This document shows, one piece after another, positions 1 through 37,033 of a stretch of DNA of 37,033 bases (position 1 is the first letter of the stretch; each line of letters starts with the position of its first letter). Below the pieces are notes generated by a model, which was not told where the DNA came from, ran no database searches, and saw nothing but the letters and a program-made list of their open reading frames with translations. Location: the IMG/VR virus record IMGVR_UViG_3300045988_059541, positions 1 through 37,033 of that record. One strand, 5' to 3'. This DNA is from a virus. A program made the translations under genes and the position numbers.

Positions 1-119
1 AATTCCATGTTTTATTCTCCTTTGTTAATAGCATTTTCTGCTACTTCTAGTCCTTTTGTTAAAACTGATGGTACATTGTCTCCGGCTTCCACGAAGTTCT
101 CAATGATGCTGCGTAACTC
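1..119. repeat. Terminal direct repeat copy 1 (assembly overlap or terminal redundancy)
   Basis: Nt 1-119 (aattccatgttttattctcc...gatgctgcgtaactc) are identical to nt 36915-37033. Confidence 0.95.
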
Positions 120-470
120 ATTAATAATAAGTGATGCCAAAGTGAACCATCCAACATATGTAGTGATACTCAAGTCAATATTGATAGTCTGCCCAATCTC
201 GATGAAGATTGCAGACGCTAAGAAAGCAACTAATACCATAAGCCAGTAGCCTAATTTCTTCCAAACTCCGCGTACTCCTTTTGCACTGTTTTCCTTTCCT
301 GTCAGTCTTGATTTTCTGATTCCTGTAATGTAATCAATGATGTTAAGTGTGAGAAACCCTACAAACAGTAGCCAATGAGTGCCGAATACTGCACTCAATA
401 CAGCCACGATAGTTCCTCCAACCGCGTTGATAGTATCCATATACTTTAATGATGTGTCATATAATTTCAT
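12..470 (-). CDS. Holin (phage_holin_4_1 / TcdE-like class)
   Basis: 152 aa with three hydrophobic helices (GGTIVAVLSAVFGTHWLLFVGFLTL, LGYWLMVLVAFLASAIFI, VGWFTLASLII). The LNIIDYITGI motif is typical of this holin family. It lies upstream of the endolysin across the circular junction. Confidence 0.8.
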   Translation of the reverse strand: MKLYDTSLKYMDTINAVGGTIVAVLSAVFGTHWLLFVGFLTLNIIDYITGIRKSRLTGKENSAKGVRGVWKKLGYWLMVLVAFLASAIFIEIGQTINIDLSITTYVGWFTLASLIINELRSIIENFVEAGDNVPSVLTKGLEVAENAINKGE

Positions 471-482
471 GTTTTCTTCTCC

Positions 483-2375
483 TTAAGCATAGCAGTACAC
501 GAATGTACCGCAGATATATTGGTTGTTGATGTTGTTTCTAATTGATGTCAGAGTGAAATGGTTTGCCGTCACATCATTAGTCTTTGGATAGAATCTAATG
601 ACTAATCCAGCATCAGAAGCACCATTTGGAACAGGGATAAAAAGATTATGGTTAGGTGCTTTATCATTTGGAAAGTCCTCCCACATATAACCCATAGTAT
701 TTCCACCAATTGTTGCATTTATGAGCCCGTCCCATTTCAATTCGCATAACTTAAATGCGCTGTTATACCTGTACTGCAGTTTGACACCACATCCATTTGT
801 TCCACAAGAAATCCAGTTTGACCAACCGACATCTTTATGCTGTATCTTTTTATTGTCCTTATTCTGTATCTTTTCATTAGTCAATACAGGAATCCATGTA
901 TCAATCTGATTTTCAGTGTCAAAATCAAAGGCATAACCGTTATAGGACTGTGCTTCAAGAGGCATATCAACCTTCAATTTACCGCTTTCAGCCTTACATC
1001 CAACTCCGATTCCTCGACCATCAGCAGAAAAATCCAAGAGTTTGAATGATGGTGCGATTGCAGCATAAGATGCAACGCCGTCTGTTGTGAAGTAATCCTT
1101 AATAAGCACTCTGAAAGAATAAGCATTATCTGTACTGAACTTACCAGCAGATGATATGTATACCTTGTTCTCGCCACTGTATGAATCTGTGTAAGTCGCA
1201 AGAGTGGTCCACGTTTCTCCATTTTTATACTGAATCATGACAGTCTTATCATTTTTATTTGCAACAGGTGCAATTGAGAATGAATAAGTGATTCTAACTG
1301 CCGTGCCTTCATCATCTGCTTTATTGGATGATACATTCCAACGCTGTGCAGTGACATTCTTGACAGATGGTGACCACCATTCTGTAACACTGATATTCTT
1401 AGAGGATGCAGCCTTCTGTCCTCTCGAATCTGTAACTGTCGATTTAAGAACTACTGTCCCAGAGGATTTAAGGGGCTGAGTAGTAAAGTAACTGTTAGGG
1501 CCAGGGATAAGCTGTCCATCAATCTCGTTATTGTAATAAGCGATTGTAGCACCGTTCTTCGCCGTAGCAGATACATTACACTTGACTTTCGAAACGCCCT
1601 GTATAATAGTTGATGCACCGAATCTGTTCGCAATAGCAGTATCTTCGTTTGTATAAGTGATACCCGTGACAGTCGGTTCATACCCCGAAGGAAGTACTAA
1701 ATCTAAACGGCAGTAGTTAGTGCCTATGTATTTGCCAGCACGATTGTATGTGTCTACCTTGAACGTCATATATGAATATGACGCATTAGTCATCTTGTTG
1801 ATAAGTGAAGTCGGTACAGTCCACTTAAATTCATCATTCCACTGATTAGCAGCAATCTGTACATTCGTATCATAATAACTGTACGATATTACATGTCCGA
1901 AATCAGATGATGCTCTAGGCGTCTTGATTGTCACACTGTTGCCAAAATATACGGATGCTGGAGAGCAGTAAGGCTTAGTCGCTCTCGGAATAACATCGCA
2001 GTCAATACCGCCCGAAGCAGACACACTGCCCACATAACTGCCCGAAAGAGTTACTTTCAATTCCTGTGAGAATGAGAAATCAAAATGTTTTCCCCCATTG
2101 CTGTCATGAGGAATCTTGATGTTTGTAACTGTCGCAAGTGTCTTTGTTCCACTTCCTCCGATAGTCACACCACCCGACCATAACAGTACGCCATTAGCCC
2201 ACATAGAGCCGTATTTAGTAGCGCTTGAGTTAATATTCCACTTATAGTACTTTGTCAGTGTAGCAGTCCACAAATCATAGTTTCCGTCAACATTGACACT
2301 TGTTCGTGTCATTGTCATTGTGACATTACCATTGCCACCGCCAAACGATGCACTGCATGATGCGCTTGTCGCCAT
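483..2375 (-). CDS. Tail fibre / receptor-binding protein (N-terminus resembles DUF859-type siphovirus proteins)
   Basis: 630 aa, the last structural gene before the holin. It is Ser/Thr/Gly/Asn-rich and beta-rich, with a Cys-containing C-terminal domain. The DUF859 resemblance is from memory only. Confidence 0.55.
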   Translation of the reverse strand: MATSASCSASFGGGNGNVTMTMTRTSVNVDGNYDLWTATLTKYYKWNINSSATKYGSMWANGVLLWSGGVTIGGSGTKTLATVTNIKIPHDSNGGKHFDFSFSQELKVTLSGSYVGSVSASGGIDCDVIPRATKPYCSPASVYFGNSVTIKTPRASSDFGHVISYSYYDTNVQIAANQWNDEFKWTVPTSLINKMTNASYSYMTFKVDTYNRAGKYIGTNYCRLDLVLPSGYEPTVTGITYTNEDTAIANRFGASTIIQGVSKVKCNVSATAKNGATIAYYNNEIDGQLIPGPNSYFTTQPLKSSGTVVLKSTVTDSRGQKAASSKNISVTEWWSPSVKNVTAQRWNVSSNKADDEGTAVRITYSFSIAPVANKNDKTVMIQYKNGETWTTLATYTDSYSGENKVYISSAGKFSTDNAYSFRVLIKDYFTTDGVASYAAIAPSFKLLDFSADGRGIGVGCKAESGKLKVDMPLEAQSYNGYAFDFDTENQIDTWIPVLTNEKIQNKDNKKIQHKDVGWSNWISCGTNGCGVKLQYRYNSAFKLCELKWDGLINATIGGNTMGYMWEDFPNDKAPNHNLFIPVPNGASDAGLVIRFYPKTNDVTANHFTLTSIRNNINNQYICGTFVYCYA

Positions 2376-3139
2376 CAGTCACCACCTACTTTCTTAAAAG
2401 TCAATGATCCATCGCTATTAACAATGAATCCGAAGTTTCCAATCCTCAAGGAACTAGAAACTTCAATATTCGAGTTATACATTCTGTTATTCGCAAAATA
2501 AGCTACTTCATCGTTGTTCTGAAGAATAGAGTACTTGCTGTTTGTCTGCTTTGTCTTGAATTCAGATTCCTGTTTACCTATCTCTATGCCTTCTGCATTG
2601 AATCTGATATAAGTGTTCAGCTGAGTCTGATTGTTTGATACAGTATCAGAAAGAGAACTAAAGTCTTCTTTCTTTACAAATCCCATCTGAATGCTTTCTG
2701 TTGTCTGCTGAATAGTAGATACAGTAGAAGCAAGGTTTGCGCCGTCAGAGGCACTGTAATAATTCTCTGATACAGTCTGTAAGATGGATGCCTTAGTCTG
2801 CTCAATAGATGAAGAAGCATCCTTGGTTGCCTGCTGCAGCTGACTGTTCATGTTGTTGATTCTGTTGTCGTAATCATCAATGATTGACTTTAGGTCATTT
2901 GCAAGCACTGGGGTGGTCGTTGTATATGTTCCATCATCCCATAATATTTTTGACCTAACCCAGTAATAATGCTTGTCAATGTAGTCATCGGGAACGCTTT
3001 TCCACCCGTCACTGTCTGAATCGGGCATTTGTGTTGAAGAATCAGACAGATAATACTCCGGAGTGATTGAGCGAATTCCCTGCCCGTCCTCGCCATCATT
3101 GACTCTCACGAGGGTCATGCTAGCCGATGCCTTAATCAT
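2375..3139 (-). CDS. Tail fibre/baseplate-associated structural protein with a coiled-coil region
   Basis: 254 aa, with a start overlapping the stop of the upstream gene. It carries the DGWKSVP...YYWVRSKILWDDG motif shared with the two upstream tail genes, plus a central coiled-coil-like Q/S/T-rich stretch. Confidence 0.45.
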   Translation of the reverse strand: MIKASASMTLVRVNDGEDGQGIRSITPEYYLSDSSTQMPDSDSDGWKSVPDDYIDKHYYWVRSKILWDDGTYTTTTPVLANDLKSIIDDYDNRINNMNSQLQQATKDASSSIEQTKASILQTVSENYYSASDGANLASTVSTIQQTTESIQMGFVKKEDFSSLSDTVSNNQTQLNTYIRFNAEGIEIGKQESEFKTKQTNSKYSILQNNDEVAYFANNRMYNSNIEVSSSLRIGNFGFIVNSDGSLTFKKVGGD

Positions 3140-3143
3140 ATGA

Positions 3144-4196
3144 TTATCCTTCTAACTGTGCGCTGAATGTTGCCTTGTTTGTAATATCGCCGGCACCGAT
3201 TGTATATGTTGCCCCTGTTGCTACGGCAGTAGTTCCACCATCTTTGTACCATTTGATAGTTCCTAATGCAGATAAAGCGGAGCCAGTCACTTCAACTCCA
3301 CCCTTGTAGACATGAGCGGTTAAAGTTGTAGCAATAGCAGTATTCTTGAAGATTGTTCCACCAGACGAAGTGATTGCCATTGTAATAGCGTCTAAGCCAT
3401 CTTTTCCATCCGTTCCGTTTGTACCTTTGTAAGATACAGAATATGATTCGGTAGACTTACCATCTGAATACACAACGACTGTCTTGGTCCATAGATACTG
3501 ACCGTTCGGTACGCTTGGTACTGTAGTGCTCCATGTTCCTGTCGGAGTAGTAGTACCACTTGTACTAACCTGGTAAGTGACGGAAGTTGAACTAACTGTA
3601 ACGCTTGTACCATTTGAACCGTTTATACCATTTGTACCCTTGTAAGAGACAGAATACGCTTCTGTTGATTTGCCGTCAGAGTACTTTACTACTGTCTTCG
3701 TCCATAAGAACTGTCCACTTGGTACGTTAGGTACTGTTGCACTCCATTCTCCTGTTGGCTTAGTAGTTCCACTTGCTCCGACCTGATATGTCACAGAAGT
3801 TGAACTTACGGTAACACTAGTACCATTCTGCCCGGTTGCACCCTTAAACGCGATTGAGAAACTGAATGTCTTGTTGATAGTAATATCACCGTCAACGACG
3901 ATAGGAATAGTAATAGTACCACTCTTAGTTAATGCAGATGTTGCAGTAATTGTGATTGTTGGCATTGGTGCTTTTCCGTCAGATACAGCCGAAATGCCTG
4001 TAGGACATGTAATAGTTCCTACCGTGCATGGAACCTGTTCACTACCACATAATGCCATCACCTGTGTAGTAGTTGTCTGTGTGCCGTTTACTGCACTGGT
4101 AGTACCTAAAAAAGTATAGTTGTCATTTGTTAATACAACCGAATAACCATCGGTTAAGTCGATAACGTCAATCTGATTGACCGCTTTAATTGCCAT
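3144..4196 (-). CDS. Tail structural protein with an internally duplicated domain
   Basis: 350 aa. Residues ~125-187 and ~196-258 form a 71-aa-period tandem duplication (GTSVTVSSTSVTYQV..SGTT.PTG.WS..VP.VP.GQ.LWTKTVV.YSDGKSTE.YSVSYKGTNG) flanked by short G-x-x collagen-like triplets. Confidence 0.5.
   Translation of the reverse strand: MAIKAVNQIDVIDLTDGYSVVLTNDNYTFLGTTSAVNGTQTTTTQVMALCGSEQVPCTVGTITCPTGISAVSDGKAPMPTITITATSALTKSGTITIPIVVDGDITINKTFSFSIAFKGATGQNGTSVTVSSTSVTYQVGASGTTKPTGEWSATVPNVPSGQFLWTKTVVKYSDGKSTEAYSVSYKGTNGINGSNGTSVTVSSTSVTYQVSTSGTTTPTGTWSTTVPSVPNGQYLWTKTVVVYSDGKSTESYSVSYKGTNGTDGKDGLDAITMAITSSGGTIFKNTAIATTLTAHVYKGGVEVTGSALSALGTIKWYKDGGTTAVATGATYTIGAGDITNKATFSAQLEG
3423..3845 (-). 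repeat. In-frame tandem duplication (2 x ~213 nt) inside the tail gene
   Basis: The two protein copies are near-identical, while the DNA copies differ mostly at synonymous positions. Confidence 0.8.
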
Positions 4197-4206
4197 AATT
4201 TTCCTC

Positions 4207-5811
4207 CTAAATGTTTAACTCGCAGTTGAATACTGCTTTGAATTTAATGTCTTTTGCTGAAATAGTAAACATGAACCCGTTATCGTTAAGCCTTGAATCA
4301 TCTAACGGGATCTTGCTGAATTCTGTCTCACCATGCCTTTTTATGAGCCACTGCAGATAGGCATTATCTCCAAATGTTTCTCTCAGTTTTGAAGAGTTAT
4401 CAATCACTACTCCACCCACATAGATGTTCACTGTGAATATAGTTGCCACATCACTGTTCTTGAATGTCGTGCCATTCGACGATTCTATGCATAATAGTAT
4501 TGAATCCTCTCCTTTAGCACCTGTGATACATACTGGTGTACTGTATGTGACGGTATTGTTGATCGTCGTTGCTGTTCTCTGCCATATATAGAATCCAGGA
4601 CGCCATGTCGGTGCAGTCTCTGACCACCCTGTTTCCGGCGGAATCGCTCCATCTGTTGAACTAGCATATTCGCATACGAATTTCTTAACAGAGCCCTGTG
4701 CCTGTTTGATTGCTTCTCCAGCCTTTTCTTCAACTTCTGAAACTCTTAGTGATATCTTCTCGTTAGACAGGCTTAATTGAGCCATCTTGTCATTGATGCC
4801 TTCCTGTTCCTTAGCAATAATATCCAGTTTCAATGATTCCTGGTCCTGCTGGACCTGCAGCTTTCTGATTCGTGTTGTATTAGATACACGTTTCACTGTC
4901 TTTTCTTCATTCTTTGTTGTCACACTGCCGTCAACCGTAGACATAGAGAACTGTCCACCCTTGTAATTGACAGTTAGATCCGATACAAAGAAAGTGAATT
5001 CATTACTGTTATAATTGACAAGAGCCCCAGGAAGAAGGTTGTCAATTGATATCATCGTGACATTCTTCACCTGATTGAAAGTCAATCCCTTAAGTCTGTC
5101 GTAGATGCTGTCAATAATGCTCTGTTCATCTGCATATAGATTAGTTGAATCAATAAACAGCGTATTTCCTGTCTCGTCGCCTTTAGAAAGAGGATTGAGA
5201 CCATTTTCAGCATATACTCTTGTGAGTGTATACACTTCATTCTTTTCATAATCTGTTAAATCCTGTGTAGTTGCAAAGGCAGTCTTTTCAATAGGAACAA
5301 ACCTAATAGAATCAATCCCCTCTGCATAGACATTTGCTGCAAACAGTTCAGCAATCCACCCAAGATAGTTTCTTATCACAATCGTGTTATCGTACCATGA
5401 TACGCTCTTATCGAGAACGTACTGCGGTATTCCTTCACGAATAATAGAAAGACCAGTCAGACTTTCAATCTCGTCTAGCTGGTCTTTTATAGTGACAGGA
5501 TAAGACAGTTTAGTATCGTATGCTGTATCAAGAGAATAGTTGTTGTCATACATCTTGAGAGTAAGTTCCTTGGTGTACTTCTCCGGCTGATCATACACCT
5601 TGAAGTATCTTGTATCAGATGCATCATTCTCCTTGACTTCCCAGTACTTGCTGATGTCGATATTGTCAAGAATGCCGTCATAATTATCGAACTTCATTGT
5701 CAGTTCAATTGATGGCACGTTGCCTATCATACGGCAGTCAGCAAAAGAGACAGACATCTTATAATCAAGAAGTCTGTCCGTTACATTTGTCTCTCCATAT
5801 TTTATAAGCAT
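4207..5811 (-). CDS. Tail-associated / baseplate hub protein (Tal-like, prophage-tail N-terminal domain)
   Basis: Second gene after the TMP. The ATG at 5811 (MLIKYGE...) is preceded by GAGGTG; the track start at 5826 is a TTG extension. The C-terminal part carries the W..P....Y.W.RT motif and an Ig-like SSNGTTFKN module shared with the next gene. Confidence 0.55.
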   Translation of the reverse strand: MLIKYGETNVTDRLLDYKMSVSFADCRMIGNVPSIELTMKFDNYDGILDNIDISKYWEVKENDASDTRYFKVYDQPEKYTKELTLKMYDNNYSLDTAYDTKLSYPVTIKDQLDEIESLTGLSIIREGIPQYVLDKSVSWYDNTIVIRNYLGWIAELFAANVYAEGIDSIRFVPIEKTAFATTQDLTDYEKNEVYTLTRVYAENGLNPLSKGDETGNTLFIDSTNLYADEQSIIDSIYDRLKGLTFNQVKNVTMISIDNLLPGALVNYNSNEFTFFVSDLTVNYKGGQFSMSTVDGSVTTKNEEKTVKRVSNTTRIRKLQVQQDQESLKLDIIAKEQEGINDKMAQLSLSNEKISLRVSEVEEKAGEAIKQAQGSVKKFVCEYASSTDGAIPPETGWSETAPTWRPGFYIWQRTATTINNTVTYSTPVCITGAKGEDSILLCIESSNGTTFKNSDVATIFTVNIYVGGVVIDNSSKLRETFGDNAYLQWLIKRHGETEFSKIPLDDSRLNDNGFMFTISAKDIKFKAVFNCELNI

Positions 5812-5815
5812 ATAA

Positions 5816-6181
5816 TCACACCTCAATCAGAGAGAAAGAGAATGAATCTGCCTTTAGACCAGACTGCACTCTCTTATAATTGTACTTCTTATTTGAAGCA
5901 TACATCTTCTTGGTTCCTCTGATACCATGATCAGGAATGTAGAGTTCTGCCGTGAACTCTGCCGGAGTGAGTACCTTCAGAATATTCATTACATCTGTGA
6001 ATGTATTCAACTTATATGTACATGTAATCTTAAGCATGTTAGAACGTATTCTATTTCTTCTTAAGATGCCTGTTGAAACAGGTCTGACACTATCCGAATC
6101 TAAATCATTGATTTCTACGCTGATATCTGAAGGAGTCGGAATAAGTGTTCCGTTTATCTTGATTTTCGCTTCATCTGCCAT
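5816..6181 (-). CDS. Small distal-tail-protein-like protein (called by position)
   Basis: 121 aa, immediately downstream of the TMP, where Dit normally sits. No motif was recognised, and it is short for a Dit. Confidence 0.35.
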   Translation of the reverse strand: MADEAKIKINGTLIPTPSDISVEINDLDSDSVRPVSTGILRRNRIRSNMLKITCTYKLNTFTDVMNILKVLTPAEFTAELYIPDHGIRGTKKMYASNKKYNYKRVQSGLKADSFSFSLIEV

Positions 6182-6193
6182 TTATTCCACCTC

Positions 6194-9100
6194 CTAATAG
6201 TCAAATACAGGCTTGCCTGTGCGTGCTTCATAGTCCTTAATATTGTCAATCACCATCTTAGTGATTACTCTGCCATCATCAAGTACCAATTTAATGACGT
6301 AGGTAGCGCCTGTGCCGTCATTCTGAGAAAGTGATAATCTTTCTGAAATCTTTTCAGCAATCATATCAAGTCCCTGTGTGTTTCTCTGTAATGGTATTAC
6401 TGCTTCTGTTCCTGCTTCACCAATATTGGCAATAGTGGATGCACTTACGATACCACCTTTTGCGAGTCTAGGAATCCTAGGAATTGAGAATCCTTTTCCA
6501 CCGACACCAGGAACCCAATCAGGAATCTTTATCTTGCCGATACCACTTAAGAATTTGTTAATTCCATCAATCATAAAATTCAATGGAGCCTTGAAGATGT
6601 GTCCTAATCCGGAAACAATGCCCTCAAATATCTGCTTAACACCAAGCCATGCTCTCCTCCAATTGCCTGAGAACACGCCACCGATGAAGTTAGCTAGACC
6701 CATGAAAATAACCTGTACGGAATTGATGATAGGACCCATGTAGTCTCTGAACACCTTGACGACATTCTTAACCGTTTCAAACACATTCTTCCATTTGAAA
6801 CCGAAAGTTCCTTCCATCCAAGTTCCTAATCCATTAAAGAATCCTCTGATACCATCAACAACAGTGTGAATTACTGCACCTGCGCCCTGGATAATACCTC
6901 CAATTGCTGCGAACACAATTCTAAATGTGCCTTGAAGATGTGTTAGTGATAACTGGAAGACTGGCCCTAAAATATCAAGAATTGTACTAAAAATCGGTGT
7001 TACAAATTTTAATAAATCACTAACAATTCCCATGATATCCTTAAAAACTGTTTCCCATACATTCCACAGTGGTTTTAGCACCATATTCACAAAATCTTTA
7101 ATGATGCCTGCTACTGTACTGATAACAGGTGCAACAATATTCATAAACACCTTCTGAACAATAGTGGCGATATTTCCTAGAATGCTTACTATGTCATCTC
7201 TGAAACTCTTACTCTTCTGCCATAAATCTACAACTGTAGCAATGACTGCCCCTATGATGACATTTACAGGATTCACAGCCATTACAATAGATGCGAATAT
7301 CTGTGGAAGAATTCCGAACGCACCGCTCAATGCAGTTGCAAGTGATGCCCAACCTGAAAATACTCCCACTGCAATCTGTATCTGTGTGATGACAGTGCCA
7401 AGAATTCCGGCAAGAGTAGAAAATAATGATAATCCCGCAATAGCTGAAAGTATGCCAAGAATAAGACCTACATTATCTGCTATGAAAGAGAATAGCCCAT
7501 CAATGATACCAAGAACCACATTCACTGCACCTAATACAACAGTCCAGTCAATGGCTTTTGTGATATCCCTCACCATTTTCAGAATCTCATTGATGATCTT
7601 CAATATAGAGTTAAATATATTCCATAAATGCTGGATGATTGAATCACCTAGGCCTGCAGTGTTCCATGCATCGGCCAATCCTTGAGAGATATTGCCAATT
7701 ATCTTGAAGATGTTAGTGAATATCTTCAATATCAGTTCGACAGTCTTTGCACCTGTGCCGTTTTCCCACACCGTGTACATTGACTTGCCGATTTCCATAA
7801 GAAGGTTCTTGACGCCATTGAATGCATATACTGCAGCTGCAATCATCGGCGCTCCAAACTTATCCCATGACTGCTTTAAAGGCTGAAAGAATTCAGCAAC
7901 CTTCTTCTTGATTTCTTCTAACTGCTTGTCTACTTCTTCGAGTGGTGCAGTCATACTTCCAGTATCAAACGCATCAGCACCTATGCTTCCTATATCACCA
8001 ATGCCACCGGAACCACCAACACCGCCCGAACCACCTGAGCCACCTGAAGATGGATCACTTGAACTATTGCTTGAATTGATGTTATTGATTGCATCGAATC
8101 CAGCAAGAGCTCCGTTCAATTCCTTCTTGAGTTTAGAAGCATTTCCTGCCGCTTTCTTTAATCCGCTACCTGTTCCGCTTGCTCCTTTAGAAAGCTTCTG
8201 TGAACTATCGGAAGCATTATTCATATTCTTTGCAAGAGTCCCTGTGTTTCCTGCTGCCTTTTTAGCATTGTTGGACACACCACCAAAGGAAGAACTTAAC
8301 TTCTTTGATTTACCGCCAAACAGTGCCGTCAGATACCCAACGGCGACCATAACAACTTTAGTGAATGCAACAACATATGGGATGCATGAATTAATTGCCT
8401 TTGCAATATTGGTAAAGAATCCAGCAATATTAGACTGCCCGATTGTATTCATTACATCTGACATACATCTAACAATAGCTGTTCTCATATTAGCGATTGA
8501 TGTAGCAATTCCACCTGTCGCATTTCTTGCCTGTTCCTCAAATGACTGATAGCCGTTAATACCCTGAGTGTTTAACTGCATAAGAGTATTCATGAACTGG
8601 TCCATTGATACAGTTCCATTTCTTAATGCCTCGCCTAGTGCAGAAGCATTAACAAAACCCATGGCCTCAGCCACCTGTTTCATCTGTGCAGGCATTGCGG
8701 TCATCGCTGAACGCCATTCAAACATATCGGGTTTACCCTTAGCATATGACTGTGATAACTGTTCTAAGGCTGATTTCTGTATCTCGGAACTTGCACCGCC
8801 GGCTAGAATAGCATTATTAAGTGCAAGGAACATATCAGTTGATTTAGAGATATTGCTATTTACTGCCGTAAATCTCTGTACTGCGCCTGATGCATCGTCT
8901 AAAGTAGTTGGAAGCCCAATAAGCTTATTGCTTAGTTTCTGTACAGATGCATTCGCCTGAACGCTGTCAGCACCTAGATTCGACATCACTCGGCTATAGT
9001 TGCTAAGAGTATCAACTCTCTTGATTGCAGCATCAACATTCCCTAATATCGTTGATTTAATCAGAGAAGCAATACCAAGACCCGCCACAATATTGCGAAT

Positions 9101-9244
9101 ACTCTTGAATGAATTGCCAATTGATCCTGTGACCTTATCAACATGATTCTTTAGGCTGGTGACTTCATTCTTCACGCTGTTCAGTTCTGATTTCGCTGAT
9201 TTCGTCTGAGCAGATATTACTATCTGCAGTTCCTCTACCGTCAT
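6194..9244 (-). CDS. Tail tape measure protein
   Basis: 1016 aa and the largest ORF. It has an N-terminal TMP core-like region (DTLSNYSRVMSNLG...LIGLPTTLDD...KGKPDMFEWRSAMTAMP), a Gly/Ser linker (GGSGGSGGVGGSGG) and long hydrophobic helical repeats. It follows the G/GT chaperones. Confidence 0.9.
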   Translation of the reverse strand: MTVEELQIVISAQTKSAKSELNSVKNEVTSLKNHVDKVTGSIGNSFKSIRNIVAGLGIASLIKSTILGNVDAAIKRVDTLSNYSRVMSNLGADSVQANASVQKLSNKLIGLPTTLDDASGAVQRFTAVNSNISKSTDMFLALNNAILAGGASSEIQKSALEQLSQSYAKGKPDMFEWRSAMTAMPAQMKQVAEAMGFVNASALGEALRNGTVSMDQFMNTLMQLNTQGINGYQSFEEQARNATGGIATSIANMRTAIVRCMSDVMNTIGQSNIAGFFTNIAKAINSCIPYVVAFTKVVMVAVGYLTALFGGKSKKLSSSFGGVSNNAKKAAGNTGTLAKNMNNASDSSQKLSKGASGTGSGLKKAAGNASKLKKELNGALAGFDAINNINSSNSSSDPSSGGSGGSGGVGGSGGIGDIGSIGADAFDTGSMTAPLEEVDKQLEEIKKKVAEFFQPLKQSWDKFGAPMIAAAVYAFNGVKNLLMEIGKSMYTVWENGTGAKTVELILKIFTNIFKIIGNISQGLADAWNTAGLGDSIIQHLWNIFNSILKIINEILKMVRDITKAIDWTVVLGAVNVVLGIIDGLFSFIADNVGLILGILSAIAGLSLFSTLAGILGTVITQIQIAVGVFSGWASLATALSGAFGILPQIFASIVMAVNPVNVIIGAVIATVVDLWQKSKSFRDDIVSILGNIATIVQKVFMNIVAPVISTVAGIIKDFVNMVLKPLWNVWETVFKDIMGIVSDLLKFVTPIFSTILDILGPVFQLSLTHLQGTFRIVFAAIGGIIQGAGAVIHTVVDGIRGFFNGLGTWMEGTFGFKWKNVFETVKNVVKVFRDYMGPIINSVQVIFMGLANFIGGVFSGNWRRAWLGVKQIFEGIVSGLGHIFKAPLNFMIDGINKFLSGIGKIKIPDWVPGVGGKGFSIPRIPRLAKGGIVSASTIANIGEAGTEAVIPLQRNTQGLDMIAEKISERLSLSQNDGTGATYVIKLVLDDGRVITKMVIDNIKDYEARTGKPVFDY

Positions 9245-10030
9245 TCTGCATCACCGCCTTTCTTTTTCTTAATGCTTCATTATGTCTTCTACTGAAGGCA
9301 ATACGAGAAGATCTAGCGCTTGCGACCTCTTTTCTTTCCTTCTCTTTTTCAAACTCTTTCCTATCCTCTTCAAAAAGTGAAGGATAGAAGTCCCACAATT
9401 GTGTAGGAGTGAATGAATCATCCTTGCCATTAAGGACAGCAGAAATACAATCCCTTATCTGAAGGGCCTGTATCTGAAGAGATATCGCTTCCTGTCGCAC
9501 CATTTCTTTTTTCTTTCTTTCATGCGCTGAAATAATATCGTATAGCTCATCTAACGAATAATTCCAAAATGAAAAGGGGTCTACTCCAGCATCAAGCGCT
9601 GGATCATAGACCGCCTTGTATATGTAATCTGTAATCAGGATATCTTCTAGAGATTCTTCTTGGCTTCCGCCATTTCCTTTTCCATTTTCGTTTCGAGAGC
9701 CCCAGAGAAAAAACCCGATACCTGAAACAATGGAACAAGAACATCACTAAGGAACTCTGTCTGTGAGCCACCTTCATCGATGTATCTATCAAACATGTCA
9801 TTCACATCGCTTCTGTCGATGTTACTGTTGAATTTCTGAAGACCACCATGAACGATGTCCAGCATAGTGCATAATGGTGTCATGCCTGTTTCTGTATTGA
9901 GAAGGTTGATAAGACTTCCACCATACATCTGTTCTAGTCTTGAGATTTCTCCTGTTGTAAGTTTCAATTTATATTCTTCTTCCCCAATCTTCCAAATGAT
10001 GAAGGGTTTTCTTTTTGCTTTTACTTCCAT
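9165..10030 (-). CDS. Tail assembly chaperone G-T fusion made by a programmed -1 frameshift
   Basis: I translated the -1 frame by hand. It is open from the slip site (9716) through the track ORF 9165..9503 with no stop, giving a predicted fusion of ~288 aa. Confidence 0.6.
9647..10030 (-). CDS. Tail assembly chaperone (gpG-like)
   Basis: 127 aa between the major tail protein and the TMP. It contains the slippery heptamer near its 3' end. Confidence 0.7.
   Translation of the reverse strand: MEVKAKRKPFIIWKIGEEEYKLKLTTGEISRLEQMYGGSLINLLNTETGMTPLCTMLDIVHGGLQKFNSNIDRSDVNDMFDRYIDEGGSQTEFLSDVLVPLFQVSGFFSGALETKMEKEMAEAKKNL
9710..9716 (-). promoter_or_regulatory. -1 ribosomal frameshift slippery heptamer G_GGT_TTT (followed by TTC)
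   Basis: The minus strand reads TCG GGT TTT TTC in the G frame. This matches the X_XXY_YYZ pattern, and the shift direction matches the downstream open frame. Confidence 0.6.
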
Positions 10031-10048
10031 TTATCTATATCTTCCTTT

Positions 10049-10474
10049 CTATGCTGCTACTTCTGTTGGATCAGTAACAGTGAGTTCAGATTGTAATGCG
10101 ATTGAAATTGTGAATTCAATAGCATCATTAACACCACCACCCGCTCTCTTAACAGTAACCTGTCCTGAGAATGTAGTTGCAGTGCCGTCCTTCAATGTTT
10201 CCTTGAACATTGCGGTAGCTCCTGATTTTTCTAGTTCTCTCATTAATCTGTACGAAGATGTTTCTTTACTGTTGTCATACTTGAATGTATATTCAAGGTC
10301 TCCAGGGTCTCCGATACCAAACTCATAGACCTTAACTGCATCATCAAGTGAAGAGTTTTCAACTTTTTCTTTTTCAATACCCATGTCAGGAATCTTCTTC
10401 AACCCTGGAAGGTCAGTAAAAGAAGTTCCCTTGTTTGTCTTGTCATATGATAATTTAGCGCCATTTGCTAGCAT
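10049..10474 (-). CDS. Major tail protein (TP901-1/phi13-like small major tail family)
   Basis: 141 aa, directly upstream of the chaperones. The N-terminal pattern (KLSYDKTNKGTSFTDLPGLKKIPDMG) is typical of this family. Confidence 0.7.
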   Translation of the reverse strand: MLANGAKLSYDKTNKGTSFTDLPGLKKIPDMGIEKEKVENSSLDDAVKVYEFGIGDPGDLEYTFKYDNSKETSSYRLMRELEKSGATAMFKETLKDGTATTFSGQVTVKRAGGGVNDAIEFTISIALQSELTVTDPTEVAA

Positions 10475-10495
10475 TATATAATTCCTCCTTATCAG

Positions 10496-10849
10496 TTACA
10501 TACCATGATAGATGTAATCACTATCATAATATGCTTCATAATTCATTTTCTTGTGTCTAAGTCCTGATGCATCATCAATATCTCTGCATGATACTCTCTT
10601 TAGCCCCATTGCTGATAATGCCTTATCAACTTTCAAGGCTGTACCTGACGTACTCTTAGTATCCCAGATTTCGATTCTGTAAAGGACATGTGATATCTGC
10701 TCCTTATCATCCGTCCATTCCGATACGCTATTATCTTCCTCAACGTACTGAACCGCTGGAAGATTAGCCCAATCCTTAGGATAGATATCAGTGACTTCAA
10801 GGCCTTCATCTGTTAGAGCCTTATATACTTTATCTTTAATGTTGATCAT
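10496..10849 (-). CDS. Tail completion / tail terminator-like protein
   Basis: 117 aa, called from its position between the gp10-like protein and the major tail protein. Confidence 0.45.
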   Translation of the reverse strand: MINIKDKVYKALTDEGLEVTDIYPKDWANLPAVQYVEEDNSVSEWTDDKEQISHVLYRIEIWDTKSTSGTALKVDKALSAMGLKRVSCRDIDDASGLRHKKMNYEAYYDSDYIYHGM

Positions 10850-10855
10850 AAGTTC

Positions 10856-11359
10856 CTAATCCTTTTCGATTAACTGGCTGATTACAATACCAGCCTCTTT
10901 TACTGCTTTCTTTTCAGTCTTTTTTGCTCCCTGATACATGAATGGCTGTGCAGCCTGTCCGTCCGACCTGTAATATCTCTTACCATCAACCTCAATGACT
11001 ACCCAATGGTAATGTTTTATCGCGCTGTCTGATAGCTTATCTTCCGGAATCCACCAAGTCTCCATAGTGTAAGATGGATTTGCGTATGGAGATATTCCAG
11101 AATGGTCTGCAGCACCTTTTCGACCTGTTCCGAATTCGACATATTGAGCATATGCCTTATTTGTATAAACATATCCCTTGTCGCCTTCAACACGTGTCTT
11201 GATTGAGTTTCTTAATGCACCATCATTAACAGGGCATTCAAGAACGCAACCACTTCTGATTGTTTCCGCAGCCTTTCCGAGAACCTGTTCAGGATTCTCA
11301 AGAACTGCATCTATAGCACGAAGCTTTCTAAATAATTCATTAGCACCGTTGAGACTCAT
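10856..11359 (-). CDS. HK97 gp10-family head-tail joining protein
   Basis: Motifs GALRNSI and YAQYVEFGTG are characteristic of the HK97-gp10 family. Confidence 0.65.
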   Translation of the reverse strand: MSLNGANELFRKLRAIDAVLENPEQVLGKAAETIRSGCVLECPVNDGALRNSIKTRVEGDKGYVYTNKAYAQYVEFGTGRKGAADHSGISPYANPSYTMETWWIPEDKLSDSAIKHYHWVVIEVDGKRYYRSDGQAAQPFMYQGAKKTEKKAVKEAGIVISQLIEKD

Positions 11360-11691
11360 TTAATAATCTTCTCCAGTTCATAGAGATAGTGCCTGTTATA
11401 CTCCTTCATGCTGATGATTCTGTAATCCGGTTCATCAATTGACTGATTATAGACATTCACACCCCACTTTTCAGTGGGTCTGAAATCATCATCCTTATTC
11501 TTAGGAAGAATCATATTTAGAATGTAGTTCAGTCTCTCGCCATACATTTCAGCCTGTAACTTACCGGATGCAGGCCATATCTCAAGAAGCATTGATTTTC
11601 TCTTGATCCACTTTTCAGTAGTGACACCTTCACCATCTTTTTCGATGACAGGCTCATATACAGGATAGTTCTTAAGCGCTGAAAGTCTCAT
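11356..11691 (-). CDS. Head closure / head-tail adaptor protein
   Basis: 111 aa, overlapping both neighbours, at the position of SPP1 gp16-like proteins. Confidence 0.5.
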   Translation of the reverse strand: MRLSALKNYPVYEPVIEKDGEGVTTEKWIKRKSMLLEIWPASGKLQAEMYGERLNYILNMILPKNKDDDFRPTEKWGVNVYNQSIDEPDYRIISMKEYNRHYLYELEKIIK

Positions 11692-12011
11692 TGGTTCCCC
11701 TCCGGCTTCTTTTCGTGAACGATTCCTCCTGCACGAATCAGTCTCAGGTTGTTGAGAGTTGAGAGAATATCTTCATAAGTGGAAGACTGAAAAGTAGATG
11801 TGATGCCACCTTCTGAATGTGATGATTCTCCGACCATGCCCTCTCTGAAGTACATGGCACATGCTAGATCAGCCACACAGAAATCCATTGCAGTGATGTA
11901 TACAGTGCGGTTTGTATGTGCAAGAGCACGCTGTTTTGCCATTTCAACATAGATTTTTGCACGCCCCTGACTCGTTCCTGTTCTTTCAGCAACAATCTCA
12001 ACTAGATCCAT
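11688..12011 (-). CDS. Head-tail connector (gp6/gp15-like DNA packaging) protein
   Basis: 107 aa, the first connector-size gene after the capsid block. Confidence 0.45.
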   Translation of the reverse strand: MDLVEIVAERTGTSQGRAKIYVEMAKQRALAHTNRTVYITAMDFCVADLACAMYFREGMVGESSHSEGGITSTFQSSTYEDILSTLNNLRLIRAGGIVHEKKPEGNQ

Positions 12012-12014
12012 AGA

Positions 12015-12275
12015 TTACTCCTCCTGCATCTTAGTGAGAACTGCGACCAATTCCTTTTTAACAAGACTAGAATATCCGCTAACGCCCTTTTCCTTTGCAA
12101 TAGTCTTTAACTGGTCAACAGTCATATCGTTGAGGTCCGTCACTTCATTGTTTTCTACAGGAGTATCTTCGTCATTCTTCTTGTCTTCAATGATACGATA
12201 TCCCTGTTCGGTATAACGCTGAAGGTCATCCTCATGGATGACTCTTTCAACGTTGATTCTTTTTACAATGATCAT
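12015..12275 (-). CDS. Small protein with a Rho_N/SAP-like helix-extended-helix motif
   Basis: The C-terminal MTVDQLKTIAKEKGVSGYSSLVKKELVAVL matches the Rho termination factor N-terminal (HeH) pattern. It lies directly after the major capsid gene. Confidence 0.5.
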   Translation of the reverse strand: MIIVKRINVERVIHEDDLQRYTEQGYRIIEDKKNDEDTPVENNEVTDLNDMTVDQLKTIAKEKGVSGYSSLVKKELVAVLTKMQEE

Positions 12276-13192
12276 TATGCATCAGCTGAGACGTTAGCAA
12301 TGATTAGGTCAAGCATGTTGTCCTTTTCCCAGCAGTCATGATATCTTCTATAGTCAATCTGCCAAGCATTCGCATCCTGATTAGTATCAGGGTCAAATAC
12401 TCTTGTCTTGTCCTGTTTAGTAACACCGATAACACTATTAATTGGCGCCATTAAGAAGTTTACATCCTTAGCAGTTTCACCTTTTGTATATCCACCTTTG
12501 TCTTTTGTTGCTCCAGCATCAACCTTGATAGCTGAATACATTCTGTTCTTTGGTGTAGGAATGAATGTGATTTCATCAAGCTTATAGATATCTAATGTGA
12601 TATTTCCAATAGTTAATTTACCTGATGTAAGGTTGCTGTTTACCATCTTTTCCTTTAATAATCTTAAAGTATCATATGTAATATGACAGATGATATCGCC
12701 CTGATATCCTTTATCACGGATAGTATCCGCTGCCTTTTCTAATTCAGAAAGAATATTCTGTTCAGTCAATGCAGTTGTTAGGATGTTTGCTGATTTCTTT
12801 GCTGTAACATCAGAAACAACCTTAGAAATACGGTAAGCATCGACTTCAGGGGCAACATGTAAACGCTGGAATTCTCCCATGACAGTGCCAGCAGATGCAA
12901 CGAAATTGGTTTCGTTCACATCCATTGCATCAAGAAGGAACTTTCTTCCACGGTCCTGTGTCATTTTGAATGTTTCATATTCAAGAGTGACAGCACCCTG
13001 TTTATATCCTTCATCTCTGTTATAGTCTCCTAAGCCAACTAATGACATCTTAGGGATTTTTACCTCTGCACCACCGTCATACTTAATCTGTCCGGCATTG
13101 GCATCCATCCATGATGTAAGAGTGAGATGCTCCATCTGTTTATCTAATTCAGTCTGAAAAATAGTTGAATACTGTAATGTGTTAATTGCCAT
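12275..13192 (-). CDS. Major capsid protein
   Basis: 305 aa, following the scaffold gene. It has a strong RBS and the size and position of an HK97-fold capsid protein. Confidence 0.8.
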   Translation of the reverse strand: MAINTLQYSTIFQTELDKQMEHLTLTSWMDANAGQIKYDGGAEVKIPKMSLVGLGDYNRDEGYKQGAVTLEYETFKMTQDRGRKFLLDAMDVNETNFVASAGTVMGEFQRLHVAPEVDAYRISKVVSDVTAKKSANILTTALTEQNILSELEKAADTIRDKGYQGDIICHITYDTLRLLKEKMVNSNLTSGKLTIGNITLDIYKLDEITFIPTPKNRMYSAIKVDAGATKDKGGYTKGETAKDVNFLMAPINSVIGVTKQDKTRVFDPDTNQDANAWQIDYRRYHDCWEKDNMLDLIIANVSADA

Positions 13193-13208
13193 GTTCTATA
13201 CCTCTTTT

Positions 13209-13796
13209 CTAAAATTTAAGTGCATTCGCGAATGCCTTTCTTGCATTCTCTTCTTCAGCAGTCAATACATTGTTTTTTGCCTTGTCTAAAGGTGCTTTCC
13301 CTTTTAATCGTTCATCAACAGACTGCTGAACTGCTCCCTTGAATGCTTTAGAGAGTCTTTTGACAGATTCATTTACGGAATCAGCATCAGTGTAGTCAAT
13401 GAAATCAGCCATGTCTGCTGGAACTCCTGCAGCATTAAGCTGTTCCTTGGCAACTGCAGTCAGTTCTCTACGAGTAATTGCTGCTTCTCTATTGTCAAGT
13501 TCTTCTTTTCTCTTGTCTTCCTCATACTGCTTCTTTTCATCATCTGTCATCTTTTGAAGCCTTTCGGCTTCCGTATGATCCTTATCCCACTTCTTTCTTG
13601 CTCGGGCAAGTCTCTTCTGGACGATTCTGTCCACATCGTCTTCTGTGAGGGTTGTTACTTTGCCTTTATCTTCTTCCGGTTCACCTGACTGCGCATTATC
13701 GGGATTCCCTTCATCGCCTTTATCTTCTTCCCCCTCTTCCCCTTCTTCCGCAAAAAGCTGAAGGTTCAAAGGCATCATATTCTTAATGTATTCCAT
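13209..13796 (-). CDS. Capsid scaffolding protein (DUF4355-like)
   Basis: N-terminal LNLQLFAEE motif, a highly charged coiled-coil composition, and a position just upstream of the capsid gene. Confidence 0.75.
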   Translation of the reverse strand: MEYIKNMMPLNLQLFAEEGEEGEEDKGDEGNPDNAQSGEPEEDKGKVTTLTEDDVDRIVQKRLARARKKWDKDHTEAERLQKMTDDEKKQYEEDKRKEELDNREAAITRRELTAVAKEQLNAAGVPADMADFIDYTDADSVNESVKRLSKAFKGAVQQSVDERLKGKAPLDKAKNNVLTAEEENARKAFANALKF

Positions 13797-13894
13797 AACT
13801 TAATTCCTCCGTTTATAGTCCGTATGACTGTTATATCCATGCACCTTTTAATGTCATATGCACGTTATGGACAGACAGAAAAAAAAGAAGAACA

Positions 13895-14113
13895 TCAATC
13901 GCTCTTCTGTCTGCTTCTGTATTTCATCAATGCTTTAGGTTTTCTTTCCTTGGGAGGCGGACAGTACTCTTCATATGTCTCGTGTGAGAGTTTTCCGCAT
14001 ATCATACACATATATGTCACCTTCTTAACAATGACGTGCCTACGGCTGTCAAAATGATTTTTACAGTCATACTCAAAGTACTGATGATGATGTGGTTTCA
14101 ATCCTTCAGCCAT
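13895..14113 (-). CDS. Small Cys/His-rich (zinc-ribbon-like) protein
   Basis: 72 aa with CKNH...CMICGK...YC and a good RBS (AAAGGAGAA). Confidence 0.4.
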   Translation of the reverse strand: MAEGLKPHHHQYFEYDCKNHFDSRRHVIVKKVTYMCMICGKLSHETYEEYCPPPKERKPKALMKYRSRQKSD

Positions 14114-14140
14114 ATGGTTCTCCTTTCTTGAAATTGGGCA

Positions 14141-14165
14141 AAATAAAAACCGACTAGATAGTCGG
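14141..14165 (-). terminator. Putative intrinsic terminator (minus orientation)
   Basis: The minus strand reads CCGACT-atct-AGTCGG followed by TTTTTATTTT, immediately after the stop of the 14167..14508 gene. Confidence 0.45.
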
Positions 14166-14166
14166 C

Positions 14167-14508
14167 TTATACGAACGGTAATATGTCTTTCAAGTCTTTC
14201 ATAAATCGCTTGGCTTTTTCAATAGTTGAATTATCAGTAAGGTATTCTATGCCTTTTGGTGTAATCTCACATTTATCAAGGTTGTATATATCTATGTTTT
14301 CATCTATATCCTGGTCAATTACTATCCCACTGATATATCCATCATTCAACAGATTCACAATGACATAAGTCCAGTACTTTCTGTTGATCTGCAGATATTT
14401 ACTGTCATGTCTTATGAGTGATGCATCAATATCCTTCCCTTGCTTTAGCTGCATATACAGGTAGGATAGAATCTGATAAACAATTACATGATAATCATCT
14501 CTTGCCAT
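14167..14508 (-). CDS. YjcQ-like winged-helix protein
   Basis: 113 aa. The N-terminal YQILSYLY and C-terminal ITPKGIEYLTDNS...KAK pattern resembles the YjcQ family of the B. subtilis skin element. Confidence 0.45.
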   Translation of the reverse strand: MARDDYHVIVYQILSYLYMQLKQGKDIDASLIRHDSKYLQINRKYWTYVIVNLLNDGYISGIVIDQDIDENIDIYNLDKCEITPKGIEYLTDNSTIEKAKRFMKDLKDILPFV

Positions 14509-14514
14509 ATTTCA

Positions 14515-14874
14515 TTATTCCTTTTTATTCATTTCGTCTCTAAAGGCATCTTCATAATCAAGTTTGCCTGAATTAAGTACAAAATCTCTATCACGCTTCA
14601 TTTCATCCAATTCTTCCTGTGTTTCAACGTGCACCCCTACAACAATCCTGTCTATGTTCTCATAAGTATGATAAAACATATAGTTTACTCCATCGTTAAG
14701 TGTAGGATATAATTCTGCTTCTATAGTTGCTAAAGCTAATGAAACACGCAAAGCAAACATCGGGTCACCTTGAAAAGAAGGCCCTAAGTCATCAAGATGG
14801 AACATCCCTCGTGATTGATCCCCGGTTTCATAATCCGTCCTAAAGTCATGTTTAAAATCAGAATATTCGCTCAT
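14515..14874 (-). CDS. Acidic 119-aa protein, candidate immunity partner of the MuF C-terminal domain
   Basis: Its ATG overlaps the MuF stop (ATGA at 14871-14874), which suggests translational coupling. No family was recognised. Confidence 0.35.
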   Translation of the reverse strand: MSEYSDFKHDFRTDYETGDQSRGMFHLDDLGPSFQGDPMFALRVSLALATIEAELYPTLNDGVNYMFYHTYENIDRIVVGVHVETQEELDEMKRDRDFVLNSGKLDYEDAFRDEMNKKE

Positions 14875-16661
14875 TTTTTCACCCTCTTTTTAATATTGTT
14901 TAATGCATTGGTTTTGTAATTTCTATAATCCCATAATTTGTTATTTTTCCCAGATACAACATTTATTTTGATGTTTGCATCTATAACTTCTTTCTTGTTT
15001 ACAAGTTCATTATAAACTGAATCACAGCTAAAACACATGCTTTTTTGAGATAAGATGAAAATTTCTTGATTTTTTAATTCTCCTTTTAAAATTTTGTCAT
15101 AAATATATTCAAAAAACTTATATTCTGTATCGACATCTCTAGAATATTCGCCCTCGTGTCCCTTATATGGAACTGTTTTTAAATGAGGCGTCAATCTGGC
15201 ATTATCAGGCGATAAAATTAATTTTGATTTTTCTCCTTTATAATTCAAATAATTAGAGTCAGATACTTTTGAAATTTGGCTTGAAGCAATATATATATCA
15301 TCACCAATTTTCATTGAAGCAACATTTCCTCTTCCTGCTTTGGTTGTCATATATTCGTCTTTTGCAGTAAGGGCTTCTTTATCTAGTTCTAGAATCGTTT
15401 CAGCATCGACTTTACCATAGTCTGTTTTATAACGATTCACTGTCCTGAATTTATACTTTAAATCATTCCACTGGCTCTTATTGCCATATTTTACTTCCTG
15501 AAACTTTTCTAATGAACCAGGAACTAACTTGCTTCCAAGAACATTGCAGTAATTTTGGTACTGAATCTTATCTCTAGAATAATTCTTAGCTGACTTCTCA
15601 GCAGTGTTGATTGCTTCAGCACCATGCTTTTCAACCATTCTCTGATACCACTCTTTATAAGTCTCATCTGCTGGAACTTTTATTTTTTTACCTGTAACAG
15701 GGTCTCTAGCAAATCTTTCTAGATTATGCATAGTTTCATCGTCAAGATTCATAATAGTCGTAGAACGACACCATGGGTGCATCGGAGGGGCGTTTACACC
15801 TATCTTCTTATCATTAACCCTGTATACACTTCCGTCCCTCTCACGGCAAATTTGGGACGTTCTAAGGTCTAGTGTTGCAACAAATCTATACTCCTCTATG
15901 CCGTAATCCCTGTAAGCCTGGAAGTGCGCTTCATTGTGAATGTATGATGATTCAGTTCTTACAAGTCTTCTAGCATTGTTTCTACCAGAAAGGAACTGTT
16001 CGTTGATTGAGTCGGTCATTTCCTTCTCTGTCTTTCCTGTAAGTGCTCCTATCATGAACTCCTCTTTTAGTGCATCGGCCACCTTCTGAGTATTGTTCCA
16101 TACTCTTTCGGAATAGTTCTGACCTGACCACTTCTTTTTCAGAATGGTTTCAAGAGCGCCTTCATCAATGGGACCTGTCTGAAGATCTAGGCCACTCATT
16201 CTTGCAGCTTCATATACTGCATGGTGATAACTGCTTTCATAGACCTGTCGCATTGTCTTCCCTATGGCATCTCTTTCTTTTGATGCAACCGCATTGATTA
16301 GCCTGTTTATTGACTTATCAATATCGTCAAGCCTCTTCATACGGTTCTTGTATGCTGGGGCTTCCAATTCTGCTAGCACCTCTCTTTTTTGGGCACCTGT
16401 CTTATTCTTGTATGCTTCAAGCAGTTTTTCGAAATTTCTGCTGTCAGCCTCTGAAAGAAGATTAATAGCCTCGTCTCTTGTTAGATGATGCTTTGAAGCG
16501 AATCTATTGAATATTCCCTCAATCTGCTTGGCAGTGTAGATTGCAGCCTTGCTATAGATTACGCTCAAATCTTTAGAGCAGTCCTCAGCTAACTGCATAT
16601 CCTTGTACATGTTCCTTGCTTCTCGCATCTCCCAGTACTTTATATTTTTGATGTTAGTCAT
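14871..16661 (-). CDS. Minor head protein (SPP1 gp7 / Mu F family) with an extra ~186-aa C-terminal domain (candidate MuF-type polymorphic toxin)
   Basis: MuF signature ATLDLRTSQICRERDG...NAPPMHPWCRST at aa 262-301. A conserved linker (YKEWY, DKIQYQNYCNVLG, SLEKFQEVKY) follows, then an additional domain at aa 411-596. Confidence 0.8.
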   Translation of the reverse strand: MTNIKNIKYWEMREARNMYKDMQLAEDCSKDLSVIYSKAAIYTAKQIEGIFNRFASKHHLTRDEAINLLSEADSRNFEKLLEAYKNKTGAQKREVLAELEAPAYKNRMKRLDDIDKSINRLINAVASKERDAIGKTMRQVYESSYHHAVYEAARMSGLDLQTGPIDEGALETILKKKWSGQNYSERVWNNTQKVADALKEEFMIGALTGKTEKEMTDSINEQFLSGRNNARRLVRTESSYIHNEAHFQAYRDYGIEEYRFVATLDLRTSQICRERDGSVYRVNDKKIGVNAPPMHPWCRSTTIMNLDDETMHNLERFARDPVTGKKIKVPADETYKEWYQRMVEKHGAEAINTAEKSAKNYSRDKIQYQNYCNVLGSKLVPGSLEKFQEVKYGNKSQWNDLKYKFRTVNRYKTDYGKVDAETILELDKEALTAKDEYMTTKAGRGNVASMKIGDDIYIASSQISKVSDSNYLNYKGEKSKLILSPDNARLTPHLKTVPYKGHEGEYSRDVDTEYKFFEYIYDKILKGELKNQEIFILSQKSMCFSCDSVYNELVNKKEVIDANIKINVVSGKNNKLWDYRNYKTNALNNIKKRVKK

Positions 16662-16673
16662 AACAGAACACTA

Positions 16674-18125
16674 TTATTCCTTGTCTTTGTCATCATCATT
16701 ATCATCTTCCTCATGATCATCTGTTTCTTCTTCATCTTCTGGAGGAGTATTCTGATTTTCGGTATCAAATAACTGCTTCTGTGTTTCAAGTGCTTCCTGT
16801 TTTTCTTTTTTGACTTCTTTCATTTCATCATCAACGTTTGAAACAAAGTCAAGGAGTGCAAGAAGTGTCTTAGTTGATACAACACCTTTAAGGTTCGCAA
16901 TGATCTGTGATAATTCAAGACGGTTCTGTGGGAGTCCTCTTGTAAATACAGGCTCAATCATTGACTGATCAGCAGCAATCGCCTTTAGATTGAGGTAAGT
17001 ACAGAACATTCTTATACGCTTCTTAAGCCCTTTCTTGTAATATCTTTCTTTTGTCTTGGTGAGGGTCTCAAGGGCTAGAAGCTTATATTGAATGGCAATG
17101 CCTGAACTGTTGCCAGCAAAGTTTTCATCTGTCAGATTAGGAACATGAGAAAGTGAATAGATATCTTCCTTTATTGAGCGCTTGAGTGTTTCCACAGCAT
17201 TCTCGTCAAATGTTCTAGTCAGATATTCAGAGCGTGCATCAGCAGGAAGTTCCATAACACCATTCTTACGGATAGCCTGGAGCGCTTTTGTTGCTTCTTC
17301 ATCGTCATCACCTAAAAGAGCACCATAGACAACAAGCACTGCGTCAATGAACTGCTCCTTATCGTTGATTCTGTCAGAGCATAATGTATTGTATGCATCA
17401 ATCAGAGAAATCTGCTGTTCATAGTCTCCAATGCAGTCCATGTTGTTTCTATACTCAATGATAGGGTCCTCACCTAAGAAATGTGGGTAAGGCTCACCTA
17501 GTTCTGAAAACTCGCCTTTTTCGAATTCTTCATTGCATGTGATTCCCATTCTTGTGACATAGTTCTCAGTTGTTACTGTTGCGATGATATTGAACCTGTC
17601 AGTAGAATCATCTTTTTCAATCGAATAATAAACGCTGAATAGTTCATGCTGCTCAATTGAGGCATCGAAAACCTTGAATGTTGACAATGGGTCAAGTGTC
17701 TTGGTCATCAGCTTGCTTTCATGCTCACATAAGTAAACATACTCATAAGCGACACCAGCACGTGACATATTGATAGCATTGCATGAATCTGTATCATCTG
17801 TTTCAGCATCAACGAAAGCACCTGTCAGCTTGTCAATATTGCCGTCTTCTGTATTCTTCTTGAATGTGATGGGGTTTGAAAGAAAATAGCCCGTTGCTGT
17901 ATCTGATATATCTTTAGCATGATTTACCATGATCTTATTGTTCGGCTGGTTCTTGAACTTCTTTTCCCTGTTCATGATGGCATGCTTACCAAAGTAATAG
18001 CCGACATTCTTCAATATCTCAGGAGCACGAATACTATAATGCTTACTAATGAGACGAAGTATCATGCTTCTGTCTATGTTTGTCTCGTCGAATTTTTCTC
18101 GTGGAATCGTGAAAGTATAATACAT
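16674..18125 (-). CDS. Portal protein (SPP1 gp6-like)
   Basis: 483 aa, between TerL and MuF. The N-terminal pattern NNKIMVNHAKDISDTATGYFLSNPI is typical of this family, and the C-terminal tail is acidic. Confidence 0.85.
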   Translation of the reverse strand: MYYTFTIPREKFDETNIDRSMILRLISKHYSIRAPEILKNVGYYFGKHAIMNREKKFKNQPNNKIMVNHAKDISDTATGYFLSNPITFKKNTEDGNIDKLTGAFVDAETDDTDSCNAINMSRAGVAYEYVYLCEHESKLMTKTLDPLSTFKVFDASIEQHELFSVYYSIEKDDSTDRFNIIATVTTENYVTRMGITCNEEFEKGEFSELGEPYPHFLGEDPIIEYRNNMDCIGDYEQQISLIDAYNTLCSDRINDKEQFIDAVLVVYGALLGDDDEEATKALQAIRKNGVMELPADARSEYLTRTFDENAVETLKRSIKEDIYSLSHVPNLTDENFAGNSSGIAIQYKLLALETLTKTKERYYKKGLKKRIRMFCTYLNLKAIAADQSMIEPVFTRGLPQNRLELSQIIANLKGVVSTKTLLALLDFVSNVDDEMKEVKKEKQEALETQKQLFDTENQNTPPEDEEETDDHEEDDNDDDKDKE

Positions 18126-18128
18126 CTT

Positions 18129-19403
18129 TTAAAATCTCCTCTTTCCTGCTCTTGCCTTCTTCATAAGGATTTCATTTTCTATAGCATATCTAACCGCATC
18201 TATAGTGTGGTTGTTTCTGTCGGGGAAGTCCCCTCTAAGGTTGCCGTCTCTATCCATTTCAATTTCATAGTCATTGAATTCACGTGCAGCATTGGGGCAT
18301 CTAACAGGATCTATAATTATCTTATCTAGGTCCTGAAGGAACTTTATTCCATTGTCTACACTGTCAGCGCCTTTCTTTGCACCGATGATATTGAGACCTA
18401 ATAACTTGAATTCATTAATAGTTCTTGGTTCGGCCGAATCAGCAGTGACTAGCTTATTGAGTGGGTTAATCTCTTTTATGAGTTTCACGGCCTTGGCATT
18501 TGATAGTCTAGTTCCATATACTTCACCAAAAATAAAAAGACGCCTGCGCGTCTTGTCATAGTTTGCTTTGACATATGCTAATGGGTCACCAGCATAACCA
18601 AAGTCCAATCCGTTTTTTAATCTATCGAATACCTGTATTTCCTCGTCGGTTATCTCACGTATATCAAGGTTTGTGAAAACCTCACTACCTGTACCGGTTA
18701 CCTCTCCCAAATAGTCATGCTTATACTTATCAGGCTTTGTCTCCTTCATGTGGTTGGCTTCAATTAGAAACTGCTCCCCAAGCCACTGAGGTGGTGCCTG
18801 TAAGTAAGTTGTGTGAGAGACATATGTATCATCCCTTTTTACTAGAACTTGCCTATTGCACCAATTACGTTGTGATTCAGGAGGGTTGAAAGAATAAAAG
18901 ACACAATACTCATGTCCACCACGTAAAAGAGACTGATTGATATTGGTTATCTTGTCATAGGTCTCAAATTCGTCACATTCTTCATACCATACGTATTTAA
19001 CATAGCCGACAAACACCTTGATAGATTTCAACTTCTTAGGATTGTCAGCACCTTTGAATATTATCTGTTGTCCTGTCGGTCTGTATGTCATCTGTAACTT
19101 AGATTCAGGTATGTCCCAATCTTCTTCAGCCTTCAGCATGAATATGCCCCACTTAATCTGTTCATAGACTGAACCCCTTAAAGTGTCCTTTACACGTCTG
19201 ATAACAACGGCATTACTCATTACACCACGCTTCGCATCTCTCATAATCCCTAAAGGAATCTCTGTGCCAATGAAAGAAGATTTTAAAGAACCACGTCCAC
19301 CTTTAAGCCAGTAGTGTGTATATGCATTAGTCTTAACATATTTATGAAGATCATAGAACGCTGGGCCTATAATGTCAGAAAGCTTTGCTTTATTCGATGT
19401 CAT
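18129..19403 (-). CDS. terL: Terminase large subunit (PBSX/Terminase_3-like)
   Basis: Walker A-like motif LKGGRGSLKSS, 424 aa, overlapping the TerS stop. Confidence 0.9.
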   Translation of the reverse strand: MTSNKAKLSDIIGPAFYDLHKYVKTNAYTHYWLKGGRGSLKSSFIGTEIPLGIMRDAKRGVMSNAVVIRRVKDTLRGSVYEQIKWGIFMLKAEEDWDIPESKLQMTYRPTGQQIIFKGADNPKKLKSIKVFVGYVKYVWYEECDEFETYDKITNINQSLLRGGHEYCVFYSFNPPESQRNWCNRQVLVKRDDTYVSHTTYLQAPPQWLGEQFLIEANHMKETKPDKYKHDYLGEVTGTGSEVFTNLDIREITDEEIQVFDRLKNGLDFGYAGDPLAYVKANYDKTRRRLFIFGEVYGTRLSNAKAVKLIKEINPLNKLVTADSAEPRTINEFKLLGLNIIGAKKGADSVDNGIKFLQDLDKIIIDPVRCPNAAREFNDYEIEMDRDGNLRGDFPDRNNHTIDAVRYAIENEILMKKARAGKRRF

Positions 19404-19764
19404 CTATAATTACTATCTGTCCATTTGACTTGATATCAAGACTGCTGCCAGGCTTATTGCCACTCAAGTCTCTAATGAATTCCGCTGCCTTAGTGTCGCC
19501 TTTCATCGCCTTTTGAACCTGTTTAATGAGTATTGCATCCTGTACAGTCACATTCTTGCCATTCAATGCAGCAAAGTTCTTTATTGTGTCCACATCGGCT
19601 ATCTTACCGGATTTAAGAGACATGGAAAGAAGCGATGCAAGATTATCTTTCATTGCCTTCTTTTCTCTTCTTGCCTTGACAGATGCAAGTCCGCCTTTTC
19701 GGCCGTTCTCTCTTCTTTCTTCTGGTGTCATGTTTGCGAACTCACTTTTTGCCATTATCATCAC
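19390..19764 (-). CDS. terS: Terminase small subunit
   Basis: ~120 aa with a basic N-terminus (RRENGRKGGLASVKARREKK), directly upstream of and overlapping TerL. The real start is probably the third ATG (19755), after GGGGTGA. Confidence 0.6.
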   Translation of the reverse strand: MMIMAKSEFANMTPEERRENGRKGGLASVKARREKKAMKDNLASLLSMSLKSGKIADVDTIKNFAALNGKNVTVQDAILIKQVQKAMKGDTKAAEFIRDLSGNKPGSSLDIKSNGQIVIIDDIE

Positions 19765-19780
19765 CCCTTTATAAACACTA

Positions 19781-19813
19781 AAAAAAGAGCTAAGCGATTA
19801 TGTTTAGCTCTTT
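19781..19813 (-). terminator. Intrinsic terminator (minus orientation, weaker in plus)
   Basis: AAAGAGCTAA (19784-93) pairs perfectly with TTAGCTCTTT (19804-13) across a 10-nt loop. On the minus strand the stem runs into a 7-U tract. Confidence 0.6.
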
Positions 19814-19819
19814 TAAAAA

Positions 19820-20062
19820 CTAGAAATCAATTTCTTTTGCATCATCAAGTGTAATACCACACTGGTTCATATATCTCCAATAGTTCAACGCTTTGCCATC
19901 ACTTTTTCTGATAACGATAGGAATTCTTCCAGCATAAATATTATCTCGATCATTGAAAATATAACCACCTTCTGTTTCAAACGCTTCATTGATATTGGCG
20001 CCGAATTCTCCTAATGCCTCCAATGCAATTTCTTTTGCCTTTTCATAAGTAACCATCTTCAT
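19820..20062 (-). CDS. 80-aa protein, candidate immunity partner (YrhB/Imm35-like pattern)
   Basis: It starts ~10 nt after the toxin-like gene. The pattern VTYEKAKEIALEAL...EGGYIF...GRIPIVIRKSDGK recalls small alpha+beta immunity proteins (resemblance from memory only). Confidence 0.35.
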   Translation of the reverse strand: MKMVTYEKAKEIALEALGEFGANINEAFETEGGYIFNDRDNIYAGRIPIVIRKSDGKALNYWRYMNQCGITLDDAKEIDF

Positions 20063-20072
20063 TCTCCTTTAG

Positions 20073-20723
20073 TTATTTTAGTAATTTAACGCTTTCACGC
20101 GCTCGGTCAGAAATTCTCAAATTATCGGTACGAGTTAGATAGATATGTCCAGTTTCTCTTTTACTAAGCATTCCGAAAATATTCTTACTAGTATACTTAG
20201 TCCCTGTCTGTGCATCGACATACCTAATTTTTCCGTTTACGTTCTCACAGTTGAATACATGACCAGGAATCTGAATAATTCCTCGTGCGCCCTTTCCCCA
20301 GCTATGCATCTGTTTTTCAACTTTATTTTGTGCTGCCTTTTGAGTTGACGCGCCAACCTTAATAGGTTGAGCGTGTCTAAATGCTTTTTGCCATATACCT
20401 CTACCCTTAAGGGTACCATACGGTAATCTATCTCCTTTATAAGTAGGAAGAGCAGTTACATTATAACCTCGTCTTCTCAACTCATAAGCGATAACACAAC
20501 GCTGACAGTTTTCAGAGAATTCGGAATACTCATAGCTATGGTTAGGATTAACATTCTTCAATGCATTATCAATGCTATAAGGTTTTCCTTTCTTTCCGAT
20601 TGATTTTTTTAGTTCTCCAATACTTGGGATTCTATCGCCAATTCCAAAAGGTGAGAATTTTTCCTTTCCTTCTCCGCCTTTTGGTCTTTTATCACTGTCC
20701 CAACTAGAACCTCTACCACCCAT
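20073..20723 (-). CDS. Papain-fold toxin-like protein (Tox-PL1 / glutamine-deamidase-like Cys-His-Asp)
   Basis: 216 aa with a good RBS and a Gly-rich disordered N-terminus (MGGRGSSWDSDKRPKGGEGK). Motifs are NPNHSYEYSEFSENC73QRCVIAYELRRRGYNV, then PGH155VFNCENVNGKIRYVD170AQTG. Confidence 0.5.
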   Translation of the reverse strand: MGGRGSSWDSDKRPKGGEGKEKFSPFGIGDRIPSIGELKKSIGKKGKPYSIDNALKNVNPNHSYEYSEFSENCQRCVIAYELRRRGYNVTALPTYKGDRLPYGTLKGRGIWQKAFRHAQPIKVGASTQKAAQNKVEKQMHSWGKGARGIIQIPGHVFNCENVNGKIRYVDAQTGTKYTSKNIFGMLSKRETGHIYLTRTDNLRISDRARESVKLLK

Positions 20724-20751
20724 ATATATTATGCTCCTTTCGATATACGAT

Positions 20752-21801
20752 TTATATATTTTTTAAGTTTTTCATTTTTTCTGTCACATGATTGTCATAG
20801 TATTTCACATTAGCGCCCTTGAAGTCATAGCCAATGTCACCACCATAGACAAGCACATTCTTAGGCTTCAGCCTCTTCATGGCTTCATCCATGCCCTGTG
20901 TCCATATCTTTGTGGCTTCCTTGCTGCGCTTAACTCCAATAGTAGAAACTGAAATTGTACTGTTAGAAGGAATACCATCAAAACAAAAAGTAAATGTTTC
21001 TGGTTCAGCCCATGATACAGTAGGAATCACTCTAAGCCCTCTATCCTGATAGATCTGACCAATTAAACGGCTTCTGTATACATTCCATATTTTCATGGCC
21101 ATAGGCATATCCATGTAAAGAGAAAAGTCAGGAGTAAGAATACAGTCAAACTGCGCAAGCTTATCAACATACATCTGAGGAGATGCCCAAATTCTTTCAA
21201 ATTGATAGTCATCAATATAAAAATGAACACCTGATTCATATCTATTAGAATTCAATACATAATTGAAACCAACAAGATCATCCGGAACATAGTCAATTCT
21301 TTCAAGTGTAGGCATCTGATAGAATCCTATTGCTCTAAGTTCATCATATTCATCAAGGTTATATGCATTTCCTGTTCTTTCTCTCTCGTTTGACTTTTCG
21401 GAATCGTCTTCTTCAGGTTCTTCAAATTCAATTGACTCAAACCCAAATGAATCCATGTCTATATTGATAATGTCATCAAGTTCACCGCTTAGGATTTCAA
21501 AATCCCATTCAGCTTTCTCTGATACCTTGTTATCTGCTAGTCTAAATGCCTTAATCTGCTCGTCTGAGAGGTCATCGGCTACTATGCATGGAACTGTCTC
21601 AAGTCCTAGCTTTAGCGCTGCTTTAAACCTAGTATGACCGCATACGATGATATTATTCCTATCAACAACTATAGGAACTTTAAAACCAAACTCCTTGATG
21701 CTGTTCATCACCATTGGAACGGCTTCATCATTCCTTCTAGGATTGCGACTATAAGGAATTAGATCAGCAATAGGCTTCTGCGTTATCTTGATGTCATTCA
21801 T
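20752..21801 (-). CDS. ParB-like N-terminal (nuclease/CTPase-fold) domain fused to a DUF4417-like domain
   Basis: The N-terminal IADLIPYSRNPRRNDEAVPMVMNSIKEFGFKVPIVVD...CGHTRFKAA matches the ParB/Srx pattern. The C-terminal half (FYIDDYQFERIW...) resembles DUF4417. Confidence 0.7.
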   Translation of the reverse strand: MNDIKITQKPIADLIPYSRNPRRNDEAVPMVMNSIKEFGFKVPIVVDRNNIIVCGHTRFKAALKLGLETVPCIVADDLSDEQIKAFRLADNKVSEKAEWDFEILSGELDDIINIDMDSFGFESIEFEEPEEDDSEKSNERERTGNAYNLDEYDELRAIGFYQMPTLERIDYVPDDLVGFNYVLNSNRYESGVHFYIDDYQFERIWASPQMYVDKLAQFDCILTPDFSLYMDMPMAMKIWNVYRSRLIGQIYQDRGLRVIPTVSWAEPETFTFCFDGIPSNSTISVSTIGVKRSKEATKIWTQGMDEAMKRLKPKNVLVYGGDIGYDFKGANVKYYDNHVTEKMKNLKNI

Positions 21802-21823
21802 CTGTTATTCTCCTTCATGTAAC

Positions 21824-21848
21824 AAAAAAAGAGGCTGTATGTGCCTCT
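21824..21848 (-). terminator. Intrinsic terminator (minus orientation) in the leader of the ParB-like gene
   Basis: The minus strand reads AGAGGC-acataca-GCCTCT followed by TTTTTTT, ~20 nt before the ParB RBS. Confidence 0.55.
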
Positions 21849-21926
21849 ATCGCTCTGTATGGACTATCATGTATTTACATAATACCATACTATTGTTAGT
21901 ATAAATCATTAACAATTAGGACTTTT

Positions 21927-22292
21927 TCACATAATAACTGATAATTCTTTAACTGCATCGAGTATATACGTTCTTACTGTTGCTGGAGAATAGTCCATAA
22001 TTTCAGCAATATCATATACACTCAAACACTCTATATATCGATAAAACAGTATGTTTCTATATGTCATACTGCTCAATCTTTCGATAGAATCCTTTATTTC
22101 TTGCATCTGAGACAAGTATTCATCTTTCATGATGATGTAATCATTTTGAGTTTTAGGCTCGCCATAAGAACATCTTTGAGCATCGTCATATCTGATTGAT
22201 TTAACATTAATCATTTTATTGTTGATATACTCTACCCTGTTAGCCATGCTTTTATATGATTTTAGAAATGTTCTTGTCTCGTCAATTGTCAT
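21927..22292 (-). CDS. Late-gene transcriptional activator, sigma-70 region-4-like (RinA/ArpU/DUF1492 class)
   Basis: 121 aa. The C-terminal helix-turn-helix (HTH) LSVYDIAEIMDYSPATVRTYILDAVKEL is sigma-region-4-like. It sits at the early/late boundary upstream of the packaging genes. Confidence 0.55.
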   Translation of the reverse strand: MTIDETRTFLKSYKSMANRVEYINNKMINVKSIRYDDAQRCSYGEPKTQNDYIIMKDEYLSQMQEIKDSIERLSSMTYRNILFYRYIECLSVYDIAEIMDYSPATVRTYILDAVKELSVIM

Positions 22293-22374
22293 AAAGAATC
22301 CTCCTGATTACTCAAAAATAAAAAATAAATAAATCACTATCACCAATACAAATAGAATAAAAAACAATTTAATT

Positions 22375-22836
22375 TCACTCCTCCTTATCTTTTAAAGTAT
22401 ATACATAATATTTTCTTGGGGCAGTGCTAGGATGCCTTGCGTTGTATTTATCGCTGTGCTGATTGCTTGCCTTGCAGTAAAAACTAGCTAATCCAATGGA
22501 TAGCCTATTAGCGCATTCTTCAGCAGTGCCTGCAATAATTACATTGTCATTCATGTCATAGACAACATAGAACTGCCTATCTTCATAGTTTGCTCTTTTC
22601 TTTTCTTTCTTGTGTACTTTTCTATGAGCATATATATTTGCCATATATTCCTCATTATCGTATGCACTCCCTATTTTAATAGGTATTTCATTTGAAAATA
22701 CACTTTCATGCTTATATATACGTTGCCATCTATGTTTTAGAGCTAATTGAGTAGCATCAACATACTGACTTATCTTTTCTATTGATCCAGTTATATCGGT
22801 TCTTTTTCCGTTACGATATAAAACAAAGTTTCCCAT
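22375..22836 (-). CDS. Hypothetical protein, possibly two NUMOD1/HTH-like repeats
   Basis: 153 aa with a strong RBS (AAAGGAGGT). It has two similar segments (GSIEKISQYVDATQLALKHR and GTAEECANRLSIGLASFYCK). Confidence 0.4.
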   Translation of the reverse strand: MGNFVLYRNGKRTDITGSIEKISQYVDATQLALKHRWQRIYKHESVFSNEIPIKIGSAYDNEEYMANIYAHRKVHKKEKKRANYEDRQFYVVYDMNDNVIIAGTAEECANRLSIGLASFYCKASNQHSDKYNARHPSTAPRKYYVYTLKDKEE

Positions 22837-23180
22837 TTAACCTCCTTTCTGGAAGAGAGAAAGAAGTCCTTTACTCTGTCTTTTGATTTTCAATTAATTC
22901 TTTCTATCTTCCCAGCAACACCATAGCTTTAGTTGGATAGTAGCAAAATTAGCGCTTCATACTCTTATTCTTTGCAAAAGAAGGTGAATGAGATTGAAGC
23001 AAAGCCATGACACTGCTGTTGTTTGTTGGTTTTAGAATAGAAAAATATGTTGGGGCATCAAGTCCATGAGAGGAACTTGCTTTTAGAAACAAATCTATTA
23101 AGAGTAATCCATATAGATTTTCTTATTTTAAATTTTCTTATGAGTTAAATATAAAGAACTCAATGCCCTGTGTAGTTATC

Positions 23181-23522
23181 TTAAGTCTCCTTTATAGTTG
23201 TCTTAAACTTATATTCAAATAACTTCTTCTTGATGTTATAGACAGGAGTTCTGAGACCTTTGACGTCCTCTATGACCTTTTCATCATCTTTGTAATAGAC
23301 GAAGTCGGCCACGTATGTGATTGGTCTTCTTTTCCTCTTCTTTCCATCAATTACAATTTCAAATGACGGTATAAGTTCAAACTGAACCTGAAGAGACAGG
23401 TCTCTAATGCTTCCCATCTCTTCAAGTTTCTTGAGTTCTGTATATCTCTTTGCTTCTTTTCGACTGTCAAAGACAATGCCGTCAACAACTGCCTTCTTAG
23501 CCTTGTATTTATTCCTGATCAT
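23181..23522 (-). CDS. DUF1064 protein (putative PD-(D/E)XK Holliday-junction resolvase-like)
   Basis: NKYKAKKAVVDGIVFDSRKEAKRYTELK...YVADFVY...IEDVKG matches the DUF1064 pattern. Its start overlaps the SSB stop (TAATG). Confidence 0.65.
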   Translation of the reverse strand: MIRNKYKAKKAVVDGIVFDSRKEAKRYTELKKLEEMGSIRDLSLQVQFELIPSFEIVIDGKKRKRRPITYVADFVYYKDDEKVIEDVKGLRTPVYNIKKKLFEYKFKTTIKET

Positions 23523-23965
23523 TAGAATTGAATGTCATCCTCTTCCATAATCAATCCTTCATCCTCAAACTGATGAATCAGTCCATTATTCGCATAGTTA
23601 TTAACAGGTGCTTGATTATTTACTTGTGCTTGTGATGCTGTCTGATTTTCTTTTCTAGTGTTAATGAACTGTACAGAGTCAGCAATTACCTCAGTAACAT
23701 ATACTTTCTGACCTTGATTGTTCTCATAGTTTCTTGTCTGAATGCGACCATCAACCGAAACAAGTGAGCCTTTAGAACAGTAGCGCTCTGTGTTTTCTGC
23801 AATCTTTCCCCAGCATACGCAGTTGATAAAGTCAGCTTCCTGATCATCACTCTTGAAGTTTCTTTCTACTGCTAGATTGAAAGAAGTAACAGCCTTCCCA
23901 CTCCCTGTTCTTCTTAGTTCAGGGTCTCTTGTAAGTCTTCCGACTAATAAAGCACGATTAAGCAT
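23522..23965 (-). CDS. ssb: Single-stranded DNA-binding protein
   Basis: [33 protein letters not shown] is an OB-fold N-terminus. A Q/N-rich linker follows, then an acidic tip (EEDDIQF). Confidence 0.9.
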
Positions 23966-23993
23966 TAATAGTGTTCCTCCTTGTCTTTTCTTG

Positions 23994-24158
23994 TCATAAG
24001 TTATTATTCTCCTTATCTTCTTCTATGCCATTCACAACGACCGACACAATAACGAAAACTGCAATTGCAATCACAGATACCACAATAAGAACGCCAACAA
24101 TCAGCATAACGATAGCAAACACAGAAAATACATTTTCTAATACCTGCAATAAAAACAT
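23994..24158 (-). CDS. Unlisted 54-aa single-pass membrane protein
   Basis: Hand translation gives [54 protein letters not shown]. An RBS (AGGAGTGA) lies 7 nt upstream. It is below the 60-aa cutoff of the ORF track. Confidence 0.5.
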
Positions 24159-24169
24159 CTATATCACTC

Positions 24170-24502
24170 CTATCTGATAAACAAGTAAATCATTAGCACT
24201 AGTGTAGCAACATAAGCTGCTACTAGGATAAAGAAATCCCTGTTAGCTGCTTTATTGCTTTTGACAAGCTTATTATTCAGCTTCTGAAGATCATCCATTT
24301 TCCCACAGTCTTCTCTGTAGAAGTCCAATACAGTTTGGTTTGCTTTTTGATAACTTTTGCACTTATCTTCTAAATCTTCATATTCAACCTTTAAATCTTC
24401 ATATTCTTCTTTTAGAAAAGAATATTCTTCTTCTAGCTTCTTATATTCAGCTTCCTTTTCTTCTACAATTTCCTGTACTTTTTCGGCACTAAAATTCACC
24501 AT
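24170..24502 (-). CDS. Tail-anchored coiled-coil membrane protein (hypothetical)
   Basis: 110 aa with an E/K-rich heptad-like N-terminus and a C-terminal TM segment (FFILVAAYVATLVLMIYLFI). Confidence 0.45.
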   Translation of the reverse strand: MVNFSAEKVQEIVEEKEAEYKKLEEEYSFLKEEYEDLKVEYEDLEDKCKSYQKANQTVLDFYREDCGKMDDLQKLNNKLVKSNKAANRDFFILVAAYVATLVLMIYLFIR

Positions 24503-24851
24503 TGCACCTAGCCTCCGCTTCTGATTCGTATATATAATCCTGAGTTCTTATCATAGATCTTTCTACTTTTCTTTCTATGATTTTAGCAATTTCATGGACA
24601 TCTAGATATCCCATCACAAATAACTCACAGATGCATATCAATACATCCGCAACCTCTTCATTTAAATGTGAAGAATTGTCTAAATTAGGCCCGTAACGTT
24701 TGATTTTTGATATCGCTTGTATCATTTCAGCATTTTCTTCCATTGCGACAGTAAGCATGGGCTGATTGCCCCATGTATCACATACTTTTTTAAGTTTAGG
24801 ACGATTAGATACAAGACAACCAATCAACTCATTTAATTCTTGCGTGTTCAT
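24489..24851 (-). CDS. MazG-like all-alpha nucleotide pyrophosphohydrolase
   Basis: Motifs MEENAEMIQAISK and LNEEVADVLICICEL match the paired EExxE / EExxD motifs of the MazG family. Confidence 0.5.
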   Translation of the reverse strand: MNTQELNELIGCLVSNRPKLKKVCDTWGNQPMLTVAMEENAEMIQAISKIKRYGPNLDNSSHLNEEVADVLICICELFVMGYLDVHEIAKIIERKVERSMIRTQDYIYESEAEARCNGEF

Positions 24852-25163
24852 TTACTTTTCTCCTTTCACTTCTAAGTCTTCAATGTAATCATCATTTTTA
24901 TGTGCAGTTAAATATTTTAATAATTCTGTATCTGAAGTATTAGGACTGTAATATAGATCATCAGGATAAAAGAACTTAGTAAACTGCGTATACCATCCAC
25001 TTTTTTTAAAATATTTATTAAAACCCATCAATTGAATTTTTCTGACATATAGTTTAGGTGTTAATTTTAAAGTCAGCATTTTAATATCAGCTGTTAAATA
25101 CTCAACTTCCCAATTCTTCTCATTTCTTAAGAATGAGGTTCTTTCTTCTTTATTCTTCAGCAT
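24852..25163 (-). CDS. Hypothetical protein
   Basis: 103 aa, tightly packed in the operon, with an RBS (AGAGGAAG). Confidence 0.4.
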   Translation of the reverse strand: MLKNKEERTSFLRNEKNWEVEYLTADIKMLTLKLTPKLYVRKIQLMGFNKYFKKSGWYTQFTKFFYPDDLYYSPNTSDTELLKYLTAHKNDDYIEDLEVKGEK

Positions 25164-25422
25164 TCTTTTCTTCCTCTTTTTCTTTTTTTAACTTTGCCCA
25201 GTCGTAAGAGAGTCTTTCATGGGCTTCATAAAGTTTTTCATATCTATCATAAAGTTCGTCATATTCCTGCTGCGACTTTTCTTTTTCTAATCGCATTTGC
25301 TCAATATAGATTTTAGTTGCGTTTTCAACGATACAATTTTGCAAGCCTTCATAATTAAAACCTTTTGGAAATCTGTTATATGCAGTCACTGCAACCATGT
25401 CAAAAATTTCTTTATAAGTCAT
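25150..25422 (-). CDS. Hypothetical coiled-coil protein
   Basis: The ATG at 25422 (MTYKEIF...) is preceded by GAGGTGG. The track start at 25437 is a GTG extension. Confidence 0.4.
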   Translation of the reverse strand: MTYKEIFDMVAVTAYNRFPKGFNYEGLQNCIVENATKIYIEQMRLEKEKSQQEYDELYDRYEKLYEAHERLSYDWAKLKKEKEEEKNAEE

Positions 25423-25699
25423 CTTCAACCACCTCACAATTCTTGAGCACGTCTTCGATTGATGTAGGTTCTTTGCACTCAGACAGGAGCCACTTTGTTC
25501 TATGGTATCCGCAGCTGTGTGTCAAATCTTCATCGTCAAACAAACAATTGTCACAATCTGAATATTGATCTCCTGAACATGGTTCAAATTTATTACTGTA
25601 TTTATTCATAAAAAAACCATCAGCATTTCTTAAAGAAATCTCAGTTTTACTATTCATAGCTTCTAGTATTTCCTTCTTATACTTTTCTGCATTAATCAT
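25412..25699 (-). CDS. Hypothetical Cys-rich protein (paralog-like to the upstream gene)
   Basis: The likely start is MINAEKYKKEIL at 25699, after GGAGGTG. It has a Cys cluster (C..DQYSDCDNC...SC). Confidence 0.4.
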   Translation of the reverse strand: MINAEKYKKEILEAMNSKTEISLRNADGFFMNKYSNKFEPCSGDQYSDCDNCLFDDEDLTHSCGYHRTKWLLSECKEPTSIEDVLKNCEVVEDDL

Positions 25700-26174
25700 C
25701 GTTAAACACCTCCGCCGTTTTAAGTAATTCTCCAATGCTAAATAATTCGTCTTCTCTTAGGAATTCAAATAACTTCTCACAAAGAGGAACACAATTGAGT
25801 GGTTCATCAAATCCGCCCTCAGGAGAGTGCCAAGTACCATCCTTATCGATTGGCTTCAATGTGAAGAACGTGATTGTGAAATCATCATCACGTGATACCC
25901 ATTCATACCCTTCAGATAGCATATATTCAAGTAAGCCGTATTCCAGAGCATTCATTTTTATCTTGTGCTTTGTATACAACCATCTAACAATATTGATTTT
26001 TGAACACACGAATTTAGCTCTTTTATCTATCAATCCCTTTTTATCAGGACAAAATTCACATTTACTGCATGAGCCTTCTTCCTTACAGCAGAATAATTCA
26101 CCGTTTGATTTATCTACCGCAAAATTGAAACCTCTAGATTTAATTTCGTTTGCATAAAATTCAAAATTTGTCAT
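25692..26174 (-). CDS. Hypothetical Cys-rich protein
   Basis: 160 aa. The N-terminal FEFYANEIK and CCKEEGSCSKCEFC cluster resemble the next gene. Confidence 0.4.
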   Translation of the reverse strand: MTNFEFYANEIKSRGFNFAVDKSNGELFCCKEEGSCSKCEFCPDKKGLIDKRAKFVCSKINIVRWLYTKHKIKMNALEYGLLEYMLSEGYEWVSRDDDFTITFFTLKPIDKDGTWHSPEGGFDEPLNCVPLCEKLFEFLREDELFSIGELLKTAEVFNDD

Positions 26175-26175
26175 G

Positions 26176-26949
26176 TTATAAATCCCCTCCTAGTTCTTCC
26201 ATTGATTTTCTTAATTCAGCAACCTCTTCATCAGATACTTGCTCTTCATCATTTCCGTATAGTCCTTCCGCTAATCGCCTTAATTCTTCTTTATCCTCTT
26301 CAGTTACTCTTTTTTTAAGTTTCTTTTTCTTCTGGTACCATTTCTTTTCTTTTGCTACTGCTAAAGCAAAGTTCTTTAGATTGGTTATTTTCTCAAGTCC
26401 ATAGAGTTTGCATGTTTCTATTACTTCATCGGCAACTTCTTCAAAGTCATTTTCAATAAGAAAAGATTTTAAATCAGACAAGTCAGAGTCACTGACAGAC
26501 AGTCTTCTTTTATTCTTTATTTCTTTTATTCTTTTATTCTTATTACGTCCTACCTCTTGTCCTACCTCTTGTCCTACCTCTTGTCCTACTTCTTGTCCTA
26601 CCTCTTGTCCTATTTTTAGGACACTAGGTGAGACACGGTTCTGATATTTATCCCAGTTTTCAACTGTTATAAGAGTGCCTTTTCTAGATATATCTAATTT
26701 GATTTTTCCGCACTCTTCTAAGAGGTGAAGATATTTAGTAATGGTGTTTTTTGCCATCCCGCATCTTTCCGATACCTGTCTAAGAGACAAAATGCATTGT
26801 CCTCTTTTGATAAGCTGTCCATGATGGTAGTAATCAACAGGATTGGCATGAAGAAGGATGTCAATCCAAAGGTGTAGCATTTTTGAATCATGATAGACTT
26901 CGTCGTAGTCCATCATGTATAACTTGATCCATCTTCTTTTTTCATCCAT
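26176..26949 (-). CDS. Phage replisome organizer / replication initiator (winged-helix N-terminal domain)
   Basis: The N-terminus WIKLYMMDYDEVYHDSKMLHLWIDILLHAN...GQCILSLRQVSERCGMAKNTITKYLHLLEECGKI resembles Phage_rep_org_N/DnaD-like initiators. The gene contains an internal iteron array and lies next to RecT. Confidence 0.6.
   Translation of the reverse strand: MDEKRRWIKLYMMDYDEVYHDSKMLHLWIDILLHANPVDYYHHGQLIKRGQCILSLRQVSERCGMAKNTITKYLHLLEECGKIKLDISRKGTLITVENWDKYQNRVSPSVLKIGQEVGQEVGQEVGQEVGQEVGRNKNKRIKEIKNKRRLSVSDSDLSDLKSFLIENDFEEVADEVIETCKLYGLEKITNLKNFALAVAKEKKWYQKKKKLKKRVTEEDKEELRRLAEGLYGNDEEQVSDEEVAELRKSMEELGGDL
26547..26612. repeat. 12-bp tandem repeat x5.5 (GTCCTACCTCTT), a candidate origin iteron array
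   Basis: Copies start at 26547, 26559, 26571, 26583 (one C>T change) and 26595, with a partial copy at 26607. The array encodes (GQEV)5 in frame. Confidence 0.9.
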
Positions 26950-26972
26950 CCCTCATGTCTTCCTTTCTTTAA

Positions 26973-27929
26973 TTAGAACTGTTCATAATCATAACCATCA
27001 TCGAAGTCACCGAATTCAGCATCGCCAAAATCAGTATTGACCATTGCTTCTTCTAGAACCTTGTCAGCTTCTTCATTTGGCTGTGGTGCTTTAGGTGCTG
27101 AACTTTCATTTGCGATTGCTTTAGGCGCTTCTTCATGTGCCTGTAGTTCTTCATCGTTTACAAATGTAACAGGAGCATCAACATACTCTTTTGTACCATC
27201 GCTATTGATTACTGCCATATCGGCATCAATAGCATTCTGCATATCAATTGACATGATACCCCACTTGCTGATCAACTGACGGAGCATAGTCTTGTATGCC
27301 ATTCCGTCAAAGTCTTTAGACCAGAATGTCCAGTTAGTGCCTTTTCGTTTATCTGCTGCATATCCTTGAGAGTATTTAAGCGCATGGGCTTCCATCTTCT
27401 CTTTTGACCAGTACATTGTTTTTCTGAAGCCGTTTGTATATTCAAACATTGCATAATAGCCGACTGTCTTAGCGTTCTCTCTTACAAGTTCATCATCAAT
27501 TAATCTGACTTCAATCTCTTCATTAAGTGGGTCGTAACGGATTAATTCACCTTCCTTAATCGAAATAACATTTAATTTTCTATACTGTCCACTTCTGATA
27601 GCTAACTGAATGTAACCTTTATAGCCTAACTGGAACTGTGCAACTGTTCCTCTCTTAGTCTTGTAAGGTACAAAGTAGTACTGTCCTAACTGAGGAGAAG
27701 GAGATAAGTTGAGCGCTTCGCCAAGGAATGCAGCAGTAATGATACTATTAGGCTCACATTCTTGTAGTTTTGGATCATTGACAACTGTAGAAGTAATAGA
27801 AGCAATGAAGCGTGTTCCATTCTTACCACCAACAACATCATTGATTTTTCTCTGTACTGCTGGGCTTGCGATAAAAGTACTGAATTTTGCTTTGTTTGTG
27901 TCTTTTCTTAAACTGTTTTTAACTGTCAT
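26973..27929 (-). CDS. recT: RecT-family single-strand annealing recombinase
   Basis: The PNSIITAAFLGEALNLSPSPQLGQYYFVPY and FQLGYKGYIQLA patterns are typical of RecT. It is paired with a YqaJ exonuclease. Confidence 0.85.
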   Translation of the reverse strand: MTVKNSLRKDTNKAKFSTFIASPAVQRKINDVVGGKNGTRFIASITSTVVNDPKLQECEPNSIITAAFLGEALNLSPSPQLGQYYFVPYKTKRGTVAQFQLGYKGYIQLAIRSGQYRKLNVISIKEGELIRYDPLNEEIEVRLIDDELVRENAKTVGYYAMFEYTNGFRKTMYWSKEKMEAHALKYSQGYAADKRKGTNWTFWSKDFDGMAYKTMLRQLISKWGIMSIDMQNAIDADMAVINSDGTKEYVDAPVTFVNDEELQAHEEAPKAIANESSAPKAPQPNEEADKVLEEAMVNTDFGDAEFGDFDDGYDYEQF

Positions 27930-27931
27930 TG

Positions 27932-29170
27932 TTATTTACCTTCTTTCTTCTTTCTAGGGAATCTTAAATCATAATCGAAACAACCATCATATTTGGCTTT
28001 GAGGTAGTCTAGAGATGTTTTTAATTCATTTAGTGCTGCATTTGTTCCTACGATTTTACCAACCAACATCTTTAGAGGTTCAGTTTCTTCTGGAGAAGCA
28101 TTTACAGGCTCTTGCTGCTTAACTTCTTCCTTCTGTCTCTGAAGTTCTCTGTTTCTTAAGATTCCGTTGATTCTGCAATCAATGTCCTTTGTAAGACTTT
28201 CAAGAGACTCCTGTACTAGCATCTTTTTGTATAGAGTTAAATCAAACATCTGCTGATCAATATCCGATTCCTTGCATTTTGCTTCTAAATAGATGCATAA
28301 GCCTTCAATTTTCTGCAGATAGATTTCATATTCCTTTTTAATTTTTTCACATTCCTGTCTGATTTCTTCAACAAGTGCCTTTGTTGGCTTATGGTTATTA
28401 ATGAATTTCTTCAATGTGCTCCAACGAGGATCCGTATTGAAGAAATTAGTAGCAAAGTATTCATTGAAATCATTTCTTCCTACGTAATCATGAAGAGACT
28501 TCTTGCATAGAGCTTCGACAACTTTCTTATTTTCTTCAACTTCCTTGTCTGTGAATTGCTTAATGTCATCAGAAAGCACCTTGATAGAAGATTCAAACAT
28601 CTTTAACACTTCTTTCATTTCATTTTCAAAGAGAGTGTAGCCTTCCATTGCTTTCTTCTTAACTTTCTTTTTCTTCTCATTGACATCGTTCATTTCTTTC
28701 TTTAATTTTGAAACAGTATCAGATAACTCTTTATAGTTGTCTGCAGTTACAACGATGCCGTCATAACGCTTTAGGTATGACTTGACTGCTAGCTTGAACT
28801 GTTCAGCATTGCCCTCAACCTTTGAAGGAATCACATCAACTATGCTTAGGTCAGGCATTTCAGCTACTTCATTGACATCTGCATCAATAGGCTGTGCATC
28901 TTCTTCATCGATGATTGCATCCTTGAACTTCACCTGTTCGTATCTGATGTCAATCTGCTTGTCAGCGAATACTTCACCATTGTCATTAACTGCAGTGAGT
29001 GCTGTGATTGCTCCAAAAGGCCATGCCAGTTCAGTTACTGGCTTTCCGCCTGCAATCTTCTTGTTGTCATCTGCAAGCATGACCTTGAGAATCTCAAAAT
29101 CAATCTTGTCCGTTTCGATTCCGATGTGACCGCCATATAAGCGGTCTTTAATTTCTTGTTTAAATCTCAT
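27932..29170 (-). CDS. DUF1351-like recombination-module protein (hypothetical)
   Basis: 412 aa with a K/E-rich coiled-coil centre. It sits between the exonuclease and RecT, where DUF1351 genes sit in Firmicutes phages (family recalled from memory). Confidence 0.4.
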   Translation of the reverse strand: MRFKQEIKDRLYGGHIGIETDKIDFEILKVMLADDNKKIAGGKPVTELAWPFGAITALTAVNDNGEVFADKQIDIRYEQVKFKDAIIDEEDAQPIDADVNEVAEMPDLSIVDVIPSKVEGNAEQFKLAVKSYLKRYDGIVVTADNYKELSDTVSKLKKEMNDVNEKKKKVKKKAMEGYTLFENEMKEVLKMFESSIKVLSDDIKQFTDKEVEENKKVVEALCKKSLHDYVGRNDFNEYFATNFFNTDPRWSTLKKFINNHKPTKALVEEIRQECEKIKKEYEIYLQKIEGLCIYLEAKCKESDIDQQMFDLTLYKKMLVQESLESLTKDIDCRINGILRNRELQRQKEEVKQQEPVNASPEETEPLKMLVGKIVGTNAALNELKTSLDYLKAKYDGCFDYDLRFPRKKKEGK

Positions 29171-29185
29171 TCTTTTTTCTTCATC

Positions 29186-29857
29186 CTATAGAAAATTTGG
29201 TTCAATATCTTCCACGATGTGCTTTTTCCAGAAGGCTTCTTCATCAGCCTCTAGCTGCATTAAATCCAAAAGCACCTCGCTTCTTTCAATTCTTCTAACA
29301 ATTGTCTTGGTTTCATCGCACCACGGCATCATGGCTATTGCGAATAAGACAACGAATTCAGCACCTGTCACATTCATATAATGAAGGCACTGACAGTAAT
29401 ATGTCTGAGGCATTGAATCATCGCCCCACTCTTCCTGAAAGTACTGCCACTTGTTAATGGTTGTTGACTTTATTTCAAGTATTCCGCTTGATCCATCTTC
29501 CTTACGAATAAGAGCGCCGTCCAAGTTGGCTCGCATCCAATCCTTGTCCTTGCGAGATAACGAATAATCCTTTGTGTCAATGACTTCATAGTCATCGCCA
29601 TACAACGCTTCGAACAGGTTGAACATCACAGGCTCTAAGCGATTACCCATTTCAATGGCATGATTGGTTACCTGAGGTCTTTTCTGTCTGCCTGTCTTGT
29701 CTTCCCACAACTCATGAAGTGTGGTGTAGCGGTTGACGCCTTCTATTATTCCAGCATCTGAACCACCGATACCTTTTCGTCTTTGAGAGAGCCACCCTTC
29801 TTTATCTTTTGGAATAGGATCATAGAGACAATCGAACAATCCTTTGAAAGAGGTCAT
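29186..29857 (-). CDS. YqaJ-like (lambda Exo-type, PD-(D/E)XK) recombination exonuclease
   Basis: WLSQRRKGIGGSDAGII...LHELWEDKTG...GNRLEP...ANLDGAL...GILEIKST matches the YqaJ motifs. Confidence 0.8.
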   Translation of the reverse strand: MTSFKGLFDCLYDPIPKDKEGWLSQRRKGIGGSDAGIIEGVNRYTTLHELWEDKTGRQKRPQVTNHAIEMGNRLEPVMFNLFEALYGDDYEVIDTKDYSLSRKDKDWMRANLDGALIRKEDGSSGILEIKSTTINKWQYFQEEWGDDSMPQTYYCQCLHYMNVTGAEFVVLFAIAMMPWCDETKTIVRRIERSEVLLDLMQLEADEEAFWKKHIVEDIEPNFL

Positions 29858-30081
29858 CGTATTTCCTCTAAAGCTGCGATTACATCTTTAATGAGAGCCA
29901 TGCCACTGTCTCCAGTAACATCAATGAACACTTCAGCATTACCTTCATAAAGTCTGACAGTGACCTCTTCATTGCCGTTCTTATCCTTGTGGTAAAGCAT
30001 TTCAGCGATTTCATCGCTCCACTTTCTAGTTCTAGTGAGAGTCTCAAACAGACTCTCTAGAATATCTTTCTTATTCTCCAT
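29854..30081 (-). CDS. Hypothetical small acidic protein
   Basis: 75 aa. Its stop overlaps the YqaJ start (ATGA). Confidence 0.4.
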   Translation of the reverse strand: MENKKDILESLFETLTRTRKWSDEIAEMLYHKDKNGNEEVTVRLYEGNAEVFIDVTGDSGMALIKDVIAALEEIR

Positions 30082-30388
30082 CTACGTAATCCCCTCCGAA
30101 CAAGCTATCTAGCGCTTCTAAGATATCAGAGACTGCATTTGCATCCCCCAGCGGTCCAAATGCCTCAATTGCAACATCCGGACTTTCATACACTTTACTT
30201 AGAATTCTACTGAACTCCTTTTCTTCTCCTTCATCGTCAAACCCATTAGTGAAGCCCCCTTCTTTTGCAGATTTAACGATGTAAGCAAAGAGTAATAAGT
30301 ACTGCCATGTGTTTCCTGTTCCTGTTACTTTACAGTTCCCGTCTTTAATCTCAAGATGTAGGAATGGTGTTTCTATGTGTTTGATCAT
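30071..30388 (-). CDS. Hypothetical strongly acidic protein
   Basis: 105 aa with about 21 D/E against 8 K/R by hand count. Confidence 0.4.
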   Translation of the reverse strand: MIKHIETPFLHLEIKDGNCKVTGTGNTWQYLLLFAYIVKSAKEGGFTNGFDDEGEEKEFSRILSKVYESPDVAIEAFGPLGDANAVSDILEALDSLFGGDYVDGE

Positions 30389-30389
30389 G

Positions 30390-30563
30390 TTATTTATCCC
30401 CCTTTAATCCGATGTATTCTAGAAACAGGATGTTTAATCCTAATGAGAAAGCACTTGAGACATGTACAGCTGTACTATCCCAATTGCTTCCTGATGTGAT
30501 CATTGAGATAACTGTCCCCAAAACGAATGCGTTAAATGCAATTAATAAGATTCTTTTACTATT
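30390..30563 (-). CDS. Small two-TM membrane protein (57 aa)
   Basis: The ATG at 30563 (MNSKRILLIAFNAFVLGTVISMI...) follows AAAGAGGAA. The track start at 30638 is a GTG inside a hairpin. Confidence 0.45.
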   Translation of the reverse strand, partial: NSKRILLIAFNAFVLGTVISMITSGSNWDSTAVHVSSAFSLGLNILFLEYIGLKGDK

Positions 30564-30633
30564 CATAATTTCCTCTTTCTGTGCTACAATTAGCACTGTC
30601 TGATTTTTATCAATCTTTTCCAAGATTGAGCGG

Positions 30634-30665
30634 AGCACACGATGGCAGTCGTGTGTTCTTTTTTT
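30634..30665 (+). terminator. Intrinsic-terminator-like hairpin oriented for the plus strand
   Basis: CACACGA-tggcag-TCGTGTG (7 bp) is followed by TTCTTTTTTT on the plus strand. A second hairpin, CAATCTT-ttcc-AAGATTG, lies at 30611-30628. Confidence 0.45.
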
Positions 30666-30670
30666 ATATG

Positions 30671-31123
30671 TTATTTTAGGCTATCGCGTGCATTCTTCAT
30701 TTTGAGCATAGCTATACTAACCGAATGACACACTGAATTAGGATTTTCAATTGCTGCTTCTAACATTTCTTTTAACACTCCTTTAGATTCTTCATCTCCG
30801 AAATTTTTAACAAGATAACCAACTAACGAAACAACAGTTATTAAAAGCTCTCCGCCAAGCATGTAAGTTCCTTCGTCCGCTTCGCTTTCTATTTCTAAAG
30901 ATGTTTCTTTTTCTGTAATAGTTGCCTTAATTTCAACTTCTCTTTCTAATTTGTTTTCTTTTTCTTCTGCTTTCTTCTTTTCTTCTGCGATTTCCATAAC
31001 TGCTTTTTCAATCACTTTAGTCAATTCATTAGGTGACTTGTTTGAAAGAATTATGTTTGTTAATCTGTCATCAACTTCATATCCCTTCATTGTTTTTCTT
31101 ACTAACTGTTCAAAATTTTCCAT
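30671..31123 (-). CDS. Hypothetical protein (charged N-terminal half, hydrophobic segment)
   Basis: The likely start is MENFEQ at 31123, after AAGGAGA. The track start at 31183 has no RBS. Confidence 0.4.
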   Translation of the reverse strand: MENFEQLVRKTMKGYEVDDRLTNIILSNKSPNELTKVIEKAVMEIAEEKKKAEEKENKLEREVEIKATITEKETSLEIESEADEGTYMLGGELLITVVSLVGYLVKNFGDEESKGVLKEMLEAAIENPNSVCHSVSIAMLKMKNARDSLK

Positions 31124-31335
31124 TTTCTTTTTCTCCTTTGTTCTTTTTTTGTGCTCATAAGCACTTAGCGCCAAAGAAAGCATTTATTTGATCAACAGAC
31201 AAATTATTTAAAAAGGATTGATATATTCAATGTAAGATACACATACGAAGGGTATTTCCAAAAAAATGAAAACGAAACATTCTACAATAATATTATTTGC
31301 CTTCTTTGGCCTTAGGTGCCTACGAGCGTCTAAAG

Positions 31336-31632
31336 TTATTTATTCAATTGTCTTTCTTTTAGAATCATCTCATGTTCAATATTCGCATTTTTGATGATCC
31401 TTTTTTCATCAACCCCAAGATAATCGATAACAAGTTTCATCGGCAAATATCTACTGTCGTGAAGTCTTTTACCAGATTTAAGCACTTCCTCGGTCATCTC
31501 TTTCTTAAGTCTAGAAGCCTTTGCTTCACTGCAACTTGCTAAAATCATGATGTCATTTCTATCAGCCCACTGTTTCTTAATCACATCGAACATTTGCAAG
31601 TTTGTTGTAGCCTGTTTACACATTTTTCTCAC
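31336..31632 (-). CDS. Hypothetical early protein
   Basis: 98 aa, immediately downstream of the antirepressor. No family was recognised. Confidence 0.35.
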   Translation of the reverse strand: MRKMCKQATTNLQMFDVIKKQWADRNDIMILASCSEAKASRLKKEMTEEVLKSGKRLHDSRYLPMKLVIDYLGVDEKRIIKNANIEHEMILKERQLNK

Positions 31633-31634
31633 CT

Positions 31635-32396
31635 CTATTCTGCTAAGAATTTGTTAATGAAATACTGCTGACCCTTACCGGTAACTTTTGGTGTCTTAGT
31701 AGTGATGTTTACACCAGAGCCATTTACGTAAGAGCCTTCCTTGATTTCAAATAACTCAAGTTCCATAGCCTTCTGTGTAGGCATGTTGTAATCAGTGCCC
31801 TGGCGCTTGATCAGATAGCCTTTTTCTCTGAGCCATGCAAATAAACGCTTCTGACCCATTTCAATGCCATTCTGCTTTAAGATTTTGGCAAGTTCACCAA
31901 CGAGGATAGATGTATGGCTAGTTGCTACTGCATCAGCAAATACCACCTTAGGCTTCATCTGCTTATTCTGGTTTTCAAGTTCTGCTCTTTTTTCTTTCTC
32001 GTTCTTCAACTCTGTCGCTAGTTTGATTAAAAAGTCTGGACTAGTGAGTGCTTTTTCTAGAGTATCAGCACTCATGTATGCGCCATGCTTTCTAATACTT
32101 GGCAATACCTCACTTGTTACCCACTTTTTAAATTCTTTGGCTTTAGGCAGTTTGCTCGAAAGCACTAAACTGTACAGACCGCTCTCGTTTATAACTGTCA
32201 GTTCTTGCACTCCTCCAAGGGTGTCACATTTCGTTACTCCCTTGTCCTCGTCATCAACATGGTCTGCGAGTGCTTTTCTTGGATTGCTATATCCTAAAAT
32301 AGAAGCAACGTCTTTGCCGACAAAATATGGCTCATTGTTAATTAATAATGTTCTAACTTCGCTATCTTTGAAATTAAATACTTGCACCTCATTCAT
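31635..32396 (-). CDS. ant: Phage antirepressor (Bro-N domain plus KilAC/ANT C-terminal domain)
   Basis: Bro-N pattern FNFKDSEVRTLLINNEPYFVGKDVASILGYSNPRKALADHVDDEDK...ESGLYSLVLSSKLPKAKEFKKWVTSEVLPSIRKHGAY. The C-terminal VATSHTSILVGELAKIL...RLFAWLREKGYL is ANT-like. Confidence 0.85.
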   Translation of the reverse strand: MNEVQVFNFKDSEVRTLLINNEPYFVGKDVASILGYSNPRKALADHVDDEDKGVTKCDTLGGVQELTVINESGLYSLVLSSKLPKAKEFKKWVTSEVLPSIRKHGAYMSADTLEKALTSPDFLIKLATELKNEKEKRAELENQNKQMKPKVVFADAVATSHTSILVGELAKILKQNGIEMGQKRLFAWLREKGYLIKRQGTDYNMPTQKAMELELFEIKEGSYVNGSGVNITTKTPKVTGKGQQYFINKFLAE

Positions 32397-32424
32397 AGTG
32401 TTTCTCCTTTCTTTCTAATCTCTT

Positions 32425-32667
32425 TTATAGTTTGCTTTTGTAAACTTTTAATTTAAAAAAATACTTTGGAACTTCATTGGGCTCAATATTTAAAAGTTTT
32501 GACATTTCTTTAATATCTTGAAGCGAAAATGAAACTTTATTGTTAAGTTTCCTGCTCACTGTATTATAAGAATGTCCCCATTTACCAGAAAAATTTTTAA
32601 TTGTTCCGAATTGCTCAATTATTTTTCCTCTTAATGAAGAATAGTCAAAACTTATTTCTTCGTTCAT
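32425..32667 (-). CDS. cro: Cro-like HTH regulator (DUF739-like)
   Basis: 80 aa with FDYSSLRGKIIEQFGTIKNFSGKWGHSYNTVSRKLNNKVSFSLQDI. It is divergent from the CI-like repressor. Confidence 0.6.
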   Translation of the reverse strand: MNEEISFDYSSLRGKIIEQFGTIKNFSGKWGHSYNTVSRKLNNKVSFSLQDIKEMSKLLNIEPNEVPKYFFKLKVYKSKL

Positions 32668-32700
32668 ATTTTTTTCACCTCGCTTTCAAATCACATCTAT

Positions 32701-32729
32701 AGTTTACATTTTTAAACTTTCACTGTCAA
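32701..32729 (-). promoter_or_regulatory. Early lytic promoter (PR-like)
   Basis: On the minus strand: TTGACA (32729-32724), a 17-nt spacer, then TAAACT (32706-32701). It lies ~35 nt upstream of the cro-like ATG. Confidence 0.55.
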
Positions 32730-32753
32730 CAAATAAGTTTAATTTTTTTAACT
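32701..32753. promoter_or_regulatory. Two 18-bp operator-like palindromes, AGTTTA-N6-T(A/T)AACT
   Basis: O1 is 32701-32718 (AGTTTAcattttTAAACT) and overlaps the -10 of the lytic promoter. O2 is 32736-32753 (AGTTTAattittTTAACT-like, one mismatch) and lies between the two -35 boxes. Confidence 0.45.
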
Positions 32754-32760
32754 TTTTTTG

Positions 32761-32789
32761 TTGATTGGTATTTTTGCTAATTGTATAAT
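32761..32789 (+). promoter_or_regulatory. Repressor (maintenance-type) promoter
   Basis: TTGATT (32761-66), a 17-nt spacer, then TATAAT (32784-89). AGGAGGTGA and the ATG at 32817 follow. Confidence 0.55.
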
Positions 32790-32816
32790 ATAAGCAAGGT
32801 AGGAGGTGAAAATAAA

Positions 32817-33428
32817 ATGGATAAGAAGGAATATACAGTAGCTGAAAGAATAAAGCACGGCCTCGATTTGAGAGGAATGAGAGCGGCTGACCTTTCCAGA
32901 AAAACAGGACTTACAAAGTCAATCATTTCCCAATATATGAGTGGCAGAGCAGAGCCTAAGCCAGAAAATCTCTTTAAAATATCAAAAGCCCTAGACATTT
33001 GGCCAACTTGGCTTATGGGTTATGACGTTGAAATCAAACCTTTTAACTATGAAGCGGTCGGAAGAGATAAATTTGAATCACACAAAGCTTATGTATATGA
33101 TAAGATAAATGGCATCTATGCAGATGAAGACACAAACAGTTATCAAATGTTTATTATTAAGGATCAGTCGCTGAAAGGCCTAGGAATAGAAGAAAATGAC
33201 ATCATTTTCTATAAAGAAATAGGCTTTGTAAAAAATAATGAACTTGCAGTTATCAAAATCAATGATCAGTTGGCAGTAAGGAGATATGTTCATTATGATA
33301 TAGGTCTCACAGTATTCAGAGCAGAAAACCCAACTTATAAAGATATTTCATACAAAGATAATGACATGAGTATTAGCGTTCAAGTAGTTGGTAAAGTAAT
33401 GGCTTTTGAAAGAATTTTAGCCAAATAA
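32817..33428 (+). CDS. CI-like repressor (XRE HTH plus S24 LexA-like C-terminal domain)
   Basis: HTH pattern ERIKHGLDLRGMRAADLSRKTGLTKSIISQYMSGRAEP. The C-terminal beta domain carries KDQSL and VVGKV (a Ser/Lys dyad-like arrangement). The start is placed at M13 because the promoter lies inside the longer track ORF. Confidence 0.8.
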   Translation: MDKKEYTVAERIKHGLDLRGMRAADLSRKTGLTKSIISQYMSGRAEPKPENLFKISKALDIWPTWLMGYDVEIKPFNYEAVGRDKFESHKAYVYDKINGIYADEDTNSYQMFIIKDQSLKGLGIEENDIIFYKEIGFVKNNELAVIKINDQLAVRRYVHYDIGLTVFRAENPTYKDISYKDNDMSISVQVVGKVMAFERILAK

Positions 33429-33455
33429 AAAAACTCCCCTGCTGCAACAGGAGAG
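33427..33455 (-). terminator. Intrinsic terminator oriented for the minus strand
   Basis: The minus strand reads CTCTCCTG-ttgcag-CAGGGGAG (8 bp, one mismatch) followed by TTTTTTT. On the plus strand no U-tract follows. Confidence 0.5.
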
Positions 33456-33595
33456 TAATAAGGAAGAGGTACTACCAATACCTCATATAACATATAAAAG
33501 AAGTTTCCTAACAAAAGTCCTTTTACGTACTCAATTATATCACTATTGGCACGTCAAAGGCAAATCACAACTGAAAGGCCATGTTATATTTAACT

Positions 33596-33671
33596 AAAAA
33601 AAGAAAGCCCAGGAGGCAACGTACAAAATAGTACGCTTAGCATTTAGCTACCTAACCTGGGTCTTATTTCT
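33596..33671 (-). ncRNA. Candidate ~75-nt small RNA (promoter plus structured stem plus U-tract)
   Basis: Downstream of a TTGACA-17-TATTCT promoter. The stem is CCCAGG(uu)AGG ... CCTCCTGGG (33608-33661) followed by CTTTCTTTTTTT. No ORF is present. Confidence 0.3.
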
Positions 33672-33677
33672 AATGTG

Positions 33678-33706
33678 AGAATATCACGCTAAATAACATT
33701 TGTCAA
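33678..33706 (-). promoter_or_regulatory. Minus-strand sigma-A-like promoter in the repressor-integrase spacer
   Basis: TTGACA (33706-33701), a 17-nt spacer, then TATTCT (33683-33678). A further extended -10 (TGaTATAAT) lies at 33542-33534. Confidence 0.4.
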
Positions 33707-33740
33707 ATCCAACAGCATTAATGAAAGGACGTGTCATATT

Positions 33741-34874
33741 ATGCCTAGAAACTCTAGATTTAGACGTAGACCAAATAATACAGGTACCGTGGTTAAATTA
33801 TCGGGTAAGAGAAGAAACCCCTTCTGTGCCCGTGTAATGAGCGATGAACGAGATATAATAACAGGCAAGAAGAAGCAGATATGCATTGGAACATTCTCAA
33901 CTCGTGAAGAAGCATTGAATGCCTTATCTATTTACTCATTAAAGAGATCAAGCAGCATAACAAATGAAGAAGCTAGAAACCTTGCCCCTGATCTGTTTGA
34001 AAAGATACAGGAAAAGACACAAAAGAGAGTGCCAACGTTTAAGGAAATATTTACTATCATAGACAATGAAACCTTCAGCAAGCGAACCGAAAAAGGACAT
34101 AAAAACATCCTAAATGCTTTTAGCCACCTTGATAGGCTGTCAAATATGCCTGTCAATATAATCACATTAAGAGATATGCAGAACATATTTGATGAAATGT
34201 GTAGTGGTGTAAGTGTGCAGAGAGATATGAAGTACATCTGTGTCAAAGTCTTCGAGTATGCAGTGATGCACAAATATATCAGTAGAGATGATGATTATTC
34301 TACTTATATAAAAATAAAGAACCTTCCTAAGTCAACAATGCATAAAGCCTTTACACTTGATGAAATAAAGAAACTCAAAAAACTAGATACTCCAGAAGCG
34401 CATGTGCTGCTTATTTATATCTATACAGGGTGTAGGCTTTCTGAACTCCTCTCACTTGATAGAAAACAGATACACATAGATGAGCCTTGCAATGATGATG
34501 GAGTAGAAAGAAAAATCAGTTATATCATTACCGGTTCTAAGACTGAAGCTGGAAGAAACAGAATCATTCCGATTCATGAAGGAATCAAGCAGTATGTCAT
34601 TGATGAACTAATCAAAAGGAAAGAAAGAATATTTGATTCCAAACGCACATGGTTTTACATGACTGTACTCTATGCCCTCAATGATCAGCTAGGCATGAAC
34701 CACAAGATGCATGATACAAGAGATACTTTTGCTTCTCTTTGTCAGCTTTACAATATTGATATTTATATACGCAAGAAGGTTCTTGGGCATAAGCTTAATG
34801 ATATCACCTTTGATATCTATACCAATGCCTCAAAAAATAAGTTGTGGACAGAGATAAATAAGATTAAATTTTGA
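33741..34874 (+). CDS. int: Tyrosine integrase (phage integrase family)
   Basis: Catalytic signature TGCRLSELLSL (Arg I), HDTRDTFAS (H-x-x-R), VLGH and DIYTN (Tyr). The N-terminus is a basic arm-binding-like domain. Confidence 0.9.
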   Translation: MPRNSRFRRRPNNTGTVVKLSGKRRNPFCARVMSDERDIITGKKKQICIGTFSTREEALNALSIYSLKRSSSITNEEARNLAPDLFEKIQEKTQKRVPTFKEIFTIIDNETFSKRTEKGHKNILNAFSHLDRLSNMPVNIITLRDMQNIFDEMCSGVSVQRDMKYICVKVFEYAVMHKYISRDDDYSTYIKIKNLPKSTMHKAFTLDEIKKLKKLDTPEAHVLLIYIYTGCRLSELLSLDRKQIHIDEPCNDDGVERKISYIITGSKTEAGRNRIIPIHEGIKQYVIDELIKRKERIFDSKRTWFYMTVLYALNDQLGMNHKMHDTRDTFASLCQLYNIDIYIRKKVLGHKLNDITFDIYTNASKNKLWTEINKIKF

Positions 34875-34907
34875 GAGGTTTATGAAAGGTTTATGCGAGG
34901 TTTATGA
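34875..34907. repeat. 3 x 11-bp tandem repeat (GAGGTTTATGA / AAGGTTTATGC / GAGGTTTATGA), candidate arm-type integrase sites
   Basis: It begins directly after the integrase stop codon. The related TTTATGATATACT recurs at 35264-35276. Confidence 0.8.
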
Positions 34908-34949
34908 TATACTTATTGTGTTAGCGGTTGAAGCACTCTAAACGGTTTT

Positions 34950-34975
34950 CTTGTTACTGATTTGTTACTAGTTTA
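34950..34975. repeat. 26-bp direct repeat copy 1 (CTTGTTACTGATTTGTTACTAGTTTA)
   Basis: It matches 35088-35113 with one mismatch. Internally it contains an 11-bp-phased GTTACT sub-repeat. Confidence 0.85.
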
Positions 34976-35087
34976 CGCTTTCATAGTGTTTCAAACCCCT
35001 AAAAAACCGCATAAATACAGGAGGAAATTTATTATGAAACATTTATATATGATGTTAAAATTGGCTTGTTTCCTAGACTTTTTGCCC

Positions 35088-35113
35088 CTTGTTACTGATT
35101 CGTTACTAGTTTA
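35088..35113. repeat. 26-bp direct repeat copy 2 (CTTGTTACTGATTCGTTACTAGTTTA)
   Basis: See copy 1. Both copies are followed within ~12 nt by CATAGTG. Confidence 0.85.
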
Positions 35114-35226
35114 GTACCTACATAGTGGCGCATCATATATTTTATAACGCTCCTTTTAGTATTAGAAACATTGAAATTAAAATGCAAAAACTGTCATTGT
35201 TTACTGATATTTTTTATATAATATTC

Positions 35227-35262
35227 TTATACATATATCAATATATATTGATATATGTATAA
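35227..35262. repeat. Perfect 36-bp palindrome, TTATACATATATCAATAT|ATATTGATATATGTATAA
   Basis: The two 18-nt halves were checked by hand and are exact reverse complements. The palindrome overlaps the -35 of the downstream promoter. Confidence 0.95.
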
Positions 35263-35276
35263 TTTTATGATATACT
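35248..35276 (+). promoter_or_regulatory. Promoter of the peptide/RHH moron operon
   Basis: TTGATA (35248-53), a 17-nt spacer, then TATACT (35271-76). AGGAGG (35288-93) follows. Confidence 0.4.
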
Positions 35277-35301
35277 ATAATCAAGAAAGGAGGTAAGGAA
35301 A

Positions 35302-35415
35302 GTGGAAAAGAAGTTAAAAAAAATGCTTCGAATATTGGACCTATTCGAAGCGCTAGTGATTAAAATCATTTCCTTGATTGGTTGGATTTTGATTCTAATC
35401 AAACTATTTAACTAA
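35302..35415 (+). CDS. 37-aa hydrophobic peptide
   Basis: A GTG start 8 nt after AGGAGG. Translation: MEKKLKKMLRILDLFEALVIKIISLIGWILILIKLFN. Confidence 0.35.
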   Translation: MEKKLKKMLRILDLFEALVIKIISLIGWILILIKLFN

Positions 35416-35478
35416 GTAGGTTGAGGGGCTTGTCCTCTCTTCCTATCACTATTATAAAACCACTTTTCGAAGAAAACA

Positions 35479-35559
35479 ATGGAAAAATTAATTTTAAAAG
35501 CTATCGAATTGATTGGGCTTATTGCAGTATTAGTATTCTTGATTTCAAAATTATTCTAA
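35479..35559 (+). CDS. 26-aa hydrophobic peptide (paralog of the previous one)
   Basis: Translation MEKLILKAIELIGLIAVLVFLISKLF. It shares MEK..., LIG and a KLF terminus with the 37-aa peptide. The RBS is weak. Confidence 0.3.
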   Translation: MEKLILKAIELIGLIAVLVFLISKLF

Positions 35560-35572
35560 AGGAGGTATAACC

Positions 35573-35767
35573 GTGTCAACTGAAGCACAGAAGAAAGCTA
35601 GCGCAAACTATGCTAAGAAGATGACGAAATGTGTCAATCTTGCATTCAATAAAAAAACAGATGCAGACATTCTAGAAAAACTTGATCATGTCGAATCTAA
35701 AATGGGTTACATTAAAAAACTTATAAGAGATGATATTGAGAAAGCAAAAAAGGACCAGAGCAACTAA
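35573..35767 (+). CDS. Ribbon-helix-helix (Arc/CopG-like) DNA-binding protein
   Basis: A GTG start 7 nt after AGGAGG. The pattern is NYAKKMTKCVNLAF (beta strand), DADILEKLD (helix) and KMGYIKKLIRDDI (helix). Confidence 0.5.
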   Translation: MSTEAQKKASANYAKKMTKCVNLAFNKKTDADILEKLDHVESKMGYIKKLIRDDIEKAKKDQSN

Positions 35768-35783
35768 GCCCTGGTCTTTTCTT
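35745..35783. terminator. Bidirectional terminator between the convergent RHH and endolysin genes
   Basis: GACCAG (35753-58) pairs with CTGGTC (35771-76). It is flanked by an A-run upstream and TTTTCTT downstream, so a U-tract follows on both strands. Confidence 0.45.
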
Positions 35784-35864
35784 ATGAATATAAATTGTTG
35801 TGTAGTCGAGATTTAGTCGAGTTTAGTCAACATCTTTATGAATAACCTCATAATAAAACTTAAA

Positions 35865-36659
35865 TTAGACTTTTTTCAAATACTTTCTCGCAACCCATCC
35901 ACTAGGAATCTTTGCCCAATCTCCATCGAATTGAGATACAGTGACACGAGTACCGTAATTAAGACATCCGTCCTTATCGTAATCGTGAGCCTTAGCGTTC
36001 TTAGTTAATTCCTCATATGTCTTTCTTCTACAGTTAGCCCCTGGTCCTGTTCTGACGCTTAAATCACTAGCAGTAATCATATAAGTACCTAAAGCATTAG
36101 ATGCATTGCTCTGTGGCTTAGGTGTAGGAGTTTCAACGTGTTCATTAACACTCTTATTTAAGATACCCTCTACAATTGCCTTTGCGCACTTGTCAGCGTT
36201 CCATTTCACTTTATCAATAGCGTTGTCAACAAAGCAGCACTCAACAAGTAGTGCTGGAGAATTAGTCTTTCTCAACACATATAACTTAGTAGATGTTTTA
36301 ACACCTCTGTTTCTAATGCCTAGAGTGTTAGAAATATTCTTGACGATTCTTTCAGCTTCATCTTTGGCTTTTGAGTTGTCGCTATAGACATATACCTCTG
36401 TACCTGTTCCGCCTCCAGCGTTGAGATGAATAGAGACATCTAAGTCAACCTTATGATCATTACACTTGTTTACAATTGCTTTTAGGTTAGAATTCTGGTC
36501 TTTTCCATTATCATCAGTACAGTCATATACTGTATGTCCGTTTGCTCTTAACAACTCAATGACTTTATTTTTAACTTTTCTGTCTTCATTGACTTCATCT
36601 AATAAACCACTTGCTCCGCGACATTTTAAACTATGTCCACCATGTACGTTAATAATCAT
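35865..36659 (-). CDS. Endolysin: N-acetylmuramoyl-L-alanine amidase (Amidase_3) with a C-terminal SH3b domain
   Basis: NVHGGHS...DLDVSIHLNAGGGTGTEVYVY...NRGVKTSTKLYVLRKTNSPALLVECCFVDN matches the Amidase_3 pattern. The C-terminal LSVRTGPG...GTRVTV...GDWAKIPSGWVARKYL is SH3b-like. Confidence 0.85.
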   Translation of the reverse strand: MIINVHGGHSLKCRGASGLLDEVNEDRKVKNKVIELLRANGHTVYDCTDDNGKDQNSNLKAIVNKCNDHKVDLDVSIHLNAGGGTGTEVYVYSDNSKAKDEAERIVKNISNTLGIRNRGVKTSTKLYVLRKTNSPALLVECCFVDNAIDKVKWNADKCAKAIVEGILNKSVNEHVETPTPKPQSNASNALGTYMITASDLSVRTGPGANCRRKTYEELTKNAKAHDYDKDGCLNYGTRVTVSQFDGDWAKIPSGWVARKYLKKV

Positions 36660-36676
36660 ACTTTATACCTTCTTTC

Positions 36677-36922
36677 TTATAATTCAATTCCTTCGATTTC
36701 CGCTCTAATCTTTAGAGTGCGAATATAATTCCCTAAGTGCTGCTTCTGCTCTTTTAATAAGTCAAGCGAACATTTAGGAATGAATGTCAACGTACGAGCC
36801 TCATACTTGACAGTAATATCATCTAACTTGTCATATCTAATTTTAGCCTGTAAGTATTCTGCTTTAAATCTATCCTTATATTCAGTACTGTTCATTAATT
36901 CGATTGTGTCCTGCAATTCCAT
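36677..36922 (-). CDS. Conserved-looking helical 81-aa protein between the holin and the endolysin
   Basis: Its ATG (36922, equal to position 8 of the first repeat copy) lies 3 nt after the holin stop. It is an all-helical charged sequence (YKDRFKAEYLQAKIRYDKL...). Confidence 0.5.
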   Translation of the reverse strand: MELQDTIELMNSTEYKDRFKAEYLQAKIRYDKLDDITVKYEARTLTFIPKCSLDLLKEQKQHLGNYIRTLKIRAEIEGIEL

Positions 36923-37033
36923 GTTTTATTCTCCTTTGTTAATAGCATTTTCTGCTACTTCTAGTCCTTTTGTTAAAACTGATGGTACATTGTCTCCGGC
37001 TTCCACGAAGTTCTCAATGATGCTGCGTAACTC
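36915..37033. repeat. Terminal direct repeat copy 2
   Basis: Identical to nt 1-119. Confidence 0.95.

Follow-up and report, generated by a model that had tools for sequence, protein, structure and literature searches.

The 596-aa MuF protein encoded in the window (the whole 37,033-nucleotide stretch of viral DNA that was analysed, IMG/VR record IMGVR_UViG_3300045988_059541), together with the 119-aa acidic ORF that follows it, very probably represents a MuF-type polymorphic toxin of a temperate phage, in which a deaminase and its cognate immunity protein are carried on an exchangeable cassette. This reading, which is drawn from sequence comparison, goes back to the original prediction, in which a MuF toxin was paired with a candidate immunity gene directly downstream, and it was borne out by the strict pairing of the two genes at 56 of 56 loci and by the swapping of the cassette among related phages.

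Organisation of the Locus and the MuF Carrier

Both genes were taken from the ORF list and lie on the minus strand, the MuF gene at 14871..16661 and the partner ORF, a candidate cognate immunity gene of family A3, at 14515..14874. As originally described, the partner starts within the MuF stop codon, with its ATG at 14874..14872 and the TGA of the MuF gene at 14873..14871, the two overlapping as ATGA (junction sequence AAAAAATGAGCG), and a Shine-Dalgarno sequence, GAGGG, was located at 14886..14882, 7 nt ahead of the start codon. By this layout, the 119-aa ORF is translationally coupled to the toxin gene. Its acidic character was likewise confirmed, with a computed pI of 4.4 obtained from identical copies at related loci. 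The dN/dS ratios were 0.09–0.15 for the deaminase domain and 0.04–0.09 for the 119-aa ORF, and these values, being well below 1 in both genes, indicate that both are under purifying selection. A megablast search of window 12000–20000 against GenBank phages returned no match.

The MuF/SPP1-gp7 domain recognised earlier in the 596-aa protein was recovered by PF04233 (aa 200–303, E 4e-17) and TIGR01641 (E 3.6e-26), and the protein also matched the minor head protein family phrog_115 (E 7e-96). The head-morphogenesis core assigned from these families covers aa 1–353 (15603..16661, minus strand), which sequence comparison identifies as the conserved, non-swapped part of the protein and which is presumed to be a capsid-targeting module. 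The MuF N-terminal part is 93–99% identical across 80 related viral contigs, regardless of the C-terminus. The gene sits in a packaging/head module in the order TerL (18129..19403), portal (16674..18125), MuF, scaffold and major capsid. The phage encodes an integrase, an S24 repressor and an antirepressor and is therefore temperate; it is probably a temperate siphovirus or prophage, with Catenibacterium mitsuokai as its host.

Assignment of the C-Terminal Domain to the PF14424 Deaminases

The C-terminal toxin domain (aa 402–596 plus the stop codon; 14871..15458, minus strand) was matched by PF14424 (Toxin-deaminase) at aa 446–569, over profile positions 17–143 of 146, with an E-value of 2e-12 and a score of 47.9 bits against the curated gathering cut-off of 29.6 bits. 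The domain had been regarded as unassignable and possibly new; by its sequence, it is a member of the named BURPS668_1122 family of nucleic-acid deaminases. That an extra domain follows the MuF part was right, while its start had been placed at aa 411, somewhat too late: among the 95 representative clusters that match the domain, the longer matches mostly start within the first three residues of the query, aa 402–404. PF14424 was matched by 71 of the 72 cluster representatives scanned, and Phage_Mu_F and Phage_min_cap2 were found on 33/72 and 15/72 of them, respectively; on these matches, the MuF-deaminase architecture is common.

The published signature of the BURPS668_1122 clade consists of RxxDxExK and CxxCxS, with an Asp as the hallmark instead of His/Cys (Iyer 2011, Table 1, PMC3239186). 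The domain carries exactly this signature, in the helix-2 motif R508-D-V-D511-T-E513-Y-K515 (15117..15140) and the helix-3 zinc motif C543-F-S-C546-D-S548 (15018..15035), both on the minus strand and both delimited by the signature and by conservation. The deaminase reading of DxE...CxxC, one of two offered originally, thus agrees with both the profile match and the clade signature, and the Asp at the place of the first zinc ligand, which had seemed anomalous, is a hallmark of the clade. The motifs D511-T-E513 and C543-F-S-C546 are far from chance, being near-invariant in the 72 representatives: E513, C543, C546 and S545 are each kept in 71, K515 in 70 and R508 in 55, while the D511 column holds D in 68 and C in four, and a Cys at this position is expected of a metal ligand. 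On this conservation, D511, C543 and C546 are the predicted metal (zinc) ligands and E513 the predicted proton shuttle or catalytic base. Single-stranded DNA cytidine deaminase activity (C-to-U) has been described for PF14424 members with a base-editor reporter (bioRxiv 10.1101/2023.05.21.541555), and by analogy the most likely activity of the present domain is cytosine deamination in nucleic acid.

The other catalytic pattern offered originally was that of a PD-(D/E)xK nuclease, with P485-D486 followed by E513-x-K515. What speaks for it is a pattern match in one sequence only; P485 is kept in 18/72 and D486 in 14/72 relatives, and the reading fails because these two residues are not conserved. 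Moreover, E513 and K515 are part of the deaminase DxExK motif, no nuclease family was matched in Pfam, NCBIfam or PHROGs, and the Foldseek lists (PDB and BFVD) show deaminases and no restriction-endonuclease-fold proteins. The nuclease reading is effectively refuted as a chance match and retains next to no probability.

Predicted Structure and Catalytic Integrity

The AF2 model of the deaminase domain, with a pLDDT of 89.7 and a pTM of 0.88, revealed the element order strand-strand-insert-helix(DxE)-strand-helix(CxxC)-strand. The RxxDxExK motif is placed at the N-terminus of the model helix 111–124 and the CxxCxS motif at the start of helix 143–153 (domain numbering), and the insert, domain residues ~60–110, lies between strands 46–51 and 54–59 and helix 111–124, where the pLDDT is 65–71. 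In the Foldseek comparison against PDB, the best match reached only an E-value of 0.12, with TM values of 0.2–0.37; the weak matches in the top 50 were mostly dCMP, guanine, cytidine, TadA, APOBEC or DYW deaminases, and DddA was not among these 50. Similarly weak matches enriched in deaminases were obtained from BFVD, and nothing was found at E 0.001 or below in either database. As only weak matches were returned, the domain is considered to be one without a close structural template; when the C-terminal domain was compared by sequence with the PDB chains, none was matched at E up to 10.

A catalytically dead or purely structural extension derived from a deaminase, serving decoration or DNA binding, might be considered, because position 539, four residues before the first Cys, is Gln here and Glu in 65/72 relatives, and because many clade members are truncated after helix 3 (Iyer 2011, PMC3239186). 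Against this, all four catalytic and metal residues, together with K515 and S545, are intact here and conserved across the clade, and the dN/dS of 0.09–0.15 is that of a constrained domain. A tightly linked partner gene is kept everywhere, which would be needless for an inert domain, and the toxin-less 366-aa MuF proteins of sister phages demonstrate that the extension is dispensable for head assembly. An inert domain is thus highly improbable, and an active deaminase is the reading that we retain.

Exchange of the Toxin-Partner Cassette

In blastn comparisons with seven related phages, the flanks 19500..~15607 and 14510..12000 were 93–98% identical, while the segment 14511..~15606 was replaced or absent. 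This exchangeable cassette of ~1.1 kb (minus strand), delimited by the blastn breakpoints, comprises the linker, the deaminase and the 119-aa ORF; the swapped segment ends 4 nt beyond the 119-aa ORF, and the breakpoints bracket exactly the toxin and the ORF. A breakpoint after the linker had been predicted and was indeed found, the left-hand blastn breakpoints falling at window 15486–15613. As judged from the breakpoints and the alignment of variants, the linker or pre-toxin region, aa 354–401 (15459..15602, minus strand), is semi-conserved between cassette types and is the zone of left-hand recombination breakpoints; the variants have the pattern AEKSAKNYSSDK..Y..LG..P.SL.EFQ.LKY..W..LK in common and diverge thereafter.

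MuF N-terminal parts that are 93–99% identical continue into at least seven different C-terminal types or lack a C-terminal extension altogether. Ntox50 (PF15542) is among the alternative types at the MuF locus, four types, in MuF variants of 526, 533, 585 and 632 aa, carry no family assignment, toxin-less MuF proteins of 366 aa occur in sister phages (L165), and the other cassettes each bring their own unrelated small ORF. Across 16 backbones with the present version of the cassette, the deaminase domain is 99–99.5% identical and the MuF N-terminal part 93–97%. On these alignments, the toxin and its candidate immunity gene are swapped as one cassette among related phages.

The YjcQ-family ORF (113 aa; 14167..14508, minus strand; PF09639, E 7.5e-18) is located in the conserved flank and not in the cassette, and a terminator-like hairpin follows it at 14168..14147. 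This ORF comes straight after the toxin-less MuF in L165 and is absent in the MuF-deaminase phage L004. It was rejected as a member of the toxin-immunity module because it is within the conserved flank and follows a toxin-less MuF.

The 119-aa Partner and Its Pairing with the Deaminase

A homologue of the 119-aa protein (A3) abuts the deaminase in all 56 loci whose deaminase is at least 69% identical to the present one, while 45 loci with a distant deaminase (≤41% identity) carry an acidic ORF of another family, A4, in its place; between these 56 and 45 loci, the partners were never crossed. The possibility that A3 is a divergent relative of A4 was rejected, as phmmer gave no match between them and hhalign a probability of 6%, and the two are accordingly treated as unrelated families. 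The 119-aa ORF had no match in Pfam, at E up to 10, nor in NCBIfam or PHROGs; for A3 and A4 alike, identity with Imm2, Imm3 or SUKH was rejected, there being no Pfam match at E up to 10. Outside the MuF/capsid context, a free-standing cassette of deaminase and A3 was found (L001), which keeps ~34 linker codons upstream of its ATG, and an orphan A3 gene adjoins an AIPR (abortive-infection) gene in L006/L007. The AF2 model of the 119-aa protein was poor (pLDDT 51), built from a shallow alignment of 17 sequences that are 68–96% identical.

Other roles tied to this particular C-terminal domain, those of a chaperone, of an adaptor for assembly or packaging, or of a small structural protein, were weighed for the 119-aa protein on the same data. 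Its lack of homology to known immunity families and its poor structure model (pLDDT 51) leave room for such a role, and a dedicated chaperone, too, would be expected to stay strictly linked to the domain. However, the gene is also found away from MuF and capsid genes, either paired with the deaminase or alone, and in its small size, acidity and overlap it resembles polymorphic-toxin immunity genes in general. Small downstream ORFs accompany 89% of MuF toxins compared with 25% of short MuF proteins (Jamet 2017, PMC5576092), and each of the other cassettes at the locus likewise brings an unrelated small ORF of its own. We consider a non-immunity role very unlikely, and the toxin/immunity reading of the deaminase and the 119-aa ORF is well supported by the sequence comparisons.

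Proposed Mechanism

In the scheme that follows, the toxicity and the substrate of the deaminase, its neutralisation through binding, and its packaging and delivery by the virion are inferred. By analogy with SPP1 gp7, aa 1–353 would place a few copies of the 596-aa protein inside the capsid at the portal, and on infection the protein would leave the capsid with the DNA. The linker joins this carrier to the PF14424 zinc deaminase (aa 402–596), which would most likely act on nucleic-acid cytosine. The 119-aa acidic protein would be the cognate immunity protein, probably blocking the active site through direct binding, and it would shield both the producer cell and the phage DNA under replication while the late genes are expressed; if the immunity gene is also expressed in lysogens, these would be guarded against incoming toxin. 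The 1.1-kb cassette of linker, toxin and immunity gene recombines in and out of otherwise near-identical phages.

The injected deaminase might instead act as an effector early in infection, to the benefit of the phage in the new cell and not as a weapon of the lysogen against competitors, for example by biasing the lysis-lysogeny decision, by harming the nucleic acids of the host or of competing elements, or by countering a defence system, with the 119-aa protein only silencing the enzyme in the producer cell. Influence on the lysogeny decision was offered as an alternative role by Jamet 2017 (PMC5576092). A promoter scan for separate expression of the immunity gene gave sites no more numerous than in shuffled controls, and an immunity gene that is coupled to a late gene and shows no separate promoter would be suited to protecting the producer more than the lysogen. 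On the other hand, orphan immunity genes and free-standing cassettes are found in bacterial chromosomes outside phage head modules, and the allelic diversity at this one locus is extreme, both of which are hallmarks of inter-strain toxin-immunity conflict. We regard the early-effector role as possible though unlikely, and the two roles are not mutually exclusive.

A somewhat more doubtful possibility concerns the substrate. The DxE-type deaminase clade has neither a solved structure nor a close structural neighbour, and it might act on a substrate or in a sequence context unlike those of the known toxin deaminases, such as dsDNA, a specific tRNA or a modified base. In this case, the 119-aa protein would represent an inhibitor with a new fold, which might serve primarily to keep the phage's own genome from being mutated while it replicates, ahead of packaging. 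If this were true, the interchangeable cassettes at the MuF locus would be a ready source of deaminase-inhibitor pairs, for instance for base editing.

Comparison with Known Systems

DddA (of the SCP1.201 clade) and SsdA are interbacterial DNA deaminase toxins with immunity proteins, delivered by type VI secretion and not by a phage head. The pair proposed here resembles them in that a small immunity protein, encoded next to a toxic deaminase, would neutralise it. SCP1.201 is the sister clade of BURPS668_1122, with which it has in common an insert and a polar residue after the catalytic Glu (Iyer 2011, PMC3239186). Within the BURPS668_1122 clade, the present domain is a regular member, with its HMM score above the cut-off, both signatures and its place as the C-terminal toxin of a polymorphic toxin, but its downstream partner has no Imm2, Imm3 or SUKH match. 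[quoted passage not shown] "Terminase based" delivery was already given for this clade, and C. perfringens AC5_0860 is the sole deaminase toxin cited there in a phage-packaging neighbourhood (Iyer 2011, PMC3239186).

The MuF polymorphic toxins of temperate phages were described by Zhang et al. 2012 (PMC3482391) and Jamet et al. 2017 (PMC5576092), and the present protein shares with them the N-terminal MuF/SPP1-gp7 domain, the position of the gene after the portal in a temperate-phage head module, the variable C-terminal toxin domain on a conserved N-terminal part and the small ORF (<150 aa) directly downstream. Characterised examples include the (p)ppApp synthetases Apk2 and the ADP-ribosyltransferase Bxa (PMC11699363), whereas the toxin domain here is a nucleic-acid deaminase and, unlike Apk2 and Bxa, it is accompanied by a single candidate immunity gene and no enzymatic "second immunity". 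Neither "deaminase" nor PF14424 was found in the main text and the supplements searched of Jamet 2017 (PMC5576092), and no experimentally characterised MuF-deaminase was found in the literature searched. A counterpart in a cultured-host phage record is gp40 of Clostridium phage phiCT9441A (NC_029022.1), annotated as "minor head protein" only, which has a C-terminal PF14424-like domain of 38% identity. The order of portal, MuF with C-terminal deaminase-like domain and a 110-aa hypothetical ORF 1 nt downstream is alike, while the deaminase clade of gp40 is distant from the one here.

Significance

MuF polymorphic toxins, the PF14424 deaminase and delivery of the clade by phage packaging (flagged in 2011) were already known, and since related phages swap the pair as one cassette, the present system clearly belongs to a known phage toxin family, as an ordinary member, and adds no new category. 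It provides a clean, well-delimited example of a MuF toxin with a nucleic-acid deaminase, a toxin class that is experimentally unstudied in MuF toxins, and the phage that bears it is an abundant prophage in a bacterium of the human gut, which is probably Catenibacterium mitsuokai. As the public labels read only "head morphogenesis protein" and "hypothetical protein", the annotation of both genes can be improved, and the candidate immunity protein represents a family unannotated in Pfam, NCBIfam and PHROGs. Given that at least seven alternative cassettes occupy this one locus, the sister phages constitute a natural allelic series, which makes the delivery of MuF toxins, the specificity of cognate immunity (A3 versus A4) and the substrate of DxE-type deaminases testable.

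Gene Order and Phage Context

The 596-aa protein is a MuF polymorphic toxin whose toxin domain is an already known deaminase, and the 119-aa ORF represents an as yet unannotated family of candidate immunity proteins. On the minus strand, ORF calling placed the MuF-deaminase gene at 14871..16661 and the candidate immunity gene at 14515..14874, in agreement with the layout and the start/stop overlap of the original prediction. The junction, AAAAAATGAGCG, shows the 119-aa ORF beginning at a start codon (14874..14872) that shares bases with the TGA ending the 596-aa ORF (14873..14871), and a GAGGG ribosome-binding site (14886..14882) lies 7 nt 5′ of the start codon. The minus-strand order is large terminase (18129..19403), portal (16674..18125), the 596-aa gene, the 119-aa ORF, a YjcQ-family ORF (PF09639, phrog_3675; 14167..14508) located in the head module directly 3′ of the cassette, a 72-aa ORF (phrog_30609), scaffold and major capsid. 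Terminator-like hairpins were observed after YjcQ (14168..14147) and after the 72-aa ORF (13886..13908), which is somewhat unexpected within a late head operon.

The window resembles the complete genome of a temperate siphovirus, probably circularly permuted or excised, of ~37 kb. It encodes a holin (12..470) at its start and an amidase endolysin (Amidase_3/SH3; 35865..36659) near its end, together with a tyrosine integrase (33741..34874) and an HTH/S24 repressor (32781..33428) at 32.8–34.9 kb, and a Bro/ANT antirepressor. By large terminase, the nearest cultured phages are Clostridium perfringens siphoviruses (47% identity). The 119-aa protein is exactly NCBI MBD9189441.1, “hypothetical protein [Catenibacterium mitsuokai]”, present on 419 contigs, and IMG lists an identical MuF protein under the name “SPP1 gp7 family putative phage head morphogenesis protein”. 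A 216-aa ORF (20073..20723, minus strand), situated between a ParB_N+DUF4417 gene (20752..21801) and a probable small terminase ORF, matches PF15644 Gln_amidase, “Papain fold toxin 1, glutamine deamidase” (Tox-PL1; E 7.9e-11), and is a second polymorphic-toxin-type domain of the same phage, standing alone here; Tox-PL1 is fused to MuF elsewhere (Zhang 2012, PMC3482391).

The MuF Carrier and Its Deaminase Domain

The N-terminal part of the 596-aa protein is a MuF/SPP1-gp7 head-morphogenesis protein, with aa 200–303 matching PF04233 (E 4e-17) and the protein matching TIGR01641 (E 3.6e-26) and the phrog_115 “minor head protein” (E 7e-96). Though the C-terminal domain had been considered unassignable and possibly new, aa 446–569 match Pfam PF14424, “Toxin-deaminase, the BURPS668_1122 family of deaminases” (E 2e-12), scoring 47.9 bits where the curated cut-off is 29.6 bits. 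The predicted active-site motifs are R508-D-V-D511-T-E513-Y-K515 and C543-F-S-C546-D-S548. The Asp at the first zinc ligand had been taken as an oddity, but the BURPS668_1122 clade has DxE where H/CxE is usual (Iyer 2011, PMC3239186), and the Asp of D511-T-E513 is therefore a family hallmark.

Searching 1.84 billion cluster representatives exhaustively with HMMER yielded 95 relatives, 72 of which were aligned. The D511 column holds Asp in 68 and Cys in four, the latter as expected for a metal ligand, while E513, C543 and C546 are each kept in 71 of 72 and K515 in 70. The alternative of a PD-(D/E)xK nuclease, read from P485-D486 and E513-Y-K515, is refuted, with P485 and D486 poorly conserved (18/72 and 14/72 relatives, respectively). 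This subclade also carries Gln at Q539 (nt 15045..15047), four residues ahead of the first zinc Cys, versus Glu in 65/72 relatives (LSEKxMC to LSQKSMC), and a 4-residue insertion, EVID, following helix 3.

The AlphaFold2 model built from a 31-sequence alignment is of high confidence (pLDDT 89.7, pTM 0.88) and places DxE and CxxC each at the N-terminus of a helix, with a strand between the two helices and a long insert preceding the DxE helix. There is no close solved structure for the domain: phmmer against PDB gave zero matches, and Foldseek gave no match at E ≤ 0.001, the weak top matches being nearly all deaminase-fold enzymes.

Distribution of MuF-Deaminase Fusions

The fusion is not unusual. 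Among the 72 representatives, PF14424 was detected in 71, Phage_Mu_F also in 33 and Phage_min_cap2 in 15, and the scans recovered 25 loci from genomes of gut Clostridia/Bacillota, along with at least 80 contigs in IMG/VR. It is also present in the GenBank phages phiCT9441A (Clostridium tetani) and TVCOM_ph1 (Terrisporobacter), labelled just “minor head protein” in both. “Terminase based” delivery was already given for the BURPS668_1122 clade, and C. perfringens AC5_0860 was cited as one deaminase toxin in a phage-packaging gene neighbourhood (Iyer 2011, PMC3239186). The MuF delivery class was defined by Zhang 2012 (PMC3482391), deaminases are not mentioned in the reference paper on MuF toxins (Jamet 2017, PMC5576092), and, according to a 2024 paper (PMC11699363), the only characterised MuF toxins are Apk2 and now Bxa. 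A Clostridia MAG (JAFWDJ010000011.1, 2707..4713) contains two tandem ORFs of 190 and 203 aa, each a short MuF-C-terminal fragment plus deaminase followed by an ORF of the A4 type (the second small acidic partner family), an arrangement resembling a row of orphan toxin-immunity cassettes.

The 119-aa ORF as a Candidate Immunity Gene

Because the 119-aa ORF matches nothing in Pfam, NCBIfam or PHROG, has only close homologues among the 31 that could be detected (61–96% identity) and gave a poor structure model, its role has to be judged from comparative evidence. In every fetched locus, the ORF next to the deaminase gene was classified. In 56/56 loci whose deaminase is 69–99% identical to the query, this neighbour is homologous to the 119-aa ORF (family A3; 119–127 aa, pI 4.1–4.6, toxin-gene overlap of 4 or 20 nt), and an A4 partner (107–149 aa, pI 4.1–4.9) takes its place at 45 loci with deaminases of 29–41% identity. 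Partners never crossed between the two groups, and no relatedness of A3 and A4 was detectable (hhalign probability 6%). A4 follows the distant MuF-deaminases of gut Clostridia phages (L008–L032 and L084–L112 among the fetched loci); it has no Pfam match even at E up to 10 and therefore no fit to the Imm3 or Imm2 models.

On L001, a 51-kb contig without MuF, the deaminase and A3 gene form a free-standing pair near an integrase and keep ~34 codons of the MuF linker on the upstream side; orphan cassettes of polymorphic toxins typically retain such a carrier remnant. A lone A3 gene adjoins an AIPR abortive-infection gene in two other loci, L006 (4709..5360) and L007 (2800..3451). There it lacks a deaminase, overlaps an unrelated acidic ORF of 100 aa that precedes it, and also adjoins a transposase fragment. 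The region is possibly a small island of several immunity genes or of defence genes. The dN/dS values (deaminase 0.09–0.15, 119-aa ORF 0.04–0.09) indicate purifying selection on both genes. A promoter scan found no signal for separate lysogen expression of the 119-aa ORF.

Exchange of the Cassette between Phages

The MuF N-terminal part (aa 1–347) is 93–99% identical to the query in 80 viral contigs, whose C-termini fall into discrete types. The query deaminase type with an A3 partner (596 aa) was found at 21 loci, a deaminase 36% identical with an A4 partner (585 aa) at four, Ntox50 (PF15542, E 3.5e-23; 523 aa) with a 70-aa downstream ORF at six, and a MuF without extension (366 aa) with YjcQ directly downstream at four. 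Four further types have no Pfam match: 526 aa (20 loci), 533 aa (four), 585 aa (three) and 624–633 aa (14). The first three are followed by ORFs of 90, 71 and 58 aa, respectively, and the last by no small ORF; these types and their small ORFs are candidate unnamed toxin-immunity pairs. Alternative cassettes occupy the site equivalent to window 14511..15606 in the sister IMG/VR phages L113, L114, L127, L135 and L140.

The DNA flanks (window 19500..~15607 and 14510..12000) are 93–98% identical in representatives of all types, whereas the 1.1 kb between them is different or missing in other types. The right breakpoint (14510/14511) is 4 nt past the 119-aa ORF stop codon, and the left breakpoints (15486–15613) fall in the linker at about aa 350–392, where the original prediction had sought a recombination point. 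They bracket the toxin domain and the 119-aa ORF, which were therefore exchanged as one unit, with YjcQ outside. The 16 phages that share this cassette version are 99–99.5% identical in the deaminase domain and 93–97% identical in the MuF N-terminal part, as would fit a cassette that has recently spread from backbone to backbone.

Proposed Mechanism and Significance

The protein combines a MuF carrier domain with an intact deaminase active-site signature in a temperate phage, and its partner gene is strictly co-inherited, co-swapped and translationally coupled. Following the literature, the MuF part would bring a few copies of the protein to the portal inside the capsid, and the MuF-deaminase may then enter the target cell along with the DNA and damage nucleic acid there. 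Functional data for the family are limited to a preprint (bioRxiv 10.1101/2023.05.21.541555), which reports that PF14424 members deaminated cytidine in ssDNA in a base-editor reporter. The 119-aa protein would bind and thereby neutralise the toxin, and because the toxin is made during phage DNA replication, the immunity protein probably serves, among other things, to shield progeny genomes. The toxin-immunity interpretation is thus well supported by the comparative sequence evidence, and the main value of the pair is as a clean experimental entry point to phage-delivered deaminase toxins and their cognate inhibitors.

Follow-up and report, generated by a model that had tools for sequence, protein, structure and literature searches.

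The window analysed here is a 37,033-nt stretch of viral DNA (IMG/VR record IMGVR_UViG_3300045988_059541, positions 1 to 37,033), and all of its genes described below lie on the minus strand. A ParB_N-DUF4417 gene (20752..21801; Pfam DUF4417 E 2.1e-75, ParB_N E 4e-9) forms the conserved upstream anchor of a variable site, and terS (19390..19764; phrog_2412, E 2.9e-23), which overlaps the start of TerL (18129-19403; Pfam Terminase_3), marks its downstream boundary. Between them lie the gene of a 216-amino acid protein, here called PL1 (20073..20723), and that of a small leaderless alpha+beta partner protein, p80 (19820..20062). A hairpin with an 11-bp stem (19777..19814, minus strand; -11.9 kcal/mol) followed by UUUUUUU separates the partner stop codon from terS; its z-score of only -1.35 is suggestive of a weak terminator-like element. 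The PL1 gene lies outside the head module proper, with this terminator-like hairpin between the PL1 pair and terS, both of which count against the packaging model favoured below.

PL1 is a predicted papain-fold enzyme of the Tox-PL1/Gln_amidase family

The PL1 reading frame (20723->20073) opens with MGGRGSSWDSDKRPKGGEGKEKF. Its first seven codons encode the leader MGGRGSS (20703..20723, minus strand), which is followed by a Gly/Lys-rich linker to about residue 37 (20613-20702, minus strand); residues 1-40 were modelled by AF2 at low confidence (pLDDT 50-75). The folded part contains the motif run NPNHSYEYSEFSENC73QRCVIAYELRRRGYNV...GH155VFN...VD170AQTG. Both open reading frames and the order of these motifs, as described in the first-pass annotation, were confirmed on the minus strand, as were the catalytic codons of Cys73 (tgt, 20505-20507), His155 (cat, 20259-20261) and Asp170 (gat, 20214-20216).

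PL1 matches Pfam PF15644 (Gln_amidase/Tox-PL1) with an E value of 7.9e-11 over residues 72-174, corresponding to profile positions 2-113 of 114. The score of 43.5 bits against a gathering cutoff of 24.1, together with the 299 homologues retrieved, places this family match above chance; PF15644 was found on nearly all of the 120 homologues listed. Zhang et al. (2012; PMC3482391) gave NC...H...DxQ as the Tox-PL1 signature, and we observed it intact, in the form NC...H...D/ExQ, in PL1 and in all 32 homologues aligned (44-89% identity): N72, C73, Q74, R75, H155 and Q172 are invariant in 32/32, and D or E occupies position 170 throughout (32/32). The AF2 model (pLDDT 85.6, pTM 0.87) has a papain-type arrangement in which C73 sits at the N-terminus of a helix (73-84), H155 opens a strand (155-162) and D170 closes the consecutive strand (165-170).

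We then compared the model with known and predicted structures. The best Foldseek match in the PDB was the glutamine deamidase OspI (3B21; E 0.02, TM 0.38-0.42), followed by papain-like cysteine protease and deubiquitinase effectors, with PDB E values only around 0.02. In BFVD, matches reached down to 3.6e-23 and comprised free-standing 'Papain fold toxin 1' proteins, with fusions annotated as MuF or 'capsid maturation protease' as further neighbours. A sequence search of the PDB with the PL1 and partner profiles returned only noise (DegP and designed repeat proteins). Pfam groups NTAQ1-type amidases with Gln_amidase. Family match, residue conservation, model and structural neighbours agree with the Tox-PL1/papain-fold assignment proposed at first reading, and on these grounds PL1 is assigned, by prediction, as a papain-fold Cys-His-Asp enzyme of the Tox-PL1/Gln_amidase family with intact catalytic residues. 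Its chemistry could be that of a peptidase, a glutamine deamidase or a transglutaminase-like enzyme, among which the sequence does not discriminate.

The partner belongs to a separate, unannotated family

The partner reading frame (20062->19820) begins 10 nt past the PL1 stop codon and encodes 80 amino acids. An AAGGAG ribosome-binding site lies 1 nt before its first ATG and 7 nt before a second ATG at 20056, and partner homologues are mostly 73-78 amino acids long and open with M-x-T-Y-E-E-A. Because of this spacing and the lengths and starts of the homologues, translation probably begins at 20056 and yields a 78-amino acid protein (MVTYEKAK...).

The family comprises 689 cluster representatives and is without a Pfam family. 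The first-pass annotation had likened the partner to Imm35/YrhB immunity proteins, an identification that we reject. Imm35 (PF15567) gave no match to the window protein at E<=1; among its homologues, Pfam scans gave a sub-threshold E of 0.017 in 2/39 and a match at E<=0.01 in 0/68. A Foldseek search of the partner model (AF2, pLDDT 87.6) against the PDB returned nothing under E 0.3, only faint PepSY-like matches (YpeB, CD1622), and the fold is not ubiquitin-like. We detected no similarity of the partner to known immunity or inhibitor families, which counts against an inhibitory role; by sequence comparison, it is assigned to a family of its own.

PL1 and the partner are inherited and exchanged together

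The close linkage of the two genes, also claimed at first reading, holds far beyond the window. In the clade of 194-243-amino acid free-standing PL1 proteins (L001-L056), 55 of the 57 PL1 genes are followed, at -7 to +33 nt, by a partner homologue, which makes the pairing obligate in practice; the two without one are the second of two tandem PL1 genes in L020 and in L043, and every locus from L001 to L055 has a partner. Contigs of bacterial genomes show the partner behind PL1 as well, as do several MuF-PL1 fusions, and a homologue (E 1e-12) follows the PL1 domain in the cultured Acutalibacter phage Fontainebleau. We detected no partner in the clade of 188-amino acid PL1 proteins (L057-L069), nor a partner-like reading frame downstream in the Bacteroides Mu-like phage jmh47_hp. 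Small reading frames after the MuF-PL1 genes of actinophages Bumble (gp5) and Nergal (gp8) show a similar pattern, and we dropped them as candidate partner homologues, their similarity to the partner being non-significant.

Pairwise distances of PL1 and partner correlate at r = 0.84, and at a partial r = 0.70 when the ParB neighbour is controlled for. In locus L005, PL1 and the partner have been swapped as a unit: the two proteins retain 64% and 47% amino acid identity, respectively, with dS ~2 in the cassette, versus flanks that are 98-100% identical with dS 0.1-0.24, which shows allelic replacement at the site. In L002/L003, a PL1 allele of 88% identity retains the same partner. PL1 itself is under purifying selection (dN/dS 0.13-0.16), and positive selection is not supported; its raised dS marks imported alleles, and its diversity is attributed to recombination.

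From their position and co-variation, the partner is most likely a dedicated binding protein of PL1 that inhibits it ('immunity'). A comparable arrangement was predicted by AF3 for a Bacteroidales MuF 'glutamine deaminase' toxin, whose active site is covered by the product of a small adjacent ORF (Alexei et al., 2024; PMC11699363).

The PL1 pair is one of several occupants of a polymorphic cargo site

Free-standing PL1 homologues number in the hundreds and occur in phages of gut Clostridia and Coriobacteriia. A genome scan pointed to the same two gut classes (best identity 47%), and the 3-kb region had no megablast match among GenBank phages. ParB_N-DUF4417 lies upstream of PL1 in most loci. 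The gene pair, which the first-pass annotation had implied to be a singular oddity, turned out to be common in gut phages and to form one allele of a polymorphic site.

We compared ~40 phages whose TerL (96-100% identical) and portal (97-100%) are nearly the same. Between ParB_N-DUF4417 and terS they carry PL1 and partner (4 phages), the gene pair c0+c1 (~20), c2 (8), c6 (2), c7 (1) or nothing (2), and terS remains 97-100% identical in relatives with different cargo genes. The other occupants are unrelated proteins, among them c2 with a JAB-like HNHPSG motif and c6 with a zincin HExxH motif. For PL1, the downstream position and co-occurrence of the small gene fit a cognate immunity protein; c2 and c6 are without an adjacent leaderless small ORF, so the site is not a uniform toxin-immunity locus. 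Judged by these comparisons of sequence, the PL1 pair is to be regarded as one interchangeable allele of the cargo site.

This distribution bears on whether PL1 might be a capsid (prohead) maturation or processing protease regulated by the partner. By tblastn, 160 cultured phage records had the PL1 domain in genes that bear the annotation 'capsid maturation protease (and MuF-like fusion protein)' and sit between portal and scaffold (Arthrobacter, Mycobacterium and Microbacterium phages), and a processing role for MuF-linked Tox-PL1 domains was suggested by Zhang et al. (2012; PMC3482391). However, those actinophage annotations are bioinformatic only, and the head module in the window is SPP1-like with a separate scaffold. 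Most of the near-identical phages have the same head module and no PL1, some with an empty site, so this lineage can assemble heads without PL1; its presence in only 4 of ~40 excludes an essential head-maturation protease. SPP1-like phages are not known to need a prohead protease. We consider a head-protease function very improbable.

Unrelated cargo proteins share an N-terminal leader

A leader of the MGGRG(A/S)S type heads nearly all cargo proteins of the site and is missing from the partner. In most free-standing PL1 homologues the leader is conserved, and the ~30 residues after it are variable. We identified 138 leader-starting ORFs with a preceding ribosome-binding site, 134 of which follow ParB-DUF4417; where a terminase was identified, 100/101 lie before it. 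These ORFs fall into ~16 families that phmmer does not link. Counted per locus, ParB and a leader-bearing cargo gene occur together in 38 cases, ParB alone in 2, neither in 27 and cargo alone in 0. The leader is also present in the cultured Streptococcus phages Javan23 (gene 0033, of the c1 family) and MM1 (ORF29, of the c2 family), and the motif is ~3x over-represented relative to a reversed-sequence control.

The synonymous codons of the leader vary freely at G2, G3, R4 and G5, so conservation acts at the protein level, and a nucleotide-level cause such as an RBS-like sequence or a recombination anchor was rejected. As in the polymorphic toxin systems of Zhang et al. (2012; PMC3482391), a constant N-terminus is joined to C-terminal bodies swapped by recombination, the constant 'module' here being only a short peptide with a presumed trafficking role. 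The occurrence of MGGRG on ~16 unrelated proteins at the same site lends comparative support to the signal role that had been suggested for the Gly-rich N-terminus, and we infer that the leader and the disordered linker together probably serve as a common targeting signal. The leader could instead bind nucleic acid in an RGG-like manner, be the place of a processing cut, or affect translation or stability. In the literature on the leader, Tox-PL1/PF15644 and DUF4417, we found neither the leader nor a free-standing phage PL1 described.

The leader also helps in judging whether PL1 and the partner could be a classical interbacterial toxin-immunity pair that is released at lysis, without packaging, and whose partner protects lysogens. 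The gene order from toxin to immunity gene and the exchange of the pair as a cassette would suit such a system, for which prophage toxins with adjacent immunity proteins, such as Bxa, provide a precedent. However, PL1 has only the seven-residue leader and the disordered linker, and no secretion signal, receptor-binding domain or translocation domain. Moreover, the late regulator precedes the partner gene, whose place in the late region suggests that it is silent in lysogens, and the identical leader on cargo that is not toxin-like argues for a role in trafficking. An interbacterial role seems to us unlikely.

The MuF protein carries a second, independent cargo domain

MuF is encoded by a separate gene 3.4 kb away (14871..16661, minus strand; Phage_Mu_F E 4.3e-17), and we found in PL1 no MuF domain (PF04233 or related), the N-terminal hallmark of the MuF polymorphic toxins of Jamet et al. 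(2017; PMC5576092). PL1 is therefore free-standing and away from MuF, as the first-pass annotation had it. The same annotation had placed a second toxin-like module in the C-terminus of MuF, and a Toxin-deaminase domain was indeed present there (PF14424, E 2e-12). Among the near-identical phages, MuF varies in length from 366 to 632 amino acids, independently of the content of the site upstream of terS. The MuF C-terminus gives this phage a second polymorphic cargo position that is independent of the PL1 pair.

Fusions to Phage_Mu_F, Phage_min_cap2 and VG15 proteins have C-terminal domains that align to residues ~38-213 of PL1, the C-terminal RTDN motif included. A phage with a MuF-toxin fusion might employ PL1 as a releasing peptidase in trans, cutting the toxin off MuF-deaminase, or freeing other cargo, at assembly or after ejection; some Tox-PL1 domains are likely to be peptidases of this kind (Zhang et al., 2012; PMC3482391). 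Yet PL1 and the partner also occur with a toxin-less 313-amino acid MuF (L023, L032, L035, L039-41), and the 596-amino acid MuF-deaminase form coexists with c2, c0+c1 and PL1 cargo alike, on which comparative grounds we reject a dedicated MuF-toxin releasing peptidase. [quoted passage not shown] Even in its broader form, this function is highly unlikely.

A further possibility is that PL1 acts late in the producing cell, in host takeover or anti-defence, where it might remove or deamidate a host factor, or that the site holds prophage defence or abortive-infection cassettes, with the partner as a regulator, chaperone or substrate. The site behaves as a variable accessory-gene hot-spot, three peptidase-like folds occur among its cargo (papain, JAB-like and zincin), and the weak Foldseek neighbours of PL1 include deubiquitinase-type enzymes as well as OspI. 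PADLOC, however, gave no significant match, only a marginal PDC-S01 (E 8e-4), and defence hot-spots are not marked by a common N-terminal peptide. The fusion of the PL1 domain to virion-internal proteins elsewhere also speaks against an action in the producing cell, in which an enzyme would not need an obligate stoichiometric partner. We regard such a role as doubtful, while giving it some weight.

Discussion

Overall, we favour, about as much as we doubt it, a model in which PL1 is a late-made effector enzyme, held inactive by the partner, that leaves with the virion as interchangeable cargo and acts in the next host. PL1 would be made late, together with the packaging genes, and the partner would keep it harmless inside the producing cell. 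Recombination has placed many unrelated leader-bearing proteins at the cargo site, and through the MGGRG leader and linker the cargo would be brought to one of three destinations: the procapsid, the DNA undergoing packaging, or ParB_N-DUF4417. PL1 would then exit with the virion, leaving its inhibitor behind, and find its target protein in the cell infected next. The delivery logic is that of the MuF-fused versions of the same domain.

A wider and more speculative proposal, which we hold to be possible though improbable, is that MGGRG(A/S)S marks an undescribed, MuF-independent mode of cargo delivery in phages of Firmicutes and Actinobacteria, among them pneumococcal MM1 and group B streptococcal prophages. 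The tag would recruit interchangeable papain-like, JAB-like, zincin-like and other enzymes for export with the virion, and the tag would be recognised by the invariably linked ParB_N-DUF4417 protein, acting as a loader or modifier that might, for instance, tether cargo to DNA during its packaging. PL1 would be the member that needs a co-encoded inhibitor.

Phage polymorphic toxins have so far been known as fusions to the MuF head protein, and the window holds the same domain and its partner as a split, free-standing pair. The comparison reveals a second, independent cargo site, whose unrelated occupants share an N-terminal tag of 5-7 residues. Should the tag prove to direct targeting, it would account for the arrival of small effectors in the next host with no structural protein as carrier, could be used in a simple way to load virions with foreign proteins, and would give a role to many 'hypothetical' genes beside ParB_N-DUF4417 in gut, streptococcal and other phages. 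If it has no such role, the finding would be a common, unstudied toxin-antitoxin-like accessory pair of modest interest. Cultivable carriers are available in MM1 and SpGS-1 (pneumococcus) and the Javan prophages (S. agalactiae), and in Fontainebleau for the PL1-partner pair.

Several known systems resemble parts of this arrangement. OspI, a Shigella type III effector and Ubc13 glutamine deamidase, is a papain-like Cys-His-Asp enzyme and the best PDB neighbour of PL1. Its catalytic residues are C62, H145 and D160, with a spacing nearly identical to that of C73, H155 and D170 in PL1; the structural match is weak, however, and PL1 has no sequence-level relation to any PDB entry. Imm35, the immunity family that Zhang et al. 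(2012; PMC3482391) list for Tox-PL1 and call a 'possible protease inhibitor', shares with the partner a small alpha+beta build and a gene position right after a Tox-PL1 domain, but the partner has no significant profile match to PF15567. The T4 internal proteins (IPI-III, Alt) carry an N-terminal capsid-targeting sequence. In concept, these proteins and the polyvalent proteins of Iyer et al. (2017; PMC5512222) are the nearest to the leader-bearing cargo, since a short N-terminal peptide or a head-protein fusion loads diverse effector enzymes into the capsid, from which they are injected along with the DNA. The repertoire of packaged early effectors and polyvalent proteins includes ParB-like domains, metallopeptidases and MuF, and so overlaps with that of the cargo site (Iyer et al., 2017; PMC5512222). 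They differ in that we see no sequence similarity, that encapsidation of MGGRG proteins is presumed, and that the cargo here consists of small single-domain proteins at a swap site rather than giant multidomain polyvalent proteins.

The closest relatives are the MuF polymorphic toxins with Tox-PL1 (PMC3482391, PMC5576092, PMC11699363). They have the same catalytic domain (PL1 residues ~38-213 and RTDN), in several cases the same family of downstream partner, and the same setting in temperate phages near packaging and head genes. In contrast to them, PL1 is MuF-less and free-standing, preceded only by a disordered linker behind the seven-residue MGGRG leader; its gene lies beside ParB_N-DUF4417, upstream of terS rather than after the portal gene, and the protein is one of several alternative cargo proteins that share their leader.

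PL1 is a papain-fold enzyme within the late gene block

The first-pass annotation had likened the 216-aa protein encoded at 20073-20723 (-), here called PL1, to the Tox-PL1 papain-fold toxins. Its motifs were found at the claimed residues, with the codons for Cys73, His155 and Asp170 verified in the DNA, and a Tox-PL1 assignment was borne out by Pfam PF15644 (Gln_amidase, also "Papain fold toxin 1"), which PL1 matched with 43.5 bits where the gathering score is 24.1. Among 5.8 billion proteins searched, we found 299 homologues. Nearly all of these are free-standing proteins of 205-265 aa that align with PL1 end to end. Across 32 aligned homologues (44-89% identity), N72, C73, Q74, R75, H155 and Q172 were invariant and position 170 was D or E, fitting the NC-H-DxQ signature of the family (Zhang et al., 2012; PMC3482391).

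The AlphaFold2 model of PL1 was confident (pLDDT 85.6, pTM 0.87; low confidence over residues 1 to ~37), with Cys73 opening a helix and His155 and Asp170 on consecutive strands. A sequence search found no relative among solved structures; the best structural neighbor in the PDB was the glutamine deamidase OspI, a weak match (E 0.02, TM ~0.4), with cysteine-protease toxin domains and deubiquitinase-type folds ranking behind it. Among predicted viral structures, the top match was a "Papain fold toxin 1" protein that is free-standing and comes from the gut virome (TM 0.86); actinophage fusion proteins of the MuF or "capsid maturation protease" kind ranked next. PL1 is very probably a genuine Tox-PL1 enzyme with a cognate partner. 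It may catalyze deamidation, proteolysis or transamidation, reactions that sequence cannot discriminate.

The phage genes around PL1 share its minus-strand orientation. Read in the direction of transcription, they comprise a sigma-70-region-4/DUF1492 late regulator (21927-22292), a ParB_N-DUF4417 protein (20752-21801), PL1, its 80-aa partner ORF (19820-20062), TerS (19390-19764), a Terminase_3-type TerL (18129-19403), an SPP1-type portal (16674-18125), MuF (596 aa, with a Toxin-deaminase domain at its C-terminus; 14871-16661), a 119-aa ORF (14515-14874) and a YjcQ-family protein (14167-14508), then scaffold and capsid protein. The 119-aa ORF, which has no Pfam match and overlaps the MuF-deaminase stop codon by 4 nt, is likely the immunity protein for that deaminase. 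Terminator-like hairpins with U-runs at 21830-21848 and 19777-19814 (both -) flank the ParB_N-DUF4417, PL1 and partner genes, which may form their own transcription unit; the hairpin signals are weak (downstream z = -1.35). Putative terminators and promoters are annotated at equivalent positions in Streptococcus phage MM1. Away from this region, the window (~38% G+C) encodes an integrase, a CI-like repressor and an amidase endolysin, and therefore represents a temperate siphophage or prophage.

PL1 is followed by a dedicated small partner

The ribosome-binding site position and the homologues indicate that the partner probably starts at its second ATG (20056), giving a 78-aa product. To count its linkage to PL1, we searched the ORFs of 80 IMG/VR loci iteratively. 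In the clade of 194-243-aa PL1 proteins (L001-L056), a partner homologue lay -7 to +33 nt 3' of 55 of the 57 free-standing PL1 genes, the two partner-less genes being the second of a tandem pair in L020 and in L043. Two tandem PL1 paralogues occupy the site in L020, L037 and L043; both have a partner gene in L037, and one of the two in L020 and L043. A partner homologue also followed one 685-aa MuF-PL1 fusion in these loci, the same arrangement recurred in bacterial genome contigs and several further fusions, and the cultured Acutalibacter phage Fontainebleau carries a partner homologue (E 1e-12). Pairwise distances of PL1 and partner correlated at r = 0.84, and at a partial r of 0.70 when controlling for the ParB neighbor.

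The partner family has 689 members, mostly 72-90 aa, among 1.84 billion cluster representatives searched by profile. The earlier suggestion that the partner is of the Imm35 kind did not hold up: among 39 + 68 scanned members, Imm35 surfaced just twice (E 0.017) and no Pfam match was significant. A few family members are tandem duplicates (P0152-P0155; 150-220 aa, two domain copies), and a ParB_N domain was seen in one of those scanned. AlphaFold2 modeled the partner as a small alpha-beta4-alpha-beta protein (pLDDT 87.6), for which structure searches gave no informative neighbor. The small ORF is an obligate partner of PL1 outside the known immunity families, and we lean toward its being the inhibitor of PL1.

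A separate clade of 188-aa PL1 proteins (L057-L069, L108; e.g., L058:5962-6528) has an MGGRGGS leader and ParB_N-DUF4417 directly upstream; no partner homologue was detected there. ORFs of 64-85 aa lie 30-93 nt downstream of these genes.

The site before terS exchanges its cargo

Four close relatives share 97-100% amino acid identity with the window phage in ParB, TerS, TerL and portal. Their PL1 proteins are 100%, 89%, 88% and 64% identical to that of the window, and in the most divergent (L005) partner identity falls to 47%. Cassette dS was 0.41 in L002 and L003 and ~2 in L005, compared with 0.1-0.24 in the flanks, and dN/dS was 0.13-0.16, which together indicate imported alleles under purifying selection.

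We then surveyed the site in 80 phages fetched by TerL (83-100% identity). PL1 with its partner was present in just 4 of ~40 phages with the same ParB_N-DUF4417 and TerS genes, and in some of these phages the site was empty. Alternative occupants were c0 (130-134 aa) together with c1 (103-165 aa, phrog_9479), c2 (219-260 aa, phrog_5057, with an HNHPSG JAB/RadC-like motif), c6 (205 aa, an HEFGH zincin with a weak Tox-MPTase2 match) and c7 (135 aa). Since some cargo types come without a partner, the site is not uniformly a toxin-immunity locus. Cargo can also be stacked at the site: L026 and L047 have up to three different leader-bearing genes in an array.

The MuF C-terminus, a Toxin-deaminase in the window, is a second, independent polymorphic cargo position in this lineage, as seen from MuF lengths of 366, 460, 523, 526, 533, 585, 596, 624 or 632 aa among near-identical phages (L149-L197; TerL and portal 96-100% identical).

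These comparisons exclude two roles for PL1. It is not an essential head-maturation protease here, because PL1 is missing from sibling phages whose head genes are the same. Nor is it a peptidase dedicated to releasing the MuF toxin, because MuF length and C-terminus (366-632 aa) vary independently of the occupant of the pre-terS site; PL1 and its partner also occur with short, toxin-less MuF proteins.

Unrelated cargo proteins share an N-terminal leader

Like PL1, the c0, c1, c2, c6 and c7 proteins open with MGGRGASS... or a related sequence (e.g., MAKGSRGGKR); the motif was never found on the PL1 partner. Across 231 loci, we found 138 leader-initial ORFs with a ribosome-binding site, in ~16 families unlinked by phmmer; 134 of the 138 followed ParB_N-DUF4417, and 100 of 101 preceded the terminase where one was identified. 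The glycine and arginine codons of the leader vary freely, which shows that selection is on the peptide rather than on the DNA. Among TerL relatives, 38 had both leader cargo and ParB_N-DUF4417, 27 neither, 2 ParB only and none cargo only, a co-occurrence confounded by linkage, as the ParB-less relatives also carry a different TerS.

Against reversed sequences as a control, the motif was ~3 times commoner; the TerL Walker A loop accounts for the remaining excess. Six-frame translation of the window gave G[GS]RG[GAS] only at the PL1 N-terminus and the TerL P-loop. The latter, KGGRGSLKS (residues ~34-42; 19277-19303, -), closely resembles the cargo leader MGGRGSS, which may be a coincidence of Gly-rich loops or mimicry.

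In the c2 family (HNHPSG/HNHPNG), the motif is sometimes internal, behind a conserved ~65-aa extension ending ...L(K/G)GG; the coexistence of members with and without this extension before GGRGA raises the possibility of a processing site at GG|RG. In L149:3338-4120 (+) and L229:4576-5322 (+), the latter being MM1 ORF29, the end of ParB_N-DUF4417 overlaps the extension; other c2 members open directly with MGGRGG (L047:2928-3512). Some free-standing PL1 proteins (P0042, P0054, P0067 and P0078 in the homologue alignment) start with MGNC.., MGSC.. or MC..SS instead of MGGRG, before the same Gly-rich linker. These N-termini resemble eukaryotic N-myristoylation/palmitoylation motifs, for which we know of no bacterial meaning.

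A proposed late effector, possibly destined for the virion

In distant relatives from IMG/VR, bacterial genomes and cultured phages, the PL1 domain forms the extreme C-terminus of Phage_Mu_F, Phage_min_cap2 and VG15 proteins, with homology over PL1 residues ~38-213, including a C-terminal R-T-D-N-L motif beyond the Pfam model. In Arthrobacter, Mycobacterium, Gordonia and Microbacterium phages, such genes are annotated "capsid maturation protease (and MuF-like fusion protein)"; we looked for an experimental basis for this name and found none. In phage Fontainebleau, a 98-aa "peptidase" (L146:6825-7121) directly follows the MuF-PL1 gene and partner homologue; its sequence resembles Prp-type ribosomal-processing cysteine proteases, and it would be a further small protease encoded among the head genes of a phage with PL1.

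PL1 does not resemble a known defense system. We infer that PL1 would be an effector enzyme made late and held inactive by its dedicated, leaderless partner, and one of a set of interchangeable cargo proteins whose common N-terminal peptide would serve as a targeting signal. This is the best-supported reading, to which we give roughly even chances. The virion would be the most plausible destination, because the PL1 domain is fused to head-internal MuF in other phages (a Rosetta-stone argument); encapsidation through the leader itself is a more tentative proposal.

Relation to known systems

The enzyme family, its link to the phage head through MuF and the toxin-then-small-ORF arrangement are already known. 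Zhang et al. (2012; PMC3482391) noted Tox-PL1 domains fused to MuF, and in Bacteroidales a small ORF is always adjacent to MuF "glutamine deaminase" toxins and is placed over the toxin active site in an AF3-predicted complex (Alexei et al., 2024; PMC11699363). Free-standing PL1 copies were already in databases, unnoticed under automatic names. The pre-terS cargo site beside ParB_N-DUF4417, with its shared MGGRG tag, appears to be new; our literature search found no paper describing the leader or a DUF4417 function. The tagged site extends to well-known streptococcal phages, where it is directly testable by virion proteomics and tag swaps: gene 0033 of S. agalactiae phage Javan23 (leader MGGRGASSGISEKRK...) and ORF29 of pneumococcal MM1 (...TLGGGRGANF...IHNHPNGS...) each directly follow a ParB_N-DUF4417 gene.
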